The translations under genes were made by a program, and so were the position numbers. Source: Bacteroidales bacterium (GTDB lineage: Bacteria > Bacteroidota > Bacteroidia > Bacteroidales > JAUNSR01). From it: a stretch of 64,000 nt of DNA. Every line of letters begins with the position of its first letter. Position 1 is the stretch's first letter. The notes beneath the pieces are model-generated. The model was not told where the DNA came from, ran no database searches, and saw only the letters and a program-made list of their open reading frames with translations. Below are positions 1-64,000 of this stretch, in pieces. The stretch spans positions 206,770 through 270,769 of the forward strand of contig JAVVQG010000003.1 of the NCBI GenBank assembly GCA_036655355.1, given 5' to 3'.

Positions 1-1164
1 CTGGATGTCGATGCGATCCAGAAGCGGTCCCGAGATGCGGTTCAGGTATTTTTTCACCATTCCGCCGGCGCATACGCAATCGCGGGTGGGATGGTTGAAA
101 TAACCGCAAGGGCACGGATTCATGGAAGCCACGAGCATCAGGCCGGAGGGGAAAGTTACGGTAGAGCGAGCCCGTGAGATGCAGATCTGACGGTCTTCAA
201 GGGGTTGGCGCATCACCTCGAGTACCTGACGGGAGAATTCGGGAAGTTCATCGAGGAAAAGCACGCCGTTATGCGCGAGCGATACTTCGCCGGGTGCCGG
301 GTTGCTTCCGCCCCCGATCAAGGCAACGGAGGAGATGGTGTGATGCGGAGCACGAAACGGACGATGCGTAATGAGTCCCGATTCGCTGCGATAACCCGCT
401 ACCGAATGGATCGTAGTGGTTTCTAACGCCTCTTCGAGTGAGAGGGGCGGCAGAATGGAGGGCAGCCGCTTCGCCATCATCGATTTACCCGATCCCGGTG
501 GTCCCACCATGAGTAGGTTGTGGCCCCCGGCGGCAGCTACCTCAAAGGCACGTTTTACGTCTTGCTGCCCTTTCACCTCTTCAAAGTCCAGCTCGTAGTT
601 CTCGCGGGTATTGAAAATCTCCTCGCATACGTCGGTACGCAGCGGAGTAATCTTCTCTTTGCCGTTCAGAAAATTCACCACCTCTTTCAGGTGCGAGGCA
701 GGCAGTACGAGCAGGTTATCCACGATGGCGGCTTCTTTGCCGTTCTCTATCGGTACGATGATTCCTTTAAAACCCGCGTTACGGGCAGCGATGGCAATGG
801 GGAGGGTTCCTTTTACGGGCTTGATGTGACCGTCGAGCGAGAGTTCGCCCACCAGCAGGTAGTGTTCTAAAAGCGATGCGTCGACCAGTTCGGCCGACGA
901 TAAGATGCCGATGGCAATCGGCAAGTCGTAGTGTGCTCCCTCTTTGCGGATGTCTGCGGGAGAGAGGTTGATGATGATCTGTTTGCGTGGAAAGCGAAGG
1001 CCGATCTGTTCTACGGCTGCTTGGATCCGGTCTCTGCTTTCGCGTACCGTAGCATCGGGTAAACCTACCATTAAGATTCGGATTCCTGAAGAGCAGTTCA
1101 CTTCACAGGTTACGATATCCGCGTCGATTCCACGCACGGCCGCGGAGTAGGTTTTAATGAGCAT
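1..1164 (-). CDS. YifB/ComM family Mg-chelatase-like AAA ATPase (3' end truncated by window edge)
   Basis: Not in the ORF track because it runs off the edge. Manual minus-strand translation from ATG at 1164 gives [47 protein letters not shown]...[22 protein letters not shown]...GELSLDG...[29 protein letters not shown]...[20 protein letters not shown]...LRQPLED, the YifB signature. Confidence 0.93.
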
Positions 1165-1273
1165 GGTGCCGGATTTAGAGTTGGTACAATAAAGTAATAA
1201 CACTAAACGCCACGAATAGTTTTCAACAAAACCGTTTTAATTGTTGATAAGTGGAAAGGGGAAACAAAACAAC

Positions 1274-1347
1274 ACGCGCTTGCCGTAGATAAACGTAGAG
1301 AGGAAACTAAGTTACGCGCTTGCCGTAGATAAACGCAGCGGGGAAAC
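1274..1347. repeat. Imperfect direct repeat, two copies with a 40-bp period
   Basis: ACGCGCTTGCCGTAGATAAACG is identical at 1274 and 1314, followed by TAGAGAGGAAAC and CAGCGGGGAAAC respectively. Confidence 0.9.
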
Positions 1348-1358
1348 AACGAACCGAA

Positions 1359-2483
1359 TTATTCAGTAACCGATTTTACCGGTGTCATCTCTTTTTGCAC
1401 ACTTTTTACATCGATCTGCTTTTTACCGCTCTCCCCTTTTTTAGCACTGTTTTTCTTGCGCCCGGTTGCATTTTCCCGAATGAAGTCAGACAATTCGTCG
1501 CCGAACAGATTCTTCCGAACAACCACGACGTTGGTATCGGCGATGATGTTGGAAGGTATGGTGCGGATGCCTAGCTTTTGGACGATGTCGTTGTTGAAAT
1601 TATCCTCCATCAGGATGTTATTTCCCGGAATGTCATACTCCTTTACTTTCGCTTTGAAGATCGAGTCGTTCTTATCGAAGGAGATTGTAAATAGCTCCAG
1701 GGGACGTTCTTTGTATTTAGCGGCGAGTCCTTTCAGTTGTTTCACACGTTGTACGGAGAGGGAATCCCAACTCGCCCAGAAGGTGATTAAAGTGAAAGAA
1801 CCTTTGTTATTCATGATCGGAAACCGTTTCTCATTCTGATCTCGGAACGTGATGAAGGGCATCTTCTGATTCAGCGGCAGTGTTTCAGAAATCTTTTCGA
1901 TGGTGGCGATCTGTTCCAGCAGCAAGGGTGCCTTCGCCGGTTCCTGCAACTTATTCAGCAGGCGCTTGATGCGTTCCGGAGTGAGTGTAAGGGCGTTCAT
2001 CCGGTTTTTGATTACGATGAGTGCTGCCGGGTTATCGGTATGCTTGTTTACAAATTCAGAAACCAGTAGGTTCAGCGCATACCCTACGGAATCTTTGGCG
2101 GTTTGTTTCTCAAAGAGATAGACGGGGGTATTCACCGTATCGCCTGAAATTACGATATCCGGCATGGAATCGGTGACGGCTACGGATACCTCGTCTGTTT
2201 TCTGCAGGTAAAGCGGATACATCTTTGTACGCCCGGCATAATACAGATTCACCTGTACCAACGAATCGGAAGCACCTTGCAACGTAAATCGTCCCCCTTG
2301 CACCCGAATCGTGTCCGTTTTAAACGAAGCACTGTCTGTGATGGTCACGGCATACAGCACACTGTCTGCTTTGGAATCCACGGTACCGTGAATCGCATAA
2401 AAAGAGGGAGCGACGGTTTTCGGCTTGCAAGCCCCTAACAATAAGATGGAAAGGAGAATCAGAGAGAATATGCGAGTCTTCAT
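1359..2483 (-). CDS. Lipoprotein with DUF4369-like N-terminus and TlpA/AhpC-TSA thioredoxin-like C-terminal domain lacking CxxC
   Basis: Lipobox LLLGAC. The segment TLITFWASW...FTISFD...GIRTIPSNII matches the TlpA-fold pattern, but the WCxxC position reads WDSLS. Confidence 0.75.
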   Translation of the reverse strand: MKTRIFSLILLSILLLGACKPKTVAPSFYAIHGTVDSKADSVLYAVTITDSASFKTDTIRVQGGRFTLQGASDSLVQVNLYYAGRTKMYPLYLQKTDEVSVAVTDSMPDIVISGDTVNTPVYLFEKQTAKDSVGYALNLLVSEFVNKHTDNPAALIVIKNRMNALTLTPERIKRLLNKLQEPAKAPLLLEQIATIEKISETLPLNQKMPFITFRDQNEKRFPIMNNKGSFTLITFWASWDSLSVQRVKQLKGLAAKYKERPLELFTISFDKNDSIFKAKVKEYDIPGNNILMEDNFNNDIVQKLGIRTIPSNIIADTNVVVVRKNLFGDELSDFIRENATGRKKNSAKKGESGKKQIDVKSVQKEMTPVKSVTE

Positions 2484-2535
2484 AAAACATCATTTTTAAC
2501 GTGATACAAATGTAATCAAATATTAATTCAAAAAA

Positions 2536-2575
2536 GAGACGCCATACAAAAGGATTTCTCCTTTCATATGGCGTC
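2536..2575 (-). terminator. Intrinsic terminator downstream of metK
   Basis: Stem AGACGCCATA...TATGGCGTCT with an adjacent A-tract on the plus strand (U-tract on minus). Confidence 0.65.
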
Positions 2576-2608
2576 TGCTCTCTCTAATCATTAATGCAAA
2601 TGGCTAAA

Positions 2609-3901
2609 TCAAATGCCAAAAGCATCTTTTATCTTATCAACATAGTCGAGTTTCTCCCATGTGAACAATTCTACTTTTTTCACGATCGTTTCTGCATCGT
2701 ATCTTGATTTGAACGATTTCTCAACCACTTTAGGCGTGCGGCCCATGTGTCCGTAAGAAGCCGTTTCCTTGTAGATCGGGTTGCGTAGTTTCAAGCGCTG
2801 TTCGATCGCTTTTGGACGCATATCGAAGATCTCGTCAACTTTGGCAGCGATTTCAGAGTCGGTCAGGTTCACTTTCGCTTTTCCGTACGTATCGATGAAC
2901 AAGCTCACCGGTTTCGCTACACCGATTGCGTAAGCAACCTGTACGAGAACTTCGTCGGTAACGCCTGCCGCGACAAGGTTTTTCGCGATGTGACGTGCCG
3001 CGTAAGCAGCGGAACGGTCCACCTTGCTCGGATCTTTACCCGAGAATGCACCACCACCGTGAGCGCCTTTACCACCATAGGTATCTACGATGATTTTACG
3101 GCCGGTAAGACCCGTATCGCCATGAGGACCACCGATCACGAATTTACCCGTTGGGTTTACGTGAAGGATCAAGTTGGCGTCAAACAGGGCCTGAACACGT
3201 TCAGGAAGCAATTTGATAACGCGTGGAAGAAGAATGTTTTTCACGTCCTGACGGATCTGTTCCAACATCTCTTCGTCTGCTTTCAACTGCGCTTCTACGC
3301 TCGTGTTGGCAGGAACGATGAAATCGTCATGCTGTGTAGAAACCACGATCGTGTGAACGCGAACGGGTTCGTTATTTTTGTTGTATTCAACGGTAACCTG
3401 CGATTTTGAATCGGGACGAAGGTAAGTCATCTGCTCCCCTTCGCGGCGGATCGCTGCAAGCTCTTCCAACAGGATGTGAGAGAGGTTCAATGCAAGCGGC
3501 ATGTAAGAATCGGTTTCATTCGAAGCGTAACCGAACATCATACCTTGGTCACCGGCACCCTGGTCAAATTCATCCGCACGCTCCACACCGCGGTTGATAT
3601 CAGCCGACTGTTCGTGGATGGCAGAGAATACGCCACAAGCGTCTCCGTCAAATTTGTACTCGCTTTTTGTATAACCGATTTCGTTGATGACACGGCGAGC
3701 CGTATCCATCAGGTCAACATAAGCCGTAGACTTTACTTCACCGGCAAGTACAACCTGACCGGTTGTTACAAGCGTTTCGCAAGCTACTTTAGAGTTTTCG
3801 TCACGTGCCAAAAACTCATCAAGCAAAGCATCCGATATCTGATCGGCTACTTTATCCGGGTGTCCTTCCGACACCGATTCTGAGGTGAATAAATAATTCA
3901 T
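2609..3901 (-). CDS. metK: Methionine adenosyltransferase
   Basis: Motifs [19 protein letters not shown] and [16 protein letters not shown]. Confidence 0.99.
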
Positions 3902-4087
3902 ACCAATAGAGTTAAAAAGTTCAGAAAATCAAACGCACCAACGGGCGAAGATCTCTTATAAATCAGATTTTAAACGTATTGGAAGAACAGGTAGTGCGTC
4001 TGATCTGTATCAGCGGAGCATTCGAAAATCTCCCGCAATAACCTAATAGGGTGGGTTTGGCTCTAAAAAGAGGAAGTGCAGTACTTT

Positions 4088-4138
4088 GATCTTTAGCATT
4101 TTTTCGAGTGGTTGCAAGCGGCCAAATCCGTCCACATT
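4088..4138 (-). ncRNA. SAM-II (SAM-alpha-like) riboswitch aptamer upstream of metK
   Basis: Minus strand reads AAUGUGGACGGAUUUGGCCGCUUGCAACCACUCGAAAAAAUGCUAAAGAUC. It has a P1 GUGG/CCAC stem and the conserved GAUUU, CCG-UUGCAA and GCUAAA blocks of SAM-II. It lies just downstream of a TAnnTTTG promoter element and upstream of metK. Confidence 0.85.
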
Positions 4139-4152
4139 CTTTTCATACGCTG

Positions 4153-4160
4153 CAAAAGTA
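4153..4160 (-). promoter_or_regulatory. Bacteroidota sigma-A -7 element (TACTTTTG) for the metK leader
   Basis: Matches TAnnTTTG about 15 nt upstream of the riboswitch. Confidence 0.7.
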
Positions 4161-4180
4161 AAGAAAAAATCAAAACCATC

Positions 4181-4711
4181 TTATCTTTCAATAAGTTTTG
4201 TGATTTCCGCTAAACTTTTTAAAAGTACGGGGTGTATCTTTTCCGGTTCTATTTCGGAAAGGGGATCCATCACGAAGGTGCGTTTGTGCATGAGGGGATG
4301 GGGAATGACGAGGTTTTCGACGTTCATCACCACCGGTTTTCCGGGGCCCGTCAGTGGGGCGTCGGGAGTGTTTAAATCTGTTTCGTCCGCGTCGATCTGA
4401 TCGATCAGTAAGAGGTCGATATCAATGATTCGGTCGGCATAGGAGCCGTTCGATTTGGCGGTTCGTCCGATTTCCCGTTCAATCTCCTGCGTAAGCTTTA
4501 ACATTTCAAGCGGAGTGAAAGTGGTGATCAGTGCGATGCAGCCATTTACGAATTCGTTTTCCGACTCGAATCCCCAAGGTTCGGTATGATAAAAAGAGGA
4601 GCGGGAAATCACCTTTCCCGCTCGCTCATTTAATATATCGATCGCCTGTTCCAGGTTCAAGGTGGGATTCCCCAGGTTTGAACCGAGACTAAGGTAAATC
4701 TTGTAAACCAT
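4181..4711 (-). CDS. folK: 2-amino-4-hydroxy-6-hydroxymethyldihydropteridine diphosphokinase
   Basis: Motifs YLSLGSNLG, TEPWG...FVN, DRIIDIDLL and IPHP...RTFV..PL.EI. Confidence 0.95.
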   Translation of the reverse strand: MVYKIYLSLGSNLGNPTLNLEQAIDILNERAGKVISRSSFYHTEPWGFESENEFVNGCIALITTFTPLEMLKLTQEIEREIGRTAKSNGSYADRIIDIDLLLIDQIDADETDLNTPDAPLTGPGKPVVMNVENLVIPHPLMHKRTFVMDPLSEIEPEKIHPVLLKSLAEITKLIER

Positions 4712-4721
4712 TTACTTAAAA

Positions 4722-5777
4722 TCAGATGATCAACATTGCATCGCCGTAAGCGCCGAATCGGTAACCCTCTTTGATTGCGATCTGATACGCTTTCATCACC
4801 AAGTCATAATCTCCGAAAGCAGCCGTCATCATCAACATGGTTGACATCGGCAGGTGGAAATTCGTTACCAGGCTGTCGGCAACGGAGAACTCGTAAGGAG
4901 GGAAGATGAACTTGTTCGTCCAACCCGAATACGGTTTCAGATGCCCGTCGGTGCTCACCGTACTTTCAATGGCGCGCATCACAGATGTACCAACGGCACA
5001 GATGCGTCTTTTCTCGTCTTTCGCCTCGTTTACCAGTTTCACGATTTCCGGACCCACGTACATCTGTTCGGAATCCATTTTGTGTTTGGTAAGGTCTTCC
5101 ACGTCGATTTCACGGAAGTTTCCAAGACCTGAATGCAACGTCAGGAAGCCGTATTCGATCCCTTTGATCTCCATACGTTTCATCAGTTCGCGGCTGAAAT
5201 GCAGTCCGGCAGCAGGAGCCACCACGGCACCTTCGTTTTTGGCGAAGATGTTCTGGTAACGCTCTTCATCTTCCGGTTCGGCTTCGCGTTTCTCCTTCAT
5301 ATAAGGAGGAATCGGCGTTTTGCCCAGTGCATAAAGCGCATTTTTGAACTCCTCGTGCGTACCGTCATACAAGAAGCGTAGGGTACGGCCGCGGGAAGTG
5401 GTATTATCGATTACCTCGGCAACCATTGAATCGTCGTCACCGAAATACAATTTGTTACCGATACGGATTTTACGGGCAGGATCAACCAACACATCCCAAA
5501 GGCGGTGTTCTTCATTCAGTTCGCGAAGAAGGGTAACCTGAATCTTTGCGCCGGTTTTCTCTTTATTTCCTTCCAGATGTGCAGGGAAAACCTTGGTATC
5601 GTTGAATACGAATACGTCTTTATCGTCGAAGTATTCCAGGATATCTTTGAATACGCGATGCTCGATTTCGCCGGTAGCTCTGTGAATCACCATCATGCGT
5701 GATTCATCGCGATTTTTAACCGGGTGCAGCGCAATCAGCTCCTCAGGCAATTTAAATTTGAATTGCGATAATTTCAT
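4722..5777 (-). CDS. queA: S-adenosylmethionine:tRNA ribosyltransferase-isomerase
   Basis: Motifs [46 protein letters not shown] and [12 protein letters not shown]. Confidence 0.97.
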
Positions 5778-5868
5778 TTATATATAATTTATTTTTTACA
5801 TTAAAGTATAAATGCGCCATCTATATGCCTTCTATTGGGTAGCTCAACTTTAAGTGAGCTATGGCGAT
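5778..5868 (-). promoter_or_regulatory. Candidate structured cis-regulatory leader, copy A (upstream of queA)
   Basis: 59-nt core is 49/59 identical, ungapped, to 60868-60926. Stems CGCCAU/AUGGCG and AGCUCA/UGAGCU; similarity continues to the start codon. Confidence 0.7.
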
Positions 5869-5917
5869 TACATATGTATCTCTATTTATTTTTTTTAAAC
5901 AAGGTTGAATGCGTCAT

Positions 5918-6604
5918 TTACATGACACTATCCAGGAATTCATCGATCTTGTCTGCATCCTGACATTGTGCCAGGGTTACATCTCCGATTCGGGTACGGA
6001 TCAATCCGGTCAAGTGGGCTCCGCTGCCAAGCGCTTCACCAATGTCGCGAGCCAAGGCGCGGATATAAGTTCCTTTGCTACAAACCACGCGGATGGTGAT
6101 TTCCGGGAGGTCGTAACTGAGCAATTCTATCTCATCTATAACAAGCTCTTTGGCCTTTAGTTCAACTTCTTCTCCCTTGCGAGCCAGCTCATAAGCGCGC
6201 TTGCCGTCAACCTTCACCGCCGAATAGATGGGAGGGACCTGCCAGATGCTGCCTATGAATTTTTTCAGTGTGTCTTCCACCAGCTCACGGTTGATGTGGG
6301 CGGTTTCAAACGTTTTGTCAACCTCTGTTTCCTGATCGAAAGAGGGGGTGGTTTCGCCCAATCGCAGGGTAGCCACATACTCTTTGGTCTGATATTGGAA
6401 ACTCTCAATCTGTTTGGTGGCTTTTCCGGTGCAGATGATCATCACGCCCGAAGCGAGGGGATCAAGGGTACCGGCATGTCCGACCTTAAACTTTTTCACG
6501 TTCAACCGTCTGCTTAGTCGGTTGCGGATCTGTTTTACCAGGTAAAACGAAGTCCAGTGAAGCGGTTTATTAAAATATAAAACTTCTCCTTCTATAAAAT
6601 CCAT
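5918..6604 (-). CDS. truB: tRNA pseudouridine(55) synthase
   Basis: Motifs KVGHAGTLDPLASG, PPIYSAVKVDGKRAYELAR and CSKGTYIRAL. ATG at 6604 preferred over TTG at 6610. Confidence 0.98.
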   Translation of the reverse strand: MDFIEGEVLYFNKPLHWTSFYLVKQIRNRLSRRLNVKKFKVGHAGTLDPLASGVMIICTGKATKQIESFQYQTKEYVATLRLGETTPSFDQETEVDKTFETAHINRELVEDTLKKFIGSIWQVPPIYSAVKVDGKRAYELARKGEEVELKAKELVIDEIELLSYDLPEITIRVVCSKGTYIRALARDIGEALGSGAHLTGLIRTRIGDVTLAQCQDADKIDEFLDSVM

Positions 6605-6636
6605 CTTCAATAATTGATTAAATGCAGCCTATACGC

Positions 6637-7440
6637 TTAACCTAAAAACGTATATAGCAACGCGATCGTTCCCACGATTGCACAATAAATGGCGAAATAA
6701 ACGAGTTTGCCGTTTTTCACCAATTTCAGCATCCATTTACAGGCGATTGTACCGGAAATGAAAGCCGCAAGGAATCCCACTACGAGCGAAACCGTCGGAA
6801 TGGAGGTTCCTTCGGAAGCGGGTGCCGATAATCCTTTGATCAGGTCCAGCAGCGCTTCGCCCAAGATCGGAGGGATTACCATCAGGAACGAAAACTTCGC
6901 CACCTGTTCTTTTTTATCGCCTAAAAGAAGTCCCGTACCAATCGTCGAGCCCGAACGGGATAGTCCCGGAAGCACCGCTACCGCCTGTGCCAGACCGATG
7001 ATAAAGGCATCTTTGTAAGTTATGTTCTCTTTCTGACGGGGTTTGGCATAATAGGCGAACGACAGCAAAGCCGCGGTCACCCAAAGGCAGATCCCCACAA
7101 CCAGCAGGCCGTCGCCGAAAAGCGCCTCCACCTGATCCTTGAAGAATACGCCCACAATCCCTACGGGAATCATGGAGATCACGATTTTCGTGACATACTT
7201 CGTTTCTTCGTTCCACTTAAAGCTGAAAAATCCTTTGAAAAGAATCTCCACCTCTTTCCATAAAACCACGATCGTACTCAATACGGTTGCCGCATGAACG
7301 ACTACCGCAAACGTTAGGTTTTCTTCTCCTTGCACTCCTAAAATAGCACTTGCGATCTCTAAATGTCCGCTACTACTGATGGGAAGGTACTCAGCCAATC
7401 CTTGTACCACACCCATGATCAACGCTTCAATCCAATTCAT
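6637..7440 (-). CDS. uppP: Undecaprenyl-diphosphate phosphatase (BacA)
   Basis: Motifs [17 protein letters not shown] and [13 protein letters not shown]; polytopic membrane protein. Confidence 0.97.
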
Positions 7441-7442
7441 TC

Positions 7443-7700
7443 TTATTCGTTAATGGTGTTAGTTTCTGCGGCTTGTTTGTTTTTGTCTTTCACGAGAATA
7501 CCTACGATCATCAGGATATAGCCGACCCAGCAAAGGTTCGGGCCGATCACGATTCTTCTGAAGCTGAAGATTGAAGGGTCAAACGTTTCCATCGTGGAGC
7601 TGCTTCCTCCCATCAGGATAAACCCGATCATGATAATCGCAAAGGCGATTCCCATGATGATAAAGTTGGTTTTACCCAACGCAAAATTCTTTTTTTCCAT
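7443..7700 (-). CDS. Small two-TM membrane protein (DUF3098-like)
   Basis: FALGKTNF...IGFILMGG...[15 protein letters not shown]; typical position between ftsX and uppP; ATG at 7700 chosen. Confidence 0.8.
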
Positions 7701-7722
7701 ATAGTTTAAAATGATATTAAGC

Positions 7723-8604
7723 TTACACAAGGTACATATCGTCTGATTTCATCCGGATGTAGCGGTTCGCGGCAAAGAACGAGGCGATTCCCGTAATGAG
7801 GATGCCCAATCCCAGGATGATGGCGAAGACGATGCCCAGCAACTCGGGGGTGATCAGCGCACCGAATCCCAGAAACTCACTCATCAGGTAGCGGATGAGT
7901 CCGGTCAGCATCGCCATCGCCAAGAGTGAAGCGACGATGCCGCTCAGGATATTCGAGAGCAGGAACGGTCTGCGGATGAATGCCGGAGTGGCTCCCACCA
8001 GACGCATGGTATTGATTAGAAAGCGTTTAGAATAAACACTTAGGCGTACCGTATTGTTTATCAGCGTAAAAGAAATCGTCATTAGGATGACGGCGAGTCC
8101 CAAAAGTACCATCCCCGCACGGCGCATGTTGTCATTGACCAGTTGCACGACATCTTTCCGGTAGTTGAATTCCTGAATTCCGGAAGAGAGGGCGCGGATG
8201 CTCTGTTCGATCTGTACGATGCTGTCGTTGTTGGCATAGGGGGAATGGAGTTTCACCTCGAATGAGGCCTGCAAAGGGTTGAATCCCAGAAACTCCTCGG
8301 GATTTTCGCCCAACTCGGCCGAGAGCTCTTTGAGCGCATCCTCTTTGCTGATGTATTGTACGTTTTTGACGAATTCTGCTTTGGCAAACGTTCGTTGCAG
8401 TTTCTGCACTTCCTCTTTTTTGATGTTATCCTGAAGTACTACCGAGAATCCGATGTTCTCTTTCACCATCACGGACACTTCGTTGGCCAGTACGGCAAGA
8501 AATGCGATGAGTCCGAGGACGAAAAGTACCAGTGAGATGCTGATGGTGGAGGTTAACCGGGCATTGATAAACTTTCCGCGGGTTTTTGCAGGCTGTTTGC
8601 TCAT
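7723..8604 (-). CDS. ftsX: Cell division permease-like protein FtsX
   Basis: Motifs YISKEDAL, NPLQAS, LINNTVRLSVYSKRFLINTMRLVGATPAFIRRPF; four TM segments. Confidence 0.93.
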   Translation of the reverse strand: MSKQPAKTRGKFINARLTSTISISLVLFVLGLIAFLAVLANEVSVMVKENIGFSVVLQDNIKKEEVQKLQRTFAKAEFVKNVQYISKEDALKELSAELGENPEEFLGFNPLQASFEVKLHSPYANNDSIVQIEQSIRALSSGIQEFNYRKDVVQLVNDNMRRAGMVLLGLAVILMTISFTLINNTVRLSVYSKRFLINTMRLVGATPAFIRRPFLLSNILSGIVASLLAMAMLTGLIRYLMSEFLGFGALITPELLGIVFAIILGLGILITGIASFFAANRYIRMKSDDMYLV

Positions 8605-8673
8605 TTCTTTAATCTTATCTTTAATCCTAAATAGGGTCTTAATGGAAGCCGTACGTCGTAACGTCGGGTTTCT

Positions 8674-9567
8674 TTATCTCTTTTTCAAAACATAGATAAT
8701 CGAACTGCTTTGTACCGGATCGGGAAGCGCCTTAGCCAAAGCCAGGGTACCGCGCATCATTCCCCGGAGGAAAGGCAGGTTGTTACCTTTGTATTTTTCG
8801 CTCAGCATCGATACGTAGAACGCATCGAAAGGCATCGGGGCGAATTTCTCGATACGGAATCCTTCGCGGGCAGCCAATCGACCGAACATATCGGGCGAAA
8901 AGTGCCAAAGGTGACGTGGTACGTCGAACGCTCCCCAATACGCTTGGTAATGATTCGCATCGTAAGAGGCGCTGTTGGGAAGGGCGATGACCAACGTGCC
9001 GTTTTCCGCAAGCAATTGCCGCAAGCGGGCGAATGTGCCGGAGAGGTCCTGCAGGTGTTCCAACACATGCCAAAGGGTGATCACATTGAATTTTCCGTTT
9101 TCCCGAACCTCTTTCAGGTCCGAAAGCACGTTCAGTCCGAAATGTTCGGCAGCGGCCTTCGCAGCGCCCCGGTTCTTTTCCACGCCCAGTGTTTGCCAGC
9201 CACGGGAGTGCATGGTGTTCAGAAAATATCCCGTTCCGCAGCCGATGTCCAGTATTCTACCTTTCCGCACGCCGCTCACCTGTTCCACCATCCGCGCCTT
9301 TTTCCGCAACATGTAGGAACGAACCAGGTGATACACTTTGTTCATAGCTCCCTTGCGGGTGTCGGAGTGGGAAACGTAATCCGATGATTCGTAGTATTTT
9401 CCGATCTCACTTTCGTCCGGAAAGTCTTGCGTGAAAAGGAATCCGCAATGTTCACATCGAACGATTTTATACGTTTCGCCCGTCGCATAATGATCGGTGC
9501 AATTCAGAAAAGGGCTTGTTGCGCTTTGTTGACAGACCGGACAATCATTCAAATGTATTTTTTGCAT
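8674..9567 (-). CDS. Class I SAM-dependent methyltransferase with N-terminal Cys4 motif
   Basis: CPVC...CEHC, LDIGCGTG, ITLWHVLEHL and DVPRHLWHF. Confidence 0.88.
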   Translation of the reverse strand: MQKIHLNDCPVCQQSATSPFLNCTDHYATGETYKIVRCEHCGFLFTQDFPDESEIGKYYESSDYVSHSDTRKGAMNKVYHLVRSYMLRKKARMVEQVSGVRKGRILDIGCGTGYFLNTMHSRGWQTLGVEKNRGAAKAAAEHFGLNVLSDLKEVRENGKFNVITLWHVLEHLQDLSGTFARLRQLLAENGTLVIALPNSASYDANHYQAYWGAFDVPRHLWHFSPDMFGRLAAREGFRIEKFAPMPFDAFYVSMLSEKYKGNNLPFLRGMMRGTLALAKALPDPVQSSSIIYVLKKR

Positions 9568-9761
9568 AACAGACTCTTTTCCGTGATGAATAAGACAGAG
9601 GTTTTAACAAAAAACTTCAGGATGTAAAAGCTCCTTTTTAATAAAAAATAAAGGGTGCAGTTTTATCCTTAAGTTGTTGCAAAAGAACAAATATTTTAGG
9701 AGATAACACCGTTAAAAAAAGTTATCTATTTATTTAGTTGTAAAGGAGCTACGTTGTTCTT

Positions 9762-9798
9762 AAAACAAAAGAGGATACGCCTTGCGGCATATCCTCTT
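9762..9798 (-). terminator. Intrinsic terminator downstream of miaB
   Basis: AAGAGGATA...TATCCTCTT stem with an A-rich flank on the plus strand. Confidence 0.65.
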
Positions 9799-9825
9799 GT
9801 ATATCGATAAAGAGAAAGCGGAAAA

Positions 9826-11190
9826 TTATTCTACGATTTCGCCCAACAACGTCGCCGATGAGACTTCCAAGACACGCACATTGACCAATTGGCCGATGTG
9901 ATGACCGTTTTTAGGGAAGACCACCACTTTGTTTTGACTGGTACGACCGTACAGGTTTTCACGAGATTTTTTAGAGAAACCTTCCACAAGCACTTCGAAT
10001 GTCTTGCCTACGTCGCGCAGGTTGCTTTCGTAAGCGAGACGGCGCTGTAGTTCGATAATCTCCTGAAGGCGGCGTACTTTCTCCTCTTCGCTGATGTTAT
10101 CGGGAAGTTTCTTGGCCGCATAGGTACCCGGACGTTCCGAATATTTAAAGTTGAAAGCAAAATCAAATTGAACTTCTTCCATTAGCGAAAGCGTCTGTGC
10201 GTGGTCTTCGAGCGTTTCGTTGTGGAATCCGCAGAAAACGTCTGTCGAGATACCGCAGTCAGGCAGGATTCGACGAATGGCCGCGATTCTTTCAAGATAC
10301 CATTCGCGGGTGTATTTGCGGTTCATCAAGCGCAGGATCTCGGTACTTCCCGATTGTACCGGCAAGTGGATGTGACGACAGATGTTGGGATAGGCAGCCA
10401 TCGCTTCGATGATTTCGTCGCTCATGTCTTTCGGATGCGACGTGCTGAAGCGGATTCGGATATCCGGTGCGGCTTCCGCTACCAAACGAAGCAATGCTGC
10501 AAAATCCACGCGTTGTCCCTCCTCTTCGTAAAGGTAAGAGTTCACGTTCTGTCCCAGCAACGTCACTTCTTTGAAGTTTTTCGCACGCAGGTCTTCAAGC
10601 TCTTTCAAGATGCTCTGCGGTTCGCGACTTCTTTCACGTCCTCTGGTGTAAGGCACGATGCAGTAGGTACAGAAATTATTGCAACCGCGCATGATGGAGA
10701 TGAATCCCGAGATGCGGTTTCCGCCGATGCGCGAAGGGATGATCTCACGGTAAGTCTCGTCCGTAGAGAGTTTCACATTGATCGCTTTTTCGCCGCGTTC
10801 TACCGATCCCACCAGGTTCGGAAGATCCAAATAGGCGTCGGGACCCGCAACCAAGTCAACTTGATAATTGTCAATCAACTCATCCTTTACACGTTCCGCC
10901 ATGCAGCCGAGCACCCCTACCACGAGGTTTTTCTTCTTTTTGCGAAGCGCGCTAAAATACTGGAGACGTCCTACGATCTTCTGTTCCGCATTATCACGGA
11001 TCGAACAGGTGTTAACAAGAATGGCATCCGCCTCCTCGATGTTCTCCGTAATTGAATAACCATCCATCTGCATTACAGATGCAACAACCTCGCTGTCAGC
11101 TACATTCATCTGGCAACCATACGTCTCAATAAATAATTTCTTCTCCTCTGGAGTAGCAGATTTAAAGTCTGCTTCCTGTGCTTCTTTCAT
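9826..11190 (-). CDS. miaB: tRNA i6A37 methylthiotransferase
   Basis: TYGCQMN, NTCSIR, GCMAER, radical-SAM CNNFCTYC, C-terminal TRAM domain. Confidence 0.98.
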   Translation of the reverse strand: MKEAQEADFKSATPEEKKLFIETYGCQMNVADSEVVASVMQMDGYSITENIEEADAILVNTCSIRDNAEQKIVGRLQYFSALRKKKKNLVVGVLGCMAERVKDELIDNYQVDLVAGPDAYLDLPNLVGSVERGEKAINVKLSTDETYREIIPSRIGGNRISGFISIMRGCNNFCTYCIVPYTRGRERSREPQSILKELEDLRAKNFKEVTLLGQNVNSYLYEEEGQRVDFAALLRLVAEAAPDIRIRFSTSHPKDMSDEIIEAMAAYPNICRHIHLPVQSGSTEILRLMNRKYTREWYLERIAAIRRILPDCGISTDVFCGFHNETLEDHAQTLSLMEEVQFDFAFNFKYSERPGTYAAKKLPDNISEEEKVRRLQEIIELQRRLAYESNLRDVGKTFEVLVEGFSKKSRENLYGRTSQNKVVVFPKNGHHIGQLVNVRVLEVSSATLLGEIVE

Positions 11191-11309
11191 TTGTTTTTAA
11201 TTAAAATATGTTTGTAATGGTGTTTTTAGCGGAAATATTATAAAAAAAATCTAAAAATAATTTTGAAATAATTTGTTTAAAAAAAACAAAATGCATTACT
11301 TTGCTAGTG

Positions 11310-11392
11310 CAAACAAAAAATGAAAATTTTTTCATAGTTAAGGTTTAGGTTAAATAAGGAAGAGGTGGCTGTGAAGTTACCTCTTTTCTTTT
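11310..11392 (+). ncRNA. Candidate stand-alone small RNA
   Basis: TTTG(11272)-N20-TTACTTTG(11296) promoter-like pair, then about 80 nt ending in hairpin AAGAGGTGGC/GTTACCTCTT plus U-tract. The next gene has its own TAAATTTG at 11430. Confidence 0.45.
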
Positions 11393-11458
11393 TATCGCCC
11401 GAACCTACTGTTTTTTATGTGGTTATTGCTAAATTTGGGAACAAAAATACAAAAACAC

Positions 11459-11971
11459 ATGAAGAATTTAGAGGAGTTACTACCGATTCTCATTATTTTA
11501 ATAGGACTGTTAAATGTTATTTTCAAGGCTTTTTCCAAAAAGAAGGGAAAAGATGAGCCTGTAAAACCCACTCGGTCCGTTTCCCGAAAAACCGCACCTC
11601 CTGTTTCCACCGCCCCTTCGCAAGAAGATCAATGGTGGCTCGAAGAGGTATTCGGTATCCCTGCTACGGAAAAGCAACCCGTGCCTGTTGCTGAAAAACA
11701 ATCTCCGATTAAATCGATTCCAAATAAGAAACCTGTCGTGAAAGAGTCGTTGCAAACCCAACGCGATAACATGCGTAAAGCGGACGGTCCCTCTTTTTCT
11801 GCCGCTTCAAAGACGAAAAAGAGCGATGAGATGATGAAGCCGATGGAGAAGATGAAAGTGGAAAGCGTGCATTCCGCTGCAGCCGGCTCTATGGGGCGTT
11901 TGTTTCAAAACCGCGAGGATCTGAAACGTGCCGTGGTGATGAAAGAGATTTTATCCAGGAAATTCGATTAA
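11459..11971 (+). CDS. Hypothetical protein with N-terminal membrane anchor
   Basis: Hydrophobic N-terminus, low-complexity middle, C-terminal DLKRAVVMKEILSRKF resembling a conserved Bacteroidota motif; ATG at 11459. Confidence 0.75.
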   Translation: MKNLEELLPILIILIGLLNVIFKAFSKKKGKDEPVKPTRSVSRKTAPPVSTAPSQEDQWWLEEVFGIPATEKQPVPVAEKQSPIKSIPNKKPVVKESLQTQRDNMRKADGPSFSAASKTKKSDEMMKPMEKMKVESVHSAAAGSMGRLFQNREDLKRAVVMKEILSRKFD

Positions 11972-12143
11972 TATTCACAATAAATCGCTTTTGCGCCGGC
12001 CGGAGCGATACCCGATTGGGTATTAGGAGATTCAACTAAATTATTTTGCGGTTTGAGGGCGATTGAATGGAATTAATTTTTACATTTGGATTCTAACTTT
12101 ATACAAATGATTTAAATCTTAATCTAAAATACTTAAACACATT

Positions 12144-13658
12144 ATGTCCTTTAAAATTATTACCCCCGAAGAAGCCGCTGGCTTCGTGAAAGACGGTTAT
12201 ACCGTCGGTTTTAGTGGATTTACAGCAGCCGGCACCCCCAAAGCAGTTCCTCAGGCATTGGCTAAGATGGCGGAAGAGTTGCATCAGTCAGGTCAGCCTT
12301 TTAAAATAAACGTCTTTACAGGAGCTTCCACAAATGATTTCATCGACGGAGCACTTTCCCGTGCGAAAGCGATTGCTAAACGCACGCCTTATCAAGGGCA
12401 CAAAGACAGTCGGAACGGTGTGAATAACGGCGAGATTCAATATTTCGACATGCATCTTTCACACACGGCGCAATACCTGCGTTACGGTTTTCTGGGCAAA
12501 GTGAATGTAGCCATCATCGAGGCTGCAGAGATTACCGACGACGGCGAGATCACACTCGGTACGGGTGTGGGTTCTACTCCAACCTTTTGTGAACTGGCAG
12601 ATATCATCATCGTAGAGCGTAACAAATACCTTCCGAAAGAGCTGAAAGGATTCCACGATCTTTACGAGCCGTTGGACCCCCCTTTCCGCAAAGAAATTCC
12701 GATTTACAAACCGAGTGACCGTATCGGATCGAACGTGATTCATGTCGATCCGGCTAAGATCGTGGGTATTGTTGAAACCAACTATACCGACGGAGTGAAG
12801 GGATTCGCACCGGTTGACGAGGTGACCATGAAGATCGGTGAGAATGTAACGAACTTCCTGATCAGCGAAATGAAAGCGGGAAGAATTCCCAAAGAGTTGC
12901 TTCCGTTGCAATCGGGTGTGGGAAATGTGGCGAATGCCGTGTTGGCCTGTCTGGGTAAGAATCCGGATATCCCTCCCTTCGAGATGTATACCGAAGTGGT
13001 GCAGGACTCTGTGATTGCACTCATGAAACAGGGTAAATGTAAATTCGCCTCCACCTGTGCGCTTACCTTGAGCGATGAAGTGATGGAGGAGGTTTTCGAA
13101 AACCTGGATTACTATAAGGAACGCGTGGTGATCCGTCCGGGTGAGATCACGAATAATCCGGAGGTGGTACGTCGTTTGGGACTCATTACGATGAATACCG
13201 CTCTCGAAGCGGATATTTTCGGTAACGTGAATTCAACGCACGTGGTGGGAACGAAAATGATGAACGGTATCGGCGGATCGGCCGATTTTACACGCAACGC
13301 ATACATCTCGATCTTTACCTGTCCCTCTGTTGCAAAAGGTGGAAAGATCAGTGCGATCGTTCCATTCGTATCGCATCTAGACCACAGCGAACACTCGGTA
13401 CAGATTCTGATCACCGAACAGGGCGTAGCGGACCTTCGCGGAAAATCGCCAATCGAAAAAGCACATGAGATCATCGATAACTGCGTTCATCCAGATTACA
13501 AACAATTGCTGCGCGATTATTTGGCGTTGAGCAAAAAGGGGAGTCATACGCCACATTCGCTGAATGCCGCTTTCGGCTTCCACAACGAATTCAATAAATC
13601 GGGCGATATGAAGAAAACGAGTTGGGCCGAATATTTCGAGCCTGCCGTGATGAGTTAA
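12144..13658 (+). CDS. Succinate CoA-transferase (acetyl-CoA hydrolase/transferase family)
   Basis: GFSGFT.AG.PKAVP, DMHLSH, PLQSGVGNVANAV, YTEVVQD and MNGIGGSADF. Confidence 0.93.
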   Translation: MSFKIITPEEAAGFVKDGYTVGFSGFTAAGTPKAVPQALAKMAEELHQSGQPFKINVFTGASTNDFIDGALSRAKAIAKRTPYQGHKDSRNGVNNGEIQYFDMHLSHTAQYLRYGFLGKVNVAIIEAAEITDDGEITLGTGVGSTPTFCELADIIIVERNKYLPKELKGFHDLYEPLDPPFRKEIPIYKPSDRIGSNVIHVDPAKIVGIVETNYTDGVKGFAPVDEVTMKIGENVTNFLISEMKAGRIPKELLPLQSGVGNVANAVLACLGKNPDIPPFEMYTEVVQDSVIALMKQGKCKFASTCALTLSDEVMEEVFENLDYYKERVVIRPGEITNNPEVVRRLGLITMNTALEADIFGNVNSTHVVGTKMMNGIGGSADFTRNAYISIFTCPSVAKGGKISAIVPFVSHLDHSEHSVQILITEQGVADLRGKSPIEKAHEIIDNCVHPDYKQLLRDYLALSKKGSHTPHSLNAAFGFHNEFNKSGDMKKTSWAEYFEPAVMS

Positions 13659-13689
13659 TCCGTTCTGTCAAGCATGTTTAAATAGTTCT

Positions 13690-13727
13690 GCCCCGCAACG
13701 CCTTAAAACGTTGCGGGGCTTCTTTTT
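13690..13727 (+). terminator. Intrinsic terminator
   Basis: GCCCCGCAACG/CGTTGCGGGGC perfect 11-bp stem followed by TTCTTTTT. Confidence 0.9.
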
Positions 13728-13787
13728 ATGTAGGCTTTTTTATATTATAGTAGAATGTCTTTCAGGACGAATGCGTGCTTTTATTTA

Positions 13788-13795
13788 TATCTTTG
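13788..13795 (+). promoter_or_regulatory. -7 promoter element TATCTTTG for the U32 gene
   Basis: Matches TAnnTTTG about 45 nt before the ATG at 13841. Confidence 0.6.
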
Positions 13796-13840
13796 CCCTC
13801 AATTTTACGCACCTCTTTATATCTACTTAATTCCAGTTAT

Positions 13841-15097
13841 ATGAATCTGAAAGATTTTGAAATAATGGCACCTGTGGGATCTTACGATTCCCTTACGGCT
13901 GCAATTCAGGGAGGCGCCGACTCTATCTATTTCGGCATTGAGGGACTTAACATGCGTGCTAAGTCCGCGAACAACTTCACGATCGAAGACCTTCATAACA
14001 TTGCCGGTATTTGCGCCGAACACGGTATGAAGAGCTACCTGACCGTGAATACCATCATTTACGATAACGACATCGAACTGATGTATAAGATCATCGATGC
14101 GGCAAAAGAAGCGAATATCTCCGCGATCATCGCTTCGGACGTGGCTCCGATGATGTATGCGCGTCAGATCGGCGTGGAAGTACACCTTTCTACGCAGTTG
14201 AACATTACCAATACCCAGGCGCTGAAGTTTTACGCGCAGTTTGCAGACGTGGCGGTGCTCGCCCGCGAACTGAACATGGAGCAGGTTGCAGCGATCTATC
14301 AGGATATTCTGAAAGAGAACATTACCGGGCCTTCGGGTGAACTGATCCGCATCGAGATGTTTGCGCACGGAGCGTTGTGTATGGCCGTTTCAGGTAAATG
14401 CTACCTGAGTCTGCATGAGCACAACAAATCCGCCAACCGCGGATCTTGTACGCAGCAATGCCGTCACTCCTATACGGTGAAAGATACGCAGACCGGATCG
14501 GAACTGGAGATCGACAACCAATACATCATGTCGCCGCGTGACCTGAAGACGATTCACTTCATGAATAAGATGATTGAATCGGGTGTTCGCGTATTCAAAT
14601 TGGAAGGGCGTGCACGCGGACCGGAGTATGTACGTACGGTGGTTGAGTGTTACAAACAGGCCATCCAATCCGTTATCGATGGCACTTATACCGATGAGAA
14701 GATCGAGGAATGGAACGAACGTTTGTTCACCGTATTCAACCGCGGATTCTGGGACGGCTATTACCTGGGACAGCGTTTGGGTGAATGGAGTCCCCGTTCC
14801 GGCTCGGAAGCGACGAAGAAAAAGCTTTATGTAGCCAAGGGAATGAAATACTTCGCCAACATCGGAGTAGCCGAGTTCCTTTGCGAAACGCAGAGCGTGA
14901 AGGTGGGTGATGAGATCCTGATCACCGGTCCAACAACGGGAGCCATTCAGTTGATTCTTCCTGAGATTCAGGTGGATTATGTTTCGGTGAACGAAGCGAA
15001 GAAAGGCGATCGTTTCGCATTCAAGATCGATCAGAAAATCAGACCTTCGGATAAGTTGTTCGTCATGGTCGATTCGAAAGAGATCGATAATAAGTAA
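13841..15097 (+). CDS. Peptidase U32 family protein (TrhP/PrtC-like, probably Fe-S RNA hydroxylation protein)
   Basis: EIMAPVG, GADSIYFG, HLSTQ, LAREL, Cys cluster HGALCMAVSGKC...RGSCTQQCR, FKLEGR; ATG at 13841. Confidence 0.9.
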   Translation: MNLKDFEIMAPVGSYDSLTAAIQGGADSIYFGIEGLNMRAKSANNFTIEDLHNIAGICAEHGMKSYLTVNTIIYDNDIELMYKIIDAAKEANISAIIASDVAPMMYARQIGVEVHLSTQLNITNTQALKFYAQFADVAVLARELNMEQVAAIYQDILKENITGPSGELIRIEMFAHGALCMAVSGKCYLSLHEHNKSANRGSCTQQCRHSYTVKDTQTGSELEIDNQYIMSPRDLKTIHFMNKMIESGVRVFKLEGRARGPEYVRTVVECYKQAIQSVIDGTYTDEKIEEWNERLFTVFNRGFWDGYYLGQRLGEWSPRSGSEATKKKLYVAKGMKYFANIGVAEFLCETQSVKVGDEILITGPTTGAIQLILPEIQVDYVSVNEAKKGDRFAFKIDQKIRPSDKLFVMVDSKEIDNK

Positions 15098-15195
15098 GGA
15101 TAATAAGCTGCTTGCGTTTCCATACGTTATCTAATTTCGGATCGGTAAATTCTTTACATAAAAGATTAAACTCAAACAGCATTTTAGTTGTTATC

Positions 15196-15229
15196 AAAAG
15201 GGAGAGTACTTCGGTACGCTCCCTTTTTT
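15196..15229 (+). terminator. Intrinsic terminator-like hairpin
   Basis: AAAAGGGAG.GTAC-TTCG-GTAC.CTCCCTTTT followed by TT. Confidence 0.7.
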
Positions 15230-15245
15230 CATTAACGTACACTCC

Positions 15246-16103
15246 ATGAAAATTGCTATTTCGGGTTCTTCCGGCTTTGTCGGTACCCATCTTAAGAATT
15301 TTCTTCAGGAACGCGGGGATACGGTGATCCCTTTGACCCGGTCGGACTTTGATGCGGAGCTGCCTGATTCGCTCCAACGTAAGTTAGCGGGATGCGATGC
15401 GGTGATTAATCTGGCCGGCTCGCCCATCAATGTGCGTTGGACGAAACAGAACAAGGAGTTGATTCTGAACAGCCGTGTGGAGGTAACCCGGAAGTTGGTT
15501 GAAGCGATCAACCGGATGGAGCAGAAACCCGCGGTATTCATTTCAACCTCCGCCGTGGGTTATTACCCCTCCAATGGAGTTCAGACGGAACAATCCGAAT
15601 CCGATCCGAACGCTTTCTTGGCGTTGGTGACTCGCCGTTGGGAAGCCCAAGCGGCAGAAGTATCGTCCGATGTGAGGTTGGTGATTCTTCGTTTTGCGGT
15701 TGTTTTGGGGAAAGAGGGCGGCATGTTGCCTGTGCTGCTGAAGAGCTTTTCGAAACGGGTCGGTGTGATGTTCGGTAATGGAAAGCAAACGTTCGCTTGG
15801 ATTCACATCGATGATTTGATGCAGATCTTCGCACTGATGTTGCGTGACCGTTCCCTTTCGGGGGTTTTCAACTGTGTAGCGCCCGGAGTAACCGATTTTG
15901 AAGCGCTCACCGCGGAAATCGGATTTTACTACAAACCGTTTATACGCATTCAATTACCCCCGTTTATCTTGAAACTTGTTTTTTTGGAAGGTGCCTCCTT
16001 TATTTTACAAGGGCAGCATGCCGTACCGCAGCGATTATCAGCGTTGGGATTCCGTTTTAAATACCCTACGTTATCCGAGGCGATGCAGGCGATTTTCAAA
16101 TAA
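15246..16103 (+). CDS. TIGR01777/YfcH family NAD-dependent epimerase-like oxidoreductase
   Basis: SGSSGFVG, INLAG.PI..RWT...K..I..SR, SAVGYY, WIHIDD and FRFKYP. Confidence 0.92.
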   Translation: MKIAISGSSGFVGTHLKNFLQERGDTVIPLTRSDFDAELPDSLQRKLAGCDAVINLAGSPINVRWTKQNKELILNSRVEVTRKLVEAINRMEQKPAVFISTSAVGYYPSNGVQTEQSESDPNAFLALVTRRWEAQAAEVSSDVRLVILRFAVVLGKEGGMLPVLLKSFSKRVGVMFGNGKQTFAWIHIDDLMQIFALMLRDRSLSGVFNCVAPGVTDFEALTAEIGFYYKPFIRIQLPPFILKLVFLEGASFILQGQHAVPQRLSALGFRFKYPTLSEAMQAIFK

Positions 16104-16302
16104 ATATTGATTTTATATCCAATAAACAGCAATTGTTTAAACAATATTTAATATATTTATTGTAATCTTAATTATTGAGGCGTTCGAAGTTGTTTGAGTT
16201 CCTGTCTTTTGTTTAAAGAGATTTGTTGCGTTTCCCGCAGTTTTATCTGAAGAATGTTTGCTCAAACTGCTTTTTTCACTTCCTATTCAAAATCAGATTT
16301 GT

Positions 16303-16992
16303 ATGAAAAAGTTTATTGCAGAATTAATTGGAACGTTCGCCCTGGTGCTATTCGGATGTGGTAGCGCGGTGTTCGGGCAAATCTTTGTAGGCGCTGATTC
16401 GTTAACGACAATGGGCAATCCGATCACCATCACTGCGATCGGGATGTGTTTCGGTCTGGCTGTATTGATCATGGCTTATGCCATCGGGCCGATTTCCGGT
16501 TGTCATGTCAACCCCGCGGTTAGTCTCGGTGTTTTTCTGAATAAAGGGATGAGTTTTGGCGAGATGATTCAATATTGGATCGCACAGTTGATCGGAGGTG
16601 CATTGGGTGCCATCGCAATCGGTCTGATTTCTCAGCAATGGACTCAATTCGGTTCGAACTCTTTTGCCGAAGGCCACCTTTCGGGTGCTTTCATCGGTGA
16701 AGTGATTTTCACCTTCCTCTTCTTGATCGTTATTTTGGGATCTACCAGTGAGAAAGCTCCCAAAGGATTCGCAGGGATTGCCATCGGTTGGGCATTGGCG
16801 ATTATCAATATCGTGATGATTCCAATTGACGGTGCATCGGTAAATCCGGCCCGTTCTTTCGGTCCCGCAATTTTCCAGGGCGGTGTGGCACTATCCCAAT
16901 TGTGGGTGTTTATCGTGGCTCCGCTTATCGGAGCAGCCTTGGCCGCATTGGTGTGGAAGATTTTCAAAAAGGAGGAAAATCCTGTTAAATAA
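16303..16992 (+). CDS. aqpZ: Aquaporin (MIP family, AqpZ-like)
   Basis: AELIGTFALVLFGCG and two NPA motifs (SGCHVNPAVS, SVNPARSFGPA); ATG at 16303. Confidence 0.88.
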   Translation: MKKFIAELIGTFALVLFGCGSAVFGQIFVGADSLTTMGNPITITAIGMCFGLAVLIMAYAIGPISGCHVNPAVSLGVFLNKGMSFGEMIQYWIAQLIGGALGAIAIGLISQQWTQFGSNSFAEGHLSGAFIGEVIFTFLFLIVILGSTSEKAPKGFAGIAIGWALAIINIVMIPIDGASVNPARSFGPAIFQGGVALSQLWVFIVAPLIGAALAALVWKIFKKEENPVK

Positions 16993-17022
16993 TACGTTTT
17001 GATTGTAAGTTGATAAGTAGTA

Positions 17023-17057
17023 GGCCCGGTACCTTGTGAAAGGTGCCGGGTTTTTTA
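17023..17057 (+). terminator. Intrinsic terminator after aquaporin
   Basis: CCCGGTACCTT/AAGGTGCCGGG stem followed by TTTTTT. Confidence 0.8.
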
Positions 17058-17088
17058 TTTCCTTTGCAACGTAAAAGAACAGATCGAT

Positions 17089-17778
17089 ATGAAGAGTTTT
17101 GAAAGAAAACCGCAACTGACTGCAGACGGTACCCATACGCTATACATCCCGGAGATAGATGAACATTATCATTCCGTAAACGGAGCTGCCGTAGAGGCCA
17201 ATCACGTTTATCTGAAAGAGGCGCTGATGCACCACGGAGGCGCTTCGGTAACGGTGCTTGAAGTTGGCTTCGGTACGGGACTAAATGCTTTTCTGACGCT
17301 GCTGCATGCGTTGGAACAAGGAAAACGTATCCATTACGTGACGCTTGAACTTTATCCCTTGGAAACTGAGCAGGTGGAGCTACTTAATTATGCCGCTCAG
17401 ATCGCTCCCGAAAAGAGCGAACTCTATTTTGCACTGCACCGTGCGCCGTGGAACGAACCTGTAGAGATCATTCCGGGATTCATTCTGGAAAAACGCCATT
17501 GTAATTTGGTGACTTGTCAGTTGGATGGAGCTTTCGATGTGGTGTATTTCGATGCGTTCGCACCCGAAAAACAGCCGGAGATGTGGTCGGATGCGATTTA
17601 TGAGAAGCTATTCGCTCAGATGAACCCCGATGCGGTGATGACCACCTATTGTGCAAAAGGGGTGGTTCGACGTGGATTTCAGGCGGCGGGACTTACGGTA
17701 GAACGCATTCCGGGACCTCCCGGAAAACGCGAAATGCTGCGTGCCACGAAACGCGTAGCTCACGGAAACGTTATTTAA
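17089..17778 (+). CDS. mnmD: tRNA mnm5s2U34 methyltransferase (stand-alone MnmC methyltransferase domain)
   Basis: TADGTHTL, EHYHS..GA..EA.HVY, LEVGFGTGLN, YFDAFAPEKQPEMW and PGPPGKREM. Confidence 0.9.
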   Translation: MKSFERKPQLTADGTHTLYIPEIDEHYHSVNGAAVEANHVYLKEALMHHGGASVTVLEVGFGTGLNAFLTLLHALEQGKRIHYVTLELYPLETEQVELLNYAAQIAPEKSELYFALHRAPWNEPVEIIPGFILEKRHCNLVTCQLDGAFDVVYFDAFAPEKQPEMWSDAIYEKLFAQMNPDAVMTTYCAKGVVRRGFQAAGLTVERIPGPPGKREMLRATKRVAHGNVI

Positions 17779-18223
17779 ACCATTCGATCAAACCGAGGGT
17801 GAAAGCCATCCAGATCAGGTATTTGAATAGTTTCCCGAAGAACATTGCGATACACACGATCAGGAAATTAGATCGCATCAACCCGAATACCACGATAATA
17901 AGATCGCCCACAAAAGGAACGAATACAAAGAATGCGAGCCAGGCCCCGCGTCCGTCGAGGAAGCGGTGGACCTTCTCCACTTTCTCTCGTTTGACGCGCA
18001 TGTATTTCACGATTTTCTCCATGCTGCCCAAGTATCCCAGGTAATAGCATGACATTCCTCCCAGCAGGTTACCGGCCGTAGCGGCGGTCAATACCCACCA
18101 TTTGTCGAGGCCCAGAGCCAAAACCGCACTCATAACGATCTCTGAGTTCGCCGGGATAATACTTCCCGACAGAAACGCAGAAATAAACATTCCCAAGTAT
18201 CCCCACTGAGCCAGATCTTCCAT
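17771..18223 (-). CDS. YqaA/DedA (VTT domain) membrane protein
   Basis: FISAFLSGSIIPANSE, ATAGNLLGG...YYLG and PFVGD. Confidence 0.88.
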   Translation of the reverse strand: MEDLAQWGYLGMFISAFLSGSIIPANSEIVMSAVLALGLDKWWVLTAATAGNLLGGMSCYYLGYLGSMEKIVKYMRVKREKVEKVHRFLDGRGAWLAFFVFVPFVGDLIIVVFGLMRSNFLIVCIAMFFGKLFKYLIWMAFTLGLIEWFK

Positions 18224-18224
18224 A

Positions 18225-19214
18225 TCAACCTATAAAAAACCACCCGAATAAGGCGGCATATATTGCTATTATCGTAAAAAATAAGGCGACACTCCCTTTC
18301 GATACGGAAGCCGTAAATACATCTCCCGCCAACAGGGCTATCGTCATATACATGATCGTCAAGTGTCCGGTCAGATCGGATGAATCAAAAACCAACAATG
18401 CCGAGGCAACCGTACTTAAGAGTATAACAAAATTATAGCATGCTTGTGTTCGGACTTTCTCTTGTAAATTGCTAATTAATAATTTTGTTCCTGAAATCAG
18501 ACCGATTAAGAACGTTACCACCACGTTTACTTGGATCCACAAAGGAATCTGCGTGATATCGGGAATTGAGAACTCAAACAACCCCTCGAATTGTACGGGG
18601 AAAAGCGCCACTTTATCGTTGAAAAAATAGAGTGCGAATTGCAACCAATAGAGCGTAACCAAACCGATAAGAGCGGCCAGAAGCGTCTTCAGTCGCAATG
18701 ACCGCATCATCCACAGCCCGACGATAAATACCGGGAAGTAGAAAATGGCACGGCTCCACACCATGCTCAGCCCTCCCATAAGCATCCCGATCAGAAAGCC
18801 GTGTTCGGAGGATTTCTCCGCCTGATAAGAGCCGAACAGCACAAAAAGAGCCACGGAGATGAGGATCGCTGCAACGCTTCCTTCCGAAACCGATTGCAGG
18901 GGTGGGTTGGTGACCTGAAAGAGGAGGTAGAAAAGAAAAGGGAGCGCCGAGCGGAAGTGACTCAAAGCGAAATTCTCATTCATCTTAAAGAGTCCCCAGC
19001 CCGTCACCATCACCAATAGCAGGTTGATGAGCACACCGGTACCGAGAAACGAGTTGGTTTCTGAAAAATAGTTCCATATCGGATTCAACGGCTGAACCGA
19101 AGGCAGAAATGACTCATTGGTGAAGAACGTAATGCTCCCCAGAACGATGGCGATGACGACTGATACCGGTATGGTAAGGCGATTTCGGGATATGTCAGTT
19201 AGGATATAATTCAT
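18225..19214 (-). CDS. Polytopic membrane protein (DUF6427-like)
   Basis: About 10 hydrophobic segments; typical Bacteroidales position between purD and YqaA; start uncertain (19214 or 19232). Confidence 0.65.
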   Translation of the reverse strand: MNYILTDISRNRLTIPVSVVIAIVLGSITFFTNESFLPSVQPLNPIWNYFSETNSFLGTGVLINLLLVMVTGWGLFKMNENFALSHFRSALPFLFYLLFQVTNPPLQSVSEGSVAAILISVALFVLFGSYQAEKSSEHGFLIGMLMGGLSMVWSRAIFYFPVFIVGLWMMRSLRLKTLLAALIGLVTLYWLQFALYFFNDKVALFPVQFEGLFEFSIPDITQIPLWIQVNVVVTFLIGLISGTKLLISNLQEKVRTQACYNFVILLSTVASALLVFDSSDLTGHLTIMYMTIALLAGDVFTASVSKGSVALFFTIIAIYAALFGWFFIG

Positions 19215-19267
19215 TTCGGCAACTTTTATCAAAAGGTTTGTCGTAAGCCAACGATCACGACAATGTA

Positions 19268-19316
19268 TAAACGGCCTGCCGGCTCTCCGGTGCGGAGGCG
19301 ATCGACAGGCCGTTTA
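19268..19316. terminator. Inverted repeat downstream of purD
   Basis: TAAACGGCCTG/CAGGCCGTTTA 11-bp stem with an inner hairpin and a weak U-tract. Confidence 0.5.
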
Positions 19317-19359
19317 AAGATAGTATAAAAAATCTTATGTCAGGAAAAAGGGTTTTGAC

Positions 19360-20628
19360 TTACAGGTCGAAACCGATATCCGAACGGAAATATTTTCCTT
19401 CGAATTCTAGCGCACGGGCATTTTTGAAAGAGTTCGCCAACGCTTCCTCTTTGTTTGCACCGTAAGAGCTTACTGCGATCACGCGCCCACCGTTGGTAAC
19501 GATATCGCCCGCTTTGTCAGTCGTTCCGGCATGGAACAAAATGCTATCTTCCACTTTTTCGAATCCGGTGATCACTTTCCCTTTCTCATAATCGCCCGGA
19601 TAACCTCCGGATACAAGCATCACGGTTACTGCCGCACGCGGATCTTCTTCCAATACGCGTGTTTCCAGATTACCTTCCGCTACACCTTCCAACAACTCCA
19701 CGAAATCCGATTTGATACGCAACATCACCACTTCCGTTTCCGGATCGCCCATGCGTACGTTGTATTCGATGGTCATCGGTTCTCCTTTTACGCGGATCAA
19801 TCCAAGGAAGATGAATCCTTTGTATTCGATATTTTCCGCTTTCAAACCTTTTACGGTTGGAATCACGATGCGTTCCTCCACTTTTTTCATGAACGCTTCG
19901 TCTGCGAACGGAACGGGAGAAACCGCACCCATACCGCCTGTATTCAGACCCGTATCGCCTTCGCCGATACGTTTGTAGTCTTTTGCCACCGGAAGGATTT
20001 TGTATGAATCGCCGTCTGTCAAGACAAATACCGAGCACTCGATACCGTCAAGGAACTCCTCGATCACCACTGTTTTACTTGCATCGCCAAACATTCCGTC
20101 GAGCATTCCCGCCAACTCTTTTTTCGCTTCTTCAAGTGTAGGGATAATCAAAACGCCTTTTCCGGCAGCCAAACCGTCGGCTTTCAATACATACGGCGCT
20201 TCCAATGATTCCAGGAATTTGTATCCCTCCTCAAGTGTTTCCGCTGTAAAGCTTGCGTAGGCAGCGGTCGGGATGTTGTGGCGCATCATGAACGCCTTTG
20301 CAAAATCTTTGCTTCCTTCCAACTGAGCACCCAACTTAGACGGACCGATCACCGGGATGTGTTTCAATTCGGCATCGTTTTTAAAGAAGTCATAAACTCC
20401 TTTCACAAGAGGATCTTCAGGACCAACCACAACCATTCCGATTGCATTGGCCAAGGCAAATTCCTTCAGCTTTGGGAAATCTGACGCTGAGATGTTTACG
20501 TTCTCGCCAACCTGAGAGGTTCCGGCATTTCCGGGTGCGATGAATAACTTGTCTGTTTTTTTACTTTGTCTGATTTTCCAGGCAAGGGCGTTTTCACGTC
20601 CCCCTGAGCCTAATAGCAGGATGTTCAT
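19360..20628 (-). CDS. purD: Phosphoribosylamine--glycine ligase
   Basis: [41 protein letters not shown] and TNGGRV. Confidence 0.99.
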
Positions 20629-20664
20629 TTATAGAAAGAATTTAGGTGAAATGTTCTTAGTTTG

Positions 20665-22845
20665 TTACAGGTAATCCTCGAAATAGCGGGTGATCTTCTC
20701 ATGAAGATGCACACGGTCTTCGCCACGTACATTGTGTTCGTGACCAGGATAGATGAAATAATCGGGATACACGCGTTTCTCTACGCTTTTCTGAAGGAAC
20801 AGCAGCGAGTGTTGCATCACCACCACCGGGTCCATGTCGCCATGGATCATCAGCAGTCTACCCTGCAGGTTCTCAGCCTTATTGAGAAGGTTGCTATATT
20901 CGTAACCCGCTTTATTTTTATCAGGATGCCCCATGTAGCGTTCGCCGTACATCACTTCGTATAGTTTCCAGTCGATTACGGGACCGCCCGCTACGCCGAC
21001 TTTGAATGTTTCGGGGTAGGTGAGCATCATGTATGTGGTCATAAATCCGCCGTAGCTCCAACCGTGGATACCGATTCGGTTTGCATCCACCCACGGGTGT
21101 GATTTGAGGAATTCGATTCCTTTCATCTGATCCTTACCCTCTTGTTCGCCCAGTTTACCATGGATCGCCTGTTCAAAATCTGCTCCGCGATAATCTGTTC
21201 CGCGTCCGTCAATGGTGAAGATCACATATCCTTTCTGAGCCATATAGATGTCCCAGCCGCGAATACCTCCCTGCCAGTTGTCCGTTACCATCTGACTGTG
21301 TGGTCCGTTGTAGAGGTAAACGATCACGGGATATTTGCGTGCGGGGTCAAAGTTCACGGGTTTCGTCAAGCGGTAATACAGGTCGCTTTTTCCGTCGGCG
21401 CTTTTCAGCGAGCCCAATTCGATCTCGGGCATCGCATATTCCGCGTAAGGATCTGCTGCTTCGAGCAGCGTGAATCCTTTTTGGTTCGCCACTTTAACCA
21501 ATTCTGCCTTTCCGGGGTTCTTCAACGAGGTGTAATGATCGTAGAAAGCGGTACCCGAAGCGTTCAAGCGGGTATAATGCGTACCCCCTTCACGGGTCAG
21601 ACGCGTTCTTTTTCCGCTTTTTACATTTACACGGTAAAGTTGCTGACCAATCGGGTTCCCCTCATTCGAGACGTAGAAGATGTTTTCTCCTTTGTCGTCA
21701 ATCTTCACCACATCCTTCACCACCCATTCACCGGAAGTAAGCTGTTTTAGCTGTTTTCCGTTCATGTCATACAGGTAGATGTGTTTGAAGCCGTCGCGGT
21801 CGCTCAGCCAGATGAATTGTTTTCCGGTTTCATTCAGAAACTGTGCCGGATGTTCCGGTTCCACATATTTATCAGAAGTTTCGGTGATCAGGGTTTTGAT
21901 AAAATCGCCTGTTGCCGCGTCGTACGCATTCAGATCCATCTTATTCTGATCGCGGTTCAGTTCTGCAATCAGGATCTGTTTCTGATCCGGCGTCCAAGCG
22001 ATGTTGGTAAGGTAGTCATCTTTCGGTTCTTTTTCAGAACGGTTCATCGTAGCTCCCGTCTTGAGGTAGACGGTTTTATCGTTTTTCAGGTCATAAACAC
22101 CAAGGGTCACCTCGTGGCTTTTCAAGCCGGCCATCGGGTACTTGATGTTCTGCAGTTCCCCTTGACGGGCAAGCACGTTCACCAGCGGATACGTTTTCAC
22201 CATGGTTTCGTCCATGCGGTAAAATGCCAGTTTGTCTCCTTTCGGCGACCAGAATGTTCCTTTGTGGATTCCGAATTCATTGCGATGTACGGATTGTCCC
22301 CATACGATATCCCCCGGATCGTTGGTAGAAACCTCTTTTCGGTTCCCTCCGCGGTCGATTATGAATAAGCGGGAGCCGTTGTTTACGGCTATCGCGCTAC
22401 GCGTTGCATTAAAATCGAAGCTATTGTCTCCTGCTTCATAAGGGATCGTTTCCACAATTTCGTTTTTGGCGAAGTCATAGCTGAGCGCTTTCTGCTCTGC
22501 GAAGAAATAAGCTACGGTTTGTGTCTGATCTTTGGCGTACGAAAATGCCGGAAGACCCTTTAATGGTTTCATTCCTTGTTTTTCGAGCGCTTTGTTGAGG
22601 TTTTCCAGGGTAATGATCGGCAGGTCGGCACTGCGTAGGGCTCTCGGATCGCTCAAGATCGAATCGCCTTTCTGGTACACGAATGTATCGCCCCAAAAGG
22701 AGGTCCCTTTCAGACTTTCCGGACGAAACTGACCGGATGTTTTTCCTCCGGGAATCAGGTCGTCAAGTGTGAACGACTTTTTTTCTGCATTAGCTGTCAT
22801 GATTCCGGCAATAGATAAAATAAACAATGATTTGATGAATCTCAT
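20665..22845 (-). CDS. S9B family peptidase (prolyl tripeptidyl-peptidase/DPP IV-like), secreted
   Basis: Signal peptide; VHRNEFGI, YNGPHSQ, catalytic GWSYGG, HGDMDPVV and HEHNV. Confidence 0.93.
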   Translation of the reverse strand: MRFIKSLFILSIAGIMTANAEKKSFTLDDLIPGGKTSGQFRPESLKGTSFWGDTFVYQKGDSILSDPRALRSADLPIITLENLNKALEKQGMKPLKGLPAFSYAKDQTQTVAYFFAEQKALSYDFAKNEIVETIPYEAGDNSFDFNATRSAIAVNNGSRLFIIDRGGNRKEVSTNDPGDIVWGQSVHRNEFGIHKGTFWSPKGDKLAFYRMDETMVKTYPLVNVLARQGELQNIKYPMAGLKSHEVTLGVYDLKNDKTVYLKTGATMNRSEKEPKDDYLTNIAWTPDQKQILIAELNRDQNKMDLNAYDAATGDFIKTLITETSDKYVEPEHPAQFLNETGKQFIWLSDRDGFKHIYLYDMNGKQLKQLTSGEWVVKDVVKIDDKGENIFYVSNEGNPIGQQLYRVNVKSGKRTRLTREGGTHYTRLNASGTAFYDHYTSLKNPGKAELVKVANQKGFTLLEAADPYAEYAMPEIELGSLKSADGKSDLYYRLTKPVNFDPARKYPVIVYLYNGPHSQMVTDNWQGGIRGWDIYMAQKGYVIFTIDGRGTDYRGADFEQAIHGKLGEQEGKDQMKGIEFLKSHPWVDANRIGIHGWSYGGFMTTYMMLTYPETFKVGVAGGPVIDWKLYEVMYGERYMGHPDKNKAGYEYSNLLNKAENLQGRLLMIHGDMDPVVVMQHSLLFLQKSVEKRVYPDYFIYPGHEHNVRGEDRVHLHEKITRYFEDYL

Positions 22846-22943
22846 CGGACTTATTCTTTAATAGGTTACCAGGTCCACCTTGATTAATCGCCGATTTCAA
22901 CGATTCAGTGGAGTTATGAAGGTGAAAATAGAAGTTTTCGGGT

Positions 22944-22951
22944 CAAAGATA
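22944..22951 (-). promoter_or_regulatory. -7 promoter element TATCTTTG for the peptidase-purD unit
   Basis: Matches TAnnTTTG in the intergenic gap. Confidence 0.55.
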
Positions 22952-22963
22952 ACGCACTTTTTA

Positions 22964-23011
22964 TAAAAAAAGAAAATGTCCCGGAAGAGCAGACGCTTCT
23001 CCGAGACATTT
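22964..23011 (-). terminator. Intrinsic terminator after the THUMP methyltransferase
   Basis: AAATGTCCCGGA...TCCGAGACATTT stem next to an A-tract on the plus strand. Confidence 0.6.
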
Positions 23012-23021
23012 CATCTCTATT

Positions 23022-24839
23022 TTAATCTTCATTCTTTTCCGCAGAACGATTCTCCTTTGACGGATTCTCTTCACGTCCCGGGATGTACATTTTACGGTTT
23101 GGATTGAAGGTACGTTCTCCACGTGGTTTGAACACACCGTCTTCGCGCAATTCCAGTTTACCTTCAGCATTACGGCGGAAGTTACCTGATTTGTCATACG
23201 TACGGCGCGGACGCTCTTCGAAATCACCTTCGCGACGTTCGCCTCTTTCCGGACGGTCGAATTTCTTGAAGGTGCTTTCACGACGGCTTGATGAACCTTC
23301 GCGACGTGCAAAACCGCCTTCGCGACGTTCTCCCTCTACGCGAGGTCTGAAACCGCCTTCACGACGCTCTCCCTCTACGCGAGGTCTGAAACCGCCCTCT
23401 CTGCGCTCTCCGTCACGACGTTCGAATCCGCCTTCACGACGTTCGAAACCATTGTCACGGCGTGCACCGGTAGATCTCGGACCGCTTCCGAAGCTTTTTC
23501 TGTCGCCACGATTACCTGCGGATGCCGGTCTTCTGTCGCGGTTTGCAGCTCCCACCGATTTTTTCTCACCGGTAAAGCGCTCTTTGCGGAGTTCTTTTTT
23601 CGTTCTTGTTTCACCTTCAAGGTCCAGTTCAAGACGTTCTTTCTTAAACTCACCCCCTTCGGATTTGAAATCTTTCAATTTTCCTTCGAAGATCTCATAT
23701 TTGCGGAACTGGCAATCCAGACCACCGTTCATCAGGTCGAATTTCTCAGACGGTTTAAGTCCGATTTTCTCGAAGCACTCTTCGCGGTAGCTCAGAATCC
23801 ACGCATCGTATCCTTTGAATACGTGTTTAAGTCCGGTTCCGATCATTTCATACAGGCTTAGGATATCTTTCGATGAGATACGCTCTCCGTAAGGAGGGTT
23901 CATCACCAGAATCGCATTTTCCGGAGCTTGTGTATATTGTTGGAACGGTAATGTTTTCAACGTCACATAACGTGAAAGACCTGCAGATTTCAGGTTCTCT
24001 TCAGCGATTTTGATCGCTTTCGGAGAGATATCCGATCCGTAAATTTTGTGTTCGAATTCTTTTTCGTTTGATTCGTCGTTGTACAATTTATCGAACAACT
24101 CCTCATCGTAATCCGCCCATTTCTCGAAACCGAATCCCTGGCGGTAGATACCCGCAGGCGTATTGGTTGCGATCATAGCCGCTTCGATCAGCAAAGTACC
24201 TGAACCACACATCGGATCCACGAAATTCTTTTCGCCTCTCCAACCTGTTTTCAGGATCATACCCGCTGCCAACACTTCATTCAATGGAGCTTCCGTCTGT
24301 TCAACACGGTATCCGCGTTTGTGAAGCGATTCACCCGAAGAGTCCAATGATAGGGTACACGTATGTGCCGCGATGTGAAGGTTCAATGCAAGGTCTGCAT
24401 TGGTTAGGCGCACAGAGGGACGTTTCCCGGTTTTTTCCTGGAAATAATCCGCGATCGCATCTTTCGCGCGGTACGTCACGAATTTCGAGTGGCGGAAATT
24501 ATCCGAGAAAACCACTGAGTCGATTGAGAAAGTTTGTTCCGGTTTGATATAATCTTCCCATTTGATCGATTTGATACGGTCGTAAACCTCATCTGTATTC
24601 GAAGCCATGAACGTAGCGATCGGTTTTAGGATGCGAAGCGCCGTACGCAGGTGTAGGTTCGCTTTGTACATCATCTCTTTGTCGCCGATGAACGAAACCA
24701 TACGTTTGCCGATTTCCACTTCTTCGCCTCCAAGGGCGATTATTTCTTGAGCCAGTACGTCTTCCAGTCCCTGGAACGTTTTGGCGATCATTTCAAATTT
24801 TTCAGTATTCACCTCTAATTCTTTTTCTTTTGGGGACAC
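23022..24839 (-). CDS. THUMP-domain RNA methyltransferase (RlmL-like) with long Arg/Glu/Gly-rich C-terminal tail
   Basis: AKTFQGLE, SLDSSGESLHKRGYR, APLNEVLAA, DPMCGSGTLLIEAA and NPPYGER. Start may be GTG 24839, GTG 24812 or ATG 24791. Confidence 0.92.
   Translation of the reverse strand: MSPKEKELEVNTEKFEMIAKTFQGLEDVLAQEIIALGGEEVEIGKRMVSFIGDKEMMYKANLHLRTALRILKPIATFMASNTDEVYDRIKSIKWEDYIKPEQTFSIDSVVFSDNFRHSKFVTYRAKDAIADYFQEKTGKRPSVRLTNADLALNLHIAAHTCTLSLDSSGESLHKRGYRVEQTEAPLNEVLAAGMILKTGWRGEKNFVDPMCGSGTLLIEAAMIATNTPAGIYRQGFGFEKWADYDEELFDKLYNDESNEKEFEHKIYGSDISPKAIKIAEENLKSAGLSRYVTLKTLPFQQYTQAPENAILVMNPPYGERISSKDILSLYEMIGTGLKHVFKGYDAWILSYREECFEKIGLKPSEKFDLMNGGLDCQFRKYEIFEGKLKDFKSEGGEFKKERLELDLEGETRTKKELRKERFTGEKKSVGAANRDRRPASAGNRGDRKSFGSGPRSTGARRDNGFERREGGFERRDGERREGGFRPRVEGERREGGFRPRVEGERREGGFARREGSSSRRESTFKKFDRPERGERREGDFEERPRRTYDKSGNFRRNAEGKLELREDGVFKPRGERTFNPNRKMYIPGREENPSKENRSAEKNED
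23311..23410. repeat. 39-bp coding tandem repeat (about 2.5 copies)
   Basis: 23311-23349 and 23350-23388 differ at only two synonymous positions and encode RPRVEGERREGGF. Confidence 0.9.
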
Positions 24840-24911
24840 ACTCCCCGTGATTTATTTCAGTCTTGTATTTTTGGAAGGAGTACTCCGGTTTCCCGAAGCG
24901 TTTTCCCGCTA

Positions 24912-25841
24912 CTATTTCTTTGGACGGGACTGCAGTAGACGTGCGCCGGGCGCAACATCTTCCGTAACCCAGATATTTCCGCCGATGGTGGCTCCGTCGC
25001 CGATTGTGATCCTTCCCAGGATGGTGGCGTTCGAATAGATCACCACGTTATTCCCGATGATCGGATGACGTGCGACTCCCTTGATCGGGTTACCCTTTTC
25101 ATCCAATGGGAAATTACGTGCACCCAGCGTCACGCCTTGGTAGATGGTCACGTGATCGCCTATGATCGCAGTTGCACCGATTACCACACCGGTACCGTGG
25201 TCGATCGTAAAGGATTTTCCGATTGTGGCGCCCGGATGGATGTCAATACCCGTTTCGGAATGAGCCATCTCACTGACGATGCGGGGAATCAAAGGCACTT
25301 CAAGCTGCAAAAGCTTATGTGCGATGCGGTGATTGCAGATAGCACGCAGACCGGGATAGCAGAAAATAACCTCCGCATGACTGTGCGCCGCCGGATCGTT
25401 ATTGAAAGCTGCCTCCACGTCGGTGGCCAAAATAGAACGTAGTTCGGGAAGATAGGAGATAAACTGAGAAGTCTTATCCATCGCGACTTCTCGCAAAGAA
25501 CCAAAATCATGATTGTTTTTAGGTCCATGATTTTGTCCACGATCCGCATTGCAATCGCAATCAAAGCATAAACCGGCCAGAATCTGCTCAAAAAGCAGTT
25601 CGAACAGGCGTTCGGTGTTTACACCCAGATGGTAAGGGATCGTGCTGATGTTGATAATGGATTTCCCGTAGAAACCGGGAAACAGGATGGAACGGGCTAT
25701 TGAGATGATTTCTGCAAGGATTACTCCGGATGGGAATGGCTCTCCGTCTCTGTGTTGGTGGCACAGTCCCTGATAAGAGTCTCTCTTCGAGAGTTTGTCA
25801 ACCGTTTCGGTAATGACGTGGGAGTAATTATGCAGGCCCAT
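24912..25841 (-). CDS. cysE: Serine O-acetyltransferase (CysE/EpsC type)
   Basis: DPAA...EVIFCYPG, HRIAH, ETGIDIHPGATIG..F.IDHGTGVVIG, YQGVTLGA and RHP.IG; ATG at 25841. Confidence 0.93.
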   Translation of the reverse strand: MGLHNYSHVITETVDKLSKRDSYQGLCHQHRDGEPFPSGVILAEIISIARSILFPGFYGKSIINISTIPYHLGVNTERLFELLFEQILAGLCFDCDCNADRGQNHGPKNNHDFGSLREVAMDKTSQFISYLPELRSILATDVEAAFNNDPAAHSHAEVIFCYPGLRAICNHRIAHKLLQLEVPLIPRIVSEMAHSETGIDIHPGATIGKSFTIDHGTGVVIGATAIIGDHVTIYQGVTLGARNFPLDEKGNPIKGVARHPIIGNNVVIYSNATILGRITIGDGATIGGNIWVTEDVAPGARLLQSRPKK

Positions 25842-25962
25842 ATTCTTCAATAAATTCCGTTTGTATCTAATAGAGCTGCAAATTTACGAAAGAAGTTTGA
25901 TATATAGGGCATTTCGCTCTTCCGTGTTCCCACTTTAAGGCATTATTTAGCAATGATTATTA

Positions 25963-25995
25963 AACGGGAGGATGTTTTTAAATAATCCTCCCGTT
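25963..25995. terminator. Hairpin/terminator after wbqC-like gene
   Basis: AACGGGAGGAT/ATCCTCCCGTT 11-bp stem. Confidence 0.6.
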
Positions 25996-26008
25996 CAATT
26001 TTATCTTT

Positions 26009-26647
26009 TTATTTATTCATCGAATCGCGCAGCACAAGGATGCTCTCCGGCCCCATGTTAAAGAGGAGGTCGATGATGCTCAGGTTGGGGCGAAAACCCC
26101 ATTTCTGCTCGAAAACCTGATAGTAATTCACGTCTCTATACTCCGGATCCGCCAACAGATAATCTTTCTTGGGGTGGATAATCTCGCGAAAATCCTTTCC
26201 GTCCAGTTGTTCGGAAGGAAGGTACTCCGAGGTAAAGGATACGTTCGGTTTCATATCGAGCAGGTCACAGATCATTTCGCGCAGACTCTCGTTGAAGTCA
26301 AACAGGAAATCGTATTTCTTTTCGTAAAACGGGATGAAATAATCTTCGTAATACTCATAGAAAGGGGTATTGTTGTAGGTGCTCTCGATGGCGTAGGAGT
26401 GCACCCGGCGCCAGTTGCCGTGATCTGACAATCGGATGTCGCGTGTCAGGCATTTCTCCCCCGACTTTTTCTCAATCGGCAGCGAGAGACACAGCTTTTC
26501 GTTTACCGAACCGATAAAACAGCGGTTTCGGTACGTTTGCTTCACATAATTGTCGAACGCCTCTATCTCTACCTTGTCGTAATTATACAGTTTCGAGTAA
26601 TACTCGATGGGAGCCAGATAGGCAGAGGTTAAATAACAGGTTGACAT
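26009..26647 (-). CDS. WbqC family protein
   Basis: YVKQTYRNRC, Y..TPFYEYY, YYQVF...GF.PNLSIIDLLFNMGPES; typical neighbour of lepB. Confidence 0.92.
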   Translation of the reverse strand: MSTCYLTSAYLAPIEYYSKLYNYDKVEIEAFDNYVKQTYRNRCFIGSVNEKLCLSLPIEKKSGEKCLTRDIRLSDHGNWRRVHSYAIESTYNNTPFYEYYEDYFIPFYEKKYDFLFDFNESLREMICDLLDMKPNVSFTSEYLPSEQLDGKDFREIIHPKKDYLLADPEYRDVNYYQVFEQKWGFRPNLSIIDLLFNMGPESILVLRDSMNK

Positions 26648-26664
26648 ATTTCTAATGCAGGTTT

Positions 26665-28116
26665 TTACAGATTCTTAGCGCTCATGAAGAGGCGATTGAA
26701 GCGGATGCCGCCGTTAAAGAGCGATTTATCCTTGTCGATCGATAACCATACGAAGAGCGGACTGCCCACAACATGGTCTTCGGGTACGAATCCCCACGCA
26801 CGTGAATCGGCCGAATTATCGCGGTTGTCTCCCATCATCCAGTAGTAGTTCATTTCGAATGTGTAGCTGGTGGCTTCTTTGCCGTTGATGAAGTATTTAC
26901 CGTTCTTCTCTTCGAAGGTGTTGTTCTCATAATTTTTGAAGCAACGCTCGTAGAGCGCTACATTGTCCGGATTGAGTTCGACGATCGCTCCCTTTTTAGG
27001 AATCCAGATCGGACCGTAATTGGCGCGGGTCCAGTTCTCGTTATACCCCAGCGGGTAAGTGAGTCCCCCTTCGAATCCCGGTTCCGGCACCACTTTGGTT
27101 ACGATGCTCATCTTCTTCACTTTTTCAAGTGCCTCAGCCGTAAGCGGAATGTTGTAGATCGGGTTGAACGAGCCGTTCGCGTTCGGTGTAAAGCCGAGGT
27201 ATTGCATCAACGGCATCTGTACGCCGCCGCCGTTGATCATCTGTGACGGATCACCCATATTCTGATCGTCTTTGCTGATGCCCAACTCCTCCCAGTTTTT
27301 CTCACCGAAACGTGTTCCGTTGGTTTCCACATAATAGTTCAGCTGCATCTGTTTCGGGTTCGGCAACACTTTTCCGTCGATGTAAACCTGATTATCGATG
27401 ATCTGCAACGTATCGCCGGGAAGTCCCACGCAACGTTTCACATAATTCTCACGACGGTCAACCGGTCTGTAAACCACTTTGCCGTACAGTCCCGGATTGC
27501 GGCGGATCGCCTCCGGACCGCCATAGAAATAGCTCAGCGTATAGTAGTCGGGGTTCGTGATCTTCAACGCTACCGTATCGCCGGCAGGGAAGTTGAACAC
27601 CACGATGTCGTAGCGTTTCACATCGCCGAATCCTTTCAATCGCTTGTAACCCCATTGCGGCCAGTCGAGGTACGACTTGGTATTTACCACCGGCAGCGTG
27701 TGCTGCGCCAGCGGAAAGGAGAGGGGCGTATTCGGGATACGCGGCCCGTAGCTCATCTTGCTTACGAACAGGTAATCGCCTACCAACAGCGACTTCTCAA
27801 GCGAAGAGGTTGGGATCTGGTAGTTCTGAAAGAAGAAGGTATTGATGAAATATACCGCCACCAAGGCAAATACGATCGCATCCACCCATTCCATCACTTT
27901 GCGAAAGGCTTTGTTCTTAGACTTTTTCCAGAAGGTCCACGGAATGAACTTCGTCCAGTAGATGTCGATGATGAAAGGCAATAAAATCAACAGGAAGGGG
28001 TTGCCTACCCAGATCACCCAAGCCACATACAGCACCGAAGCGATGATGCATTTCACAGTCTGGGGAGTGGTGGGTTTGCGTTTGAACCCTCTGATTTCGG
28101 TTGTATCGGTTGTCAT
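26665..28116 (-). CDS. lepB: Signal peptidase I
   Basis: IPTSSLEKSLLVGDYLFVSK (catalytic Ser), YVKRCVGLPGD (catalytic Lys) and GDNRDNSADSR.WGFVP. Confidence 0.97.
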   Translation of the reverse strand: MTTDTTEIRGFKRKPTTPQTVKCIIASVLYVAWVIWVGNPFLLILLPFIIDIYWTKFIPWTFWKKSKNKAFRKVMEWVDAIVFALVAVYFINTFFFQNYQIPTSSLEKSLLVGDYLFVSKMSYGPRIPNTPLSFPLAQHTLPVVNTKSYLDWPQWGYKRLKGFGDVKRYDIVVFNFPAGDTVALKITNPDYYTLSYFYGGPEAIRRNPGLYGKVVYRPVDRRENYVKRCVGLPGDTLQIIDNQVYIDGKVLPNPKQMQLNYYVETNGTRFGEKNWEELGISKDDQNMGDPSQMINGGGVQMPLMQYLGFTPNANGSFNPIYNIPLTAEALEKVKKMSIVTKVVPEPGFEGGLTYPLGYNENWTRANYGPIWIPKKGAIVELNPDNVALYERCFKNYENNTFEEKNGKYFINGKEATSYTFEMNYYWMMGDNRDNSADSRAWGFVPEDHVVGSPLFVWLSIDKDKSLFNGGIRFNRLFMSAKNL

Positions 28117-28126
28117 AATTCGCGTA

Positions 28127-28843
28127 TTAGATTTTCATTAAATCGGCCATCGTCAGGAACCCTTTTTTCCCTTTTACGAATTCAGCAGCTACTACGGCTC
28201 CCAGCGCAAAACCTTCGCGACTTTTCGCGTCGTGCGTCATCGAGATGGTGTCTACGTCTGATTCATAAATCACGGTATGGATTCCCGGCACTTCGTCACG
28301 ACGGAAAGCGGTGATCTCAAGTTCGTCCGCAGCAGGTTCGCGACCCTCTTCCCATTTCGTCTTGCGGTCTACATTTTCCAGAATACCTTCGGCCAGGGTG
28401 ATCGCCGTACCGCTCGGAGAATCAAGCTTGTGGATGTGGTGCACTTCCTCCATGCGAACATTGTAGGCCGGGTAGTTGTTCATAATCTTAGCGAGATATT
28501 TGTTCAGGGCGAAGAAGATATTCACGCCGATGCTGAAGTTCGAAGCATAAAAGAATGTTTTTCCATCCTGCTCGCACGCCTGCTTGATTTCAGGCATCTG
28601 ATCGAGCCACCCCGTTGTTCCGGCTACCACCGGTACATTTGCTGCGAAACATTTCCGATAGTTTTCCATCGCCGAAGCCGGCATGGAGAATTCAATGGCA
28701 ACGTCTGCACTCTTAAACGCATCCGAGTTGAAATCTTCCTGATTATCTCTGTCGATGATACTTACAATTTCATGACCACGATCGATTGCGATGCGTTCGA
28801 TGGTATGTCCCATCTTGCCATATCCGATTAATGCGATTTTCAT
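28127..28843 (-). CDS. dapB: 4-hydroxy-tetrahydrodipicolinate reductase
   Basis: IGYGKMG, GTTGW, ASNFSIGVN, EVHHIHKLDSPSGTA and FALGA. Confidence 0.97.
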   Translation of the reverse strand: MKIALIGYGKMGHTIERIAIDRGHEIVSIIDRDNQEDFNSDAFKSADVAIEFSMPASAMENYRKCFAANVPVVAGTTGWLDQMPEIKQACEQDGKTFFYASNFSIGVNIFFALNKYLAKIMNNYPAYNVRMEEVHHIHKLDSPSGTAITLAEGILENVDRKTKWEEGREPAADELEITAFRRDEVPGIHTVIYESDVDTISMTHDAKSREGFALGAVVAAEFVKGKKGFLTMADLMKI

Positions 28844-28925
28844 ATATATGATTAAATATAAATTCCTTACTATGCAAATATAAAGAAATTAGCCCAAACG
28901 CTACTTTCTACAACCAAAAAGTACC

Positions 28926-30209
28926 ATGGAACAACTGATGTATCACGTTTGGAGATACCGTTTATTCACTACCCGCTCGCTGATGACGACAGACGGGATA
29001 CCGTTTGAAGTGATTGATCCGGGATTACGCAATTCCGATTCGGGTCCTGATTTTTTCAATGCGAAATTAAAATTCGGCGATACCGTATGGGCGGGGAATC
29101 TGGAGATACATAACCGTTCTTCCGATTGGTATCATCACGGGCACCATCGGGACGAATCGTACGATAATGTGATTCTGAATGTGGTTTCCACGCACGATGC
29201 TGAAGTTTACCGTACCAATGGGGATAAGATCAGGCAGTTTGTGCTGCCGCTTTCGGAGGAGTTGCTGGATGATTACAATTACCTCACGACGAGGCCGGAG
29301 GAGACGGTGCCGTGTGCGTTTCGGTTTCGGGAGCTGGAGCCGCTCATTCTGTCCGATTGGAAGAGTGCGTTGGCTACCGAACGTTTGCTCGAGAAGGCGA
29401 ACCGCATCAAGGGGTTGGTGGACCGTTATCAGGGAAATTGGGAGGAGGCATTCTATATCGTGCTGTGTCGCAGTTTCGGCACGGGAATCAACAGCGATGC
29501 CTTTGAGCGGTTGGCTCGTTCCCTCCCTTTCAATTACCTGTTGAAGCATATCGATTCACGTTTGCAAACCGAAGCTTTTCTTTTCGGACAGGCCGGTTTC
29601 CTGGAGGAGGAAAACGACCATCCTTACTATTGTTTGTTGCAACGTGAATACCGGTTGCTGCGAACCAAGTTCCGGTTGAAACCGCTTCCGGTTACGATGT
29701 GGCGCCTTTTCCGACTCCGACCCAACGCTTTTCCGCAAGTGCGCATCGCCTGTCTGGCTTCTTTGCTGTACCGGCAGAAGCGACTCTTTTCCATTTTCAT
29801 GGAAGCGGAATCGCCCGATGCGTTGCGCATGCTTTTCCGCGTAGAGCTACATGCTTTCTGGGAAAATCATTATCAGTTCGGGCAGGTAGCTACCGAGAAG
29901 GCAAAGGGGCTCGGTTCGCAGACGGTCGATTCCATTCTGATCAATACCCTGGTGCCGATGTTGTTCGCCTATGGCGAGCGCACCTGCAACCGGATGCTTG
30001 AGGAACGGGCGGTCGCCATTCTTGAACAGATGGCGGCCGAGGATAACCGCATCGTGCGGATGTGGAAACAAACCGCAATCGGTGTGGAGAACGCCTTTGA
30101 TTCGCAAGCCGTCATTCAGCTCCAAAGGGAGTATTGCGACCGGAAGAAGTGTCTGTTCTGCCGCATCGGACATCAGTTGCTTCGTTGCAGTTTTATTTCT
30201 TCGCAGTAG
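28926..30209 (+). CDS. DUF2851 family protein
   Basis: GPDFFNA, GNLEIH..SSDW..HGH..D..Y.NVIL, RLRP.AFP..R and C-terminal YC..KKCLFCRIG. Confidence 0.88.
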   Translation: MEQLMYHVWRYRLFTTRSLMTTDGIPFEVIDPGLRNSDSGPDFFNAKLKFGDTVWAGNLEIHNRSSDWYHHGHHRDESYDNVILNVVSTHDAEVYRTNGDKIRQFVLPLSEELLDDYNYLTTRPEETVPCAFRFRELEPLILSDWKSALATERLLEKANRIKGLVDRYQGNWEEAFYIVLCRSFGTGINSDAFERLARSLPFNYLLKHIDSRLQTEAFLFGQAGFLEEENDHPYYCLLQREYRLLRTKFRLKPLPVTMWRLFRLRPNAFPQVRIACLASLLYRQKRLFSIFMEAESPDALRMLFRVELHAFWENHYQFGQVATEKAKGLGSQTVDSILINTLVPMLFAYGERTCNRMLEERAVAILEQMAAEDNRIVRMWKQTAIGVENAFDSQAVIQLQREYCDRKKCLFCRIGHQLLRCSFISSQ

Positions 30210-31767
30210 GCGGATAATCGATCGTGTAATGGAGTCCGCGACTCTCTTTCCGTTCGAGTGCTTGTCTCATGATGAGGTATCCCACGTTTACCATGTTGCG
30301 TAACTCGCAGATTTCACGCGAAACCACAGAGCGCTGGAAAAGGCTTTCCGTTTCCTCGTAAATGGTATCCAGACGAACCCAGGCACGTTTCAATCGCAGG
30401 TCTGAGCGAACGATTCCCACATAGGTACTCATAATCTGTCCCACTTCACGGATACTCTGGTTGATCAGAACCATCTCTTCCGGTGAACGGGTCCCTTCGT
30501 CGTTCCAATCGGGTACGGCCGTTTTATAATCGAGCGTGTCGATACGTTCCAGCGTATGTTGGGCAGCTGCGTCGGCATAAACCACCGCCTCGATCAGCGA
30601 GTTCGATGCCAGGCGATTTCCGCCGTGCAGTCCCGTGCACGAACACTCCCCAACCGCGTAGAGACGGTCGATTGAGGAAAGCGCATGGGTATCCACCAAA
30701 ATCCCTCCGCACAGGTAGTGCGCTGCAGGTGCCACCGGAATGTAATCTTTTGTGATGTCGATGCCCAGACTCAGGCACTTCGCATAGATATTCGGAAAAT
30801 GTTTCTTTGTCGTTTCCGGATCCTTGTGGGTCACGTCGAGGTAAACGTGATCTTCGCCGCGCATTTTCATCTCGTTGTCAATGGCACGGGCCACGATGTC
30901 GCGGGGTGCCAGGGAGAGGCGACTATCATACTTCTGCATGAACTCCTTTCCGTCTAACGTACGCAATACGCCGCCATAACCGCGCATCGCTTCGGTGATC
31001 AGAAATGAAGGGCGGTCGCCCGGATGGAAGAGGGCCGTGGGGTGGAATTGTACGAATTCCATATCTTTCACGGTTCCTTTGGCACGGTAAACCATTGCGA
31101 TGCCGTCGCCGGTCGCAACAATCGGATTGGTCGTGGTGAGGTATACCGCACCTACGCCTCCGGTTGCCATGAGGGTCACTTTCGATAAGAACGTATGGAT
31201 CTCACCTGTCTTCTGGTTCAGGATGTAAGCGCCGTAACATTCGATGTCGGGCGTCTGACGGGTTACCGTCTCGCCCAAATGGTGTTGGGTAAGTATTTCA
31301 ATGGCGAAATGATGATCGAACACTTCGATATTCGGATTCTTACGAACAGCGGCGATCAGACTCTCCTGGATCTCCGCTCCCGTATTGTCTTTATGGTGAA
31401 GGATGCGGAATTCCGAGTGGCCGCCCTCACGATGCAAATCGTAATCGCCACTTTCGTTCTTGTCAAAATCCACGCCCCAGTTAACTAATTCATTGATTTG
31501 GGAAGGTGCCTCGCGCACAACTTTCTCAACGGCTTCACGGTCGCTTAGGAAATCGCCCGCAATCATGGTATCTTCAATATGCTTCTCAAAGCTATCCACC
31601 AATAGGTTGGTAACCGACGATACGCCGCCCTGTGCAAAGAAAGTGTTCGCCTCTTCCAGGGTAGTCTTACAGATCAAGGCTACTTTTCCTTTGTTTGCCA
31701 CTTTCAAAGCGAAGCTCATCCCCGCGATTCCCGAACCGATTACTAAGAAATCAAATTTTTGTTGCAT
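30193..31767 (-). CDS. nadB: L-aspartate oxidase
   Basis: IGSGIAG, AQGG, REGGHS..RILH, QFHPT, LITEAMRG, PAAHYLCGG, GLHGGNRLASNSL.E and ESRGLHY. Confidence 0.98.
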   Translation of the reverse strand: MQQKFDFLVIGSGIAGMSFALKVANKGKVALICKTTLEEANTFFAQGGVSSVTNLLVDSFEKHIEDTMIAGDFLSDREAVEKVVREAPSQINELVNWGVDFDKNESGDYDLHREGGHSEFRILHHKDNTGAEIQESLIAAVRKNPNIEVFDHHFAIEILTQHHLGETVTRQTPDIECYGAYILNQKTGEIHTFLSKVTLMATGGVGAVYLTTTNPIVATGDGIAMVYRAKGTVKDMEFVQFHPTALFHPGDRPSFLITEAMRGYGGVLRTLDGKEFMQKYDSRLSLAPRDIVARAIDNEMKMRGEDHVYLDVTHKDPETTKKHFPNIYAKCLSLGIDITKDYIPVAPAAHYLCGGILVDTHALSSIDRLYAVGECSCTGLHGGNRLASNSLIEAVVYADAAAQHTLERIDTLDYKTAVPDWNDEGTRSPEEMVLINQSIREVGQIMSTYVGIVRSDLRLKRAWVRLDTIYEETESLFQRSVVSREICELRNMVNVGYLIMRQALERKESRGLHYTIDYPPTAKK

Positions 31768-31930
31768 AATGGTTGTTTGGTTCTTCGGGAAACATCATTT
31801 TGATACTGTTTCCTCGATTCTATTGGCTACAAAGTTGCAAAAAACGGTTCAGTTAACATTCTTTCTTTCAAATTTATTGAATCATTTTTTGTGATTTATT
31901 TACTATATTGCAGCAAAACGAACAAAACCT

Positions 31931-32347
31931 ATGCAACGAACATTTAAATCAAAAGTAGATAAATTGTACCATTTCATTATGTGGGGACTGGTTGCGCTGA
32001 TCTTTTATTTCTTCTGGCACCGCATGATCGGTATGGGATCAGCCTTTCTGTTATTGCTGGTGGTGATGATGGAATCGCTCTTGCGAACCGATTATATCGT
32101 ATACGGCGATGGGATTCTTTCCGTAAAGAGTGGCTTCTTTCCCCGCTACCGCCTTCTGATCGGCGATATCGTAGAAGTGAAATGCATCCGCAGCAACTCG
32201 TTGGCTTACGCCATGTCTTCCGATCGCCTGCAGTTGATCACCCCCTATGACAGCAGAATGATTTCACCCGAGAACAAAGAGGACTTTATCCGCGAGCTAC
32301 GCAAATACAATCACAACGTGAAAGTAACCGACTGCAGTCGCTCGTAA
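31931..32347 (+). CDS. Bacterial PH-domain membrane protein
   Basis: FKSKVD, two TM segments, then T.Y...A.S.DRL...MISPENKEDFI. Confidence 0.75.
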   Translation: MQRTFKSKVDKLYHFIMWGLVALIFYFFWHRMIGMGSAFLLLLVVMMESLLRTDYIVYGDGILSVKSGFFPRYRLLIGDIVEVKCIRSNSLAYAMSSDRLQLITPYDSRMISPENKEDFIRELRKYNHNVKVTDCSRS

Positions 32348-32393
32348 AAGTAATTACCGCTCCTTCTATCTGAAAAACCATTATACGAAAAAC

Positions 32394-33740
32394 ATGAATT
32401 ACGATTTAGCCATTATCGGTGCCGGTCCTGCGGGATATACGGGCGCCGAACAGGCCGCCAAAGCCGGTCTGTCTGTGATTCTTTTTGAAAAAGAACAAAT
32501 TGGAGGCGTTTGTCTGAACTGGGGATGCATCCCCACCAAGACGCTGCTCTATTCCGCTAAAACTTACGATCACATCCGGAGTGCGGAGAAATACGGAGTT
32601 TCCGTTTCCGGTTTCGCGTACGATCTGCCCAAAATCATCTCCCGTAAAAATAAGATCATCCGGAAGCTAACCGCAGGCATTCGTGCCCGTTTAAAGGCGC
32701 AGGAGGTGACGATTGTAGCCGGTAAAGCGGAAGTGAACGGTTCAAAAGGGGGCGTTTTTGAGATCGCATGCGCCGAAGAGACGTATCAGGCAAAACGGTT
32801 GTTGCTCGCCACCGGATCGGAAACCTTTGTTCCTCCCATCCCGGGAATCGGTGAGGTGCCTTACTGGACCAGTACCGAGGCCCTCGATTCAAAAGAGGTG
32901 CCGGAATCTTTACTCATCGTAGGGGGTGGCGTGATCGGAATGGAATTCGCCTCTTTCTTTAACAGTATGGGATCAAAAGTAACGGTTGTGGAGATGCTCG
33001 ATGAGATTCTCGGTGGCATCGACCACGAGATTTCGGCGCTCCTGCGTGAAGAGTATCGAAAAAAAGGGGTGGAGTTCTTCTTATCCGCCAAGGTGACCGC
33101 ATTCGAGGGCAACAAAGCGCGTTTCCTCCATGAGGGAGAGGAGAAAGAGGTGACCTTCGATAAAGTGCTGATGGCGGCCGGACGACGTCCCGTATTGGAT
33201 TCGGCTGTGATTGCGAACCTGAACCCCGCTTTCGACGGCCGTTTTATCCGGGTGAACGAGCAGATGCAAACCTCCGTTCCGAATGTATATGCTTGCGGTG
33301 ATATCACCGGACGATCCATGTTGGCCCATACCGCCGAACGCGAAGCCAACGTAGCCGTTCATACGATGATCGGAATCGACGATGCGATGAGTTACCGTGC
33401 GATACCGGGGGTGGTGTACACTTCGCCTGAAGTTTCGTCGGTTGGTGCATCGGAAGAGGAGTTGAAACAAAAAGGGATTCCTTATGTCGTAAAGAAATTG
33501 CCGATGAGTTATTCCGGACGTTTCGTGGTGGAGAATGAAGCCGGCAACGGATTGTGTAAGCTATTGATCGGCGATGATGAGGCGATTCTGGGCGCTCATG
33601 TGATCGGATCACCTTCGTCGGAATTCATCGTAGCAGCGGGAATGGCGATCCAAAACGCTCTTTCTGCAGAAGAATGGGCGCGCACGGTCTTCCCGCATCC
33701 TACGGTAAGTGAAATATTCAAAGAGTGTCTGCATGCCTGA
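32394..33740 (+). CDS. lpdA: Dihydrolipoyl dehydrogenase
   Basis: GAGPAGY, GGVCLNWGCIPTK redox disulfide, GGGVIGME, MLAH.A and HPTVSE. Confidence 0.96.
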   Translation: MNYDLAIIGAGPAGYTGAEQAAKAGLSVILFEKEQIGGVCLNWGCIPTKTLLYSAKTYDHIRSAEKYGVSVSGFAYDLPKIISRKNKIIRKLTAGIRARLKAQEVTIVAGKAEVNGSKGGVFEIACAEETYQAKRLLLATGSETFVPPIPGIGEVPYWTSTEALDSKEVPESLLIVGGGVIGMEFASFFNSMGSKVTVVEMLDEILGGIDHEISALLREEYRKKGVEFFLSAKVTAFEGNKARFLHEGEEKEVTFDKVLMAAGRRPVLDSAVIANLNPAFDGRFIRVNEQMQTSVPNVYACGDITGRSMLAHTAEREANVAVHTMIGIDDAMSYRAIPGVVYTSPEVSSVGASEEELKQKGIPYVVKKLPMSYSGRFVVENEAGNGLCKLLIGDDEAILGAHVIGSPSSEFIVAAGMAIQNALSAEEWARTVFPHPTVSEIFKECLHA

Positions 33741-33763
33741 CACTTCCTGCTAAAGTTGGAGGG

Positions 33764-35716
33764 TTACACCATCGGATAGGTAATGACGATGGTGGGACCC
33801 TCTTTTGTTTCCGGCAGAATCTCATATTGACCTCCCATCCGCTCTATCACCAGTCGGTTGAGCTCGTTTCGCATCTTGGTGGATTGGGTCGGGGTGAACG
33901 GATCGGCAAGGGGACTTCCCGCAATGGTCAAGATCAACTGCTCTTTCTTCGCGTTCACAGAGAGGTGGAGATCCACCCTTCCCGGGGTACTTTTCTTATA
34001 AGGCGAGGAGAGGGTCGATTTAATCGTATCCGTCAATCGCACAGAATCGGTATGTATCCGGTGTTCCTTCAGGTTTTCCGGAAACGTGAAGTTTAATTCC
34101 GTGTCTGGTGTCCTTTCCAATGAATGTACTACCTCATCGCAAATCGTTTCCACATCATGGTCTGCGAGATTAAAACGCATCATGCCCGATTCCAAGCGGG
34201 AGAGGTCGAGAATATCGTTGATGAGGCGTATCAGCAGGTCTGAATTGCGTTTTACGATGTTTGAATATTCAGAAATTTCTTTTCGTGAGCTCTGTTCCGT
34301 CGAGAGCAGATCCGAAAAGCCCACCACGGCATTGAGCGGGGTGCGTATTTCGTGACTGATGTTTTTTAAGAATATCGATTTCAATTCATTACTCTTCTCT
34401 ACAATGTAAGTCGCTTCCTCCGTCTCTTTTTTCGAAGCTTGCAACTCCTCTCTGATCCGCTGCAGTTTGATCAGCGAAATGAAAAGCGTCAACAGAACGA
34501 ACAATGCAAAAAGCAATGTGATTCGGCGAAGTGTCGTCTTGTTTTTTTCTTTCTGTAAGGTCGCCTGTTCCAGGTTATACTTGTGTTGGATCTGTTTTAG
34601 TTGCTTGTCTGATACCTGCGTGGTAAGACGGGTACTTCTGGGGATGATCTCCTGATAGAGCGCCAGCGCTTCTTCCGCTTTTCCACACTCCATCAATATG
34701 TCAGCCTTTTGTGTCATCAACTCGAGGTATTGCTGCGGGTATTGCTCTTTCGTCAGTGCAAGTGCCTCCTCATTCGCTGCAAGGGCTTTTTCGGTGTCGC
34801 CGGTCAGCAAGTTGTAATCCCGACACATGCCGAGGTAAACGATCCGATACATGTAATACGTCTTCTCCGGCACATAATAATGCGTGGCACTATCCTTATA
34901 AAGCGTGGCATCGGCCAACTCTTTTTTTCGGATGTAGATATTCGCCTTCATGATATTCATGTAGAGGTAGATGTCATTGTACCCCTCGATAGAGCCGTTT
35001 TTGCTGACACGGATCTTCTCCATGGCATCACTCAACATGTTACAGTACGTCAGCACCTTCTCGTTATTATTCAACAAGTCGTAGGTTGAGGTGAGTTGCA
35101 GTGTAATCTCCAGGGTGGAAATCGGGTTTTCTTTGTCTATCAACTGATATGCTTTTTCAAGCATCTGCGCACCTTCCTCCAATCGGCCGCTCCCTAAGTA
35201 TGCCGTTCCGATAGAGCTATAAGCAGATATCTTCCCATTCGGATTATCCAGTTTCTCTGCCTCCTCCATCATTCGGGAAGCCTCGTCAACGGCGAATTCA
35301 TACTCTTCATTCATCGAATAGAGGTCGATCACAAAGCGTTGACCGTTGAAATACTCATAATACATTTTAGCTTCGAGCGCTTTCGGCTTCATCCGGTCTT
35401 TCCATTCGGTAGCTTCCTTTAAATTATCGTAATTGTAATGATAAACAATATGGTAATAAAGTGCCTTCGCTTCATATGCCAAATTGTTTTGTCGCACCGA
35501 TTCCTCTAATAAAAGGTTTGATAAAAATAAAAAGTCATCTGTGTTTTGTTTCGAAATAGCCAATTTAACGATGTAATCCAATCGGGCGGTATCCGCTTCT
35601 ATTTTTCGGATATGGGCACAAAGACTGTCTTTCTCCTGTTGGGTGAAAGTGGTGTATTGAGATGCTTCTGCCGCTCCACATAGAAATAATAATAGAATGA
35701 AGAGGACTCTGTTCAT
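33764..35716 (-). CDS. Sensor histidine kinase-like protein (TPR-like periplasmic sensor, HisKA, degenerate HATPase)
   Basis: Signal peptide, helical repeats, TM, H-box ISHEIRTPLNAVVGFS. No N, G1 or G2 boxes in the C-terminal domain. Confidence 0.85.
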   Translation of the reverse strand: MNRVLFILLLFLCGAAEASQYTTFTQQEKDSLCAHIRKIEADTARLDYIVKLAISKQNTDDFLFLSNLLLEESVRQNNLAYEAKALYYHIVYHYNYDNLKEATEWKDRMKPKALEAKMYYEYFNGQRFVIDLYSMNEEYEFAVDEASRMMEEAEKLDNPNGKISAYSSIGTAYLGSGRLEEGAQMLEKAYQLIDKENPISTLEITLQLTSTYDLLNNNEKVLTYCNMLSDAMEKIRVSKNGSIEGYNDIYLYMNIMKANIYIRKKELADATLYKDSATHYYVPEKTYYMYRIVYLGMCRDYNLLTGDTEKALAANEEALALTKEQYPQQYLELMTQKADILMECGKAEEALALYQEIIPRSTRLTTQVSDKQLKQIQHKYNLEQATLQKEKNKTTLRRITLLFALFVLLTLFISLIKLQRIREELQASKKETEEATYIVEKSNELKSIFLKNISHEIRTPLNAVVGFSDLLSTEQSSRKEISEYSNIVKRNSDLLIRLINDILDLSRLESGMMRFNLADHDVETICDEVVHSLERTPDTELNFTFPENLKEHRIHTDSVRLTDTIKSTLSSPYKKSTPGRVDLHLSVNAKKEQLILTIAGSPLADPFTPTQSTKMRNELNRLVIERMGGQYEILPETKEGPTIVITYPMV

Positions 35717-37671
35717 TAGATCGAATGCTTTGTTGTTTGTGTATTTCCTATTTCACGATCCTTATCCGGTGCAGTCGGATTCGATTTCTGTTTCACGGGA
35801 TGCGTGAAGATGAACCTGGCGCCCCTCTTATAATCGGGATCAATCCAGATGCGTCCCCCCAGTCTCTCAATAATCAACTGACAAATCGAGAGACCGATAC
35901 CGCTTCCTTGTGCATGCTCGTTCAGTTTCGCAAATCGCTCAAAAATTTGTTTCTGTTTTTCAGACGGGATCCCGCTGCCGGTATCGGTTACGGCGAAACG
36001 CACCCAATCGGGCGATTCCTGCTCCACAGAGAGGGTAATGCTTCCCTGCGGGGTGAATTTCGTAGCATTCACCAACAGGTTGATGAGCATTTGTTGCAGA
36101 CGTGCCGTATCCGTTTCGATCTGCAACGAACGAAGCGAACTTTCCAGTTTCACTTCGGCTGATGTTTGTTTGATTTTATTCAGGGTATCAATGACGCCGT
36201 CGCACAAGTAAAGCACATCGCACGATTCGATATTGAAGGTCATCTCGCCCAGATCGAGCCGCGAAAGGTCAATTACGTCATTGATCAGCTTCAGCAGCAG
36301 ATCCGAATTCATTCGGATAATCTCATTACTCTGCTTACGGGTTTCGTCGTCCACATCTTCCATGGAGAGAAGCGAGGAGAAGCCGACGATCGCATTTAAC
36401 GGGGTGCGGATCTCGTGACTCATATTCGACAAAAAGATACTTTTACTCCGGATGGAATCTTCCGCTTTCTCCTTTATGTTCAAAAGATTCTCCTTTACCT
36501 CCAGCAGTTTCCTGTTTTTGAAGCGGATGTAAAGAATGATACAAAAAATAATGAGGGCGAAAAGAAAGATGAAAAGAATACTTTGAGTTAGCAATCTGTT
36601 TTGCTCCGTCTTATTCTCCAGTTCGATGCGGTCCACCTGGTATTTGGCGCGCAGGATGTTGATCTGTCGGGTGTAACTGGTTTGGGCGATCGAATCAGTC
36701 TTCAATTTTATTTTCTGATAGATGCGGCACGCTTCCATCGGCCGGTCCATCTTCTCCAACAGCTTCGCTTTGTCTCTGAAGATACCCATTTGTCGGAAAG
36801 TACCGGAATATACGTCTGCTTTCTCCAAGGTCTTATCGTAATTCTCCAGTGCACGCCTGTAATTTCCCGTCATCACATAATAGCGGGCATAGAGGTGGTT
36901 GAGGTGGCTGACCAGGTATTCGTACTCTTTGTTTGTGTGATCGAGTTCAATTTTGGAGAGGTAATATTTGGCGGAGTCACCTTTATTCGTTAGAATGTTG
37001 TAAAAAGCCCTCCCCATTATGGCTATGCATTCCGACTTCTCGCTTACTTTGCGGAAGCGTTTCTCTTCCATCTGCTCCAGATAATACAGCGCTTGCTCCT
37101 GCTCGTTTAATGCAAGAGAGACATTGTATAGCTGATAAATCACCAGTCGCTGATAATTTTCCGTATCGGGTATTTTTTGGAGTAGATCGAATGCCTCTTT
37201 GTAAGCGCTAAAAGCATCCTGCATAATTCCCGTAATGAAATAAGCATCCGCGATAGACATTCCGGCAATCGCCATACCCAATTCACTGTGGATCTCTTTT
37301 GCTTTTTTCTGCATTTCGCCCACCTTATCAATCGCTACGCTCAGGTCACCCCGTGTAGCGCGAATGGAGATCAACAAGCGATTCAGTTCAAAATAGTGGG
37401 AATATTCTTTTCGTTCCTCCAACATCGGAATCAGCTGTTTTGACCACGTTGTTACTGAATCTACCGGCGTTTCGTCGTTAAATAGAACACCGTCTTTCGT
37501 TAAATTCAATATCCGTTCCAGACGGATGCTGTCGATCGCTCCCCACCTTCCGGAGTCGGAAAGTAGTTGAATCTCCTCTTGCGGATTTACGGTCATATCG
37601 CTCCCCTTTGCATGCAATGAAAAGAGAGAGAATACCAAACAGAAAAGAAGCGGAAGTAAGAGACGCACCAT
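35716..37671 (-). CDS. Sensor histidine kinase (TPR-like sensor, HisKA, HATPase_c)
   Basis: H-box MSHEIRTPLN, N-box NLLVNATKFT, G1 DTGSGI, F-box IFERF and G2 GSGIGLSI. Confidence 0.93.
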   Translation of the reverse strand: MVRLLLPLLFCLVFSLFSLHAKGSDMTVNPQEEIQLLSDSGRWGAIDSIRLERILNLTKDGVLFNDETPVDSVTTWSKQLIPMLEERKEYSHYFELNRLLISIRATRGDLSVAIDKVGEMQKKAKEIHSELGMAIAGMSIADAYFITGIMQDAFSAYKEAFDLLQKIPDTENYQRLVIYQLYNVSLALNEQEQALYYLEQMEEKRFRKVSEKSECIAIMGRAFYNILTNKGDSAKYYLSKIELDHTNKEYEYLVSHLNHLYARYYVMTGNYRRALENYDKTLEKADVYSGTFRQMGIFRDKAKLLEKMDRPMEACRIYQKIKLKTDSIAQTSYTRQINILRAKYQVDRIELENKTEQNRLLTQSILFIFLFALIIFCIILYIRFKNRKLLEVKENLLNIKEKAEDSIRSKSIFLSNMSHEIRTPLNAIVGFSSLLSMEDVDDETRKQSNEIIRMNSDLLLKLINDVIDLSRLDLGEMTFNIESCDVLYLCDGVIDTLNKIKQTSAEVKLESSLRSLQIETDTARLQQMLINLLVNATKFTPQGSITLSVEQESPDWVRFAVTDTGSGIPSEKQKQIFERFAKLNEHAQGSGIGLSICQLIIERLGGRIWIDPDYKRGARFIFTHPVKQKSNPTAPDKDREIGNTQTTKHSI

Positions 37672-37880
37672 AAATCAGAATTAGAAATTGGTTAATGAAC
37701 AAATAAGTTTGTTTTCTTTTGTTCATAAAATTAACAAAATAAACAAATATATGATGTAGTTTTGAATAGATTCCGATTAAATTTACATGAAATCGCCATA
37801 GTTCTCCGTCTCTCTTCAATGAAGGAGAACAAAACGAAAGGGACCCTATACTTTCGTGAAGAGAAGCACCTGAAGTGAAA

Positions 37881-37964
37881 AAGCAAGGGCGTGGTTCGGT
37901 CGAAGCAAGGCGGTGGCGCGGTCGAAGCAAGCCCTTGGTTCGGTCGAAGCAAGGCGGTGGTTCG
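37881..37964. repeat. 22-bp tandem repeat, about 3.8 copies
   Basis: AAGCAAGGGCGTGGTTCGGTCG / AAGCAAGGCGGTGGCGCGGTCG / AAGCAAGCCCTTGGTTCGGTCG / AAGCAAGGCGGTGGTTCG. Confidence 0.92.
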
Positions 37965-38060
37965 CAGATCGTTGTTTTATATAATTGAGATACAGTGCTT
38001 TGCAATGGTAAAACAAAGGGTCTGATTTGGTTTTATCAAGCCTCACAGCATAATCCCAAT

Positions 38061-38110
38061 AAAAAAGGAGGTTGCCTCGCTCATTCGTAGGAATGAGAGG
38101 CAACCTCCTT
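38061..38110 (-). terminator. Intrinsic terminator downstream of ychF
   Basis: AAGGAGGTTGCCTC/GAGGCAACCTCCTT 14-bp stem with an A-tract on the plus strand. Confidence 0.85.
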
Positions 38111-38162
38111 GGTATTTTTATAACTGAATTACAGCAGGCGAATCGCCTTATCTGCCGATCTA

Positions 38163-39266
38163 TTAAACGTTGAAACGGAAGTGCATGATGTCGCCATCGT
38201 GCGCTACATATTCTTTCCCCTCTACGCTCATCTTGCCGGCTTCTTTACAAGCAGCTTCAGAACCAAGAGCGATGAAATCATCGTATTTGATCACTTCGGC
38301 GCGGATGAATCCTTTTTCGAAATCCGTGTGGATCACACCGGCACACTGTGGTGCTTTGCTACCTTTCAGGTAAGTCCAAGCACGAACTTCCTGAACACCT
38401 ACGGTAAAGTACGTTTCAAGGTCAAGCAATGCGTAAGCCGAACGAATCAGACGAGATACACCCGATTCTTCCAGGCCGATCTCATTCAAGAACATCTGAC
38501 GCTCTTCGTAAGTTTCCAGTTCTGCGATTTCAGATTCGATTTTAGCGGCAACCACAAGGATCTGTGCGTTTTCCTCTTTCACAGCCTCACGAACCATCTC
38601 TACGTATTTGTTTCCGTCTACGGCACTAGCCTCGTCTACGTTACAAACATACATCACCGGTTTGTTGGTCAGAAGGAATAATTCGCGAGCCACTTTCTGT
38701 TCGTCTTTCGTATCGAAAGAAACGGTACGGGCGGCTTTCCCCTGAAGCAAAGCTTCCTGGAATTTTTTCAATACTTCGTACTGAAGTTTCGCTGTTTTAT
38801 CGCCACCGGTCTGAGCCTGTTTCTGAACGCGAGAAATACGACCTTCAATGGTTTCCAGGTCTTTCAGCTGCAATTCGAAATCGATGATTTCTTTATCGCG
38901 GATCGGGTTGATGCTACCGTCGACGTGTGTGATGTTATCATCATCGAAGCAACGAAGTACGTGCAGAATCGCATCCGTCTCACGGATATTCGCAAGGAAC
39001 TTATTTCCAAGCCCTTCCCCTTTCGAAGCACCTTTCACCAATCCGGCGATGTCTACGATCTCAACGGTCGTCGGAACGATACGCTGTGGATGAACCAGTT
39101 CGGAAAGTTTGTTCAAACGATCGTCCGGTACGGTGATAACACCTACGTTCGGTTCGATTGTACAGAATGGAAAGTTTGCAGACTGTGCCTTTGCGTTAGA
39201 TAAGCAGTTAAATAGAGTAGATTTTCCTACGTTCGGTAAACCTACGATACCACATTGTAATGCCAT
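38163..39266 (-). CDS. ychF: Redox-regulated ATPase YchF
   Basis: GIVGLPNVGKSTLFN, NFPFCTIEPN, DIAGLVKGAS.GEGLGN.FL and HTDFEKGFIRAE. Confidence 0.99.
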   Translation of the reverse strand: MALQCGIVGLPNVGKSTLFNCLSNAKAQSANFPFCTIEPNVGVITVPDDRLNKLSELVHPQRIVPTTVEIVDIAGLVKGASKGEGLGNKFLANIRETDAILHVLRCFDDDNITHVDGSINPIRDKEIIDFELQLKDLETIEGRISRVQKQAQTGGDKTAKLQYEVLKKFQEALLQGKAARTVSFDTKDEQKVARELFLLTNKPVMYVCNVDEASAVDGNKYVEMVREAVKEENAQILVVAAKIESEIAELETYEERQMFLNEIGLEESGVSRLIRSAYALLDLETYFTVGVQEVRAWTYLKGSKAPQCAGVIHTDFEKGFIRAEVIKYDDFIALGSEAACKEAGKMSVEGKEYVAHDGDIMHFRFNV

Positions 39267-39387
39267 TGTATAGTATTGTATTTATATTTCGGATCCTTAA
39301 GTGCCTGATTTTTATCAAGCAGCCGCAAAAGTACAAAAAAGATTGCAGATTTATAGGGGGTTGGAAGTTACGAGGCGGAAAAGAAAG

Positions 39388-42180
39388 TTAATGTGCCTCC
39401 AGCCAGTTCTTTCCGAACCCGCACTCTGCGATAAGCGGCACCCGCATCCGGTAAGCATGCTGCATCTCCTCAATCACGATTTTCTTCACCACATCCTGTT
39501 CATCGGGCTGCACGTTGAAGTTCAACTCATCGTGTACCTGAAGGATCATACGCGATTTCACACCCTCCTCTTTGAATCTGCGTGCGATATTCACCATCGC
39601 AATTTTAATGATATCCGCGGCACTTCCCTGAATCGGCGCATTGATTGCATTTCGTTCAGCGAATCCGCGCACCACCGAGTTGCGGGAGTTGATATCGGGC
39701 AGCATTCTTTTTCGTCCGAAAAGCGTTTCCACGAATCCCTGCTGTTGTGCCACCTCGATGCTTTTATCCATGTATGCCTTTACGCCCGGATAGGTTTCGA
39801 AATAGCCGTCGATAAGCATTTTAGCTTCCGCACGGGGGATGTTCAAACGACTTGCCAACCCGAACACGGAGATTCCGTAAATGATACCGAAATTGGCTGT
39901 TTTCGCTTTGTTACGCATTTCGCGCGTCACCTCTTCGATCGGTACCTTATAGATCTTAGCCGCTGTTGCCGCATGGATGTCTTCGCCCGACAGGAATGCT
40001 TCCACCATGTTGGGATCCTGACTCAACTCGGCCATGATGCGCAGTTCGATCTGCGAGTAGTCAGCCGAGAAGAACATACAACCCTCGTCCGGAATGAACG
40101 CGCGTCGCAACTCTTTGCCCACATCCGTACGGATCGGAATGTTCTGAAGGTTCGGATTGCTTGAACTCAGTCGTCCCGTAGCGGTCACCGCCTGATTGAA
40201 AGAGGTGTGTATTTTGCCACTTTTCTTATCCAATAGGGTAGGAAGGGAGTCCACATACGTATTCAATAGTTTCTTCAGACCGCGATGTTCCAGAATCAGA
40301 TCCACTACCGGATGTTTATCCTTCAATTTCTCCAATACCTCTTCGGCCGTAGAGTATTGTCCGGTTTTTGTTTTCTTCGCTTTTTCATCCAGTTTGAGGT
40401 GATCAAACAGCACTTCTCCCACCGCTTTGGGCGATCCGATGTTGAACTCCATGCCGGCAGCGGAGTAGATCTCCTGTTCGATCTCCTGCATCTTTTTGGT
40501 CAGAATCACCGAAATGTCTTTCAATGCGAGGGTGTCGATTTTCACGCCTTCCATCTCCATATCCGCCAGCACCTTTACCAACGGCATCTCGATATCCCAG
40601 AATAGTTTCTCCATTCCCTCTTTCTGCAACTCCTTCTCAAAAACCTTTTTCAGCTTCAGGGTGACGTCTGCATCTTCGCACGCATATTCGGTAACAACGG
40701 GTAAGGCCACGTCGCGCATCGAGCGCTGCTTCTTGCCGGAGCCGATCAACTCCTCGATGTGGATGGTCTGGTATTTCAGATACACCTCTGCCAGGTAATC
40801 CATGTTGTGACGTTGCTCCGGTTGAATCAGGTAATGGGCGATCATCGTGTCGAACCATTTTCCTTTCACATCCACGCCGTAACGTTTGAGCATGATGTAG
40901 TCGTATTTTATATTCTGACCGATCTTCAGAATCGCTTCATTTTCGAAAGCCGTTTTGAATTCCGCCACCACCGCACGCGCTTCCTCCTCATCGACAGGCA
41001 CCGGAACGTAGTACGCCTCATTTTCGTCCATTGCGAAAGAGAAACCTACCAATTCGGCGTTAATGGGATCGACGCCCGTTGTTTCGGTGTCAAAAGCCCA
41101 CGAATCGCGCTTGTTTAATTTTGCGATTAATTTTGCTCTTTGTTCTTGATTTTCAACGAGATGATAGTTGTATGGTAGCGCTTTTAAGCTCACGAGAGTT
41201 GAATAATTGGTTTCAACCGTAGGATTGTCTTCAATTACGTCAAAGAGAGAGCCCATAAGCGGTGCTTGTTTTGTTGCTTTGCTATTTTTGGGTTCGTTTT
41301 TTGCTGCTCCTTTCAGGATTCGGTCTGAGAGTTGACGGAATTCCAACTCTTCGAAAATCTGTCCCAGTGCATCCTGATTCAGCGGGTCGCGTGTCAGGGT
41401 TTTCTCATCGAACTCAACCGGGACGTCTGTTTTGATTGTCGCCAGGAATTTTGAATCGCGAATCTGCTGCACGTTATTTTCCACTTTTGTTTTCAGTGCC
41501 CCTTTCAGTTCATCCTTGTGATTGAGCAGGTTCTCAATCGATCCGAATTCTGCAATCAGTTTCTGAGCGGTCTTCTCACCGACGCCCGGGCATCCCGGAA
41601 TATTATCCGCGGCATCACCCATCAGTCCCAGAATATCGATCACCTGTTCCACCCGTTCGATCTTGAATTTCTCCTTGATCTCTTCCACGCCCATGATGTC
41701 GAATCCGGCCGACATGGTTTTGGGACGATACATGAATGTATTCTGATCCACCAGCTGTCCGTAATCCTTATCCGGAGTCATCATGAAGGTTGTATATCCG
41801 GCTGCTTCCGCTTTTTTAGCAAGCGTGCCGATCACGTCGTCCGCTTCAAATCCCATCACCTCGATGATCGGAATGTTGTATGCTTTGATGATCTCCTTAA
41901 TCACCGGTACCGACTCTCTGATCACTTCGGGAGTGGCTTCACGTTGCGCCTTGTACGATTCAAACATCTCGTGGCGGAAAGTGGGACCCGGAGGATCGAA
42001 ACAAACCGCGATATGAGTAGGGTTCTCCTTTTTCAAAACTTCTTCAAGCGTATTTACGAATCCGTAGATCGCCGAAGTATTCTTTCCTTTTGAATTGACG
42101 CGCGGCGCTCTGATAAACGCATAGTATGCGCGATAAATCAAAGCATAGGCATCGAGGAGAAATAACTTCTTTTCTTCCAT
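39388..42180 (-). CDS. polA: DNA polymerase I
   Basis: 5'-3' exonuclease (LLDAYALIYRAYYA, EADDVIG), 3'-5' exonuclease (FDTET) and polymerase motifs ADYSQIELR, KTANFGIIYG and QVHDEL. Confidence 0.99.
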   Translation of the reverse strand: MEEKKLFLLDAYALIYRAYYAFIRAPRVNSKGKNTSAIYGFVNTLEEVLKKENPTHIAVCFDPPGPTFRHEMFESYKAQREATPEVIRESVPVIKEIIKAYNIPIIEVMGFEADDVIGTLAKKAEAAGYTTFMMTPDKDYGQLVDQNTFMYRPKTMSAGFDIMGVEEIKEKFKIERVEQVIDILGLMGDAADNIPGCPGVGEKTAQKLIAEFGSIENLLNHKDELKGALKTKVENNVQQIRDSKFLATIKTDVPVEFDEKTLTRDPLNQDALGQIFEELEFRQLSDRILKGAAKNEPKNSKATKQAPLMGSLFDVIEDNPTVETNYSTLVSLKALPYNYHLVENQEQRAKLIAKLNKRDSWAFDTETTGVDPINAELVGFSFAMDENEAYYVPVPVDEEEARAVVAEFKTAFENEAILKIGQNIKYDYIMLKRYGVDVKGKWFDTMIAHYLIQPEQRHNMDYLAEVYLKYQTIHIEELIGSGKKQRSMRDVALPVVTEYACEDADVTLKLKKVFEKELQKEGMEKLFWDIEMPLVKVLADMEMEGVKIDTLALKDISVILTKKMQEIEQEIYSAAGMEFNIGSPKAVGEVLFDHLKLDEKAKKTKTGQYSTAEEVLEKLKDKHPVVDLILEHRGLKKLLNTYVDSLPTLLDKKSGKIHTSFNQAVTATGRLSSSNPNLQNIPIRTDVGKELRRAFIPDEGCMFFSADYSQIELRIMAELSQDPNMVEAFLSGEDIHAATAAKIYKVPIEEVTREMRNKAKTANFGIIYGISVFGLASRLNIPRAEAKMLIDGYFETYPGVKAYMDKSIEVAQQQGFVETLFGRKRMLPDINSRNSVVRGFAERNAINAPIQGSAADIIKIAMVNIARRFKEEGVKSRMILQVHDELNFNVQPDEQDVVKKIVIEEMQHAYRMRVPLIAECGFGKNWLEAH

Positions 42181-42419
42181 TTTATTTTATACATTAGCGT
42201 TAGCACAGGAAAACAAAATGCGTAAATGATCGGAAATATGCTCGCAAGGGGTTCGCTAAAGCGCTGTTTCACTTAGGGGGCATTGCACCGGTGATAACGC
42301 TACGGTACGAATGCGGTGAACATTATTCTTTCCTTTACGTTTTTTGTTTAGTTGTAAATTTACAACAAAAACACCTACTGTAATCGAATATTGCTATTTT
42401 TGCAATACATTAATTAAAT

Positions 42420-43400
42420 ATGGACAGACTTTCCCTTATCCAGGCTCCCATACTCAAAGAGCTGGAGGAACAGAGCTTATTGCTCAATGATTCGTTGAAA
42501 TCTCAAATCCCCCTTATCAATTCGGTGGTACATTATTTCCTGGAGAAAAAAGGGAAAATGATTCGCCCGGTAATGGTTTTGTTAGCTGCTAAACTTGCCG
42601 GAAACGGAACCATTACGCACAAGGCAAAAGATTCTGCCGTAGCGTTGGAATTGCTGCACAATGCAAGCCTTATTCACGACGATGTGGTAGATGAATCGAT
42701 GGAGAGGAGAGGACATGCTTCGGTAAATTCCCTGTGGGATAACAAAGTGGCTGTGCTCGTGGGTGATTTCTTTCTGGCTCGTTGTTTGGTAAAATCCACC
42801 GAAACGCAATCTTTGGAGATCCAGGCGGTATTGTCGTGGCTTTCCTCCTCGTTGGCGGAAGGTGAGATCGCCCAATTGGCCAACGCGCGGGGACGCGTCT
42901 TGAATGAAGATGCTTATTATTCGGTGATCCGCAATAAAACCGCTTCTCTTTTCGTGGCGTGCATGCAATTGGGATGTCTCTCTGTAGACGCTTCCAAGGA
43001 CGCTTTTGATGTATTGACTGAGTTCGGCGATAAACTGGGGATTGTATTCCAGATACGCGACGATATATTTGATTACTATTCCGATCCGACGATTGGAAAA
43101 CCCACCGGAAACGACATCCGCGAAGGGAAGATTACCCTGCCGTTGTTGTATGCCCTGAAAAACGGACGGGGAGAGGAGCATGCCCGGATGATGAAGCTTC
43201 TGGAAAAAGAGGAGTTGTCAAAAGAAGATATCGCTGCGTTGGTGAATTATGCCAAGGCCAACGGAGGTATCGAATATGCGCAGGCCACCATGTTGCGCAT
43301 CGGTTATGAGGCGAAGGGATTACTTAACTTCTTCGCCGATTCACCAACGCGAACCGCATTTTATGAGTTGGTAGATTACGTCATTGAACGAAATAAATAG
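42420..43400 (+). CDS. Polyprenyl diphosphate synthase (IspB-like)
   Basis: GKMIRP, ASLIHDDVVD...RRG, KTASLF, FQIRDDIFD and GKPTGNDIREGKITLP. Confidence 0.95.
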   Translation: MDRLSLIQAPILKELEEQSLLLNDSLKSQIPLINSVVHYFLEKKGKMIRPVMVLLAAKLAGNGTITHKAKDSAVALELLHNASLIHDDVVDESMERRGHASVNSLWDNKVAVLVGDFFLARCLVKSTETQSLEIQAVLSWLSSSLAEGEIAQLANARGRVLNEDAYYSVIRNKTASLFVACMQLGCLSVDASKDAFDVLTEFGDKLGIVFQIRDDIFDYYSDPTIGKPTGNDIREGKITLPLLYALKNGRGEEHARMMKLLEKEELSKEDIAALVNYAKANGGIEYAQATMLRIGYEAKGLLNFFADSPTRTAFYELVDYVIERNK

Positions 43401-43405
43401 GAAAC

Positions 43406-43438
43406 AAAAAAGCCGATCTGATCAGATCGGCTTTTTTT
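43406..43438. terminator. Bidirectional intrinsic terminator between convergent genes
   Basis: AAAAAAGCCGATCTG-AT-CAGATCGGCTTTTTT. Confidence 0.9.
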
Positions 43439-43461
43439 ATGTTGGTATGAATCGGTTCTTA

Positions 43462-44355
43462 TCAGATAAAGAACTTAACCTCTTTTCCAAAGATTTCGGT
43501 AAGCAGGTTGTTGGCAAGACGGCTTGCTCCCAAACGGAACAACTCCTTGTTCAACCACGCTTCACCCAATACCTCTTTTACGATGCAGTAGTATGTAACC
43601 GCTTCTTCCGGAGTTACGATACCGCCGGCAGGTTTGAATCCGATCTTACGACCTGTTTTCTCGTGGTAAGCCTTAATCGCCTGACACATGACGTAAGCAG
43701 CTTCAGGAGTAGCTGCCGGTTCCATCTTACCTGTAGAAGTTTTGATGAAATCTGCGTCGGAATACATTGAAAGGATAGAAGCTTTCATGATGTTCGAAGC
43801 TGTTTTCAATGCTCCCGTTTCAAGAATAACCTTCATGTGTGCTTCACGGCAAGCAGCTTTGCATTCGCTGATGGTTTCGCACATATCATCGTATTCACCG
43901 GCAAGGAACTGTCCGACGTTGATTACGATATCGATTTCGTTTGCTCCGGCTTGAACAGCCATCGCAACTTCTGCAACTTTGATTTCAGGGAAAGTCTGTG
44001 AAGATGGGAATCCTGCCGCTACCGCTGCAATGTTCACATCGGAAACTTCCAACGTCATTCTAACAATCTCCGCAAAGTTCGGATAAACACAGATTGCAGC
44101 TACGTTCTGCAATTCAGGATGCTCCAATTCGAACTCATTTACACGTTTTGTAAAAGCGGCCACACGTTCGCGATTGTCAGTTGTAGCCAATGTAGTAAGG
44201 TCGATGATGCTCAAAAGAAACTTGTAAACATCCGTTGTGCTGTTTGCCGCAAGATTCTTGTCAAGGATCGCTTTCACCTCTTCCTTCACTTTCTCGTCGC
44301 TCAGGTCTGTGTTGTACTGTTTCAAAACCAGACTGTATTTATCCGGATTTTCCAT
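43462..44355 (-). CDS. deoC: Deoxyribose-phosphate aldolase
   Basis: IDLTTL, AAICVYP, GANEIDIV, KVILETG, DFIKTSTGK, GFKPAGGI and RLGAS. Confidence 0.97.
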   Translation of the reverse strand: MENPDKYSLVLKQYNTDLSDEKVKEEVKAILDKNLAANSTTDVYKFLLSIIDLTTLATTDNRERVAAFTKRVNEFELEHPELQNVAAICVYPNFAEIVRMTLEVSDVNIAAVAAGFPSSQTFPEIKVAEVAMAVQAGANEIDIVINVGQFLAGEYDDMCETISECKAACREAHMKVILETGALKTASNIMKASILSMYSDADFIKTSTGKMEPAATPEAAYVMCQAIKAYHEKTGRKIGFKPAGGIVTPEEAVTYYCIVKEVLGEAWLNKELFRLGASRLANNLLTEIFGKEVKFFI

Positions 44356-44358
44356 AAT

Positions 44359-44697
44359 TTAGTAAAGTTTATTGTTAGAAATATGTCGTTCTTTATCTCG
44401 TAGCGTTTTCTTCTCGATGTTCTTTTTCAGAGCTTCGGTGAGGTCCACGCCGGTTTGATTTGCCAGGCAGAGCAGTACCCAGAGCACATCGGCCATCTCA
44501 TCGCCCAGGTTTTTCGAAAGTTCCTCTTTCTTGAAAGACTGGTCGCCATAAGTACGTGCCATGATGCGGGCCAGTTCGCCCACCTCTTCGGTTAGGATCG
44601 TCATGTTGGTAAGCTCGCTGAAGTAACGTACCCCGTAGGTTTTTATCCAACGGTCAACCAACTCCTGCGCCTGTGCGATGGTGATCTGTTCTTCCAT
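44359..44697 (-). CDS. MazG-like nucleotide pyrophosphohydrolase (YpjD-like)
   Basis: LTEEVGELAR, DEMADVLWVL.CLANQTG.DL and RDKERH. Confidence 0.92.
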   Translation of the reverse strand: MEEQITIAQAQELVDRWIKTYGVRYFSELTNMTILTEEVGELARIMARTYGDQSFKKEELSKNLGDEMADVLWVLLCLANQTGVDLTEALKKNIEKKTLRDKERHISNNKLY

Positions 44698-44700
44698 GCT

Positions 44701-45153
44701 TTATTCTTTATTTTTTGAATCGATGCAGATGGTTACCGGTCCGTCATTCAACAGCTCCACCTTCATATCCGCACCGAACTCGCCGGTTCCGATCGGTTTG
44801 TCGAGTCCTGTTTCCACCATTTTCAGAAACCGTTCATACAGCGGAATGGCAATTTCGGGACGTGCCGCACGAATGTAGGAGGGTCGGTTTCCTTTGGCCG
44901 TAGCCCCATGCAGCGTAAACTGGCTGACCACAAGTATCTCGCCATCGGTATCCAATACCGATCTGTTCATCACTCCGTTGGCATCTTCAAAAATCCGCAG
45001 GTGAAGCAATTTGCGTACCATCCACTCCAGATCCTTCTCATCGTCGGCCTCTTCGAAGCCGGCTAATACCAACAGACCTCTTCCGATCTTTGATTTCAGC
45101 ACCCCTTCGATGGTTACCGAAGCGTGTGAAACGCGTTGAATTACTACTCTCAT
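44701..45153 (-). CDS. dtd: D-aminoacyl-tRNA deacylase
   Basis: MRVVIQRV, LVVSQFTL, KGNRPS and FGADMKVELLNDGPVT. Confidence 0.98.
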   Translation of the reverse strand: MRVVIQRVSHASVTIEGVLKSKIGRGLLVLAGFEEADDEKDLEWMVRKLLHLRIFEDANGVMNRSVLDTDGEILVVSQFTLHGATAKGNRPSYIRAARPEIAIPLYERFLKMVETGLDKPIGTGEFGADMKVELLNDGPVTICIDSKNKE

Positions 45154-45186
45154 TTGAAAACCGTATCTAATTTTATGAACACAAAG

Positions 45187-47037
45187 TTACGGAATTATTC
45201 GGTTCTCTTCGAGTCCTTTTTTCAGAATCTGAGCTTTCGCTTTTCCGATCACTTCCGCAATCTCCTCCAGGCTCGCTTCTTTGATTTTCTTCACACTTTT
45301 GAATCGCTTCAAGAGGGTGGTTTTCGTCACTTCGCCGATCCCTTTCACCGCATCCAATTCGGAGGCTACCTGTCTTTTGCTGCGTTTCTCTTTGTGGAAC
45401 GTAATGGCAAAACGGTGTACTTCGTTCTGTATCTGTTCTAATAAACGAAATAAAGGGGTCTGTTGTTTAATCTGAACCACTCTTGCAGGGGATCCGAACA
45501 ACATTTCGGATGTTCGGTGCCGTTTGTCCTTCACCAATCCGGCGATGGGGATATTCAGGTGTAGCTCATCTTCCACCACTTGGCGGATCACTTCCATCTG
45601 TCCTTTACCACCGTCGGCAAGGATCAGGTCGGGAAGGGGCAGCTCCTCTTCGACGGCGCGACTGTATCGGCGACGAACCACCTCTTTCATCGAGGCGTAA
45701 TCATCGGGTCCGACAACGCTTTTTATGTTGTATTTTCGGTAATCCTTTTTGGAAGGAGCGGCTTTTCTGAACACCACACAGGCGGCTACCGCATCCGTTC
45801 CCGAGATGTTCGAGTTGTCGAAACACTCAATCTGCATCGGTATTTTGTCGAGTCCGAGTTCCGTTTGGATCTCCTTCATCAGACGCATGCTGCGCTGTTC
45901 CGGGTCGAGTTTCTCGGCTTGTTTCAGTTTGTCGATTCGGTATTGGCGTAGGTTCTTATCACTCAGGTCGAGCAATTTCTTTTTCTCTCCCCGTTGCGGA
46001 ACCACGAACGTGATGCCGTTTAAAGACATAGCGGGTTCGAACGGAACGATGATCTCTTTTGCGGGACTCTTAAATCGCTCGCGCATCTCTGCGATACCCA
46101 ACGCCAGGATCTCCTCTTTCGGATCGTCGATGCGTCTTTTGTATTCGAACGTGTAGGACTGTACGATTGCGCCTCGGATGATGTGGAAGTAGTTGATGTA
46201 AGCTGAATTCTCCTCTTCGCTGTATGAATACACGTCAACGTTCGTGATGACAGGCTGAACGATGGAGGAGCGGGTGCGGTAATTCTCGATGAGATCGTAT
46301 TTGTGCTTCACCTCCTGTGCCTGTTCGAACTTCAACTTTTTGGCCAGTTCCATCATCTCCTTCAGCAGGTATTCGCTTAGTTCGCCGGTATGTCCCCGCA
46401 GAATCTGTTTGATCTCGTCAATGTCTCGCATGTATTCCTCCTCTTTGACGAATCCCTGACAAGGCCCTTTGCAATTCTTGATGTGGTATTGCAGGCACAC
46501 TTTGTATTTCCCTTTCTCGATGTTTTCTTGCGATAGGTTCAGGTTGCAGGTGCGCACTTTGTGGATCTGTCGAAACAGTTCGAGTAAGGCGTATACGATC
46601 TTCACATTCGTGTAGGGTCCGAAATAAGAGGAGCCGTCCTTAATCACTTTCCGGGTCATGAACACCCGCGGGAACGGTTCGTTCTTGATGCAGATCCAGG
46701 GGTAGGTTTTGTCGTCTTTCAGCAGAACGTTGTAGCGTGGCTGGTGCGCTTTGATCATGTAGTTCTCCAGATTCAGCGCATCTTCTTCGGTATTCACCAC
46801 GATGTACTTCAGATCGTTTATGTTCCGGACCAAGCGGTTCGTACGGGCCGAGTCATGGATTTTATTGAAATAGGAGCTGACCCTGCGTTTGAGGTTTTTG
46901 GCTTTCCCGATATAGATTATCTCTCCCTCTTTATCAAAATACTGATAGACGCCCGGGGTATCGGGCATGATGGAGATGATCTCTTTGAGATGATCGATGC
47001 GTTCGTTCTTTACTTTTGCCACGTTTATTTTCTTCAT
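45187..47037 (-). CDS. uvrC: Excinuclease ABC subunit C
   Basis: GIY-YIG (PGVYQY...IYIGKAKNLKRRV), PRYNVLLKDDK.YP, ECFDNSN, DGGKGQ and C-terminal HhH; ATG at 47037. Confidence 0.98.
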   Translation of the reverse strand: MKKINVAKVKNERIDHLKEIISIMPDTPGVYQYFDKEGEIIYIGKAKNLKRRVSSYFNKIHDSARTNRLVRNINDLKYIVVNTEEDALNLENYMIKAHQPRYNVLLKDDKTYPWICIKNEPFPRVFMTRKVIKDGSSYFGPYTNVKIVYALLELFRQIHKVRTCNLNLSQENIEKGKYKVCLQYHIKNCKGPCQGFVKEEEYMRDIDEIKQILRGHTGELSEYLLKEMMELAKKLKFEQAQEVKHKYDLIENYRTRSSIVQPVITNVDVYSYSEEENSAYINYFHIIRGAIVQSYTFEYKRRIDDPKEEILALGIAEMRERFKSPAKEIIVPFEPAMSLNGITFVVPQRGEKKKLLDLSDKNLRQYRIDKLKQAEKLDPEQRSMRLMKEIQTELGLDKIPMQIECFDNSNISGTDAVAACVVFRKAAPSKKDYRKYNIKSVVGPDDYASMKEVVRRRYSRAVEEELPLPDLILADGGKGQMEVIRQVVEDELHLNIPIAGLVKDKRHRTSEMLFGSPARVVQIKQQTPLFRLLEQIQNEVHRFAITFHKEKRSKRQVASELDAVKGIGEVTKTTLLKRFKSVKKIKEASLEEIAEVIGKAKAQILKKGLEENRIIP

Positions 47038-47043
47038 CGGTTG

Positions 47044-47115
47044 AAAAACAAAAAGGATGAAAAATGAAGGATAAATCACCGAAGCCGGATTTGTCATCTT
47101 TCATTTTTCATCCTT
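47044..47115 (-). terminator. Long hairpin between apt and uvrC
   Basis: Arms 47053-47072 and 47096-47115 are 19/20 complementary; U-rich run follows on the minus strand. Confidence 0.65.
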
Positions 47116-47134
47116 AATTCAAATCGGCTTGCGA

Positions 47135-47659
47135 TTAGTATTTGATCAAAGACTCAATCTCTACGCCTTCCGGGAAAAGGCTGCGACCATTCAGGTCTTC
47201 CAGTTCCACGATGAAGTTGATATAGATTTTCTTTACATTGAATCGTTTTACAAGCTCGTAAGCGGCATACATTGTTCCGCCTGTTGCTAAAAGGTCGTCG
47301 TGGATCAATACCACGTCATCTTCCTGAAGCGCATCTTTATGGATCTCGATGGTGTCCAGGCCGTATTCTTTTTCATAGCTTGCCTTGTAGGTGTCTGCCG
47401 GAAGTTTCCCCGGTTTACGAAGAGTAACAAAGCCGGCTCCAAGATTGTTCGCCATTACAGGACCCATGATGAAACCTCTTGATTCGATTCCCACTACTTT
47501 GGTAATCCCTTTCTCTGTGTACAGGTTTGTCATCAGGTTCGAAAGGTCATTCAGGCATTTTGCATCCTTGAATACGGTAGTCAGGTCACGGAATAGGATT
47601 CCTTCTCTCGGGAAGTCCGGAACTACTCTGATTTTCTCTTTAATGGAATTGATACCCAT
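47135..47659 (-). CDS. apt: Adenine phosphoribosyltransferase
   Basis: PDFPREGILFRD, GIESRGF, RKPGKLP, EYG and DDLLATGGT. Confidence 0.98.
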   Translation of the reverse strand: MGINSIKEKIRVVPDFPREGILFRDLTTVFKDAKCLNDLSNLMTNLYTEKGITKVVGIESRGFIMGPVMANNLGAGFVTLRKPGKLPADTYKASYEKEYGLDTIEIHKDALQEDDVVLIHDDLLATGGTMYAAYELVKRFNVKKIYINFIVELEDLNGRSLFPEGVEIESLIKY

Positions 47660-47751
47660 GATTTCTTATTTGATTATAGCGTAAAATTGTATAAGTGACG
47701 GTTTGAGTCCACACGCGAGGCATGCACTCCGGTTAAAGTGGAACTTTAGAA

Positions 47752-47767
47752 TGTTTCACGTGAAACA
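47752..47767. promoter_or_regulatory. parS centromere-like site (ParB binding)
   Basis: Perfect match to the conserved parS palindrome TGTTTCACGTGAAACA, intergenic, next to mnmG (gidA). Confidence 0.9.
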
Positions 47768-47808
47768 TCTTTAAGTTTTACTTCAACGTCCTTCTGCACG
47801 GGCAGAAG

Positions 47809-49683
47809 TTATCGGCCTAACAAAACTAATAAAATATTTATATCGCTCGGCGAAATTCCAGGAATTCGTGATGCCTGTCCGATCGTATCGGGATCGATTT
47901 TCGTCAGTTTCTGTCGCGCTTCCGTCGAAAGAGACTTCAACGTAAGGTAGTCGAACTTCCCTTTGATGTTGATGTTTTCAAGACGCGAGATCTTATCGGC
48001 GATCATTTTTTCTCGTTCGATATATCCCTCGTATTTCATCATGATCTCTGCCGCTTCGATGATCTCCTCCTTGCGGTTCGGGATCTGATCGATCTCTTTC
48101 TGTAGGGCGGGAACGAATTCGGCGATCTGGGTCAGGTTCAGTTGGGGACGAACCACGAGGTTGAACAGCTTGCATCCTTCGCGAAGGGGCGAGGTGCCCA
48201 ACGCTTCAAGCGCTTCGTTTACGTAGGCCGGTTTGATTGAATACTCTTTGCAGAAATTTACCAGGCGGTCACGGTGCTCCCGTTTCTCCTGAAGCAGGTC
48301 GTATCGGGCTTGCGTGGCAAGTCCCAAAGCATACGATTTCGGAGTCAGACGCATATCCGCATCGTCTTGACGAAGCAGGATCCGGTATTCGGCACGAGAG
48401 GTAAACATACGGTACGGCTCGTCGACACCTTTTGTAACCAAGTCGTCGATCAAAACACCGATGTAAGCTTCATCACGTCCCAAAACGAACGGATCTTTCC
48501 CCTGTACTTTCAGCGCGGCGTTGATGCCGGCCATCAATCCTTGGCCGCCCGCCTCCTCATAACCGGTGGTTCCGTTCACCTGTCCGGCGAAGAAAAGTCC
48601 CCCGATCGCTTTGGTCTCCAGCGTATGCTTCAACTGGGTGGGATCAAAGAAATCGTATTCGATGGCATATCCCGGACGATAGATCTTCACGTCGCGAAGG
48701 GCCGGTATCTTTTTAAGCGCCTCCAACTGCACTTCCAGCGGAAGCGAAGAGGAGAAGCCGTTCAGGTAATACTCCTGAGTGGTTTCGCCTTCCGGTTCAA
48801 GGAACAGCTGATGACGCGTCTTATCGGGGAAGGTTACGATCTTGGTTTCGATGCTCGGGCAGTAGCGTGGCCCGATGCTTTGGATCTGTCCGTTGTAAAG
48901 CGGCGAGTCGGGAAGGCCTTTCTCCAAAACCGCGTGACACTCCTCGTTGGTGTAGATCATCCAGCAAGGACGCTGTTTCAGCATCGGCGTTTCATAATCC
49001 AGGTAAGAGAACTTATGGAAATCGTTGTCGCCCTCGTGCGCTTCGGCAAGAGAGAAGTCCACGCTGCGTCCGTCGATACGAACCGGCGTACCGGTCTTCA
49101 TTCGATCTACACGGATGCCGGCCTCTTTCAGCTGGTCTGACAATCCGTAGGAAGCAGGTTCTGCGATTCGTCCACCCGGCAGCTTTGTGCGGCCGATATG
49201 CATCAGGCCGTTCATGAATGTTCCGGATGTGAGCACGACCGCCTTGGCACGAAACTCAACGCCCATATTGGTCACCACACCTTTCACCTCACCCTCTTCG
49301 AGGATCAGGCGCTGTACGGTGTCTTGCCAGATCTCCAGGTTCGGCATGTTTTCGATGATGCTTCTCCAGGTATCGATGAACTTGGCACGGTCTGCCTGTG
49401 AGCGGGGACTCCACATCGCGGGTCCCTTCGAGCGGTTCAGCATACGGAACTGAATGGCGGTCTTGTCGCTGACAATCCCCATATATCCTCCCAGTGCATC
49501 AATCTCACGCACGATCTGCCCTTTGGCGATTCCCCCCACAGCGGGATTACAGCTCATCTGGCCGATCTTATTCATGTCCATCGTGATCAAACATGTTTTG
49601 GAACCCAGATTGGCTGCCGCGCAAGCTGCTTCGCAGCCGGCGTGACCCGCACCAACAACAATAACGTCGTATATAAAATCCAT
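47809..49683 (-). CDS. mnmG: tRNA uridine-5-carboxymethylaminomethyl(34) synthesis enzyme MnmG (GidA)
   Basis: GAGHAGCEA, MSCNPAVGGIAKG, GPRYCPSIE, GYAIEYD, AGQVNGTTGYEEA and EPYRMFTSRAEYR; ATG at 49683; TATCTTTG promoter element at 49715-49722. Confidence 0.99.
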   Translation of the reverse strand: MDFIYDVIVVGAGHAGCEAACAAANLGSKTCLITMDMNKIGQMSCNPAVGGIAKGQIVREIDALGGYMGIVSDKTAIQFRMLNRSKGPAMWSPRSQADRAKFIDTWRSIIENMPNLEIWQDTVQRLILEEGEVKGVVTNMGVEFRAKAVVLTSGTFMNGLMHIGRTKLPGGRIAEPASYGLSDQLKEAGIRVDRMKTGTPVRIDGRSVDFSLAEAHEGDNDFHKFSYLDYETPMLKQRPCWMIYTNEECHAVLEKGLPDSPLYNGQIQSIGPRYCPSIETKIVTFPDKTRHQLFLEPEGETTQEYYLNGFSSSLPLEVQLEALKKIPALRDVKIYRPGYAIEYDFFDPTQLKHTLETKAIGGLFFAGQVNGTTGYEEAGGQGLMAGINAALKVQGKDPFVLGRDEAYIGVLIDDLVTKGVDEPYRMFTSRAEYRILLRQDDADMRLTPKSYALGLATQARYDLLQEKREHRDRLVNFCKEYSIKPAYVNEALEALGTSPLREGCKLFNLVVRPQLNLTQIAEFVPALQKEIDQIPNRKEEIIEAAEIMMKYEGYIEREKMIADKISRLENINIKGKFDYLTLKSLSTEARQKLTKIDPDTIGQASRIPGISPSDINILLVLLGR

Positions 49684-49809
49684 GTAGTAATTTATCTTCT
49701 TAATTTTCAGAGTGCAAAGATACAATAAGTTTTCGGCACCTCATTTAAATAGTCTAAAAATGCTTTTTTATAGATTATCAGATGGTTAAGAAAAGCAGAA
49801 CGGCTTCAC

Positions 49810-49840
49810 AAAAAGAAAGCCGTCCGAATTTTCGGACGGC
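49810..49840 (-). terminator. Intrinsic terminator after ybeY
   Basis: GCCGTCCGAA-TT-TTCGGACGGC stem with an A-rich flank on the plus strand. Confidence 0.75.
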
Positions 49841-49864
49841 CGTATGGCGTAGTGAACCGTTTTC

Positions 49865-50284
49865 TTATTTGCCGATTAGGGCAAGCGCTTTGTTTTCGTT
49901 CTCGATCATGTTGGCACGTTGTTCGGGACTTTGGTCGTCGATTCCGCATAAGTGCAGGATGCCGTGGATGATTACGCGGTCTAGTTCTTTCTCGAACGGT
50001 TGTTCAAACTGCTCGGCATTGCTCTTAACCGTATCAACGCTGATGAATATATCTCCACCGATTTTATCCCCTTCGGTGTAATCGAATGTGATAATATCCG
50101 TGTAATAATCGTGTTTCAGATATTCATTGTTCACCTCGAGAATTTTCTCGTCGTTACAGAAAATGTAAGCTACTTCGCCCACCTTCTTTCCATGAATGGC
50201 CGCAACTTGTTTGATCCACTCCTTGGTTTCTGTTTTTTTGATCGAAGGCATTTCGATGCCCTCCGCATAAAAGTTAATTGCCAT
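49865..50284 (-). CDS. ybeY: rRNA maturation RNase YbeY
   Basis: N.EYL.HDYYTDIITFD, GDIFIS and HGILHLCGIDD; ATG at 50284. Confidence 0.95.
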   Translation of the reverse strand: MAINFYAEGIEMPSIKKTETKEWIKQVAAIHGKKVGEVAYIFCNDEKILEVNNEYLKHDYYTDIITFDYTEGDKIGGDIFISVDTVKSNAEQFEQPFEKELDRVIIHGILHLCGIDDQSPEQRANMIENENKALALIGK

Positions 50285-50324
50285 ATTGTTTACGGTGTAA
50301 AATGGATTCTTGTATCTATCAAAG

Positions 50325-51557
50325 TTAGCCAAAAAAGAGATAAGCAACTAATATCGCCGCGATAATTCCCACCAGATCGGCAAACAATCCCACTCCTGCC
50401 GCGTAACGGGTCTTGGTGATGCTTACACTGCCGAAATAGACCGCCAGGATATAGAACGTGGTGTCTGTGGCTCCCTGGATGGTGGAGGCAACGCGCGCTA
50501 CGAACGAATCAACGCCGTACGTATTGATGGCATCCACCATCATGCCGCGTGCGCCGCTTCCGCTCAGCGGTTTCATGAGGGCGGTAGGCAACGCACCGAT
50601 GAAATCGCTCGGGATACCCACTCGGTCAAATAGCCACCCCAGACCGTCTGTCAGGTAATCCATCGCACCCGATGCTCGGAATACGGCGATCCCCACCAAC
50701 ATCGCCACCAGGTAAGGTATAATCATCACCGCAGTTTTGAAGCCCTCTTTGGCACCTTCGATGAAGGTATCGAATACATTGATCCGTTTGCGTAATCCGG
50801 CAAAGATGAACCCGGCGATAATCGTAAACAGCAATGCATTGGAGAAGAACGTGGAATAGAGCGACACCTCTTCTTGATTCATGCGACTGAAGACCCAGAT
50901 GATCGCCACGATGATCGCGGTCAACGTTCCCAGGGATCCGATGATCACTTTGTTGAAAAGGTTGATCTTTTGTTTTACCGCACACATCAGCAATCCCGCC
51001 ATGGTGGAAAAAAACGTGGCGATCAGTATGGGTAGAAAAACATCCGACGGATTCGCCGCACCCAATTGAGAGCGGTACACCATCACGCCGATCGGAACCA
51101 ATGTCAATCCGGAGGTATTCAGCACCAGAAACATAATCATCGGATTGGTAGCCGTGTCTTTCTCCTTGTTAAGTGATTGCATCTCTTGCATCGCTTTAAG
51201 TCCCAGGGGAGTTGCCGCATTGTCGAGTCCAAGCATGTTGGCCGACAGATTCATAAAGATCGATCCCAAAGCCGGATGCCCTTTGGGGATGCCCGGGAAC
51301 AGTCGGGTGAAAAGGGGACTTACGATTCGGGAAAAGAACCCGATCACGCCGCCTTTTTCGCCCACTTTCATCAACCCTAGCCAGAGTGATAAAACGCCCG
51401 TTAGTCCCAGTGAAATCTCAAAGGCGGTTTTCGCCGCACCGAATGTGGCGTTGATGATTTCTGACCAAACGGTCATGTTGCCTGTAAAAAGTGTAGCGAA
51501 TAGCGCCAGCACGAATGCGATAAGGAAAAAGGCAATCCAGATATAGTTTAAAACCAT
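50325..51557 (-). CDS. SpmA/SpmB fusion membrane protein (nucleoside recognition/Gate domains)
   Basis: ANMLGLDNAATPLGLKAM, F.EGAKEGF, KPLSGSGA and TDTTFYILAVYFGSV. Confidence 0.92.
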   Translation of the reverse strand: MVLNYIWIAFFLIAFVLALFATLFTGNMTVWSEIINATFGAAKTAFEISLGLTGVLSLWLGLMKVGEKGGVIGFFSRIVSPLFTRLFPGIPKGHPALGSIFMNLSANMLGLDNAATPLGLKAMQEMQSLNKEKDTATNPMIMFLVLNTSGLTLVPIGVMVYRSQLGAANPSDVFLPILIATFFSTMAGLLMCAVKQKINLFNKVIIGSLGTLTAIIVAIIWVFSRMNQEEVSLYSTFFSNALLFTIIAGFIFAGLRKRINVFDTFIEGAKEGFKTAVMIIPYLVAMLVGIAVFRASGAMDYLTDGLGWLFDRVGIPSDFIGALPTALMKPLSGSGARGMMVDAINTYGVDSFVARVASTIQGATDTTFYILAVYFGSVSITKTRYAAGVGLFADLVGIIAAILVAYLFFG

Positions 51558-51677
51558 AGTCAGCCGAATATAATGATGAATAGTAAGTTAATTAAGATTG
51601 ACATTGCGGAGAACGATCAGGTAAAAATAAATATTTAGTTTTGTGAAAGAAAATATATTACAGTTTATAGTTCGGTT

Positions 51678-51929
51678 ATGGAAAAACAACAGGTAAAGTA
51701 TGTGCCTCAAGGCGGCGTATGTTCAAAGATGATGATTGTTGAAGCGGTGGGAGGTAAAATCGAGACCGTTTGTATCGAAGGGGGATGTAACGGAAATCTG
51801 AAAGGATTATCGGCATTGCTCAAAGGAATGGATGTGCAGGAGGCGATTGTCCGAATGGAAGGGATCGACTGTAAAGGACGCGGCTCCTCTTGTCCCGATC
51901 AGATCGCACAGGCATTGAAACAACTCTGA
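51678..51929 (+). CDS. TIGR03905 family TSCPD-domain protein
   Basis: GVCS, GGC.GNL.G...L..GM, GI.C..R.SSCPDQ.A.AL. Confidence 0.92.
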   Translation: MEKQQVKYVPQGGVCSKMMIVEAVGGKIETVCIEGGCNGNLKGLSALLKGMDVQEAIVRMEGIDCKGRGSSCPDQIAQALKQL

Positions 51930-51933
51930 ACGG

Positions 51934-52647
51934 ATGAGTACCACGGCCAAAGAGGTGCGGGAAACACTGACGATGTTCGCCGATCCCGCGAAAGCGAAGA
52001 TTCTGAGCGGTTTCTTTAAAACCGGGAAGGGGCAGTATGGTGAGGGCGACCGGTTTCTGGGTATCCGCGTACCCGATACCCGCAGCGTGGCCAAAGAGGC
52101 CCGTTCACTTCCCTTGGCGGAGATTTCCGTTTTGTTGGAGGATCCTTATCATGAAGTGCGTTTGTGTGGTTTTCTGGTTTTGGTAGACAAATACCGGAAA
52201 ACAAAACTCCCCGAGGAGAAAGAGGCGTTGGTGAATTTTTACCTCGCCCATGCTCGAAAAGCCAATAACTGGGATTTGGTGGATCTCTCCGCTCCGAAGA
52301 TCCTCGGCGATTGGCTGCGTGATAAAGAACGCACCATCCTGTATGAATTGGCTCAGAGCGATTCGCTTTGGGAGCAACGTATCGCGATGGTGTCTACTTG
52401 GACGATTATCCGGCAGGATGATTTCGACGATACCCTGCGTCTGGTCGAACTGTTGATGGATCATCCGCACGACCTGATGCGAAAAGCCGTGGGGTGGATG
52501 TTGCGGGAAGTGGGAAAACGCGATCGCGAAACACTCACCCGATTTCTTGAGGCGTATGCGACCCGTTTGTCGCGTACCTCTTTGCGTTACGCGATCGAGC
52601 ATTATCCGCCCGAAGCGCGTAAGCGTTTTATGAACATGGGAAAATAA
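51934..52647 (+). CDS. DNA alkylation repair protein (AlkD-like)
   Basis: FFKTGKGQYGEGD.FLGI.VP, HEVR, NNWDLVD, KAVGWMLREVGKR and LRYAIE. Confidence 0.93.
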   Translation: MSTTAKEVRETLTMFADPAKAKILSGFFKTGKGQYGEGDRFLGIRVPDTRSVAKEARSLPLAEISVLLEDPYHEVRLCGFLVLVDKYRKTKLPEEKEALVNFYLAHARKANNWDLVDLSAPKILGDWLRDKERTILYELAQSDSLWEQRIAMVSTWTIIRQDDFDDTLRLVELLMDHPHDLMRKAVGWMLREVGKRDRETLTRFLEAYATRLSRTSLRYAIEHYPPEARKRFMNMGK

Positions 52648-52660
52648 TTTTATTTCCGGC

Positions 52661-53293
52661 TTATTTCCGCCCGAAATCAGCCGGAATCTCTCCCCATAAT
52701 TTAGTTTCCCATTTGATGATCGGAGTTGAATACGTATTATTTTGAAGCCATTTCTCGGCACGTTCGATCATTTCGAAAATCTTCTCGTTGCGCGCCGTAC
52801 GCACCAGTTTCGTTTTACACTTTTTATTCTTCACCCACAGCATCGCATTTACACTGTCCGTATAGATTGGCAGCGGGATGTTGCGTTGCTTCATCAACGA
52901 GAGTCCGTGTACAAGTGCCAGGAATTCTCCGATATTATTCGTGCCGTCATCTAACGGTCCGATACGAAAAATCTCTTCTCCCGTACGTACGTACACACCG
53001 CGATACTCCATCGGTCCCGGGTTGCCGCTGCATGCCGCATCCACCGCCAAACTCTCCGGATTGTATTGCATCTGCATCTGCGACCCCTCATGAACGGCTT
53101 TCGCCACCGCATTCAGAATTCCGATGTGATCGGTGTAATTCTCTCGAAAAGCTTCGGTAGCGAGTTCCTTCGTCGGAAAACTCTTGTATTTGGCTCCCTG
53201 ATAGCCCGTAATCTGTCGTTTACACTCCTCCCACGTATCGTAGATACCGGGGGAATGACCTTCCCATACGACATAATATTTGAAATTAGCCAT
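52661..53293 (-). CDS. rnhA: Ribonuclease HI with N-terminal hybrid-binding (viroplasmin-like) domain
   Basis: YYVVW.G..PGIY.TW.EC...GAKYKSF, AVDAACSGNPG, TNNIGEFLA, YTDS and WGEIPADFGRK. Confidence 0.93.
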   Translation of the reverse strand: MANFKYYVVWEGHSPGIYDTWEECKRQITGYQGAKYKSFPTKELATEAFRENYTDHIGILNAVAKAVHEGSQMQMQYNPESLAVDAACSGNPGPMEYRGVYVRTGEEIFRIGPLDDGTNNIGEFLALVHGLSLMKQRNIPLPIYTDSVNAMLWVKNKKCKTKLVRTARNEKIFEMIERAEKWLQNNTYSTPIIKWETKLWGEIPADFGRK

Positions 53294-53479
53294 GTTTCCT
53301 GCTGGTTATGAGTATATATGAAGGCTAAAATTACTCATAAAAATTTGAATATCGAAAAAAGATCCGGAGAGCTGAAAACGTTGCGCCGGATCGAAAAAAG
53401 ATTTACCACCGAAACAAAGAGTTGTATGTCAAAATATTATAATTTTGTATCATTAGAGAGATATAAATAAGAGATATAC

Positions 53480-54010
53480 ATGAGAAGAGTATTCTTAGTC
53501 GGATATATGGGTGCGGGAAAAACGACGCTGGGTCGGGAAGTGGCGGCTAAACTGGGACTGGCCTTCATCGACCTGGATCATTACATTGAAAACCGCTATC
53601 ACAAAACCATCAACGTGCTGTTCGACGAACACGGTGAGGCGGGATTCAGAGCGTTGGAAAGCAAGATCTTGAAGGAGGTGGGACTGTTTGAAGATGTCCT
53701 GATCTCCACGGGAGGCGGTACGCCCTGCTTTTTCGATAACCTCGATTATATGAATGAACATGGCGTGGCGGTGTACCTCAAAACCTCCCCCGACGTGTTG
53801 TTCAGCCGTTTGCGTGTCGCAAAAGCCAATCGTCCGATTCTGAAAGATAAAACCGATGAAGAGCTCATCTCCTTTATTGCGGAAAACCTGTTGAAGCGGG
53901 AGCCTTTCTACCTCCGCTCGCGTCTGATATTTGATGCCGATCAACTTGATTCGCGTTCGCAATTAAACACTGCCGTAGAGAAACTGGCGGGTTTGTTATT
54001 AAATGATTAA
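53480..54010 (+). CDS. aroK: Shikimate kinase
   Basis: GYMGAGKTT, DLD..IE, GE..FR..E, STGGG, RP and R...Y. Confidence 0.97.
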   Translation: MRRVFLVGYMGAGKTTLGREVAAKLGLAFIDLDHYIENRYHKTINVLFDEHGEAGFRALESKILKEVGLFEDVLISTGGGTPCFFDNLDYMNEHGVAVYLKTSPDVLFSRLRVAKANRPILKDKTDEELISFIAENLLKREPFYLRSRLIFDADQLDSRSQLNTAVEKLAGLLLND

Positions 54011-54027
54011 TTAAAATCGGAATCACC

Positions 54028-55242
54028 ATGCGGGAAAACTTCATTTCATTCACAAATGAGTCGCTGATGCCGGAAGAGAAGATCTGTACGCCGGTACGCG
54101 ACAACAATTCGCTGTTCATCGGGATACCGAGAGAACGGGGAAGTTTTGAGAAGCGATTGCCGTTGACTCCCGAATCGGTGGGATTGTTGGCCTCCGAAGG
54201 ACACCACATCATCATTGAATCCGGTGCCGGTGAATCGATCCATTATCCCGACGTGGCGTTCTCGGAAGCGGGAGCGGAGATCACCGATTGCCTATCGTAC
54301 GTATGGGGTGCGGACATCGTCTTGAAAGTGGCGCCTCCCACACCGCAAGAGGTGATGATGATGAAGCCCCGTGCCACGCTCATCTCGTTGCTTCAGCTGA
54401 GTTTCCTGCCCAATGAATCGATCGAGGTGATGCAGGAGCGCAAGATCAATGCGGTGGCGTATGAACTGATCACCGATTCACACGGATTTCACCCCGTTAT
54501 CAGCTCCATTTCGGAGATTGAAGGACGCACGGCCGTGGTGATCGCCGCCGAATTGCTCACCAACCTCAACGGAGGCAAGGGAATTCTTCTGGGCGGATGT
54601 GCCGGAGTCACGCCAACCGAAATCGTGATTATCGGGGCCGGCAGGGCCGGACGAGAGGCTGCCCGTACTGCAGATGCGCTCGGTGCTACCGTGAAAGTGT
54701 TTGATAACAATGTAGAACTTCTGCGCGAGGTGCAACGTACGTTGCGACAATCCATCTTCACCTCCAATCTTCACCCCAATGTACTTCGTAACTCGCTCCA
54801 TTCGGCAGACGTCGTGATTGGAACGTTGCGTTTTGAAAACGGAGAACGGCGTTTCCGCGTTTCCGAAGAGCTGATCCGCTCCATGAAAAAAGGCGCGTTG
54901 TTGATTGATCTCAGCGTTGACCAGGGCGGTTGTTTCGAAACATCCGTATCGCCCAATACCCTTTCTGAGGCCATCTTTGAAAAATACGGGGTCACGCACT
55001 TCTGTGTCCCCAATATAAGTTCGCGCGTGGCGCGCACCACCTCCATTTGTTTAAGCAATCATTTTACTCCTTTGTTATTGCGACTCGCCGAATTCCCTTC
55101 CGTGGCCGATTACATCCGTCATCAGGAGTGTTTCCGGTACGGCGTGTACGTTTACAACGGCAAAATCGTGAATAAGGTGGTAGGAGAACATTTCAGTCTA
55201 CCTTGGAGTGACATTGCATTATTCTTGACTACTTTTCAATAA
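54028..55242 (+). CDS. ald: Alanine dehydrogenase family protein (AlaDh/PNT)
   Basis: IGIPRE...EKR..LTP, ESGAG, AYE, GKGILLGG..GV, GAG.AG, VDQGGCFETS and CVPNI. Confidence 0.82.
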   Translation: MRENFISFTNESLMPEEKICTPVRDNNSLFIGIPRERGSFEKRLPLTPESVGLLASEGHHIIIESGAGESIHYPDVAFSEAGAEITDCLSYVWGADIVLKVAPPTPQEVMMMKPRATLISLLQLSFLPNESIEVMQERKINAVAYELITDSHGFHPVISSISEIEGRTAVVIAAELLTNLNGGKGILLGGCAGVTPTEIVIIGAGRAGREAARTADALGATVKVFDNNVELLREVQRTLRQSIFTSNLHPNVLRNSLHSADVVIGTLRFENGERRFRVSEELIRSMKKGALLIDLSVDQGGCFETSVSPNTLSEAIFEKYGVTHFCVPNISSRVARTTSICLSNHFTPLLLRLAEFPSVADYIRHQECFRYGVYVYNGKIVNKVVGEHFSLPWSDIALFLTTFQ

Positions 55243-55347
55243 AATAATAATACGTTGTCATTTATTTAAATGTTTTGGCTTAATTTGCCCGTCTGTAAGT
55301 GCATCTATGAAAAACACAACTAACTACTTTCTATAAAAAGATAATCT

Positions 55348-57195
55348 ATGTCTGAAAAAACATCAATTATTGACACGGATAGAGTGGTCATACGCTTTTC
55401 CGGCGATTCCGGCGACGGCATGCAATTAGCCGGCACGATTTTTTCAAATCTGTCTGCTGTTTTCGGAAATGAGATTTCAACATTCCCGGATTATCCGGCA
55501 GAGATTCGCGCACCTCAAGGAACTTTAGGGGGCGTTTCAGGTTTCCAGGTACATCTTGGGAAAAAGGTATATACTCCGGGGGATAAATGTGACGTATTGG
55601 TAGCAATGAATCCGGCTGCCCTAAAGACGAACGCAAAATTCATTAAGCCGAACACCATCGTTATCATCGATGAAGAGTCTTTTACGGAGAACGACTTGAA
55701 AAAGGCCGATTTTAAAACAAATGATCCTTTTGCGGAACTCAACCTGTCAAATATCCAGGTGGTTTCCGTGCCGGTGGAGTCTATGGTGAAAAGTAGTCTT
55801 TCCGACATGGGGATGGATAACAAGGCGATGTTGCGCAGTAAAAATATGTTCGCGCTCGGACTGGTTTGTTGGCTTTTCAATCGTCCGATGGAACATGCGA
55901 TGGAGATGCTTAAAAACAAATTCGGTAAGAAACCGACCGTACTCGAAGCAAATATCAAAGTGTTGACAGACGGATATAATTACGGAAACAACATTCATGC
56001 TTCCGTATCCACTTACCGTATTGAAAAGGATGCCTCCAAGAAAGGATTCTATATGGATATCAACGGGAACAAAGCCGTTGCATTCGGACTGGTGGCGGCT
56101 GCCGAGAAAGCGGGTATTCCGTTGTTCCTGGGTAGTTATCCGATTACGCCGGCCACCGATATTCTTCATGAACTGGCGAAACTGAAAGCATTGGGCGTGA
56201 AAACCGTTCAGGCTGAAGATGAGATTGCCGGGATTTGTACCGCTATCGGCGCGTCGTTTGCCGGACAATTGGCGGCGACTTCCACTTCCGGTCCGGGATT
56301 GGCTCTGAAAAGTGAAGCACTCGGGTTGGCTGTGATGTCTGAAATTCCGTTGGTGGTGATCGATGTACAGCGCGGAGGTCCTTCTACCGGTCTGCCGACG
56401 AAAACCGAACAGACCGACTTGCTTCAGGCTCTCTACGGACGAAACGGGGAATCTCCTGCGGTTGTGTTGGCGGCTTCAACGCCGACTGACTGTTTCGATA
56501 TGGCTTTTACGGCATCGAAGATTGCGCTCGAGCACATGACACCGGTGATCCTGTTGACCGATGCATTCGTCGGAAACGGCTCCTCGGCATGGCGAATTCC
56601 TGAAATGGAGAATTATCCGGAGATCCGCATCCCGTATGTCACACCGGAAATGAAGGAGGGATGGCGTCCATATACCAGAAATGAGGAAACAAAAGTACGT
56701 TATAAGGCGATTCCGGGAATGGAGGGATTCGCACATCGTTTGGGTGGTCTTGAGAAAGATTATGTAACGAGTGCCATCTCTACGAATCCGGAGAACCACC
56801 AAAAAATGACGGATACCCGTCAGGCGAAGGTGGAGTACATCGCCAATGAGATTCCATTGCTTAATGTGATGGGCAACCCCGATGCGAAAATCCTTGTTGT
56901 AGGCTGGGGCGGTACTTACGGTCACATCTACTCTGCCGTAGAGGAGTTGAATCAGGCGGGTAAATCGGTTGCATACGTGCATTTCAACTACATCAACCCA
57001 CTTCCGAAAAATACGGAAGAGGTGTTGAAACAGTACGATAAGGTGCTGGTTTGCGAGTTGAACAACGGCCAGTTCGCAGGTTACCTGCGTTCGAAGATAC
57101 CGGGTGTGAACGTGCTGCAGTTTAATCAGATGCAGGGTCAACCTTTCCAGGTGAGCGATATTGTGGAAGCAATCACTAAATCGATGGAGGAATAA
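55348..57195 (+). CDS. korA: 2-oxoacid:ferredoxin oxidoreductase alpha subunit (gamma-alpha fusion)
   Basis: FSGDSGDGMQL, YPAEIRAP, YPITPATD, EDEIAG, TSGPG and QRGGPSTGLPT. Substrate specificity not determinable. Confidence 0.92.
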   Translation: MSEKTSIIDTDRVVIRFSGDSGDGMQLAGTIFSNLSAVFGNEISTFPDYPAEIRAPQGTLGGVSGFQVHLGKKVYTPGDKCDVLVAMNPAALKTNAKFIKPNTIVIIDEESFTENDLKKADFKTNDPFAELNLSNIQVVSVPVESMVKSSLSDMGMDNKAMLRSKNMFALGLVCWLFNRPMEHAMEMLKNKFGKKPTVLEANIKVLTDGYNYGNNIHASVSTYRIEKDASKKGFYMDINGNKAVAFGLVAAAEKAGIPLFLGSYPITPATDILHELAKLKALGVKTVQAEDEIAGICTAIGASFAGQLAATSTSGPGLALKSEALGLAVMSEIPLVVIDVQRGGPSTGLPTKTEQTDLLQALYGRNGESPAVVLAASTPTDCFDMAFTASKIALEHMTPVILLTDAFVGNGSSAWRIPEMENYPEIRIPYVTPEMKEGWRPYTRNEETKVRYKAIPGMEGFAHRLGGLEKDYVTSAISTNPENHQKMTDTRQAKVEYIANEIPLLNVMGNPDAKILVVGWGGTYGHIYSAVEELNQAGKSVAYVHFNYINPLPKNTEEVLKQYDKVLVCELNNGQFAGYLRSKIPGVNVLQFNQMQGQPFQVSDIVEAITKSMEE

Positions 57196-57197
57196 CA

Positions 57198-58202
57198 ATG
57201 GAACAGTATACAGCTAAAGATTTCAAAAGTGATCAATATGTGCGCTGGTGCCCGGGTTGTGGTGACCACGCGGTAGTTAATACCCTTCAGAAGGCGATGG
57301 CCGAAGTGGGCGTAGCGCCGCACGAAACCGCGGTAATCTCCGGAATCGGTTGTTCGTCTCGTCTACCTTATTATATGAACACGTACGGATTCCATACGAT
57401 ACACGGTCGCGGTCTTGCAATCGCTACCGGTGTGAAGACGGCCAATCCGCGCCTAACCGTTTGGGCGGTGACCGGCGACGGCGACTGTCTTGCAATCGGG
57501 GGAAATCACTTTATTCATGCCGTGAGACGCAACGTGGACCTAAACATCCTGTTGCTGAATAATAAGATCTACGGGTTGACGAAAGGTCAGTATTCTCCCA
57601 CTTCAGACCGAGGTGCGGTTACTAAATCATCGCCCTATGGTACGGTAGAGGAGCCATTCATCCCGGCTGAACTTACCATCGGTGCCCGTGGGAATTTCTT
57701 TGCCCGTTCCCTTGACGTTGATTTGCAGACTTCGCGCGAAGTGATGGTAGCGGCAGCGCAACATCCGGGTGCTTCCGTGGTGGAGATTCTTCAGAACTGT
57801 GTGATCTTTAACGATGGTATTCACAAATTCGTTTCCGATAAGGAATACCGTTTGGACCGTTCCATCGTATTGGAACATGGCAAACCGATGATCTTCGGAA
57901 CGAAACGCGACAAAGGTCTCGTTTTGGACGGATTTAATTTAAAAGTGGTGACGATCGGAGAAAACGGAATCACTGAAAAAGATCTGTTGGTACACGATGC
58001 AAAATGTGCAGACCATACGCTTCATTTCAAACTGGCGATGATGGGGGGCGATCTTCCGGTGGCTTTCGGTGTCATCCGTTCTGTTGATGCTCCGGTTTAC
58101 GATCGGGAAGTGGAGAAACAGATCAAAGAGGTTCAGGAGAAGAAAAAAGAGCGTACCCTGCGTGAGTTATTGATGAAAGGGGAGATCTGGGAAGTGAAAT
58201 AA
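57198..58202 (+). CDS. korB: 2-oxoacid:ferredoxin oxidoreductase beta subunit
   Basis: WCPGCG, SGIGCSSR, HGR and TPP motif GDGD...NN.IYGLTKGQYSPT. Confidence 0.92.
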   Translation: MEQYTAKDFKSDQYVRWCPGCGDHAVVNTLQKAMAEVGVAPHETAVISGIGCSSRLPYYMNTYGFHTIHGRGLAIATGVKTANPRLTVWAVTGDGDCLAIGGNHFIHAVRRNVDLNILLLNNKIYGLTKGQYSPTSDRGAVTKSSPYGTVEEPFIPAELTIGARGNFFARSLDVDLQTSREVMVAAAQHPGASVVEILQNCVIFNDGIHKFVSDKEYRLDRSIVLEHGKPMIFGTKRDKGLVLDGFNLKVVTIGENGITEKDLLVHDAKCADHTLHFKLAMMGGDLPVAFGVIRSVDAPVYDREVEKQIKEVQEKKKERTLRELLMKGEIWEVK

Positions 58203-58264
58203 GCTTTGCTTCTAGGCATACAAGCGTATCTTCGGATAAAAAATACGATTAAACACGATACGAT

Positions 58265-58326
58265 AAAATAAGAAAGGTGGAAATGCGCCGGCTTGGTCCG
58301 GATGCATTTCCACCTTATTTTATTTC
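58265..58326. terminator. Bidirectional terminator between korB and mnmA
   Basis: AAGGTGGAAATGC/GCATTTCCACCTT 13-bp stem with A-rich and T-rich flanks. Confidence 0.8.
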
Positions 58327-58388
58327 GGTCTTATTTACTTTCACCTTATTTATTTCGGCCTTTCGTATTTCATTTTTTCATCTCCACC

Positions 58389-59435
58389 TTATTCGGCGCT
58401 TTCGATGATTCCGCCACCCAGTACCATGCCGTTTCGGTAAAAAGCCGCAGCCTGTCCCGGTGCCACCGAGTTGACCGGCTCCAAAAAGGTGACGATTGCC
58501 TTTCGTCCGGGTAACAGCTCCACACGGCAAGGCGTTTCCTGTTTGCGGTAGCGGATCTTGCAGATCACCTCTCGGTCGTTCGCTACTTCATCGGGGTAAT
58601 TCACGTGTACCTCCTTTAGGTACATCACGGTTTTGTACATATCCTCGAGATGAGCCAACACCACTTTGTTCTCTGCCGGTATGATCTCTTTCACAAATAC
58701 GGCCTTCTGAAAATTGATGCCCAATCCCCGGCGCTGCCCCACGGTATAAAAAGGATACCCTTCGTGTTTGCCGAGAACCTTACCTTGCTGGTCCACATAA
58801 TTTCCGGGAAGGATGGTATTGGAATCCACCTGGGTCTTCAAATAGTCGCGGTAATCGCCCGGACAGAAGCAAACGCCCAGACTGTCTTTCTTCACCGACA
58901 CTTTCTGGTAACCGCGCGCTGCGGCCATCGCCCGTACTTCCGCTTTGGTGATATCCCCCAAGGGGAGCAACATCCGGTTCAGAATCGTTTCGGGGAGTCC
59001 CCACAGAAAAAAAGACTGATCTTTATCCGGATCGCTTCCCGCGATGATGTGGATTCTGTCATCGTGCCGCACCGTACGCACGTAATGACCCGTAGCGATG
59101 TGGTAAATACCCTCTTCGTCCGCGATTTTCGCCAGAAGCGGCCATTTCAGATAGTTGTTGCACAGCACACACGGTACCGGCGTTTCCCCTTTCATATACT
59201 CCTCAACGAAATAACTCAGAATCTTCTCTCTGAATAATTCGCGTGCATCGTAAACGATGTGGCGTATGCCGAGTATATCCGCCAGCGCTTTGGCATCTTC
59301 CAGGTGATGTTCGCCCCCATCGTGAAATACGAAGGTGACTCCCACGACCTCATATCCTTGTTCCTGCAATAAAATGGCAGCCGTAGAACTGTCTGTTCCC
59401 CCGCTCATTCCTAAAACCACTCTTTTTTCACGCAT
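58389..59435 (-). CDS. mnmA: tRNA 2-thiouridine(34) synthase
   Basis: PP-loop [38 protein letters not shown] and APGQ. Start ambiguous (ATG at 59435, 59480 or 59495). Confidence 0.95.
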
Positions 59436-59495
59436 ATTTTTTTCTCGCGTAGTTTCTTCACGCGTAGTTTCTTCAAACATGGTTTTCTCAAACAT
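59421..59495 (-). repeat. Five degenerate 15-bp tandem units across the mnmA start
   Basis: ATGTTTGAGAAAACC / ATGTTTGAAGAAACT / ACGCGTGAAGAAACT / ACGCGAGAAAAAAAT / ATGCGTGAAAAAAGA. Confidence 0.8.
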
Positions 59496-60708
59496 AGATC
59501 AATGTAGAAAGTTTCGATTCGTCAAATATTTCGTTTGCGGTTTCCAGGATATCGTTAGCGGTTATGTTTTGAATTTTTCGATACGCCTCATCCAGCGTAT
59601 CGAAACGATTGTAATGGAGATAAGATTTCGCCATCCCCATGGTTACGTTTTCCTTGTTGTCGTTCGAGATGCCGAGTTGACCTTTGATCTGTCTTTTCGC
59701 TCCTTCGAGTTGAGAGGAGGTGAGCGACTTATCGCGGAAATCTTTCAGCTCTTTATGCACGAGTTCGATGCATTTGTTCAGGTTTTTCTGATCGCAGCCG
59801 AAGTAGACCGAGAACACACCCGTGTCAGAATATGGCGTGAAGGCCGATTCCACGTTATACACGTATCCGCGTCTTTCACGCAGGGAGAGGTTCAGTCGGC
59901 TGTTCATACCCGGTCCCCCCAACATGTTGTTAAGAAGGGCGAGCGAAGCGCGTCGCGGATCGAACATATTGAACGCACGGTTTCCGATGATGACATGGCC
60001 CTGGTGGGTGTCACGCTCTTCACGCAGATGCGTCGGCGTATAAAGGGTGGGTGCCTGACGCTGATTTCCTTTCCATACGGCCGGGTCGGGATTAAAATAC
60101 TTCTCCAGTGCGCGTACCACTTTTTTGAAATCGGTTTTTCCCGTCGAGAAGAATACCATGTTTTCCGGGCGATACCATTTACAGAGAAAATCACGACCCA
60201 TTTCCGGGCTGAAAGATTCGAGCGATTCCTCTGTTCCCAAGATGTTGCGTCCCAGGGCGTGTCCTTGAAATAGTTTGTTCTCAAACTCATCGTAGATCAG
60301 TTCCGGTGGGTTATCGCGGTAAGAGTTGATCTCGTCCAGAATCACATCGGTTTCCTTTTCAAGTTCATTTTCCGGGAAACGGGAGTTCAAGACCAGATCG
60401 CACAGCAACTCGCTCGCACGGTCGAAATTCTCCTCCAGGAAAACCGAGTAAACGAAAGTCTCCTCTTTTGTAGTGTAAGCGTTCAATTCGCCGCCCACTT
60501 TCTCCATCCGGTTCAGAATATGCCAGGAGCGGCGCTTATCCGTTCCTTTAAAAATCATATGTTCCACCAGGTGAGCCATTCCGGATTCCGTAACCAGTTC
60601 ATCGCGTGTTCCGGCATTTACCGCGAAGCCGCAGTAAGAAACATCGGAAGTCGATGGCATGTGAATGATACGGAGTCCGTTGGGAAGCGTATGTTGTTGA
60701 TAATGCAT
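59488..60708 (-). CDS. M16 family (pitrilysin-like) zinc metallopeptidase
   Basis: LPNGLR, inverted zinc motif [19 protein letters not shown] and SRL...LRE.RGYVY; ATG at 60708. Confidence 0.95.
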
Positions 60709-60748
60709 GTATCTCTTTTTTATGTTAGGATACAAAATTAAAAATAAA

Positions 60749-60756
60749 TACTTTTG
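60749..60756 (+). promoter_or_regulatory. -7 promoter element TACTTTTG for the SIS/PfkB unit (divergent TAATTTTG at 60733-60740 for the M16 gene)
   Basis: Back-to-back TAnnTTTG matches between divergent genes. Confidence 0.6.
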
Positions 60757-60867
60757 CAGCGTAAGGTTCAATACCTCAATATCAAAATGAAAACCATTAC
60801 CTTCCGTTTTTACGATATATTATGGTAAATCAACGGATTGGTGATTCATATAACGGAACAACATCAG

Positions 60868-60956
60868 ATCGCCATAGCTCACCTAAGGATGAGCTACCCC
60901 ACGAAAGGTACTTAGATGGCGCATTTGACCTTAGTGTTAAAAATAGATATATACAA
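60868..60956 (+). promoter_or_regulatory. Candidate structured cis-regulatory leader, copy B (upstream of SIS-domain gene)
   Basis: Homologous to 5778-5868 (minus strand), with the same stems and nearly the same spacing to the ATG. Confidence 0.7.
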
Positions 60957-61565
60957 ATGAAAGAGACTATACGTACGATCCTTCAGAAAGAAGCTGAAGC
61001 GATCCTGAATCTTCCGATTACAGATGCTTATGAAAAAGCCGTAGCTTTGATTGTGGAGCAGGTGCATCAAAAAGGGGGAAAACTTGTGGTGAGCGGTATG
61101 GGAAAAGCGGGACAGATCGGCATGAACATCGCTACAACGTTCAGTTCTACCGGAACTCCTGCCATCTACCTACACCCGAGTGAAGCGCAGCATGGTGATT
61201 TGGGAGTGATCCAGAAGAACGATGTGATGCTTCTGATTTCAAACTCCGGGAAGACCCGCGAGATTTTGGAGCTGATTCTCTTGGCGCACAACCTTAATCC
61301 GGGCATTCGTTTTATCGTCATTACAGGCAATCAGGAGAGTCCGTTGGCTGAAGAAGCCGATATTTGTCTCTTTACGGGCAATCCGTCGGAGGTTTGTCCC
61401 CTGGGACTTACCCCGACCACCTCAACTACGATGATGACCGTTATCGGCGATTTGCTGGTGGTGAATACGATGAAAAGTATTAACTTCACAAATGAACAAT
61501 ATGCCAAACGCCACCACGGCGGCTATCTTGGCGAGAAATCAAGAAAACAATCGACTAACGATTGA
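60957..61565 (+). CDS. SIS-only KpsF/GutQ family sugar-phosphate isomerase (probable arabinose-5-phosphate isomerase)
   Basis: SGMGKAG.IG, STGTP, HPSEAQHGDLG, ISNSGKT.E, PTTSTT and HHGGYLG; no CBS domains; ATG at 60957. Confidence 0.9.
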   Translation: MKETIRTILQKEAEAILNLPITDAYEKAVALIVEQVHQKGGKLVVSGMGKAGQIGMNIATTFSSTGTPAIYLHPSEAQHGDLGVIQKNDVMLLISNSGKTREILELILLAHNLNPGIRFIVITGNQESPLAEEADICLFTGNPSEVCPLGLTPTTSTTMMTVIGDLLVVNTMKSINFTNEQYAKRHHGGYLGEKSRKQSTND

Positions 61566-61576
61566 TTAAGAATACA

Positions 61577-62506
61577 ATGAGTAAGCGAAAAGTAATAGGG
61601 ATCGGAGAAACCGTTTTTGACATCGTTTTTAAAAACAACCAGCCTGTGAGAGGTGTACCCGGAGGATCGGTCTTCAATACGATGATCTCTTTGGGGCGTT
61701 TGGGAGCCGAAACGACATTCATCAGTGAGGTGGGGCGTGATAAGGTTGGGAAACTGATTTATGCTTTCATGGAGGAAAACCATGTGAAGACAGATCACAT
61801 GTACGCTTACTTTGATGGGAAATCGCCCGTTTCGCTCGCATTTCTAAACGATCGGAACGAAGCGGAGTATGATTTCTATATGAATTACCCCACCGATCGC
61901 CTGGATATCGTATGGCCCCGGATCGATGCCGACGATATCGTTATCTTCGGTTCGCTTTACTCGCTGAATCCGGCCATTCGTCCGGTTCTGACCGATTTGC
62001 TGAATTATGCCAAAGAGCGTAAGGCAATCATCTATTACGACCCGAACTTCAGAAAGAACCACGAATCGCAGGTGATGTGGCTCAAACCGGCCATCATCGA
62101 GAACTTGGAATTCGCCGATATCGTGCGTGGATCTACCGAAGATTTTGCAACGATTTATAAAGAGAGCGATATCGATAAGGTGTATGTAAATCACATTCGC
62201 TTCTATTGCCCCTATTTTATCTGCACCGACGGGGCTGCCGGCGTATATTTACGCACGCCACAGGTGAAGAAACATTACCCGGTACCCGCGCTTGAAGCCG
62301 TGAGTACGATCGGTGCCGGAGATGCACTGAATGCCGGAATCCTCTATGCATTGCTGAAATACAACATCACTTTGGAGATGATCCCTTCGCTCGAAGAGGA
62401 GAGTTGGGATAAGCTGATTGCCGAAGGAATACGGTTCGCCGGTGACGTTTGCATGAGTTACGATAACTATATTTCGACTGATTTTGCTGGCAATTGTCTC
62501 CTTTAA
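61577..62506 (+). CDS. PfkB family carbohydrate kinase
   Basis: GIGETVFD, PGGS..N....LGRLG, YDPNFR and STIGAGD..NAG; ATG at 61577. Confidence 0.93.
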   Translation: MSKRKVIGIGETVFDIVFKNNQPVRGVPGGSVFNTMISLGRLGAETTFISEVGRDKVGKLIYAFMEENHVKTDHMYAYFDGKSPVSLAFLNDRNEAEYDFYMNYPTDRLDIVWPRIDADDIVIFGSLYSLNPAIRPVLTDLLNYAKERKAIIYYDPNFRKNHESQVMWLKPAIIENLEFADIVRGSTEDFATIYKESDIDKVYVNHIRFYCPYFICTDGAAGVYLRTPQVKKHYPVPALEAVSTIGAGDALNAGILYALLKYNITLEMIPSLEEESWDKLIAEGIRFAGDVCMSYDNYISTDFAGNCLL

Positions 62507-62588
62507 TGTTTCTTTAACAGTAAAAAATATACCAAAGCACTCTTTTGAATAATGATTTGATATATTTGTGTTTGTAACTCCCGCTCTT

Positions 62589-63644
62589 ATGGACAAGAAA
62601 AAATTATTAATGATATTCTCCTTTGCATTGCTTTTGTGCTCGTGTGTCTCTCAGTCATACGATGTACAGAGTGTTTGTGAAGTGACCGATCTGTATAATT
62701 ATGTCTTAAAATGGGAGATCTCGCCCCGAATGGAGGGCGAAGTGATGATTTACTCCTCTAATGATCCGGAGAAGTTCGACATGCGTCGTTGTGTGGCGAA
62801 GGAGAAGATCTCAAAAGGGCGAGCGGATATCGTTGTGAAAGGTTCGCTTGATCGTCGCTATTTCCTACTTAAATTCGATGATGAAACCACTTCGGTAGTA
62901 GGTGTGAGAGCCCAGAAACTCGAGATGGTGGAAAACTTCCGCGATATGGGAGGCTATCTCAATAACGATCATCAGACCCTTAAATGGGGCAAACTGTACC
63001 GTTCCGGCAACATCGATTCCATCCGTGGCGTCAATGCCAAGCGCATCGAGAAGATGAGAGTGCGCACGTTGCTCGACTTCCGTATGAATCCTTTCATTAC
63101 CGAAGCTCCGAAAGAGACCGGTATTCCGCATTATGAAAACCTGCCGATCCGCACCACGCGCCAGAATGCGTTGCCGCTTATTCTGCAGAAGAAGTTCAAA
63201 CGCGGCGATGCCGTAATCTATATGCAGGACGTGTCGCGTGAGATGATCCTCATCTCGGGAGATTCCTTCAAACGCATGTTCGAAATCCTTTCGGAGGAGA
63301 AAAACTATCCCGTTATTCTGAGTTGTAAGTACGGTAATTTGCAGACCAGCATTGCCGCCGCACTTGTTTTGTACGCATTGGATGTTCCGGAACAGAGCAT
63401 CATCGACGACTACCTCTTGAGCAACCGTTACTTCAACATGCGCAAGTTGGCCGTGATCGCTTACGACCTGCCGCTGGAGTACCAGGATGCCATCACCTCG
63501 ATGATCATCAGTGATGAAAGGTACCTGATGACGGCGATTGACGTTGTGAAACGCAAATACGGTTCAGTCAATGAATACCTTAAAGAGGAATTGGGTGTTG
63601 ACGAGGCGTATAAAAACAAATTGAAGGCTATCTTGTTGGATTAA
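62589..63644 (+). CDS. Tyrosine-protein phosphatase family lipoprotein with degenerate active-site loop
   Basis: Lipobox LLLCSC; NFRDMGGY, WGKLYRSG, DFR and DYLLSN. The P-loop position reads SCKYGNLQTS. Confidence 0.82.
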   Translation: MDKKKLLMIFSFALLLCSCVSQSYDVQSVCEVTDLYNYVLKWEISPRMEGEVMIYSSNDPEKFDMRRCVAKEKISKGRADIVVKGSLDRRYFLLKFDDETTSVVGVRAQKLEMVENFRDMGGYLNNDHQTLKWGKLYRSGNIDSIRGVNAKRIEKMRVRTLLDFRMNPFITEAPKETGIPHYENLPIRTTRQNALPLILQKKFKRGDAVIYMQDVSREMILISGDSFKRMFEILSEEKNYPVILSCKYGNLQTSIAAALVLYALDVPEQSIIDDYLLSNRYFNMRKLAVIAYDLPLEYQDAITSMIISDERYLMTAIDVVKRKYGSVNEYLKEELGVDEAYKNKLKAILLD

Positions 63645-63734
63645 TTTGACTTAGGATTAACATCTTATCTCTATTTTAATGCAATTTTATTGTTATAAAA
63701 CATATATCGGCTTTCTAAATCGGAAATATATCCC

Positions 63735-63742
63735 TACCTTTG
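63735..63742 (+). promoter_or_regulatory. -7 promoter element TACCTTTG for the DEAD-box helicase
   Basis: Matches TAnnTTTG about 130 nt upstream of the ATG. Confidence 0.65.
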
Positions 63743-63875
63743 CACTATCAAATTTCAAACTGTCAATAGGTTTGTTTGGTCTGTAAATAAGTGACGACCT
63801 TCTTTATTCTTAGCTCGTGAGGGGCGAAATATACTCTACTCCTGATTCCCTATTGACTCCAAATTACATTTTATA

Positions 63876-64000
63876 ATGAAAACATTCGAAGAAATAGGTA
63901 TTAACTCTGAGGTTCTTAAAGCAATTACTGAGATGGGTTTTGAAAATCCCATGCCCGTGCAGGAAGAGGTGATACCGTATTTATTAAGCGCAGACACTGA
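63876..64000 (+). CDS. DEAD/DEAH-box RNA helicase (N-terminus only, truncated by window edge)
   Basis: Manual translation MKTFEEIGINSEVLKAITEMGFENPMPVQEEVIPYLLSADT contains the Q-motif (GF..P.PVQ...IP). Confidence 0.88.
   Translation, partial: MKTFEEIGINSEVLKAITEMGFENPMPVQEEVIPYLLSADT

Follow-up and report, generated by a model that had tools for sequence, protein, structure and literature searches.

A dispersed repeat of about 95 nucleotides ending in start codons in a Bacteroidales genome

Short Repeats at Gene Starts

Repeats such as REP/BIME, REPIN-RAYT, ERIC, Correia, BOX, and RUP are short, structured, high-copy intergenic sequences that are often co-transcribed in operons, exhibit compensated stems and form subfamilies. 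Correia elements, like the REP2 repeat of Neisseria, were reported as mobile promoters. Elements of the IS110 family insert at fixed sites by start codons, and IS900 is found between the ribosome-binding site (RBS) and the ATG. In Bacteroidetes, translation does not rely on Shine-Dalgarno pairing, the -7 promoter box has the consensus TAnnTTTG and the consensus of the -33 element includes TTTG.

The 64-kb stretch of a Bacteroidales genome analysed here (the window, to which all positions below refer) carries two copies of a repeat that shares with REP/BIME, REPIN-RAYT, ERIC, Correia, BOX, and RUP a short length, a structured sequence, a high copy number and an intergenic location, but differs from them by the absence of a RAYT gene, of inverted pairs, of terminal inverted repeats (TIRs) and of a TA target. 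To our knowledge, none of these families combines a strict sense orientation with a single-base start-codon register. The IS110 family is similar in its sequence- and orientation-specific insertion by start codons and in having no TIRs, whereas the Bacteroidales repeat encodes nothing. Another parallel is offered by the putative mobile promoters reportedly described by Matus-Garcia, Nijveen and van Passel in 2012. According to a commentary on that survey (PMC3575422), these are also highly similar non-coding sequences upstream of non-homologous genes in one genome, but they were sought at positions -150 to -50 and found mostly as pairs. The repeat, by contrast, covers -95 to +6, start codon included, and its members number more than 100.

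The closest published analogue is the REP2 repeat of Neisseria, which is associated with contact-regulated genes and was described together with the similar IR-A/IR-B repeats of Borrelia plasmids (Delihas, 2011; PMC3184786). Both REP2 and the Bacteroidales repeat are dispersed in intergenic regions, measure approximately 100-150 bp, lack TIRs and carry internal stem-loops on their 5' side. Both also lie directly upstream of unrelated ORFs and carry 5' UTR sequence and an ATG fused to the ORF (PMC3184786), a resemblance that is architectural only. On the other hand, the host of REP2 belongs to a different phylum, its copies number 23-26 per genome compared to about 185 hits here, and REP2 is described with a Shine-Dalgarno site and a promoter, neither of which is recognizable in the Bacteroidales repeat (PMC3184786). 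Unlike REP2, the latter also forms head-to-tail arrays whose units share ATGAAA and possesses a second ATGAAA, on its 5' side, that opens a frame of four codons. No start-codon-carrying repeat described in Bacteroidetes or Bacteroidales was found in the literature searched, the coverage of which was limited.

Two Copies in the Window

A preliminary description of the window had drawn attention to two 59-mers, at 5868-5810 on the minus strand and 60868-60926 on the plus strand, identical at 49 of 59 positions without gaps. These were recovered at the same positions, each with the complementary motifs CGCCAT/ATGGCG and AGCTCA/TGAGCT that it had noticed and with an ATG 32 nt after the first (copy A, ATG at 5777-5775) or 30 nt after the second (copy B, ATG at 60957-60959). 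The likeness continues across the spacer as far as ATGAAA. The core pattern CGCCATAGCTCA-N8-TGAGCTACCC has two matches in the window at zero mismatches, and none of 100 dinucleotide shuffles matches. Both ATGs are native starts, at which the sister-genome orthologues also begin.

The body of copy A occupies 5778-5867 on the minus strand (nhmmer C3:212645-212540, 87.1 bits, model positions 3-107; covariance model, 111.9 bits) and consists of a sequence beginning with TCGCC, the three-way stem region, GGCGCATTTA and an A/U-rich leader that reaches the base before the start of queA. The 3' ATGAAA of the copy (5772-5777, minus strand) is the start and second codon of this gene (4722-5777; Queuosine_synth, 7e-129), which uses the same start in five sister genomes. 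On the 5' side, the flanking repeat of the start motif (5868-5873, minus strand) reads ATGTAA, the family majority being ATGAAA, and occupies the place that the native ATGAAA of queA would have held prior to an insertion. Ahead of this flank, the leader atagagatacat resembles the native leader at the empty site of the sister genome G008 (catagagaat). Within the body, all on the minus strand, the closing stem P1 joins CGCCAT (5861-5866) to ATGGCG (5815-5820), and AGCTCA-N8-TGAGCT forms the P2 hairpin (5841-5860). The motif CATTTA (5809-5814; CATTTG in the family) is the complement of the TAAATG/CAAATG that contains either ATG, a G-C pair being here replaced by A-U (CATTTA with TAAATG).

Copy B lies on the plus strand, its body running from TCGCC to the last base ahead of the start codon of a SIS-domain gene (60869-60956; nhmmer C3:267632-267732, 94.6 bits; covariance model, 112.3 bits). 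Its 3' ATGAAA (60957-60962) is the start of that gene (60957-61565; SIS, 7e-22). As indicated by sequence and fold, the 5' strand of P1, CGCCAT (60870-60875), pairs with 60916-60921, where ATGGCG is followed by CATTTG (60916-60927).

Copy Number, Anatomy, and Downstream Genes

About 183 more copies are present in the genome beyond the two in the window. Indeed, nhmmer (E<1e-3) returned 185 hits in the 3.47-Mb genome (G000), amounting to 16.6 kb, of which 114 are full, 54 truncated in 5' and 17 truncated in 3'. The core pattern with up to three mismatches matched 73 times, whereas the reversed-pattern control never did. The hits form 159 loci, namely 135 single, 22 double and two triple, the last two classes making 24 tandem arrays. 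The unit of about 95 nt is composed of (A)ATGAAA, TCGCC, the three-way stem region, GGCGCATTTGACC, an A/U-rich leader, ATATACAA and ATGAAA.

An ATG is present at the expected place in 159 of the 168 hits with a complete 3' end, and nine lack it. ORFs of 60 or more amino acids begin at 112 of these 159 ATGs, compared to 26% of 5000 random ATGs taken as a control; at 26 others the frame reads MKSP and a stop into the next tandem unit (junction frame ATG AAA TCG CCA TAG), and the remaining 21 start short frames of other kinds. Approximately one gene in 20 of the genome thus starts within a copy of the repeat (112 fused ORFs for about 2570 crude genes). At 100 of the 139 cleanly intergenic loci, an ORF of 90 or more amino acids on the same strand starts no more than 20 nt from the 3' end, and at 87 of the 139 a co-directional gene lies upstream, with a median gap of 29 nt; the gene starts used here and as controls for openness (below) were assigned by a crude ORF caller. 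Every copy that reaches a gene does so in sense orientation and ends in the start codon of that gene, in agreement with the portable translation-initiation module that the preliminary description had suggested among other roles. The native start is backed by orthologues at five genes (queA, SIS-domain, Fer4_12, Lyase_1, and GT).

The genes that follow the repeat are diverse. Sixteen downstream proteins were scanned and are functionally unrelated, including QueA, SIS, two SusD, ATP synthase a, Lyase_1, GT4, OmpA-like, HMA, TPP enzyme, DUF1573 and DUF5723; one has no family at all, and no functionally coherent set was found among the 16.

The two halves of the unit are not equally kept. The 3' half, from GGCGCATTTGACC on, is retained in 54 copies without the 5' half, and the 17 copies truncated in 3' run into unrelated sequence or terminator-like hairpins, with no transposase gene. 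The better preservation of the 3' half could be due to selection by the host instead of selfish spread. Neighbouring units in tandem have an identity of 91% (18 pairs), compared to 73% for other pairs, and the closest relative of an array member is its array-mate in 22 of 34 cases; we propose that the arrays arose mainly from local duplication. Since the median identity of dispersed copies is 73%, much of the family would be old.

Filled and Empty Orthologous Sites

Comparison with sister genomes reveals sites that are occupied in one species and empty in others. The queA site and that of the Lyase_1 gene are each filled in G000 only, of six genomes, and the GT gene site is filled in G000 only, of the five genomes having the 5' end of this gene. 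Conversely, at the Fer4_12 (NrdG-like) gene it is G008 that carries the repeat and G000 whose site is empty, so that the differences run in both directions between species, although they could also come from loss. At this gene the native ATGAAT is kept in the 3' copy of the motif and the 5' copy reads ATGAAA, which places the junction inside ATGAA. The N-termini of the ATP-synthase-a orthologues did not align, making that site comparison uninformative, and gene L083 of G002 has no orthologue in G000.

With a probability of about 0.6, in our view, the family is a dispersed repeat of about 95 nt, lineage-specific and non-autonomous, whose copies insert in sense orientation into the ATGAA of start codons. 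The repeat probably is or was mobile, is presumably tolerated because the initiation region is rebuilt, and is likely transcribed together with the gene. Integration would leave, on the 5' side of the repeat, the former leader together with a second ATGAA(A), which would either open a decoy frame of four codons (ATG AAA TCG CCA TAG) or decay. The 3' half would supply a fresh, A/U-rich and weakly structured leader ending in ATATACAA and abutting the ATG of the gene, so that the start and second codon would stay intact. Such an insertion would be tolerable in a host that does not rely on Shine-Dalgarno pairing, and this tolerance at gene starts would explain why copies survive almost only there; no purine-rich Shine-Dalgarno sequence was seen before the ATG. 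The 5' half may fold, as RNA or as single-stranded DNA, with P1 closing around two small hairpins. The repeat would most likely be found within host mRNA, as a 5' UTR or an intercistronic spacer, rather than being expressed from a promoter of its own.

The possibility, raised early on, that the sequence is a MITE- or REP-like repeat is thus borne out in part: copies are numerous and flanked by direct repeats, but their orientation is not random, unlike that of an ordinary MITE. As the junction is placed within ATGAA and species differ, in either direction, by insertions that seem recent, the question put by Delihas (2011), how start-codon-carrying REP2-like repeats arise and proliferate, becomes testable (PMC3184786).

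Distribution Among Genomes

Using a covariance model, the family was detected in five of the nine species genomes of the genus (G000 and four of the eight others) and in none of 32 genomes from other families of the order. The model replaced a long 49-nt pattern that was too strict, matching one of 41 genomes, which was G000 itself. The consensus varies by species, being ATAGCTCA / TATAGATGG in G000 and ATAACTCA / TATAAATGG in its sisters. Similarly, an exact-pattern scan of 185,579 species genomes gave one further record, a Bacteroidales MAG (L103), with a pattern specific to G000 (ATAGCTCA) that understates the range. Plasmids, phages, and viral contigs presented no match to the repeat. A metagenome scan returned two near-identical contigs (L109 and L110) that have in common with the repeat only the blocks TCGCCATAACTCA and ATGGCGCATTTG, with an ATGAAG further on, and that obtained no covariance-model score at E<=1e-4.

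Ends, Flanks, and Mobilization

The unit has no terminal inverted repeats, all inverted repeats being internal (CGCCAT/ATGGCG, CATTTG/CAAATG, and the leader hairpin). Instead, (A)ATGAA(A) is found at both ends, and each of the positions -6 to -1 of the 5' flank carries its majority letter in 76-98% of loci. In 35 of 112 cases, letters other than the majority ones are common to the 5' flank and the 3' end of a single locus, compared to 18.3 +/- 3.9 with shuffled partners (none of 10000 reached 35); pieces left over from local duplication of units would also account for this correlation. The mean leftward extension of the match is 7.8, compared to 7.0 for non-partners. A long target-site duplication was rejected as a general rule, as just four of 82 loci exceed the match to every other locus.

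Genes that might mobilize the repeat were sought. The RAYT family (Y1 transposase, PF01797) has no match in G000, which is 99.99% complete, and the control was positive in six of 14 reference genomes; no parent insertion sequence with the same ends was found. A single reverse transcriptase (RT) gene and a single split IS110-like gene were both discarded as mobilisers, each being found in G000 only of nine genomes, four of which are 71-77% complete. The IS110-like gene was thus not detected in any of the other four genomes with the repeat, and in G000 it interrupts a copy of the repeat, as if the repeat were its target. An origin as a tRNA-derived SINE is unsupported, ARAGORN having detected no tRNA-like gene in the repeat.

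Tentatively, the repeat could be a start-codon-seeking mobile element of a previously undescribed kind, a possible but not a probable extension of the reading given above. A concatemer or a circle would serve as template for its copies, which a rolling-circle, template-switch or target-primed process would attach at the start codon with the help of an enzyme of the host or of another origin. In support of this, copies are anchored in 3' in the ATGAA of the gene and vary in their 5' extent, from less than one unit (54 copies) to one unit, about 1.2 units (e.g., GT and Lyase_1) or two to three units, and where one locus holds partial and full units, these have private variants in common, a pattern that is expected of such a template. 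If this were true, each copy would give its gene a ready-made initiation region independent of Shine-Dalgarno pairing.

RNA Structure and Possible Recruitment by the Host

The scan of the window at Rfam gathering thresholds yielded SAM-II at 4083-4141 as sole match, and none on the repeat. E-value scans of copy A, copy B and one consensus-like copy returned only noise far below threshold (rox2, rliA, and miRNA families), so the initial statement that the element is not a known family still holds. By contrast, P1 and P2 had been regarded as invariant, which agrees with P1, 93% paired over 70 copies, and not with P2, of which just 70% of cells are paired family-wide and the second pair, G-C in both copies of the window, does not form in 44 of 70. 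Similarly, the compensatory pair claimed at the tip of P2 proved unpaired in 59 of the 70 aligned copies. P1 is the sole stem with compensatory change in the family, with 11 doubly changed cells compared to 2.9 expected (0 of 500 shuffles), a shuffle test that overstates the signal as the copies are related. RNAalifold retains P1 only, at -2.39 kcal/mol.

These structures, together with the strict sense orientation and AUG register, could be explained if the host had recruited the repeat as a post-transcriptional control module, kept because its RNA serves the cell, an explanation that we find doubtful. In a first version, the CAUUUG located 3' of P1 would have two alternative partners: the CAAAUG of the decoy start, in which case the real AUG would stay free, and that of the real start, which would be masked. 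Translation of the decoy or a factor bound to the junction would then set the output. In a second version, the junction would stabilise or delimit cistrons in a polycistronic mRNA, with which the 87 intercistronic loci and their short gaps are consistent. The persistence of the 3' half in copies without a 5' half and the compensated variants in P1 also argue for such a role. Moreover, most copies allow either pairing of CAUUUG (with the 3' CAAAUG, 94% of cells are paired; with the 5' CAAAUG, 87%), with a few double changes such as the G-C to A-U of copy A, and the minimum free energy folds select one or the other depending on the copy. The leader forms an imperfect hairpin with 17-nt arms that are 71% complementary. 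The predicted openness of the region -20 to +10 is 0.67 in full copies (n = 70), 0.59 in 5'-truncated ones (n = 41), and 0.53 at 250 other crude gene starts.

However, covariation outside P1 is no better than in shuffles, the whole three-way structure being 81.1% paired compared to 80.1%, and it is absent in a cross-species set of 19 copies, which presents one doubly changed cell. Folding z-scores are modest (-1.45, -2.68, -2.70, and -2.34) and the 6-bp helix is weak. The downstream genes have no common function, the same genes lack the repeat in close sister species, and half of the genus is devoid of the family. Finally, tandem arrays and decayed copies look selfish and do not resemble a tuned regulator. 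For translation initiation in Bacteroidetes, the repeat amounts to a natural experiment, as one leader precedes more than 100 genes and the empty sites of sister genomes serve as controls. It may also be of use in engineering Bacteroidales, as a cassette for initiation that is compact and portable.

Promoters and Transcription

Transcription of the downstream gene might also start inside the repeat, which would then rewire gene expression as a mobile promoter. A TTTG in the conserved 3' half fits the -33 element of Bacteroidetes, and many copies lie about 29 nt after the end of a gene, where an internal promoter would make the next gene independent. The literature also provides precedents, REP2 being described with promoter, RBS and ATG (PMC3184786) and a class of putative mobile promoters having been recognized (PMC3575422). 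We nevertheless hold this to be improbable, as TAnnTTTG is found inside only four of 159 loci, and a simple scan revealed no sigma-70-type site in either window copy; among divergent loci, 19 of 46 have the same box in the gap upstream. Ahead of copy B, at a distance of about 110 nt, the sequence TACTTTTG (60749-60756, plus strand) fits the -7 box TAnnTTTG, but it is shared by sister genomes without the repeat there, being kept in G005 and G008, where the same aaaaataaatacttttgcag has an ATG much nearer downstream. If this box is used, copy B would lie inside a 5' UTR. Judging from the sequence, no promoter of its own is evident in the repeat.

Lastly, the riboswitch, or other ligand- or protein-sensing leader, of a small regulon formed by queA and the SIS-domain gene, which the preliminary description had envisaged, is extremely improbable: P1 and P2 are intact in both window copies, ahead of ATGs, and no known family matches, but there are 185 copies and not two, before unrelated genes and partly in tandem arrays, the repeat is present or absent at sister orthologues (queA lacks it in all five sister genomes examined), P2 and its claimed tip pair are mostly unpaired across the family, and covariation outside P1 is minimal.

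Annotation and Sequencing Data

The repeat affects annotation, as starts can be miscalled through it: the ORF 60822-61565 reads through copy B, and 20 of the 159 loci overlap a crude ORF. Short-read assemblies break at the repeat; DNA contigs of the runs X3 and X5 stop at or within it, and the summed depth spikes there. Part of the stretch is present in 20 listed sequencing runs, one of which is RNA (X14, share 0.10), with three small contigs that all lie within queA and none on the repeat. In X5, two contigs carry other sequence upstream of queA, with a loose end at 5777, and may come from a relative.

A dispersed repeat upstream of queA and the SIS-domain gene

The two similar leaders that opened the preliminary description were confirmed at window positions 5868-5810 (minus strand) and 60868-60926 (plus strand), with 49 of 59 positions identical and no gaps. 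Their core pattern matched twice in the window and in none of its dinucleotide shuffles. Copy A is flanked by truB (5918-6610, minus) and queA (4722-5777, minus); the neighbours of copy B are a SIS-domain gene (60957-61565, plus) and, divergent from it, an M16 peptidase gene (59488-60705, minus). Across the whole genome (3.47 Mb, 24 contigs, 44% G+C), the core had 73 matches at three or fewer mismatches, against 0 for the reversed pattern, and a profile built from 55 copies gave 185 matches at E<1e-3, totalling 16.6 kb (114 full-length, 54 without the 5' part and 17 without the 3' part). Chaining of these matches yielded 159 loci, namely 135 single units, 22 doublets and two loci with three-unit arrays, the tandem period being 94-96 nt.

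Aligned copies define a unit that begins on its 5' side with (A)ATGAAA, followed by the 5' strand of the closing stem P1 (TCGCCAT), the hairpins P2 (AGCTCA-N8-TGAGWT) and P3 (ACC-N8-GGT), the 3' strand of P1 (ATAGATGGCG) and CATTTGACC. The 3' half ends in an A/U-rich stretch closing with ATATACAA, then a second ATGAAA; in arrays, one ATGAAA is common to adjacent units. An assembly gap falls inside a tandem array (contig C1, 274136-274341), and public short-read contigs stop at copy A (window ~5776-5797), where summed depth spikes. The repeat fragments assemblies, which makes copy numbers from draft genomes lower bounds.

These elements are best explained, with a probability of about 0.6, as a lineage-specific dispersed repeat that would target the start codon of a gene and, on landing there, replace the gene's own leader. 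Such a reading is close to the portable translation-initiation module that had been offered as a second guess.

Fusion to start codons

The ATG at the 3' end of the repeat serves as start codon for the gene that follows. It was present at the expected position in 159 of the 168 matches reaching the 3' end of the profile and missing from nine. An ORF of at least 60 aa, often of 200-1500 aa, is opened by 112 of these 159 ATGs, compared to 26% of 5000 random ATGs; 26 read ATG AAA TCG CCA TAG into the next tandem unit and 21 open other short frames. In five genes, sister-genome orthologues use the same start ATG with or without the repeat.

With gene positions taken from a crude set of 2570 ORFs, 139 of the 159 loci proved cleanly intergenic. 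The remaining 20 overlapped an ORF, in most cases one that the caller had started at an in-frame ATG before the repeat and carried across it. One such ATG at 60822 gives an ORF (60822-61565, plus) running through copy B, so that gene callers may add a false 45-aa N-terminal extension to the SIS-domain gene. Among the intergenic loci, 100 have a same-strand ORF start within 20 nt of the repeat 3' end, 25 have a same-strand ORF farther off and the remaining 14 are faced by an ORF on the opposite strand. On the upstream side, 87 loci have a co-directional neighbour, with a median gap of 29 nt (65 within 100 nt), indicating that many copies essentially fill the whole intercistronic spacer, and 52 have a divergent one (median gap 219.5 nt, n = 46 with a measured gap).

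Several 3'-truncated copies run straight into strong terminator-like hairpins (C9:68716-68850, C1:243356-243300, C14:36404-36340 and C2:314537-314470); there, the lone 5' three-way part resembles a small RNA gene or a convergent gene end.

Distribution, and probable gain, duplication and decay

A covariance model from 70 copies was run on nine genomes of the genus and on one genome from each of 32 other families of the order. The family was found in the genome under study and in four of the eight other species, with 54 to at least 91 scored matches in each of these four and a consensus varying among species. No match was obtained in the other four (completeness 71-95%), in the 32 genomes, or in the plasmid, phage and viral collections searched.

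Orthologous sites differ between genomes. The queA site is filled here only and empty in G001, G005, G006, G007 and G008 (sister species genomes); similarly, the sites of a Lyase_1 gene and a GT gene are filled here only, among six genomes and among five having the gene's 5' end, respectively. The SIS-domain gene carries a full copy here and one without the 5' part in G005, both with the same private 1-nt deletion, and its site is empty in G008, G006 and G001. The reverse is seen at a Fer4_12 (NrdG-like) gene, with a copy in G008 and none here. Its empty site reads ...ttagaaATGAATTATCAC and its filled site ...ataacaaATGAAA[TCGCC...ATATACAA]ATGAATTATCAC; the native second codon is kept in the 3' copy and the element's A stands in the 5' copy, placing the junction within ATGAA. 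Upstream stop and ATG are 3-8 nt apart in the empty sites of the GT gene, and the filled site has about 18 nt of a unit 3' end, ATGAAA and a full unit, i.e., ~1.2 units.

Median identity is 91% between tandem neighbours (18 pairs) vs 73% between dispersed copies, and an array-mate is the closest relative of 22 of 34 array members. Within one locus, unusual letters of the 5' flank recur at the 3' end in 35 of 112 cases, against 18.3 +/- 3.9 with shuffled partners (0/10000 shuffles); long partner-specific flank duplications (19-24 nt) are few. Together with the lopsided truncation (54 copies without the 5' part vs 17 without the 3' part), these sites, arrays and flanks indicate that the repeat was gained after speciation in more than one lineage, that arrays arise by local duplication and that decay leaves the 3' half.

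RNA structure and possible translational control

That the repeat is a translational control module recruited by the host seems doubtful. Single copies fold as P1 enclosing P2 and P3, with modest z-scores (-1.45, -2.68, -2.70 and -2.34). Over 70 copies, P1 is 93% paired and shows compensated variants (CGCCAU/AUGGCG, CGUCCU/AGGACG and CGCCCU/AGGGCG), with 11 doubly changed cells vs 2.9 in shuffles. The three-way structure as a whole is 81.1% paired, vs 80.1% in shuffles. P2 is 70% paired, its second pair being unpaired in 44/70 copies, and the supposed compensatory pair at its tip is unpaired in 59/70. The RNAalifold consensus retains P1 only, and 19 copies from other genomes showed no covariation.

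CAUUUG, which adjoins P1, is complementary to the CAAAUG holding either ATG (pairing in 94% with the 3' and 87% with the 5' hexamer); CAUUUG and CAAAUG form the base of the imperfect hairpin that is the 3' half. Predicted openness from -20 to +10 around the AUG is 0.67 in full copies, 0.59 in 5'-truncated ones and 0.53 at 250 other gene starts (crude calls).

A riboswitch or small-regulon leader, as initially proposed, was rejected in view of the 185 matches and the assorted downstream genes. Sixteen downstream proteins scanned form no common regulon: QueA, the SIS protein, a WG-repeat protein, a META protein, two SusD, ATP synthase a, an SSF transporter fusion, Lyase_1, DUF5723, an OmpA-like protein, HMA, a TPP enzyme, a GT4 glycosyltransferase, DUF1573 and one without family.

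Promoter content

A mobile promoter is less probable still, and is not mutually exclusive with a control module. The Bacteroidetes -7 promoter box has the consensus TAnnTTTG, which occurs inside the repeat at 4/159 loci and in the gap upstream of it at 19/46 divergent loci; a sigma-70 scan of copies A and B returned no site. Upstream of copy B, TACTTTTG (60749-60756, plus), which fits this box, is kept in sister genomes without a full copy at that site. The sequence around it, aaaaataaatacttttgcag, is also conserved in two of these, G005 and G008, and lies ~33 nt from the ATG in G008 vs ~200 nt, including copy B, in the present genome.

Relation to known elements

The repeat does not qualify as a MITE, neither TIRs nor a parent IS having been found, nor as a REP/REPIN, no RAYT being encoded in the genome, and matches no Rfam family. 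Indeed, Rfam returned none for copy A, copy B or a consensus-like copy, in agreement with the preliminary description. Within the window, only the SAM-II long-loop riboswitch RF01726 (4083-4141, minus; 55.3 bits, gathering score 44) passed its threshold; it immediately precedes metK (2609-3901, minus; S-AdoMet synthetase domains), an ordinary pairing.

The closest published description is that of REP2 of Neisseria and the similar IR-A/IR-B of Borrelia. These are 120-150 bp long and lack TIRs, have two internal stem-loops close to the 5' end, and are described as carrying a promoter, an RBS and an ATG that is fused to the ORFs that follow; copies of REP2 number 23-26, its origin and proliferation mode being given as unknown (Delihas, 2011; PMC3184786). 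The present repeat has the architecture of REP2 but occurs in another phylum and in several times as many copies. It also forms arrays, has a decoy start on its 5' side (the four-codon frame at the 5' ATGAAA) and shows no SD site or recognisable promoter. The class of "putative mobile promoters" (PMC3575422) fits loosely. No such repeat is described for Bacteroidetes in the literature covered by our search.

No Y1/RAYT gene was found in the genome, nor any parent element of the repeat. An RT gene and an IS110-like gene, one of each, were found in this genome only among the nine of the genus. The latter, the sole IS110-family gene of the genome, lies inside a repeat copy (record G000:C2:216264-219698, ~1252-2975; DEDD_Tnp_IS110 and truncated Transposase_20) and is split into ORFs 1435-2385 and 2421-2708, with the Transposase_20 match ending at position 52 of the 87-position profile. 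It is preceded by a full unit and a degenerate 5' half and followed by unit-like ...TTATATATAAATGAAA, and looks like an insertion sequence that took the repeat as its target.

A distant look-alike stands on two metagenome contigs (L109:1009-1069 and L110:1046-1106, both minus), which the covariance model did not score at E<=1e-4. It has the TCGCCATAACTCA and ATGGCGCATTTG blocks of the repeat around an unrelated interior, then an A/U-rich stretch and ATGAAG, and may represent another family that uses this closing stem.
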